From an uncultured bacterium (lineage in GTDB: Bacteria > Patescibacteriota > Patescibacteriia > Patescibacteriales > UBA12465), in NCBI GenBank assembly GCA_903904095.1, contig CAIVBF010000017.1, positions 1 to 24,983 on the forward strand: a DNA stretch of 24,983 nucleotides. The letters are read 5' to 3'. The position numbers and the translations under genes were made by a program. Under the pieces are notes generated by a model. That model was given only the letters and a program-made list of their open reading frames with translations, made no database searches and was not told the DNA's origin. Every line of letters begins with the position of its first letter. Within the stretch, counting starts at the first letter, position 1. Positions 1 to 24,983 of the stretch are shown here, one piece after another.

Positions 1-1
1 A

Positions 2-130
2 AAGAGATCAGTAGAATCTATTCATGGTACCATAGCAAGATTTGAAACAAAGGAAGTATTCTTATTAGATGGAGCGGGAGCAGACTTCTTTGATAATATA
101 GGAAAAGAGGTAGAACAAAAGTTAAAGTAG
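2..130 (+). CDS. 3' end of an ORF truncated by the window edge (KRSVESIHGTIARFETKEVFLLDGAGADFFDNIGKEVEQKLK*), function unknown
   Basis: Of the three + frames only frame 2 is open from the edge; it ends at TAG 128-130 and is followed by a 41-nt AT-rich spacer. No motif recognised. Confidence 0.5.
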   Translation, partial: KRSVESIHGTIARFETKEVFLLDGAGADFFDNIGKEVEQKLK

Positions 131-171
131 ATTTAAATTTAACATAATTAAATTTTACTAATTAATTTAAT

Positions 172-1254
172 ATGGAAAAAAATAAAGAGAGTGTGAAAGG
201 ATTAAAGGTTAAAGAAATAAACGAAACAAGAAAAGCCAACGATCTTGAAATTAAAGTAAAAACTTCCGGCCTATTGCCGGTCATTGCCGCCTTCTCGGGA
301 AATTTAATTGTTTGCGCCGCTAAATTTTTCGGTTTTTTTATAACCGGATCCGGAGCGATGTTTTCTGAGGCTGTTCATAGTTTTGCTGATACGGCCAATC
401 AATTTCTATTAATGCTCGGCGTAAAACTTTCAGTGCAGAAACCTAATTCTCTATATCCTTATGGCCACGGTAAAGAAAGATTTATCTGGGCTTTAATATC
501 GGCTTGCGGCATATTTTTTATCGGTTGCGGAATCACGACTTACCATGGCATATTATCTTTATTAAATCCGTCAGAAGTCCATTTTAATATCTGGGCGGTT
601 ATTATTTTGATTTTTGCTTTTTTGATAGAGTCATTTACTTTATGGTTAGCGATCAAAGACTTAAAGGAACATTTTCCTGACGCTAAATTAAAAACAATTA
701 TCAAACAGGCCGATCCGACAACTTTAGCCGTTGTTTATGAAGATGGTTTAGCGGTTCTCGGTGTCTTTATCGCGGCGATGAGTATTCTTTTAACTTATTT
801 AACCGGGGATATTTATTGGGATGCCGTCGGTTCAATTATTATCGGTTTAATGCTTGGCGTTGTGGCGATTTTGCTTATTGCCAAGAATCGTAATTTTTTA
901 CTGACAAAATCAATCCCGGCCGAAATTGAAGAAATTATTTTAGATATTCTAAATGAAGATCCGACGATTGAAAAAGTTTTAGATTTTAAATCGGCTATTT
1001 TAGATATTGATAAGTATTTAATCAAATGCGATGTTGAATTTAACGCTTCGGCTTTAATGAAGGAATTTAATCAGCATCATTTCCTCCAGAATGAATATGA
1101 GGATGTTAAAGAAAGTTATGAAAACTTCATGAAATTTTCGGTTGATTATATGGATAGAGTTCCTCGCATGGTCGGCAAGCGGATTGACGAGATTGAAAAG
1201 AAAATCCGCGCCGAAGTGCCTCAGGCGGTGTTTATTGATATTGAGATTAATTAG
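172..1254 (+). CDS. Cation diffusion facilitator (CDF) metal transporter, ZnT9/SLC30A9-like
   Basis: CDF signature SGAMFSEAVHSFADTANQ, YPYGHGKERF, about 6 hydrophobic segments, TM5 VVYEDGLAV, C-terminal GKRIDEIEKKIRAEVPQAVFIDIE. Confidence 0.92.
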   Translation: MEKNKESVKGLKVKEINETRKANDLEIKVKTSGLLPVIAAFSGNLIVCAAKFFGFFITGSGAMFSEAVHSFADTANQFLLMLGVKLSVQKPNSLYPYGHGKERFIWALISACGIFFIGCGITTYHGILSLLNPSEVHFNIWAVIILIFAFLIESFTLWLAIKDLKEHFPDAKLKTIIKQADPTTLAVVYEDGLAVLGVFIAAMSILLTYLTGDIYWDAVGSIIIGLMLGVVAILLIAKNRNFLLTKSIPAEIEEIILDILNEDPTIEKVLDFKSAILDIDKYLIKCDVEFNASALMKEFNQHHFLQNEYEDVKESYENFMKFSVDYMDRVPRMVGKRIDEIEKKIRAEVPQAVFIDIEIN

Positions 1255-1303
1255 GGGCAAACAAACGGCTGATAAAAGAACTAAGTCGGTCTTTACGATT
1301 TTG

Positions 1304-1312
1304 TGTTATAAT
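1304..1312 (+). promoter_or_regulatory. Extended -10 promoter (TGtTATAAT) upstream of ftsK
   Basis: TG 1304-1305, perfect TATAAT 1307-1312; no good -35 at 17-nt spacing. Confidence 0.6.
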
Positions 1313-1317
1313 TAAAT

Positions 1318-1365
1318 ATAGTCAAAGCTCTAAGCCTTGGTATTAGTTAGAGCTTATATAACTAT
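1318..1365 (+). other. Stem-loop in the predicted ftsK 5' leader
   Basis: AAGCTCTAA 1325-1333 pairs perfectly with TTAGAGCTT 1347-1355 (13-nt loop); outer ATAGT 1318-1322 pairs with ACTAT 1361-1365. Confidence 0.55.
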
Positions 1366-1396
1366 TCAAACTTCAACTCAGTTTAAATCTAATATT

Positions 1397-4039
1397 ATGG
1401 GCAGAAAAAAGAAAAACGCCAATCCCGGAGATTATCTAACGATCCCCGGTCTAGAAATAAATGAACATGCCAAGCGTAGTATTTTTATTGTTTTCTTGCT
1501 TGTTTTCGGGCTGATAAGCTTATTAGGACTTTTTAATTTATCCGGTCATTTCGGAACTTTTATTTCTAATACTTTAACTTCCGTTTTTGGCTACGGGAAA
1601 TGGCTCGCTCCTTTTATCTTTTTATACTGGGCTTTAATTCTGATTAGACAGAAAAAAAATCCTTTGAAATTCAGCGATTATCTCGGCCTCGGTCTGTTAT
1701 TTATTTCCTATCAAACCCTATTTCATTTTTTTATTGATCCCTTAACTTGGAAAGTTTCTGTAGCCGAAGGTGTTGGCGGCGGCTATATCGGTTATTACTT
1801 GAGTTTAGCCTTTAACTATATTTTTGGTTTCTGGGGTGGGGTAATTGTTCTGATTGCTTTTCTTTTAATCTCTTTAGTTTTAGTTTTTAATACGTCTCTC
1901 GCACGCATTGTCGGACGCGATAGTCTGTTCGCGAAAATATTAAATCCTTTCGCGATATTTTTCCGTAATTTATTTTCGTCTTCCGATTCAGAAGACGACG
2001 AGAAAAAGAGCGGCGCCGATTTTATAAAAGAAGCGCGCGAAGAAATTTTAGGAACTTGGCAGAAAAAAGAAGTTACCCCGGATATTTTAAAAGAGGAAGA
2101 AAAAAAATCCGAAGATGAAGATGATTTTGAGGATGAGGTTGACGAAAAAATAAAAGCACGCAAGAAAGAGAAAGCTGTTCAGGAAAAAATTGTTTGGCCG
2201 AAAAAAACTTTTAAGATTGATTTACCGATTGAACTACTAAACAATAAGATAACAAAACCGCACGGCGGCGATACGGAAATTAATGCGCAGAAAATAAAAA
2301 GCACGCTTGATAAATTCGGGATTGAAGTTGAGATGGGCGAAACGAAAGTTGGTCCGACGGTCACACAATATACTTTTCGTCCGGCCGAAGGCGTTAAATT
2401 GTCGCGCATTACTACTCTAAATAATGATTTATCTTTATCCTTGGCAGCTCATCCGATTAGAATTGAAGCGCCGATTCCTGGTAAGTCTTTGGTCGGTGTT
2501 GAGGTTCCTAATCGCGCGAAGGCGATTGTTGGCTTACGTGAAATTTTAGAAGACGAAGCTTTTAAAACTAGAAAAAATAATTTATTTTTAGTTCTTGGTA
2601 AAGATGTAGCCGGAATGAGCTGGCTTTATGATATTACGCGCATGCCGCATTTATTAGTAGCGGGTGCCACTAATTCCGGGAAATCAGTTTGCTTGAATGC
2701 GATTATTGTCGGTTTATTATATCAGAATAATCCGGAAGATTTACGCTTTATTATGGTTGATCCGAAGCGCGTTGAACTCCCGACCTATAACGGGATACCG
2801 CATCTTTTAACGCCGGTTATTACCGATGTTTCAAAAACAATCAATGCTCTTAAATGGTGCTTGAATGAAATGGATCGTCGTTATGATGTTTTAAATAAAG
2901 CGGGCAAGAAAAATATCCAAGCTTATAATTTAATCCCGAACGTTGAGAAATTACCGTTTATTGTCTTTATTATTGATGAGCTGGCTGACTTTATGATGAC
3001 GAGCGGGAAAGAAATGGAAGCGGCAATCATTCGTCTCGCGCAAATGTCACGGGCAATCGGTATTCATTTAATTCTGGCGACACAGCGTCCTAGCGTTGAT
3101 GTTATCACCGGTTTAATTAAAGCAAATATCCCGACCCGTATCGCCTTCTCAGTTGCCTCGCTAGTTGATTCAAAAACAATTTTAGATATTAGCGGCGCGG
3201 AAAAATTATTAGGTCAGGGCGATATGTTATTTATGACGCCGGAACTTTCTAAACCAAAACGTATCCAAGGCGCTTATCTTAGCGATGCTGAGATTAACGA
3301 TGTTGTAAATTATATTAAAGATAAATGCGGACCAGCCGAATATTTAGAGGGAGTTACCGATCGCCAAAAAGTTAATGGCAATGCCGGGGTCGGGATGGAT
3401 GGAACGCATGGCGATGAAGATGAATTATTTGAGGCGGCAAAAGAAATAATTGTTAAAGCTAATAAAGCTTCAACCTCAATGTTACAGCGTCGCCTATCAA
3501 TCGGTTATGGCCGGGCAGCTAAAATGCTTGATCAGCTAGAAGAAGCGGGAATTATCGGGCCAAGCAACGGTTCAAAACCGCGCGAAGTTTTCTTAAGCCG
3601 CGACCAGTATGAAGCGATGGGGCCTAATATAATTAGTGGAATTCCGATTCATGATCGCAGCTCACAAGAAATGCCTAGTGAATATTTTAGTCCGCTTCAA
3701 GAAGACAATGGTGATAACGACGAAGAGGGAAACGATGATACTTTAGTTTTTGAAAGCGAACCAAAAAATTCTAAAAGGGAAATAAGCGGAACTCCCGAAA
3801 TTGAAGAAGAGGCGGAAGAAGAAATTTCTGAAGCCGAAAGTGAAGAAATAAAAGAAGAGTTAGAATTAAGTCCGGCCGAAGAAGACGAAGTAATTGAAGA
3901 TGAAGATGAGATTCTAGAAGAAATTAGGACCGAGAAAAAAGAAAAACCAAAAGCTGAAAAGTCTGTTGAAAAACCGAAAGAGCCGAGTTCTAAAAAAACT
4001 CCCGCCGAAGATGACGATGAAATGTTCTTCGCTCGCTAA
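1397..4039 (+). CDS. ftsK: DNA translocase FtsK/SpoIIIE
   Basis: N-terminal 4-TM domain, alpha domain (GPTVTQY, IRIEAPIPGKSLVGVEVPN), Walker A GATNSGKS, IIDELAD, ATQRPSVDVITGLIKAN, AEKLLGQGDML, gamma domain STSMLQRRLSIGYGRAAKMLDQLE. Start moved from TTG 1337 to ATG 1397 because 1337 lies inside the leader hairpin. Confidence 0.97.
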   Translation: MGRKKKNANPGDYLTIPGLEINEHAKRSIFIVFLLVFGLISLLGLFNLSGHFGTFISNTLTSVFGYGKWLAPFIFLYWALILIRQKKNPLKFSDYLGLGLLFISYQTLFHFFIDPLTWKVSVAEGVGGGYIGYYLSLAFNYIFGFWGGVIVLIAFLLISLVLVFNTSLARIVGRDSLFAKILNPFAIFFRNLFSSSDSEDDEKKSGADFIKEAREEILGTWQKKEVTPDILKEEEKKSEDEDDFEDEVDEKIKARKKEKAVQEKIVWPKKTFKIDLPIELLNNKITKPHGGDTEINAQKIKSTLDKFGIEVEMGETKVGPTVTQYTFRPAEGVKLSRITTLNNDLSLSLAAHPIRIEAPIPGKSLVGVEVPNRAKAIVGLREILEDEAFKTRKNNLFLVLGKDVAGMSWLYDITRMPHLLVAGATNSGKSVCLNAIIVGLLYQNNPEDLRFIMVDPKRVELPTYNGIPHLLTPVITDVSKTINALKWCLNEMDRRYDVLNKAGKKNIQAYNLIPNVEKLPFIVFIIDELADFMMTSGKEMEAAIIRLAQMSRAIGIHLILATQRPSVDVITGLIKANIPTRIAFSVASLVDSKTILDISGAEKLLGQGDMLFMTPELSKPKRIQGAYLSDAEINDVVNYIKDKCGPAEYLEGVTDRQKVNGNAGVGMDGTHGDEDELFEAAKEIIVKANKASTSMLQRRLSIGYGRAAKMLDQLEEAGIIGPSNGSKPREVFLSRDQYEAMGPNIISGIPIHDRSSQEMPSEYFSPLQEDNGDNDEEGNDDTLVFESEPKNSKREISGTPEIEEEAEEEISEAESEEIKEELELSPAEEDEVIEDEDEILEEIRTEKKEKPKAEKSVEKPKEPSSKKTPAEDDDEMFFAR

Positions 4040-4081
4040 TATTAAAATATTTTATCTGTTAATAACTCTGTAACACTTCGC

Positions 4082-4110
4082 TTGTTTTTTCGTATTATTA
4101 TATGTATGAT
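4082..4110 (+). promoter_or_regulatory. Putative sigma70 promoter TTGTTT-N17-TATGAT
   Basis: -35 at 4082-4087, -10 at 4105-4110, exact 17-nt spacer. An overlapping alternative is GTAACA(4070)-N17-TATTAT(4093). Confidence 0.45.
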
Positions 4111-4151
4111 AGATACACGGCAAGAGGTATGGTAAAAAAGAAAATATTTAA

Positions 4152-4185
4152 AAGCTGTTCCGTCGGAATCCGGAGCAGTTTTTTT
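4152..4185 (+). terminator. Intrinsic terminator downstream of ftsK
   Basis: 11-bp stem AAGCTGTTCCG/CGGAGCAGTTT (2 G-U pairs), 8-nt loop, T7 tract 4179-4185. Confidence 0.8.
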
Positions 4186-4204
4186 ATTCCTGACATATTT
4201 TTAA

Positions 4205-4233
4205 GTGACAAAACTGAAAATTATCGCTATTAT
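4205..4233 (+). promoter_or_regulatory. Putative sigma70 promoter for murE, GTGACA-N17-TATTAT
   Basis: -35 at 4205-4210, -10 at 4228-4233, each 5/6 consensus, just downstream of the terminator and 37 nt upstream of the ATG. Confidence 0.65.
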
Positions 4234-4270
4234 ATAGATTAGATAAAGACTACTTGTAGACATCTTTTTT

Positions 4271-5749
4271 ATGGTAAATCAACTGAAAAAAATTATCCCA
4301 ACCCGTCTTTTTAAAGCCTTTCAGCCGGCCTATCATTTTTTGGTAGCTTACCTGGCGGCCTATCGTTATAAGTTCCCGAGCCGTAAATTAATTGTTATTG
4401 GAGTAACTGGAACGGCGGGCAAAACATCAACGGCCTATCTAATAATGAAAATGTTAAATGAGGCGGGTTATAAAACCGGCTTGAGTTCAACGGCTGTTTT
4501 TTCTGATGGAAATAAAGAATGGTTGAATGATAAAAAGATGACTATGCCCGGTCGTTTTTTTATTCAGAATATGCTGGCCCGGATGCTTAAAAATAATTGT
4601 CGTTATGCCGTTGTTGAAACAACTTCGGAAGGAATAAAGCAATTCCGCCATCGTTTTATTAATTATGACATTTTAGTTTTTACTAATTTATATCCGGAAC
4701 ATTTAGAATCGCACGGCAGTTTTGAAAATTATCAAGCCGCTAAAGGAGCCTTATTCGCTCATTTAAAACGCTGTAAAACAAAATATATTAATGAAGATAG
4801 GGAAGTCATTAAGCCTAAGAGCGGATTAAATAAATTAGATTTAAAGCGGGTACTGAAAACGATAATTGTTAATGGCGATGATAAATTCGCCTCGTATTTT
4901 TTAAATTTTTTCTCTGAGGCAAAAATTATTTACTCTACTAAAGAAGGAAAAGATCTAAATTCCTATTTTAAATTAATGAGCACTGAAAATATAACTAAGG
5001 ATTTTAGTCTTGTCCGGGGATTGAATATTAGCCCGCGAGCCAACGGAACGTATATAAATATAAATAATGAAATTATTAATTTAAAATTATTAGGCGGCTT
5101 TAATGCAGTTAATGCTTTGGCGGCCTACGCTGTTGGATTGAACCAGAAAATTAGTCCGGAAAAATTAAAGCAAGGACTAGAAAGTGTTAGGAGTCTAGCC
5201 GGTAAGCTTGAATTTGTTGATGCCGGCCAAAATTTTACGGCCATGGTTGATTATTCCTTTGAGCCGAAGGCCCTGGCTAATCTATATGAGACGATCAAAC
5301 TCATTGAACATAATCGGATTATTCATCTTTTAGGTTCGGCCGGAGGAGGGAGGGATAAGGCGAGACGCCCTATTCTCGGGCATATTGCGGCCGAAAATGC
5401 TGATATCGTTATTGTTACTAACGAAGACCCATATGATGAAGATCCGGCCGAAATTATTAACCAGGTATCTTCAGGGGCAGAGAAGTTCGTGGTTGAGTTA
5501 GATGAAGAAAAAAAAGCAGAAGCTAGTCAAAATACTAAGAAAGAGCTTAATCTAAACCTATTTAAGATATTGGATCGCCGAGAGGCCATAAAAAAGGCTG
5601 TAGAATTGGCCCAGGAGGGCGATTTACTTCTTTTTACGGGCAAAGGAGCTGAGCAATTTATTTGTCTAGCTAACGGCGAAAAAATGCCTTGGGACGAGAG
5701 AGAAGAAGTCCGTTTGGCGATTGTGGATAAAATGTGCGAGATATACTAG
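4271..5749 (+). CDS. murE: Mur ligase, MurE family (UDP-MurNAc-dipeptide:third-residue ligase)
   Basis: P-loop GVTGTAGKTST, VETTSEG, FTNLYPEHLESHG, YQAAKGALF, GGFNAVN, GGGRDKARRPILG, TNEDPYDEDP, LLFTGKG. Short N-terminus without the full Rossmann-like domain. Confidence 0.88.
   Translation: MVNQLKKIIPTRLFKAFQPAYHFLVAYLAAYRYKFPSRKLIVIGVTGTAGKTSTAYLIMKMLNEAGYKTGLSSTAVFSDGNKEWLNDKKMTMPGRFFIQNMLARMLKNNCRYAVVETTSEGIKQFRHRFINYDILVFTNLYPEHLESHGSFENYQAAKGALFAHLKRCKTKYINEDREVIKPKSGLNKLDLKRVLKTIIVNGDDKFASYFLNFFSEAKIIYSTKEGKDLNSYFKLMSTENITKDFSLVRGLNISPRANGTYININNEIINLKLLGGFNAVNALAAYAVGLNQKISPEKLKQGLESVRSLAGKLEFVDAGQNFTAMVDYSFEPKALANLYETIKLIEHNRIIHLLGSAGGGRDKARRPILGHIAAENADIVIVTNEDPYDEDPAEIINQVSSGAEKFVVELDEEKKAEASQNTKKELNLNLFKILDRREAIKKAVELAQEGDLLLFTGKGAEQFICLANGEKMPWDEREEVRLAIVDKMCEIY
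5722..5730 (-). promoter_or_regulatory. Single perfect DnaA box (TTATCCACA on - strand)
   Basis: TGTGGATAA at 5722-5730 in the last codons of murE, 28 nt upstream of the rpoB -35. Only one copy was seen. Confidence 0.35.
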
Positions 5750-5758
5750 ACCTGCTTG

Positions 5759-5787
5759 TTGACAATAGATAAATAATATTATACTAT
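5759..5787 (+). promoter_or_regulatory. Strong sigma70 promoter for rpoBC, TTGACA-N17-TACTAT
   Basis: Perfect -35 at 5759-5764, 17-nt spacer, -10 at 5782-5787. Confidence 0.8.
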
Positions 5788-5978
5788 TTGAATACCTAAC
5801 ACTTTTTTTACTTAAAAAGTGATTTATAATAACAATAATAATTAATTAAATAAAACTGAAACTCAAGCCAATTTGGGATTGGGATTTTTTTGTTAAAAAT
5901 AATTATCTATTGTTTTTTATTTGGTCTTTATACCAATTTTAATAAGTTTTTAGTTTTCAATTTTTAAATATACGTCCT

Positions 5979-8900
5979 ATGTCTAAACGCAAATCACTTT
6001 CTGAGTTAAGCGAGGTCATGCCAATGCCGGACTTAATAGAAATTCAGAAAGATTCTTATAGTTGGTTTCTGAAGGAAGGATTAGAAGAATTATTTGATGA
6101 AATTAATCCAGTGACGGATTTTATCGGTCGTGATTTAGAATTATATTTTGAAGATTATTATCTTGATGAACCGAAATTCTCGGAAATTGAGAGCCGTGAA
6201 AAAAATATTACTTACGAGGCCCCACTTCGGGTTAAAACTCGTCTTTTAAATAAAAAAAATAACCATGCTTTAAACCAGGAAATCTTCCTTGGTGATTTTC
6301 CTGTGATGACTGAAAAGGGAACATTTATTATTAATGGTATTGAAAGAGTTGTTGTTTCTCAGTTAATCCGTTCGGCCGGAGTTATGTTTACGGCTGAGTT
6401 TGTCAAAGGGAAAAAATGCTACGGCGCTAAAATTATTCCAAACCGCGGTGCCTGGTTAGAGATTGAAACTGATTCAAACAAAGTTATTTGGATTAGAATA
6501 GATAGAAAACGTAAAGTGGCGGCTACTTCGCTTTTACGGGCTTTTGGTTATGAAACCGATGAAGAACTAAAAAAATTATTTGCTGATGTTGATCTAGTAA
6601 AGAGCAAGGATGAAAAAACTTTCTTAGAGGCGACGATTGAAAAAGATGCGGCTAAGAATGAGGCCGAAGGTTTACAAGAAGTTTATCGCCGTATTCGTCC
6701 CGGTGATTTAGCGTCCGTTGATAACGCTCGCCAATTAATTCATTCAATGTTCTTCCGTTTTGATCGTTATGACTTTGGACGCGTTGGCCGATATAAATTA
6801 AATCGTCGTTTCAGTTTAGATTTATCAGCCACTAAAAAAGAGAATAGAATTTTACGCCGTGAGGACTTAGTTTTAATTATTAAAGAAGTTATCCGTTTAA
6901 ATATTACTAAGGAACCGGAAGACGATATTGATCATCTTGGTAATCGTCGTATTAGAGCGATTGGCGGTTTAATTCAAAATCGTTTCCGTGTCGGTTTGGC
7001 TCGTATGGAAAGAATTATCAAGGATAGAATGTCTACTTCTGAGCTTACTTCTATTACTCCTTCTAAATTAGTTAACGCTCGTCCGGTTATTGGTGTTATT
7101 AGGGAATTCTTCATGTCTTCTCAGTTATCACAGTTTATGGATCAGACAAATCCTTTAGCCGAACTTGAACACAAACGTCGTTTATCGGCGATGGGTCCGG
7201 GCGGTTTAACTCGTGAAAGAGCAGGCTTTGATGTTCGTGACGTACATACTACTCACTACGGCCGTATTTGTCCTATCGCTACTCCGGAAGGTCCGAATAT
7301 TGGTTTAGTCGGGCACTTAGCTAGTTATGCTCGTTTAAATAGTTACGGCTTTTTAGAAACTCCTTATAGAAAAGTGGCTCATGAGAAAAAAGGCAGCCGT
7401 GTTACCGATGAGATTGTTTATTTAGATGCTTTTGAAGAAGAAAAATTTATTACCGTTGATGCAACTATCCCGATGGATAAGGATGGTTACTTTTTAGTAA
7501 CTAAATATCAGGGTAGAAAATATGGTCAGCCGGGCTTAGAAGATATTACTAAGGTTGATTTTGTCGGTGTCGCCGCTAACCAGATTATTTCTGTCGCCAC
7601 TTCACTTATTCCTTTCATGGAACACAATGATGGACAGAGATCTTTAATGGGAACAAACATGCAACGTCAGGCTATTCCTTTAATTAAGAGCGAATCGCCT
7701 ATTGTCGGAACCGGTGTTGAAGAAAGAGCGGCTCGTGATAGTGGACATGTTGTTATTGCCAATGAAGATGGCATTATTACTAAAGTTGATGCGGGCATGA
7801 TTGAACTTACGACTAAGAAAGGTGAAATCATTACTTATAATTTAAATAAATTTTTACGTTCTAATTCTTCAACTTGTATTAATCAACACCCAGTAGTTGA
7901 TCTTGATCAGAAAGTTAAGAAAGGCGATATTTTATCCGATGGTCCGGCGATTGATAACGGGGAATTATCTTTAGGCCGAAATGTTTTAGTCGCTTTCATG
8001 ACTTGGGAAGGATTTAATTATGAAGATGCGGTTATTATTTCCGAACGTTTAGTTAAGGAAGATGTTTATTCCTCTATTCATATTGAAAACTATACGATTG
8101 ATGTTCGCGATACTAAATTAGGTCCAGAGCTTATTACTAATGATATTCCAAACATCAGTGAAGAGAAATTAAAGAATCTTGATGAGGAAGGTATTATCAG
8201 AATTGGCGCTGAGGTTTCAAGCGGCGATATTTTAGTTGGTAAAATTACCCCGAAGGGAGAAACTACTCTATCAGCTGAAGAAAAATTATTAAGAGCAATC
8301 TTTGGTGAAAAGGCCAAAGATGTTCGTGATTCTTCTTTGTATTTAGAGCACGGTGAACACGGAAAAGTAGTAGACATAAAAATATTTTCTCGTGAAGACG
8401 GTGATAAATTATCCGCTGGTGTTTTGAAATCAATTCAGATTGCGGTTGCTAACTTAAGAAAGATTCAGGTCGGTGATAAGGTTTCCGGTCGTCATGGAAA
8501 TAAGGGGGTTATTTCTCGCGTTGTGCCGATTGAGGATATGCCTTATATGGCTGATGGTACACCGATTGATGTTATTTTATCTCCGTTAGGTATTATTTCT
8601 CGTATGAACCTCGGGCAATTACTTGAAACTCATCTTGGCTTTGCGGCTCATAAATTAGGTTATAAAGTTATGAGTCCGGCTTTAAACGGAATCAGCGAAA
8701 ATCAGATTAAGGAAGAATTAGTAAAGGCGGGTTTACCGGAAGACGGGAAAGTTTCTTTATATGATGGTAAAACCGGTAATACTTATGATCATAAGATTAC
8801 GGTTGGTTATAAATATGTTCTGAAGTTAAACCACATGGTTGAAGATAAGATTCACCAACGTTCAATCGGTCCATACTCTTTAATTACGCAGCAGCCTTTG

Positions 8901-9275
8901 GGCGGTAAAGCGCAATTCGGTGGACAGCGTTTCGGAGAAATGGAAGTTTGGGCTTTAGAGGGTTATGGTGCTTCGCACACATTACAAGAAATGTTAACTA
9001 TTAAATCGGATGATGTTCCAGGACGATCTAAGGCATATGAAGCAATTATTAAGGGTGAAGAAATTGAAAAATTAAATGTACCAGAATCTTTTAACGTTTT
9101 GATTCGTGAGCTTAAAGGATTAGGTTTAAATGTTGAATTATTAGGGACAGAGGACGGTAAGCCGGCTTCGGAAGTTGAAACAATGATTGACGAGGAATTA
9201 AAAAATGACGATAAGTACGCCATTGAAAAACCGGAAATTATTGTTGATTTAAATGAAGTTGAAAATAAAGAATAA
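5979..9275 (+). CDS. rpoB: DNA-directed RNA polymerase subunit beta
   Basis: GTFIINGIERVVVSQL, SQLSQFMDQTNPL, HYGRICP, LMGTNMQRQA, GFNYEDA, GRHGNKG, SRMNLGQ, GGQRFGEMEVWALE. Compact 1098-aa form. Confidence 0.99.
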   Translation: MSKRKSLSELSEVMPMPDLIEIQKDSYSWFLKEGLEELFDEINPVTDFIGRDLELYFEDYYLDEPKFSEIESREKNITYEAPLRVKTRLLNKKNNHALNQEIFLGDFPVMTEKGTFIINGIERVVVSQLIRSAGVMFTAEFVKGKKCYGAKIIPNRGAWLEIETDSNKVIWIRIDRKRKVAATSLLRAFGYETDEELKKLFADVDLVKSKDEKTFLEATIEKDAAKNEAEGLQEVYRRIRPGDLASVDNARQLIHSMFFRFDRYDFGRVGRYKLNRRFSLDLSATKKENRILRREDLVLIIKEVIRLNITKEPEDDIDHLGNRRIRAIGGLIQNRFRVGLARMERIIKDRMSTSELTSITPSKLVNARPVIGVIREFFMSSQLSQFMDQTNPLAELEHKRRLSAMGPGGLTRERAGFDVRDVHTTHYGRICPIATPEGPNIGLVGHLASYARLNSYGFLETPYRKVAHEKKGSRVTDEIVYLDAFEEEKFITVDATIPMDKDGYFLVTKYQGRKYGQPGLEDITKVDFVGVAANQIISVATSLIPFMEHNDGQRSLMGTNMQRQAIPLIKSESPIVGTGVEERAARDSGHVVIANEDGIITKVDAGMIELTTKKGEIITYNLNKFLRSNSSTCINQHPVVDLDQKVKKGDILSDGPAIDNGELSLGRNVLVAFMTWEGFNYEDAVIISERLVKEDVYSSIHIENYTIDVRDTKLGPELITNDIPNISEEKLKNLDEEGIIRIGAEVSSGDILVGKITPKGETTLSAEEKLLRAIFGEKAKDVRDSSLYLEHGEHGKVVDIKIFSREDGDKLSAGVLKSIQIAVANLRKIQVGDKVSGRHGNKGVISRVVPIEDMPYMADGTPIDVILSPLGIISRMNLGQLLETHLGFAAHKLGYKVMSPALNGISENQIKEELVKAGLPEDGKVSLYDGKTGNTYDHKITVGYKYVLKLNHMVEDKIHQRSIGPYSLITQQPLGGKAQFGGQRFGEMEVWALEGYGASHTLQEMLTIKSDDVPGRSKAYEAIIKGEEIEKLNVPESFNVLIRELKGLGLNVELLGTEDGKPASEVETMIDEELKNDDKYAIEKPEIIVDLNEVENKE

Positions 9276-9330
9276 TAATCAAATTTAAAAAATCCTTAAT
9301 TAGTAATTTTAATTTTGCTCCCATAAATAT

Positions 9331-12300
9331 ATGTTAAACCCTATAAAAACTAGTGATTTCAGTGCGATCCGTTTAAAGCTTGCCTCGCCTGAAGAAATAA
9401 CTAATTGGTCGCACGGCGAAGTGACTCGTCCGGAAACAATTAATTACAGAACTCAGAAACCGGAAAAGGACGGTCTATTCTGTGAAAAGATTTTTGGTCC
9501 GACTAAAGACTGGGAATGTGCTTGCGGCAAATATAAAAAAATTCGCTACAAGGGAATTGTTTGTGACAAATGCGGCGTTGAAGTAACCCGCAGTGTTGTT
9601 CGCCGCGAAAGACTGGGTCATATTACCATGCAAGTTCCTTGTACTCATATCTGGTTTTTAAGAGGTTTATCATCTAAGATCGGCTTACTTTTAAATTTAG
9701 GAATCCAGTCTTTAGAAAAAGTTATTTATTACGCTAGTTTTATTGTTATTGATGTTGATGAGTCTTTGAAGGAAGCAACTATTGAACAAATCAAGCAGGA
9801 ATATAAAGGAAAAGTTAAAAGTATTGAGAATGATTTTAATAATCAGATTAAAAAGATAAAAGAAGTCGGTGGCAAAGAAGAAGAGAGTGCTATTAAAGAA
9901 GAAATGAAGGCCAAGGCTGTCCGCACTGAACGTCTTGAAGAAGATTTTGCGACTGCCCAGAAAGAATTAAAAGATTTAAAACCGCTTTTAATTTTATCCG
10001 AACAACAATATCAGAATTTAAGTTTAAAGTTCGGCCATATTTTTGAAGCTTCTATTGGTGCCGAGGCAATTCGCAAACTTCTTTCTAAAATTAATTTAGA
10101 AAAGAGTATTAAAAATTTAGAAGAAAAATTAGAAGGAGCGATTGATTCTAAAAAAGAAAAATTAATTAAGCGTTTAAAATTATTAAAGAGTTTTCGTAAT
10201 AACGATTTACGTCCGGAATGGATGATTATGACTGTTTTACCAGTTGTTCCACCGGATTTAAGACCGATGGTTGCTCTTGATGGCGGTCGCTTTGCTGCCT
10301 CCGATTTAAATGATTTATATCGTCGGGTTATCAACCGTAATAATCGCTTAAAGCAATTAGTTGATTTAAATGCACCGGAAGTTATCTGCCGTAACGAGAA
10401 AAGAATGTTGCAGGAAGCAGTTGATGCTTTAATTGATAACTCCGCTCGCCACACAAAAACGGTTACCGCTTCAACTGGTCAGAAGAGACAATTAAAATCA
10501 TTAGCGGATACTTTAAAGGGTAAACAGGGCCGTTTCCGTCAGAACTTATTAGGTAAGCGTGTTGATTATTCTGGTCGTTCGGTTATCGTTGTTAATCCAA
10601 CTCTAAATCTAGACCAATGTGGTTTGCCTAAAATCATGGCGATTGAATTATTTAAACCATTTATTATTTCGCAATTAATCAAGAGAGAAATTGTTCATAA
10701 TGTTAGAAGTGCTTCTCGTTATATTGAAGCTGGGCATGATGAGGTCTTTGATATTTTAGAAGAGATTGTCCGTGAAGCTTATGTTTTATTAAATCGTGCT
10801 CCTACCTTGCATCGTTTAGGTATTCAAGCTTTTAGACCGATCTTAATTGAAGGTAAGGCTATCCAGATCCATCCTTTAGTCTGTACCGCTTTTAACGCCG
10901 ACTTTGATGGTGACCAAATGGCCGTTCATGTTCCTTTAACTAGAGAAGCTCGCAAAGAAGCGGAAGAGTTAATGCTTTCAACTCATAACTTGCTTAAACC
11001 GGCCACTGGCGAACCGATTGTTGTTCCGACTCAGGATATTGTCTGGGGTACATATTATATGACTTTAACCAGTAAAGAATATAATGATCAGACAAAAGAA
11101 AAAATGCATTATTTTTATAATGAAGATGAGGCTCGTTTAGCTTACGAAAGTAATTTTATTGATTTACATGAAGCGATTAATGTTAGATACGAAGGAGAGA
11201 TGATGAAGACAACCGTTGGCCGCTTAATTTTTAATTCACTGCTTCCGGAAAAATTACGTTTCTTTAATGATGTTGTCGGTAAGGGTAAATTAAAAGATTT
11301 AATTAGAGATTGTTTACGTATTTACGGCGAAGAAGAAACGGTTAAATTTATTGATAGTTTAAAAAATAAGAGTTTTGCTTTTATTACTAAATCCGGTCTA
11401 TCTTGGGGTTTCGGCGATTTACCGAGCCTGCCAGAAAAAGATCGTTTAATTGATGAAGCTAATGTTCGGGTTGATTTAATCCAAGAACAATACGAAGAAG
11501 GTCTTTTAACCGAAAGTGAACGTTACGCTAAAGTTATTGAAGAATGGACTAATACTAAAGATAAGATTGCTGACATTTGCCGAAAAGGTTTAACGGATAT
11601 TTTACCGGTTTATTCTATGATTGAGTCCGGTGCCCGTGGTTCATGGGCTCAGCCGGTTCAGATTTTAGGTATGAAAGGTTTAGTAGTTTCTCCGTCTGGG
11701 GCGATTATTGAATTACCGGTTAAAGGTAACTTCAAAGAAGGATTCAGTGTTCTTGAATATTTTATTTCTACTCATGGTGTACGTAAAGGTTTATCGGATA
11801 CGGCTTTAAGAACAGCTAACGCCGGTTACTTAACTCGTCGTCTAGTTGATGTATCGCAAGATATTATTGTTGCTGACGATGATTGCGGCGACACTGAAGG
11901 AGCGATTTTCTCAGTGGCGGAGGCGGCTAAAACCGGCGATGATTTCTTTAAGAAAATTATCGGTCGTTATTTAGCGAAAGATGTTAAAGATAAAAAAGAT
12001 AAACTTATTCTAGCGGCTGGTGAGATTTTAAATGAAGAAAACATTAAATTATTAAAAGCTAAAGAAGTGACTGAGGCCTGTGTTCGCTCTGTTCTAAGCT
12101 GTAAAATGCATAAAGGAATTTGTGCAAAATGTTATGGTTGGGATTTGGCTTACAACAAGGCGGTTAAGATCGGTTCAACGGTCGGGGTTATTGCTGCTCA
12201 GTCAATCGGTGAACCGGGAACACAGTTAACTATGAGAACCTTTAGAACGGGTGGTGTTGCCGGAGCTGATGATATTACTCAGGGTCTACCTCGTGTTGAA

Positions 12301-13257
12301 GAAATTTTTGAAGCTCGTTCGCCTAAGAAAAAAGCTTTGATTTCCGATGTTAATGGTCGGGTTAAAATTGAGTTTGCTCAGAAAACTATTAAAGATCAGG
12401 ACGGTAAAGATATCTTAGTTAACAATCCGCAAGCTAAAGTTTTAAGTGTTTATTATAAAGGCAAAGATGCTGATAAATATTATTTCTCAGAAAAGATTAA
12501 CGAGATTAAATTAAGCCAGGGAATAACGGCTAAGGATAAAAAGAAATTAGAAGTTAAAGTTCTTGTTAAAGAAGGCCAAGAAGTTCATAAGAATACTGAT
12601 TTATTTAGTGTTGGCGGCGAAACTGTTCAGGCCAAAACAGCCGGGACTGTTGCTCTAGCCGATAAATACATTAGTATTACTAAAGATGTTGAGAAAGTTA
12701 AAGAATTTGTTATTCTTCGCGGTACGATGATGCTTGTTAAAGATGGCGATATTGTTGAAAGAGGAACCCAATTAACCGAAGGAAGCCTTGATTTAAGAGA
12801 ATTATATAAGTTAAAGGGAAGATTAGAAACGCAAAAATATATTATTCGCGAAATTCAGTATGTTTATTCTTCTCAGGGGCAACCTTTAAATGATAAACAC
12901 GTTGAAATTATTGCTCGTCAGATGTTCTCTCGTTATTTAATTAAAGAAGCCGGCGATACAATTTTATTGCCGGGCGAAATGGTTGAAGATGAGGTTCTAG
13001 ATCAAGCGAATAAGAATGTTAAAAAATTAGCTAAAGCTGATAGACTGCTACTTGGTATTACTAAGGCGTCCCTAACAACCGATAGTTTCTTGTCAGCTGC
13101 TTCATTTCAAGAAACTTCCCGCGTTTTAATTGATGCGGCTGTTAATGGAAAGATTGATTATCTTGAGGGATTAAAGGAAAATGTTATCATTGGTTGCTTA
13201 ATTCCGGCCGGTACTGGTTACAAAGGAAAGAAGAAAAGAATTGATTATGGCAAATAA
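9331..13257 (+). CDS. rpoC: DNA-directed RNA polymerase subunit beta'
   Basis: Zn finger CACGKY...CDKC, GKRVDYSGRSVIV, LLNRAPTLHR, catalytic NADFDGDQM, GYLTRRLVDV, second Zn site, SAASFQET, GLKENVIIG. Confidence 0.99.
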   Translation: MLNPIKTSDFSAIRLKLASPEEITNWSHGEVTRPETINYRTQKPEKDGLFCEKIFGPTKDWECACGKYKKIRYKGIVCDKCGVEVTRSVVRRERLGHITMQVPCTHIWFLRGLSSKIGLLLNLGIQSLEKVIYYASFIVIDVDESLKEATIEQIKQEYKGKVKSIENDFNNQIKKIKEVGGKEEESAIKEEMKAKAVRTERLEEDFATAQKELKDLKPLLILSEQQYQNLSLKFGHIFEASIGAEAIRKLLSKINLEKSIKNLEEKLEGAIDSKKEKLIKRLKLLKSFRNNDLRPEWMIMTVLPVVPPDLRPMVALDGGRFAASDLNDLYRRVINRNNRLKQLVDLNAPEVICRNEKRMLQEAVDALIDNSARHTKTVTASTGQKRQLKSLADTLKGKQGRFRQNLLGKRVDYSGRSVIVVNPTLNLDQCGLPKIMAIELFKPFIISQLIKREIVHNVRSASRYIEAGHDEVFDILEEIVREAYVLLNRAPTLHRLGIQAFRPILIEGKAIQIHPLVCTAFNADFDGDQMAVHVPLTREARKEAEELMLSTHNLLKPATGEPIVVPTQDIVWGTYYMTLTSKEYNDQTKEKMHYFYNEDEARLAYESNFIDLHEAINVRYEGEMMKTTVGRLIFNSLLPEKLRFFNDVVGKGKLKDLIRDCLRIYGEEETVKFIDSLKNKSFAFITKSGLSWGFGDLPSLPEKDRLIDEANVRVDLIQEQYEEGLLTESERYAKVIEEWTNTKDKIADICRKGLTDILPVYSMIESGARGSWAQPVQILGMKGLVVSPSGAIIELPVKGNFKEGFSVLEYFISTHGVRKGLSDTALRTANAGYLTRRLVDVSQDIIVADDDCGDTEGAIFSVAEAAKTGDDFFKKIIGRYLAKDVKDKKDKLILAAGEILNEENIKLLKAKEVTEACVRSVLSCKMHKGICAKCYGWDLAYNKAVKIGSTVGVIAAQSIGEPGTQLTMRTFRTGGVAGADDITQGLPRVEEIFEARSPKKKALISDVNGRVKIEFAQKTIKDQDGKDILVNNPQAKVLSVYYKGKDADKYYFSEKINEIKLSQGITAKDKKKLEVKVLVKEGQEVHKNTDLFSVGGETVQAKTAGTVALADKYISITKDVEKVKEFVILRGTMMLVKDGDIVERGTQLTEGSLDLRELYKLKGRLETQKYIIREIQYVYSSQGQPLNDKHVEIIARQMFSRYLIKEAGDTILLPGEMVEDEVLDQANKNVKKLAKADRLLLGITKASLTTDSFLSAASFQETSRVLIDAAVNGKIDYLEGLKENVIIGCLIPAGTGYKGKKKRIDYGK

Positions 13258-13292
13258 GAGAATATTAGTCCCGTAATTGTCAAATTAACTAT

Positions 13293-13331
13293 AAAAAAGC
13301 CCCTTCTAAATCGTTTAGAGGGGCTTTTTTT
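13293..13331. terminator. Bidirectional intrinsic terminator ending rpoBC
   Basis: A6-GCCCC(T)TCTAAA-TCG-TTTAGAGGGGC-T7: an 11-bp core stem with one bulged T, flanked by A and T tracts. Confidence 0.9.
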
Positions 13332-13363
13332 ATTGCTAAAAATGAAGTAAAATATAGATATAT

Positions 13364-14875
13364 ATGTTTAAATCATTTTATCAGAAATGGTCATTTTTAT
13401 TTAAGCTCCGTTTATTTTTCGGAGTGCTTTTGTTAATTTTGATTTTAATATTTCTTTATTTAAAAATTGTTCCATTCGGCCATATTAGTTATGTCCGTTC
13501 TTACCCGGAATTTATCAAATCCGGTAAGGGATTTATTTATGGCTTTAGTCCGGCTGAGCGGATTGATTTAAAAAGCGGCGATTATCCGAAACTAATCGGC
13601 GACCCTGTTTATTTCTCTGTTTTTACACCGCGAACATTTGATACCGCTAAACTGACTATTAAATATAGAAGCCATTTAAGCTCACATGAGCCGATTATTG
13701 AAGCCGGTGTTTTGGCGGATAATATTGTTTGGAGTTACGATTTAAAGCCGCTACAGAATAAAATAATTGATTCTTTAAAAACGAATTGGTCGCGACTAGA
13801 AAATGGATCAAAAGTATTTTTGCAGAGGGACGGAAAATATAGTTCTTGGGCCGAGCTAGAAGGGGATTTGAATAAAGGGAGATTACAAAATTGTCCGGAA
13901 GGGATAAATTCATGCTTAGCAACCTATAATTATAAGGTTCCGTCGCATTATCAGCAGCCTAATTTAAACAATTCAATGCCTTTAGTTATTGAAACGCCGC
14001 TTCGCGGCGCCCATCAGCTTTATATTTATCTGAATAACCAGCCCTTTCATCTTGAGTTTAACTTTATTAATCTTCGCCAGGATAAAGCTGACGATCCTAT
14101 ATTAATTAATGTCTATGCGGTAAATGAAAATAATAAATTAATCAGTTCTAAGTATTTAGCCGATGATCAGAAAAAAACAGCTAGTTTAAATTCTGATTCG
14201 GAAATCAAAAAAATAATTATTGATGAGAAAAATTTAAGCAACGGCTTATATAAAGTTGAAATAAAAGTTAGGGACGATACGGTTATAAAAAAAATAAGCA
14301 GTTCAGTTGATAAGCTAGTCTTTATTAATAAGATTTGGCCTGTTTCAGCCGATATGCCCCTGAGTTTATGGACGGACTCTGATTATTTGCAGGCCAAGGT
14401 CTATAGTCCGGCTAGCCGCCAAACGATCAATTTTGCCGGCAAAGATTTTATTCTTGATGAGCCATATAAGCAATTTGATTTAATAGTTGATAATCCGCAA
14501 AGCGCTAAAGAGATAAAATTAAATAAAGATGATGTTATTTTAGAAAATAATGGTGTTTTTTCTTTCAGCAAGAGCAGTTTATTTAATCCGGATCCACATA
14601 AAATAGATCGTTTTTTCAAGATTGATGATAATATAAAATATATTATAGCCGATTATGAGGCGCCCCTGGATTACGTTGAAAATGGCTTTAAAACCAAGAC
14701 AATTTCTTTTAATACCAAGACGGCCTATCGTGAAAATAGTAAGTATAATTTCATGATTTCTATTCCCGGTCTTAATTCAAGCGCTTCCTCCTCCGATTAT
14801 TTAGAAATAAAAGAAATCCGTTTAGACTTTTCCGGCCGAACCTTGTGGCAGAAATTATTTAAGAAGAATATTTAA
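13364..14875 (+). CDS. Hypothetical membrane-anchored protein with large extracytoplasmic, probably beta-rich region
   Basis: 503-aa ORF; one hydrophobic segment (LFFGVLLLILILIFLYL) after a basic N-terminus; rest hydrophilic. No family recognised. Confidence 0.8.
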   Translation: MFKSFYQKWSFLFKLRLFFGVLLLILILIFLYLKIVPFGHISYVRSYPEFIKSGKGFIYGFSPAERIDLKSGDYPKLIGDPVYFSVFTPRTFDTAKLTIKYRSHLSSHEPIIEAGVLADNIVWSYDLKPLQNKIIDSLKTNWSRLENGSKVFLQRDGKYSSWAELEGDLNKGRLQNCPEGINSCLATYNYKVPSHYQQPNLNNSMPLVIETPLRGAHQLYIYLNNQPFHLEFNFINLRQDKADDPILINVYAVNENNKLISSKYLADDQKKTASLNSDSEIKKIIIDEKNLSNGLYKVEIKVRDDTVIKKISSSVDKLVFINKIWPVSADMPLSLWTDSDYLQAKVYSPASRQTINFAGKDFILDEPYKQFDLIVDNPQSAKEIKLNKDDVILENNGVFSFSKSSLFNPDPHKIDRFFKIDDNIKYIIADYEAPLDYVENGFKTKTISFNTKTAYRENSKYNFMISIPGLNSSASSSDYLEIKEIRLDFSGRTLWQKLFKKNI

Positions 14876-14877
14876 GT

Positions 14878-15117
14878 ATGGTAAAGATAAAGGATAAGAA
14901 TTTATTAGCCTTGAAGGGATTGCTCGGTGCCAGAATATTCTGGCGGGAACTTTTTTATTTTTTTAGTTCCTTGATGTTTGTTTTTATTATTCTAGAAATT
15001 ATTTGGCCAAATACTGTTTTAGCCTATTTTAATATAAATTATTTATTATTAGTTTGCTTAATAAACGCTGTCATTTTACTAATCGCCTTTGATTGTCAAA
15101 AGAATAGCGTTAAATAA
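14878..15117 (+). CDS. Small hypothetical membrane protein (2 TM)
   Basis: 79 aa with two hydrophobic stretches either side of WPN. Starts 2 nt after the upstream stop (TAAGTATG) and ends 4 nt before the next ATG. Confidence 0.75.
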   Translation: MVKIKDKNLLALKGLLGARIFWRELFYFFSSLMFVFIILEIIWPNTVLAYFNINYLLLVCLINAVILLIAFDCQKNSVK

Positions 15118-15121
15118 ATAT

Positions 15122-17104
15122 ATGTCATTACAAAAATTTTTTAAACCGAGCTCCGTGGCTGTTATTGGCGCATCTTCCGACAGGGCTAAAATCGGCCGGC
15201 AAGTTCTTGATAATATTATTTCCGGCGGTTTTAAGGGAACGATCTACCCGATTAATTTAAAAGAAAAAAATATCGCTGATTTAGAAACATATGCGGATTT
15301 AAAAGATCTACCGGCTAAAAATTTTGCCGATGTTTTAGTGGTAATTGCTATCCCGGCTAAATTTGTGGTAGCGGAGATTGAGAAATGTGCTATTCTAGGC
15401 ATTAAAAATATAATTGTTATTAGCGCCGGCTTTAAAGAGAGCAGCGCTGAGGGAAAAATTTTAGAAGATCAGCTTGTTAAAATTGCGGCCGATAATTCTC
15501 TTAATATTCTCGGTCCGAATTGTCTAGGCTTTATTAATACCTTAACCGATTTAAACGCTACTTTCGGGGCGGCTAAAAATCAAGATGGAAATATTGCGAT
15601 TTTATCCCAGTCTGGTGCGGTCGGCAGTGCGGTTCTAGACTGGTTAAAAAATAAGGATTTTAATTTAGGCTATTTTGTTAGTCTCGGTAATAAAGCAGTT
15701 TTAGATGAAAGCGACCTACTTGAATATTTAGCGACCGACGACAAAATTGATTTGATTATTTTATATTTAGAGGACGTTAAAGATGGGCAGAGGTTTATGT
15801 CGCTTGCTTCCAGAATAGTAAAAAATAAACCGATTGCTTATTTACATGCCGGCGAGAGCGAGATGGGAACAAAAATGGCCTCATCGCATTCCGGCGCTCT
15901 AGCAGGATCGGCCGCTTCTTTTAAAACCGGGATGGAAAGAGCGGGGGCAATTAAACTTAATGACCTAAGAGAATTATTTAATTTATTATTATTTGCTCCT
16001 AAGAATTGGCACAATACTAATAATAAAGATCTATATCTAATAACCAATGCCGGCGGTCCGGCCGTTCTAACAGCTGATGAAATTGGCCGTCAAAATGTTC
16101 CTTTCGGCGGCAGCCAGGATATCTTTGGCGATGCTAACGCTGCAGCCTATCAGACAGCGATTGATAAAACTTTAGCCAAAGATGGCGTTGATAATTTATT
16201 GGTATTATTAACACCGCAGACATCTACTCAGATTATAGAAACAGCGAACGCTATAATTAATGGTGCTAAAAAATATCCGAATAAATTAATTATGGCTAGT
16301 TTTATTGGTGGAGAAGCAGTCGCACCCGCCATAAAACTTTTAGCGGAGAATAATATCCCGGTTTTTGATTATCCTGAAGAAGCAGTTAGAAGTTACAAAA
16401 AATTAGTTACTTATAAAGAATTAGTAGAAACGTTAAAGCCTTATAATTTTATTACAAATTCTAATTCCGAAAAGATAACTAATATAAGTTATGCGAGTTC
16501 TTTTGCTTTGTTGAATCAATATAAGATTCCGATTGTTGATGTTGTGACTTACGCCAAAGAGAATATTGAAACATATAAATACCCGGCTGTTTTAAAGATT
16601 GTCGGGCCAGATTTTCTTCATAAAACCGATAAGGGCGGAGTAGTTGTTAATTTAAAAACTCCGGCCGATCTTTATTTGTCGGCGGATAAGATGAGCGCCG
16701 AGAATAAGGTCTCACTAAAAAATCCGGAAAATTATTTAGTTGTCCAAGAGCAGGCTTTTAAATTTCAAGAAATAATTTTAGGCTTTAAGAGGGATAATGT
16801 TTTTGGGCCGATAATGATGATTGGTTGGGGCGGAATTTATACGGAGATTTTAAAAGATTTTAAATTAGCGATTAGCGATATTAGTTTTGATAATGCTTTA
16901 GAGATTATTCAAGACCTTAAAATTTATAAAATTTTAAATGGCGCTCGCGGTCAGAAAAAATATGATATTAACGCTTTAGCTCAGGCGATTGTTAATGTTG
17001 CTAAACTTGCTAATGATCATCCGGAAATTTCCGAGCTTGATATTAATCCTTTGTTTGTTGAAGAAAACGGCGTTAAGGCCGGAGATGTTAGAATTATTTT
17101 GTAA
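15122..17104 (+). CDS. ADP-forming acyl-CoA synthetase (acetate-CoA ligase family), fused alpha-beta
   Basis: CoA-binding [30 protein letters not shown], phospho-His motif SSHSGALAG (His codon 15887-15889), TNAGG, ATP-grasp [35 protein letters not shown]. No GNAT domain. ATG 15122 preferred over 15089. Confidence 0.92.
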
Positions 17105-17106
17105 GT

Positions 17107-17829
17107 ATGTATAAATCTAAGAAAATTATTGTTGTCCTGCCGGCCTATAATGCCGCCTCAACTCTAGAGCGGACTATTAATGATTTACCGGAGATGGTTG
17201 ATCAAATAATTTTAGTTGATGATAAGAGCAATGATGAAACAGCGGCCTTGGCCCGAAGCCTGGGCTTAATGGTCTATGAGCACGATAAGAATAAGGGTTA
17301 TGGCGGCAATCAAAAGACCTGTTATCGTTTAGCTCTAGAACAGGGCGGCGATATTATCGTTATGATTCATCCGGATTATCAATACGACCCTAAGCTAGTT
17401 AAATATTTCGCGGAATTTATTGTTGATGATTATTTTGATGTCGTTCTCGGGACCAGAATTCGTTCGCGTCGTGAAACTTTGGCTGGCGGCATGCCTCGTT
17501 ATAAATATATTTCTAATAGAGTTCTGACAATTTTTGAGAATCTAATTAGCGGTCATAATTTATCGGAGTGGCATACCGGCATGCGTGCTTATACCAAGGA
17601 AGTTCTAGAACATATTAATTTTCAGAAAAATTCCGATGATTTTGTTTTTGATAGCCAGGTTTTATTTCAAGTCATTGCCAATAAATACAGAATCGGTGAA
17701 ATTCCCGTTCCGGTTCGCTATTTTAAGGAAGCATCATCAATTAATTTTAGAAGAAGCTTAAAATATGGATTAGGGACTGTCGGCGTAGCCTTAAAGTATT
17801 TCTTTAGCCCGAAAAGCTTTCGGTCCTAA
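17107..17829 (+). CDS. Glycosyltransferase family 2, Dpm1-like (polyprenol-phosphate sugar synthase type)
   Basis: [30 protein letters not shown] (DxD-like), VVLGTR, GMRAY, FVFDSQ, EIPVP; soluble, 240 aa. Confidence 0.9.
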
Positions 17830-17845
17830 TTAACAATGTTTGAGT

Positions 17846-19351
17846 ATGGATAGTAATTTTTTTAAAAAACATTTCTTCTTTTCCGGTTGGCTTAATACTT
17901 GGCGTCCTTATTTTTTATTTTTTTTAATAATTTTTATTATTTACGGCCAAACTTTATTTTTTGGCCTAACTTATTGGGATGATAATGCTTTAATTATTGA
18001 TAATCAGGAAATTCTGAGCGATTTTAGAAATATAAAAACAATCTTTTCAACCGATGCCTTTTTTTCTGATAATAAGTTCTATTATCGGCCGATGTTGAAT
18101 CTATCTTTCATGGTTGATGCGCAGCTCGGTCACTTAAATTATGCCGTTTATCATATATCTAATTTATTATGGCATTTATTAGCGATTAGCTTGCTCTTTT
18201 TGATTTTAAAAAGGCTATTTAAAAAACCGCCGCTGGCTTTTTACCTAACTTTAGTATTTCTGGTTCATCCTGTTTTAACTCAGGCGGTTGCCTGGTTGCC
18301 GGGGCGGAACGATTCGCTAGTAACGGTTTTTATTTTATTAGCTTTTTGGTTCTTTCTAAATTTTGTTGATAAATATAAGCTATCATCATTTTTATTATAC
18401 CTGGTATTTTTTTGGTTGGCATTGCTTAGCAAGGAAACCAGTGTATTTTTTCCGCTACTTTTAGTGGTTTATTTTTTTACTATCGGCAAGGAAAAAAAAA
18501 TTGCTCGTTCCGATCAGGGCTTGATTCTTATTGGTTCAGCGGCGGTTGGCTTCATTTGGTTCCTAATGAGGTACTTTGCTCTTCAGGGTGAGAAAATCAG
18601 CACGGAGTCGGCTTTGATTTCGGTTTTTCATAATTTACCGGCCGCTCTAGCCATGGGAGCGAAAATGATTTTACCTTTTAATTTATCAGTTTTACCAGTC
18701 GCGGCTGATACGAATTTTATTTTTAGTTTAATTGCTTGGCCGGCGCTTATTTTAGTTATTCTTTTATCTCGCCGTAAAAACTTAAATTATTTAATTTTTG
18801 GTATTGCCTGGTTTCTTATTTTTTTCTTGCCGCCTTTTATTGTTTCTACGGCGGCGCCTTATTTGCTTGAGCATCGTTTATATCTGCCCCTAATTGGTTT
18901 TCTAATTGCTTTATTTAGTTTTGACAGTATACGTAATTTAGATTGGAATAAAAAAATTGTTTGGTCGGTCGGCGCGTTAATTTTATGTTTGTTTAGTTCT
19001 ATAACTATTTGGCATAGTCGTGATTTCAAGGAACCTTTAATTTTTTGGCAGGCAGCTATTAAAGATTCTCCTCATTCGCCGCTAGCTAACCGTAATCTCG
19101 GAGTTATGTATTATTTTAATAATGATATCGCCAACTCTGAAAAATATTACCGCGCTTCTCTGACTTTGAACCCGGACGAACCGATGGTCCATAATAATCT
19201 AGGGGTTATTTATATGGGGCAAAAAAGATTTAAAGAGGCTGAAGAAGAGTTTAATAAGGAGCTGGAAATTAATCCTGGATATGATAAAGCGACTTATAAT
19301 TTAAATGATTTAAAATTAAGAGAATCAGATTTGCTTATTTTGAAAAAATAG
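17846..19351 (+). CDS. Multi-pass GT-C membrane protein with C-terminal TPRs, TMTC-like
   Basis: YWDDNALIIDN, YYRPM, YHISNLLWH, FLVHPVLTQAVAWLPGRND, LLSKET, EHRLYLP, then about 2-3 TPRs (ANRNLGVMYY, VHNNLGVIY, LEINP). ATG 17846 preferred over TTG 17840. Confidence 0.82.
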   Translation: MDSNFFKKHFFFSGWLNTWRPYFLFFLIIFIIYGQTLFFGLTYWDDNALIIDNQEILSDFRNIKTIFSTDAFFSDNKFYYRPMLNLSFMVDAQLGHLNYAVYHISNLLWHLLAISLLFLILKRLFKKPPLAFYLTLVFLVHPVLTQAVAWLPGRNDSLVTVFILLAFWFFLNFVDKYKLSSFLLYLVFFWLALLSKETSVFFPLLLVVYFFTIGKEKKIARSDQGLILIGSAAVGFIWFLMRYFALQGEKISTESALISVFHNLPAALAMGAKMILPFNLSVLPVAADTNFIFSLIAWPALILVILLSRRKNLNYLIFGIAWFLIFFLPPFIVSTAAPYLLEHRLYLPLIGFLIALFSFDSIRNLDWNKKIVWSVGALILCLFSSITIWHSRDFKEPLIFWQAAIKDSPHSPLANRNLGVMYYFNNDIANSEKYYRASLTLNPDEPMVHNNLGVIYMGQKRFKEAEEEFNKELEINPGYDKATYNLNDLKLRESDLLILKK

Positions 19352-19364
19352 CTAATATAGTAGT

Positions 19365-21011
19365 ATGTTTAAGGACTTTTTTAAGAAACAAATAAATAGC
19401 ATAACAGTCGCGGCCGCTCTTATTGCCATGTCCTCTTTAGCTTCTCGTTTTTTAGGGATTGTTAGAGATCGTATTTTGGCTTCACAGTTCGGGGCCGGGA
19501 CTACTTTAGATATTTATTATGCCGCCTTTAGAGTTCCTGACCTAATTTATAATTTAATAATTTTAGGCGCCTTATCGGCCGGTTTTATTCCAATTTTTAC
19601 CAGCCTAATCAAAGATTTTAAATGTGAAAGAAATAAGGACTGTGATCCGACTGTCCAGAACAAAGAGGCCTGGGATCTTTCTAATAATGTTTTAAATTAT
19701 TTATTTTTAGGACTTGGTGTTTTATCAATAATCGGTATTATTTTCGCACCGGCCTTAACTCGTTTAATTACCCCTGGCTTTAGCCCAGAGGAACAGGCCA
19801 GTACCGCCGCTTTAACGCGGATAATGTTTTTATCGCCTTTATTTTTAGGCATCTCTGGAATTTTAGGCGGGATTTTGCAATCTTTTAAACGTTTCATGAT
19901 TTATTCACTGGCACCGGTTTTTTATAATCTAGGAATTATTGTCGGGGCTCTATTCTTCGTTAAATTTTTTGGTATTTTCGGTTTGGCCTGGGGAGTTGTT
20001 CTCGGTGCTTTCTTACATATGGCTATTCAGATTCCAACCGTATACCATCTCGGCTTCCGCTACCAGTTTAAAATTAGGCGCCATGATTTAAATACGATGA
20101 AGATCGGGCGAATGATGGTTCCGCGAACTTTGAGCTTAGCGATTTCCCAGATAAATTTAGTTGTTGTTACCGCCTTAGCTTCTAATCTAGCTAGCGGATC
20201 ATTAGCGGTTTTTAATTTTGCTAATAATCTGCAATCATTTCCCATCGGGATTTTTGGTATTTCTTTTGCGATTGCCGCTTTTCCGTCCTTAGCGGCTAAC
20301 GCTTTTGATAAGGAAAAATTAACGGCTAATTTTTCTCAGAGCTTTCGTCAAATTTTATTTTTTATAATCCCCTCAACCGTTTTAATAGTCGCTTTACGGG
20401 CGCAGATTATCAGAGTTGTTTTAGGATCGGGAAAATTTGATTGGCAGGACACGATTTTAACCATGAATACTTTAGGTATTTTTGCGATTAGTCTTTTTGC
20501 TCAAGCGACTATTCCTCTTCTGGTTAGAGTTTATTATGCCCGCCATAATTCCCGCACGCCTTTTTATATTGGTCTTTTCACGGTTGCGGTCAACACTATT
20601 CTAGCTTTATATTTAGCACCGCGCCTAGGCGTTGTCGGCCTAGCCCTAGCTTATTCAATTGATAATATTTTAAATTTTGTCTTACTCTGGGTTTGGTTAG
20701 CACATAAGGTTGGTAATCTTGATATAAAACATATCTTAATATCAGTTATGAAATTTATTGTCAGCGCTTTAGCGGCTGGTGGCGCGGCGCAAATTTCCAA
20801 AGTTCTGATTTGGCCCTATGTTGATATGACGAAATTTAGCGGTGTATTTTTACAGTTAATTTGGGCCGGCTTAGTAGGAATTTTAATTTATGCTTTATTC
20901 TGCTATCTTTTAAAAAGCGAAGAATTATTAGATTTTCTGGCAACGATAGGAAAACGTTGGTCACCTAAAAAAGTTAATATTGATGACCAGGGAGAAGCGC
21001 GTGGCGTTTAA
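19365..21011 (+). CDS. murJ: Lipid II flippase MurJ/MviN
   Basis: SRFLGIVRDRILASQFGAG, DIYYAAFRVPDLIY, GALSAGFIP, FSLAPVFYNL, FANNLQSFPIGIFG, RVYYARHNSRTP; about 14 TM. Confidence 0.96.
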   Translation: MFKDFFKKQINSITVAAALIAMSSLASRFLGIVRDRILASQFGAGTTLDIYYAAFRVPDLIYNLIILGALSAGFIPIFTSLIKDFKCERNKDCDPTVQNKEAWDLSNNVLNYLFLGLGVLSIIGIIFAPALTRLITPGFSPEEQASTAALTRIMFLSPLFLGISGILGGILQSFKRFMIYSLAPVFYNLGIIVGALFFVKFFGIFGLAWGVVLGAFLHMAIQIPTVYHLGFRYQFKIRRHDLNTMKIGRMMVPRTLSLAISQINLVVVTALASNLASGSLAVFNFANNLQSFPIGIFGISFAIAAFPSLAANAFDKEKLTANFSQSFRQILFFIIPSTVLIVALRAQIIRVVLGSGKFDWQDTILTMNTLGIFAISLFAQATIPLLVRVYYARHNSRTPFYIGLFTVAVNTILALYLAPRLGVVGLALAYSIDNILNFVLLWVWLAHKVGNLDIKHILISVMKFIVSALAAGGAAQISKVLIWPYVDMTKFSGVFLQLIWAGLVGILIYALFCYLLKSEELLDFLATIGKRWSPKKVNIDDQGEARGV

Positions 21012-21021
21012 TTATAATTAT

Positions 21022-22848
21022 ATGTTAGAAATAAATAAAATCAGAAATTTTTGTATTATTGCGCACATAGACCACGGCAAGTCTACTTTGGCTGATCGTA
21101 TGCTTGAGGTAACCGGAACCGTTGAAAAAAGAAAAATGAAGGATCAGATTTTAGATGGAATGGATATTGAAAGGGAGCGGGGGATTACGATTAAATTACA
21201 GCCGGTGACTATGAATTATAAAGGCTATCAATTAAATTTAATTGATACTCCTGGCCATGTGGATTTTTCTTATGAGGTTTCCCGGTCTTTAGCGGCCGTT
21301 GAAGCGGCTGTTTTATTAGTTGACTGCACACAAGGTATTCAGGCGCAAACTTTAGCTAATTTATATTTAGCGCTTGAACAAAATTTAACTATTATTCCGG
21401 TTGTTAATAAGATTGATTTGCCGGCGGCCGATGTTCCTAAAACTAAACGAGAAATTATTAAATTACTAGGCTGCCGCGAAGATGAAATATTTTGCAGTTC
21501 CGGGAAAACCGGCGAGGGTGTTCCGGAAATTTTAGACGCGGTTATTAATAGCTGTCCATCTCCGCTTGAACCGCAGGAAAAGGACGCTCATCATAATTTT
21601 CCCCGTGCTTTAATTTTTGATTCTAAGTATGATACTTATCGCGGTGTTGTTGCCTATATCCGAGTTTTTAATGGGACGATTAAGAAGGGCGATAAGATTA
21701 AATTATTATCTAATTTAGTTGAGAGTGAAGTTTTGGATTGTGGTATATTTAAGCCGGATTATTTTTCCACGGCCGAATTAAGACCGGGCGATATCGGTTA
21801 TGTCATTACTGGCTTTAAGGACGTTTCGGACTGTCGTGTCGGCGATACTTTAACGGCTGGCGCAGGCCTGGGCCATAGCGCGCATTTAGAAGCACTACCA
21901 GGCTATAAGGAAGTTAAGCCGATGGTTTATGCCGGTATTTTTCCTAGAGAAGGCAGTGATTTTAAAGAATTAAGAGAAGCGATGGAAAAATTAAAATTAA
22001 ATGATGCGGCCTTAGTATACGAGCCGGAAAGATCGGACGCGCTTGGCTTTGGTTTTCGTTGCGGCTTTCTAGGATTACTGCACTTAGAAGTTTTTCAGGA
22101 ACGTTTACGTCGGGAATATAACCTGGATTTAATTGTTACTGTTCCGAGCGTCGCTTATAAAATTATCAAAAAGAACGGCGATGAAGACATTATTAGAACG
22201 CCGCAGAAATTACCGGACCCGACATTACTGGCGGCCATTGAAGAGCCTTGGACTAAATTAGATGTAATTAGTCCGAAAACTTACATGGGAAATATTATTA
22301 AGCTTGTTCAGGGCCGAAGAGGAATTTATAAAAACACTGAGTATATATCGGCCGAAAATGAAGATAGTCGGGTTATTCTTCACTATGAAATTCCTCTCTC
22401 AACGGTTTTAACCGATTTCTATGATAAAATAAAGAGTGTCTCAGCCGGTTATGCTTCAATTAATTATGAGTATTTAGATTATCGTCCAGCCGATGTTATA
22501 AAACTTGATATTTTAGTAGCGGAAGATATTATTGAATCGCTGGCAACAATTGTTTATCGCGATGACGCTTACCACGAGGGAAGGGAGATTGTGGAAATTC
22601 TAAAAAAGAATCTGTCAAAGCAAATGTTTGCAGTAAAGATTCAGGCGGCCATTGCCGGAAAAGTTATTGCCTCAGAAACGATATCGGCGATGCGCAAAGA
22701 TGTAACGGCTAAATTATACGGCGGTGATGTAACTAGAAAAAGAAAATTATTAGAGAAACAAAAGAAAGGAAAGAAAAAAATGATGGCGGCCGGCAAGGGA
22801 AGCGTTGATATTCCGGCCGATACTTTTGTTAAGATTTTAAAAAGATAA
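21022..22848 (+). CDS. lepA: Elongation factor 4 (LepA)
   Basis: RNFCIIAHIDHGKSTLAD, ERERGITIK, DTPGHVDF, NKID, LGFGFRCGFLGLLH, RKDVTAKLYGGDVTRKRKLLEKQK. Start set at ATG 21022 (no overlap with murJ). Confidence 0.98.
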   Translation: MLEINKIRNFCIIAHIDHGKSTLADRMLEVTGTVEKRKMKDQILDGMDIERERGITIKLQPVTMNYKGYQLNLIDTPGHVDFSYEVSRSLAAVEAAVLLVDCTQGIQAQTLANLYLALEQNLTIIPVVNKIDLPAADVPKTKREIIKLLGCREDEIFCSSGKTGEGVPEILDAVINSCPSPLEPQEKDAHHNFPRALIFDSKYDTYRGVVAYIRVFNGTIKKGDKIKLLSNLVESEVLDCGIFKPDYFSTAELRPGDIGYVITGFKDVSDCRVGDTLTAGAGLGHSAHLEALPGYKEVKPMVYAGIFPREGSDFKELREAMEKLKLNDAALVYEPERSDALGFGFRCGFLGLLHLEVFQERLRREYNLDLIVTVPSVAYKIIKKNGDEDIIRTPQKLPDPTLLAAIEEPWTKLDVISPKTYMGNIIKLVQGRRGIYKNTEYISAENEDSRVILHYEIPLSTVLTDFYDKIKSVSAGYASINYEYLDYRPADVIKLDILVAEDIIESLATIVYRDDAYHEGREIVEILKKNLSKQMFAVKIQAAIAGKVIASETISAMRKDVTAKLYGGDVTRKRKLLEKQKKGKKKMMAAGKGSVDIPADTFVKILKR

Positions 22849-22905
22849 TAAAATTGTTTAACGCTAGGCTTTGCGTAGCGAGTCCAGTTTAATATATTAA
22901 TTATT

Positions 22906-23004
22906 ATGAAAAGAAAAAAAGCTATTAAAGCACTTTGGATTTTTATATCCTTCATCGTTGTTGTTTCTATGCTTGCATGGACTCTCGGTGCGGTTTTTTA
23001 CTAA
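22906..23004 (+). CDS. 32-aa single-pass membrane microprotein MKRKKAIKALWIFISFIVVVSMLAWTLGAVFY (absent from the ORF track)
   Basis: ATG 22906 to TAA 23002-23004 fills the lepA-recJ gap. Basic N-terminus plus a ~22-residue hydrophobic helix; same T(-1) start context as neighbouring genes. Confidence 0.7.
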   Translation: MKRKKAIKALWIFISFIVVVSMLAWTLGAVFY

Positions 23005-23007
23005 AAA

Positions 23008-24831
23008 ATGAAAGAATGGAAAATTTATCCGAAGATCGGGCCAGACTTTATTGCAAATTATCCGGAAGTTAATTTGGTCCTTTTGCAATTGCTATTTAAC
23101 CGCGGTTTAAAGGACAAAATAGATATTCGGGCCTTTCTGGACAATGAGTTGGATTCCGATAAAGTTTTAAGAATTGGGGAAGACGACTCTCTGTCTTTTT
23201 ATGATCCGTTTTTATTTAAAAATATGTCGGCGGCAGTTGATTTAATAATATCGCATATTAAAAATGGCAATCCAATTGTTATTTATGGCGACTATGACGC
23301 TGACGGCGTTACTTCTTCGGTAATTCTTTTAGAAACTTTAAAGATATTACATGCTAAAGTTGAAGTTTATTTACCGGATCGGGTTAGCGAGGGCTACGGC
23401 TTAAATAAAATGGCGATCAATCAGATTGTCGCTCAGGGTTTTAAATTATTAATTACGGTTGATAATGGAATTAGAAATTTTGAAGAAGTCGCCTATGCCA
23501 AAAGCAAGGGCTTAGAAATAATTATTACCGATCATCATGTTTTACCGGAAGAAGAGAAGAAATTACCAGCTTGTTTATATATTGATCCGGCCGACAAAAC
23601 TGAAAAATATCCCTGGAATTATTTGGCTGGCGTCGGAGTTGCTTTTAAATTAATTTGTGCCCTGCTTGATCGTTCAAATTTAGCGCCAAAACAAAAGCAA
23701 TTAATAGCAGAAAAAAGTTTAGATTTAGTGGCGGTCGGAACAGTAGCTGATATGGTTAGTCTGCTTGGCGAGAATAGAATGCTGGTTAAACGCGGACTAC
23801 AAGTTTTAAATCAAAGCAAAAGACTTGGTTTAAATGAACTTATTAAAATCGCTAAAATAAATGTTGGCAAGCCGCTAGAAGCTTGGAATATTGGTTGGCA
23901 AATCGGACCGCGCTTAAATGCGGCTAGTCGTTTGAGCCATGCCAATACCGCTTTTGCTCTATTAACCACAACTGATGAAAACGAGGCAAAGGAATTAGCC
24001 AGTGAATTAAATCAAAGAAATATTAGCCGCCAAAAAATTACCGAAGAAATTAGCGCTCAGGTTGAAGCGCAGATTGATCCTAATAATTTGCCGTTGGTAA
24101 TTATTGGTTTAGCGGCTGAAGATCAGGTTTGGAATGAGGGGGTTATTGGTCTTGTTGCTGGGCGCATTGCTGAAAAATATTATCGTCCGACTTTAATTAT
24201 TACTCGCTTAGTTGAGGAGGCGGAATTTGATGCGACAACAAAAAAATTAATACCTAAGAAAGTGGCCTTTAAAAGTTCCGGTCGTTCGGTTGAGGAATTT
24301 AATTTGATTGAAGCAATTTCAACTCAGTCAGAATACTTAGATAAGTTCGGCGGGCACCCGATGGCCTGCGGTTTTTCCGTTAAGGGCGAAGAAAATTTAA
24401 ATAAATTTAAGGCCGGTTTATTAGATCTAGCCAGTCGCAAGCTTGAAGCGGCTAAATTAATTCCGAAATTGAAAATTGAAGCGGAATTATTATTTAAAGA
24501 TATTAATTTAGATTTGGCGGAAAAAATAAATTCTTTCGCTCCCTATGGCCAGAATAATCAGCAGCCGCGATTTGTAACTTATAATTTGCGAATTGATGAT
24601 ATTACTAATATGGGCGTTGATAATCAACATATTAAAATTCGTCTATCTTCTTTAAATAAAGAAAATGGCCGAACAAATTCTTTCTGGGCGCTATCTTTTG
24701 GCGGCACCGAAGTTTATAAGGAATTTAAAATCGGCGATGCGATTGATTTAGTTTATTATCTAGAGATTAATGATTTTAATGGACGGAAAGAAGAGCAGTT
24801 AAAAATTGTTGATATGAAAATTAGTAAATAA
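23008..24831 (+). CDS. recJ: Single-stranded-DNA-specific exonuclease RecJ
   Basis: DHH motifs IYGDYDADGVTS, PDRVSEGYG, ITVDNGI, ITDHH, LVAVGTVAD, GPRLNAASRL, GVIGLVAGRI; DHHA1 FGGHPMACG; C-terminal OB-like region (APYGQNNQQP, LEINDFNG). Confidence 0.96.
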   Translation: MKEWKIYPKIGPDFIANYPEVNLVLLQLLFNRGLKDKIDIRAFLDNELDSDKVLRIGEDDSLSFYDPFLFKNMSAAVDLIISHIKNGNPIVIYGDYDADGVTSSVILLETLKILHAKVEVYLPDRVSEGYGLNKMAINQIVAQGFKLLITVDNGIRNFEEVAYAKSKGLEIIITDHHVLPEEEKKLPACLYIDPADKTEKYPWNYLAGVGVAFKLICALLDRSNLAPKQKQLIAEKSLDLVAVGTVADMVSLLGENRMLVKRGLQVLNQSKRLGLNELIKIAKINVGKPLEAWNIGWQIGPRLNAASRLSHANTAFALLTTTDENEAKELASELNQRNISRQKITEEISAQVEAQIDPNNLPLVIIGLAAEDQVWNEGVIGLVAGRIAEKYYRPTLIITRLVEEAEFDATTKKLIPKKVAFKSSGRSVEEFNLIEAISTQSEYLDKFGGHPMACGFSVKGEENLNKFKAGLLDLASRKLEAAKLIPKLKIEAELLFKDINLDLAEKINSFAPYGQNNQQPRFVTYNLRIDDITNMGVDNQHIKIRLSSLNKENGRTNSFWALSFGGTEVYKEFKIGDAIDLVYYLEINDFNGRKEEQLKIVDMKISK

Positions 24832-24900
24832 AATAATTATTACGTAAATTATATTTTTCTCGCTCAGATTTTTTTCCGTTGTAAATCTTATTCGCCTCCT

Positions 24901-24979
24901 GCTATTAAATTTATACTGTCCCGCCCAAGCTAATTAAGATTAATATGAACTAGTAGCGGTCAGTATAATATTTAATAGC
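24901..24979. repeat. Imperfect 24-nt inverted repeat with 31-nt spacer downstream of recJ
   Basis: GCTATTAAATTTATACTGTCCCGC (24901-24924) versus GCGGTCAGTATAATATTTAATAGC (24956-24979): a 10-bp and an 8-bp perfect block separated by one bulged base, plus a 4-bp CCGC/GCGG block. Confidence 0.75.
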
Positions 24980-24983
24980 CCGG

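Follow-up and report, generated by a model that had tools for sequence, protein, structure and literature searches.

The RNA polymerase β′ subunit (RpoC) encoded in the window (the whole 24,983-nucleotide stretch of DNA analysed) carries arginine at the position of the trigger-loop histidine. From sequence comparisons we consider it probable that this arginine, or lysine in a sister lineage, serves as a compensated positional catalyst in the sole housekeeping polymerase of a lineage of Candidatus Falkowbacteria (Patescibacteria; assigned from named homologues). The rpoC gene (positions 9331–13257, + strand, 1308 aa, from the open reading frame and its translation) lies directly downstream of rpoB (5979–9275, + strand, β subunit, 1098 aa). 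Between 12211 and 12258 the rpoC frame reads EPGTQLTMRTFRTGGV, with the translation E-P-G-T-Q-L-T-M-R-T-F-R-T-G-G-V. The original prediction, that codon 12244–12246 (+ strand) is AGA and encodes residue 972 while the catalytic Mg-binding motif NADFDGD (residues 522–528, 10894–10914, + strand) is intact, held on both counts when the frame 9331–13257 was re-read. It had also equated residue 972 with E. coli β′ H936, and a MAFFT alignment with E. coli MG1655 β′ (locus L091) agreed, placing R972 on H936 unambiguously. In the same alignment the trigger loop spans residues 960–996 (12208–12318, + strand; 37 residues) and has no lineage-specific insertion; its first 19 residues (960–978) differ from E. 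coli at four positions, 972 aside. The whole 37-residue loop presumably differs from that of Thermus at very few positions.

Five Pfam families, PF04997, PF00623, PF04983, PF05000 and PF04998 (RNA_pol_Rpb1_1 to _5, in this order), were found on the 90% cluster of the window RpoC, and the same RNA_pol_Rpb1 set was called on sister contigs. The family features examined (Rpb1 domains, NADFDGD, rpoB directly upstream, single copy) are all present, apart from the trigger-loop histidine. Since that histidine is a statement about conservation and the other features are in place, the protein is RpoC with a variant residue. It has in common with canonical β′ (E. coli H936, T. thermophilus H1242) the subunit, its domains, NADFDGD, the rpoB-rpoC operon and the trigger-loop length, and differs from it by having Arg (Lys in the sister lineage) instead of the His that hydrogen-bonds the NTP β-phosphate, together with linked changes at the equivalents of A748 and N768 and seven residues past the Arg.

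The His to Arg substitution is genuine, as indicated by three indirect lines: independent assemblies, the 90% cluster and 31-mers. The 1308-aa protein recurs without a single difference on 24 contigs (NCBI, Logan, ENA; the longest 123 kb), no independent assembly had CAY at this codon, and Arg was found at residue 972 in 6/6 members of the window protein's 90% cluster. Two sampled 31-mers from the 63 bases spanning codon 972 were present in runs of four studies, the runs coming from lake water, groundwater and one unlabelled source. Logan contigs retrieved from four runs at 80% likeness were mostly rpoC of other organisms, with the organism's own contigs filtered out; the foreign contigs were clipped at 12242 because CAC or CAT follows there. 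In 29 relatives the His codon is CAT (23/29) or CAC (6/29), so that AGA differs from it at all three bases and a single-base error is ruled out, as the original prediction had argued. Recoding of AGA was also excluded. Arg969 (E. coli R933), which is retained, is encoded by a neighbouring AGA (12235–12237, + strand, by alignment), and because this residue is invariant AGA must be read as Arg in this organism; there are 35 AGA codons in rpoBC.

The source genome is a metagenome-assembled genome (MAG) of 877 kb in 170 contigs, 91% complete. The expectation that the gene belongs to a housekeeping polymerase was borne out by copy number: the window rpoC gave the only rpoC match in this genome, and no second rpoC was found either there or in five other Arg-bearing genomes searched (among the 28 described below), each of which had a single true rpoC. 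Neighbouring genes in the window are of housekeeping type (cation efflux, FtsK, Mur ligase, an ADP-forming acyl-CoA synthetase-like protein, MurJ, LepA, RecJ), and the order Mur ligase, rpoB, rpoC is conserved in sister contigs. A GreA homologue is encoded on a different contig of the genome. Directly 3′ of rpoC lies an open reading frame of 503 aa (13364–14875, + strand) to which no Pfam family matches; at this place sister contig L094 carries other genes that lack annotation.

Arg972 could in principle be an error of assembly or sequencing, or the gene could be a pseudogene or an extra copy kept beside a canonical rpoC. This reading finds some footing in the fragmented state of the genome and in the fact that the other 28 Arg genomes are MAGs too, but we regard it as extremely improbable, given the three base differences between AGA and CAY, the independence of the 24 contigs, the six sister clusters from other samples that have the same state, encoded by differing synonymous codons, a dN/dS of ~0.03, the single rpoC in each genome searched and the conserved synteny.

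The distribution of the variant among relatives was sharply bounded. His was present in 24/24 sampled congeneric species and in 5/5 species of the same order. When the best 150 representatives at 50% identity were examined with a strict trigger-loop pattern, 130/150 matched, all with His (130/130); additionally there was one Tyr, and there was no Arg among these best 150. The remaining 19 were fragments or His-bearing sequences with other variation in the motif, except for atypical loops in P0049 and P0076. The Tyr-bearing sequence, P0115 (1228 aa), is a β′ homologue whose trigger-loop tip, MRTFYSAGGAGGDIT, is unusual.

Among the 120 nearest 90% clusters, the seven closest carried Arg (six) or Lys (one) and the other 113 carried His. 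The seven are 91–100% identical over residues 880–1120 and all have Ala979, while most of the 113 have Gln at 979; the Lys sequence (P0160) was found on 11 contigs. In a maximum-likelihood tree the seven clusters were monophyletic (SH-aLRT 100), with Lys nested among Arg. Arg/Lys is a trait of a subclade, not of the genus, and arose once in this clade. The stem of the clade is long, 0.17 changes per site compared with 0.02–0.09 for neighbouring internal branches, which points either to rapid RpoC change around the time His was lost or to unsampled diversity.

Genes of the seven Arg/Lys members align without indels at 83–86% nucleotide identity (with the exception of P0158 and P0159, which are almost identical to each other), with pairwise dS of 0.9–1.5 and dN/dS of 0.02–0.04. 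Codon 972 is AGA in four, AGG in two and AAA in one. The residue has thus stayed basic while synonymous sites came near saturation, which implies long retention. We conclude that the basic residue at 972 is old and under strong purifying selection. Of the columns that do not vary among 31 relatives, the window RpoC departs uniquely at three (L100M, H972R, K1130R) and the window RpoB at two, both of its changes being conservative; these counts are comparable to those of congeners. A decaying gene or pseudogene was excluded by the congener-like counts, the low dN/dS and the intact frame.

Other residues changed along with position 972. At eight RpoC columns the Arg/Lys clade has residues never seen in 102 full-length His-type homologues, and at four of the eight the His group shows no variation (T786V, G806S, E866A, H972R/K). 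In a clean alignment, Val786 (GTT, 11686–11688, + strand) falls in the F-loop at the equivalent of E. coli A748, with Thr in 102/102 His-type homologues and Val in 7/7 proteins of the clade. Ser806 (AGT, 11746–11748, + strand; E. coli N768) replaces a Gly present in 102/102, at a position that we take to be in the conserved motif immediately before the bridge helix. The original prediction had allowed for accompanying F-loop and bridge-helix changes, and T786V and G806S are changes of this kind. Ala866 (GCT, 11926–11928, + strand) is diagnostic of the clade, with Glu in 102/102 His-type homologues. Ala979 (GCT, 12265–12267, + strand), within the trigger loop seven residues past Arg972, is linked to Arg/Lys; the His-type homologues have Gln (98/102) or Ser (4/102) there.

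One of these changes, T786V, can be read against the E. coli structure. A Michaelis-complex study reported a backbone hydrogen bond between A748 and G939 of E. coli, and a hydrophobic trigger-loop/F-loop interface of A748, L746, M747, A940 and A941 that stabilises the closed loop (2026; PMC13198411). Contacts of the β subunit with the NTP were excluded as compensators, since R678, K1073 and R1106 (E. coli numbering) are unaltered in the window RpoB; the other active-site residues are also unaltered in the alignment with E. coli. On a stem as long as 0.17 changes per site, chance alone should produce some co-substitutions close to residue 972.

In the mechanism we favour, the trigger-loop His, which touches the β-phosphate of the incoming NTP, has been replaced by a permanently charged Arg or Lys. 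On closure of the trigger loop, the guanidinium or ammonium group would take over the positioning job of the imidazole, through a hydrogen bond or salt bridge to the NTP phosphates. Q979A, T786V and G806S may offset the cost of the substitution by tightening or reshaping the packing of the closed trigger loop against the F-loop. Whether this histidine is a general acid or a positional catalyst has been disputed for a long time. E. coli H936Q had very minor effects, taken to refute the general-acid role and to favour a positional catalyst (Mishanina 2017, as cited in PMC13198411). In yeast Rpb1, H1085A, N, D and F are lethal, H1085K, R, W and Y are viable with severe growth defects, H1085Q has a slight defect and H1085L is healthy (PMC5127505), and gain-of-function alleles suppress the loss-of-function H1085Y (PMC5127505, PMC12391331). 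The viable but sick H1085K and H1085R show the type of defect that compensation could remove; by the same token, the severity of the Arg and Lys defects in Pol II means that equal function is not guaranteed.

It is also conceivable, though in our judgement unlikely, that residue 972 only fills space and so shapes the closed active site, its charge and any hydrogen bonds to the NTP being irrelevant and Arg being just one side chain that is tolerated there. The healthy yeast H1085L, for which the same proposal was made, fits such a steric role, as does follow-up work of the Landick laboratory, described in PMC5127505 and PMC12391331 as favouring effects that are mainly steric. Natural Gln is common as well (at least 120 metagenome contigs, see below), and one Tyr was seen in P0115. 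Against it stands the restriction of the clade to Arg and Lys over a dS of ~1, an argument that selection retains a positive charge or a hydrogen-bond donor.

Laboratory mutants (E. coli H936Q/A; yeast Rpb1 H1085K/R/Q/L/Y) affect the identical position. They are single changes in a His-adapted background, in which K and R grow poorly, whereas the Falkowbacteria enzyme is natural and the cell's sole polymerase, has kept its basic residue for long and has co-evolved neighbours. Plant RNA polymerase IV is a natural multisubunit polymerase without the trigger-loop His, with Ser898 in its place. In contrast to the Falkowbacteria enzyme, whose remaining trigger loop is canonical and which is the only polymerase of the cell, Pol IV works alongside Pol II as a specialised paralogue and is slow and error-prone, with a degenerate loop that makes no NTP contact (PMC11343019). 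Single-subunit polymerases, in which a Lys or Arg near the NTP phosphates was proposed to aid the leaving of pyrophosphate (Castro et al., as cited in PMC13198411), have an unrelated fold, and their likeness to Arg/Lys RpoC is a functional analogy only.

The trigger-loop His has been termed "universally conserved" (PMC13198411, 2026) and both "invariant" and "universally conserved", with plant Pol IV as the exception (PMC11343019, 2024). The literature searched, with Mishanina 2017 and Palo 2021 lying outside it, held no RNA polymerase record of natural Arg variants or of H936R, H1242R or H1085R. What we describe is a new natural variant of a well-known enzyme, rare but recurrent, with no published record found. 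The original prediction is supported in part, its alternative active-site chemistry standing as a hypothesis. That natural sole polymerases have long kept Arg or Lys shows that living cells can do without the imidazole. These enzymes point to a basic hydrogen-bond donor as the feature retained by selection and to the trigger-loop tip and F-loop contact as the neighbours that readjust. They also offer natural sequences and specific substitution pairs for experiments, beyond single mutants in a His-adapted enzyme.

Recurrence of the variant was examined with the pattern Q-L-T-M-R-T-F-(Arg/Ser codon)-x-G-G in 185,579 species genomes; together, the codon scans of genomes and metagenomes covered only Arg/Ser, Gln and Lys codons. 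A further 28 species of the 185,579 matched, with Arg in 28/28 and in at least eight lineages, a frequency of ~0.015% among species with the canonical flanking motif. The matches comprised 11 Oscillospiraceae (one Subdoligranulum included; many from termite guts), six Caulobacterales or Caulobacter, four Chlamydiota, three Nocardioidaceae/Propionibacteriales, two Saccharibacteria and one other member of Patescibacteria, one Mycobacterium and one Francisellaceae. The original prediction had left room for Arg at this position being already widespread and documented; it proved to be neither, and the Arg/Lys subclade and the independent recurrence in 28 species make the variant less singular. Arg codons differ inside lineages (CGT, CGC and CGG; AGA and CGT), and such variety again implies long retention. 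All 28 Arg genomes (loci L032–L059) are MAGs and none is a cultured isolate, even for Caulobacter and Mycobacterium; this pattern may be due to chance, as the hits fall into about nine lineages, or may hint at lineages that are hard to culture.

In 4/4 lineages compared with their His-type relatives, a second lineage-specific change was found four to seven residues past the Arg, mostly toward a bulkier hydrophobic residue: GGIAS became GGIVS in Oscillospiraceae, VAS became VAL in Nocardioidaceae, GG(T/A)A became GGIA in Caulobacterales and GGIASA became GGVASV in Chlamydiota (His-type and Arg lineage, respectively). The fourth and fifth residues past the Arg are the equivalents of E. coli A940 and A941, part of the F-loop interface. 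With Falkowbacteria included, this makes five independent events that involve a change in the tip of the trigger loop or at a place that packs against it, a suggestive but statistically not strong association. The F-loop was unaltered in the Arg lineages of Oscillospiraceae and Nocardioidaceae, and an F-loop compensator common to all Arg lineages was therefore rejected. We propose tentatively, at somewhat less than an even chance, that RNA polymerases with Arg/Lys at the trigger-loop His form a class scattered across bacteria, with at least eight origins, each accompanied by repacking of the tip or the F-loop. Their catalytic properties would differ measurably: the rate could be pH-independent, fidelity, backtracking or cleavage could be altered, or inhibitors directed at the trigger loop could be resisted. 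Such a class, if real, would let the positional-catalyst model be tested on enzymes that evolution has already supplied.

Gln was found at the His position in 2/28 sampled Oscillospiraceae relatives (L122, L126). The metagenome scan for Gln and Lys codons returned at least 120 contigs; of 80 that were readable, 79 had Gln and one had Lys. The Gln-bearing contigs, from JGI metagenomes (loci L160–L239), have many different trigger-loop sequences, with a large share from termite guts. Frequent natural Gln fits the near-neutral effect of H936Q in E. coli. The mutational route from CAY to AGA takes three steps, and can pass solely through natural or known-viable states: it can run from His through Gln and Lys to Arg, or from His directly to Arg (CGY), followed by synonymous changes.

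Loss of the His might instead be an adaptation to external pressure, for example resistance to a natural inhibitor of RNA polymerase whose action depends on the His, or a pH-independent rate, as Arg stays protonated. Tagetitoxin and streptolydigin act via the bacterial trigger loop. In Pol II the His is a direct target of α-amanitin (PMC12391331), and the independent recurrence in unrelated bacteria that share a habitat, for example several termite-gut lineages with Arg or Gln, would agree with a common pressure. Within the window, however, there is no inhibitor gene or resistance context, the neighbours being housekeeping, and the habitats of the lineages are very diverse (lake water, groundwater, insect gut, intracellular); we consider this explanation quite improbable, and retain compensated positional catalysis by Arg/Lys as the preferred reading.

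One of the Saccharibacteria MAGs with His-to-Arg rpoC also contained an open frame of 2862 aa (G045:C19:4351–5019) with 35% identity to RpoC residues 300–560, a second, very divergent RNA-polymerase-like gene, which possibly derives from a phage or encodes a fused polymerase.
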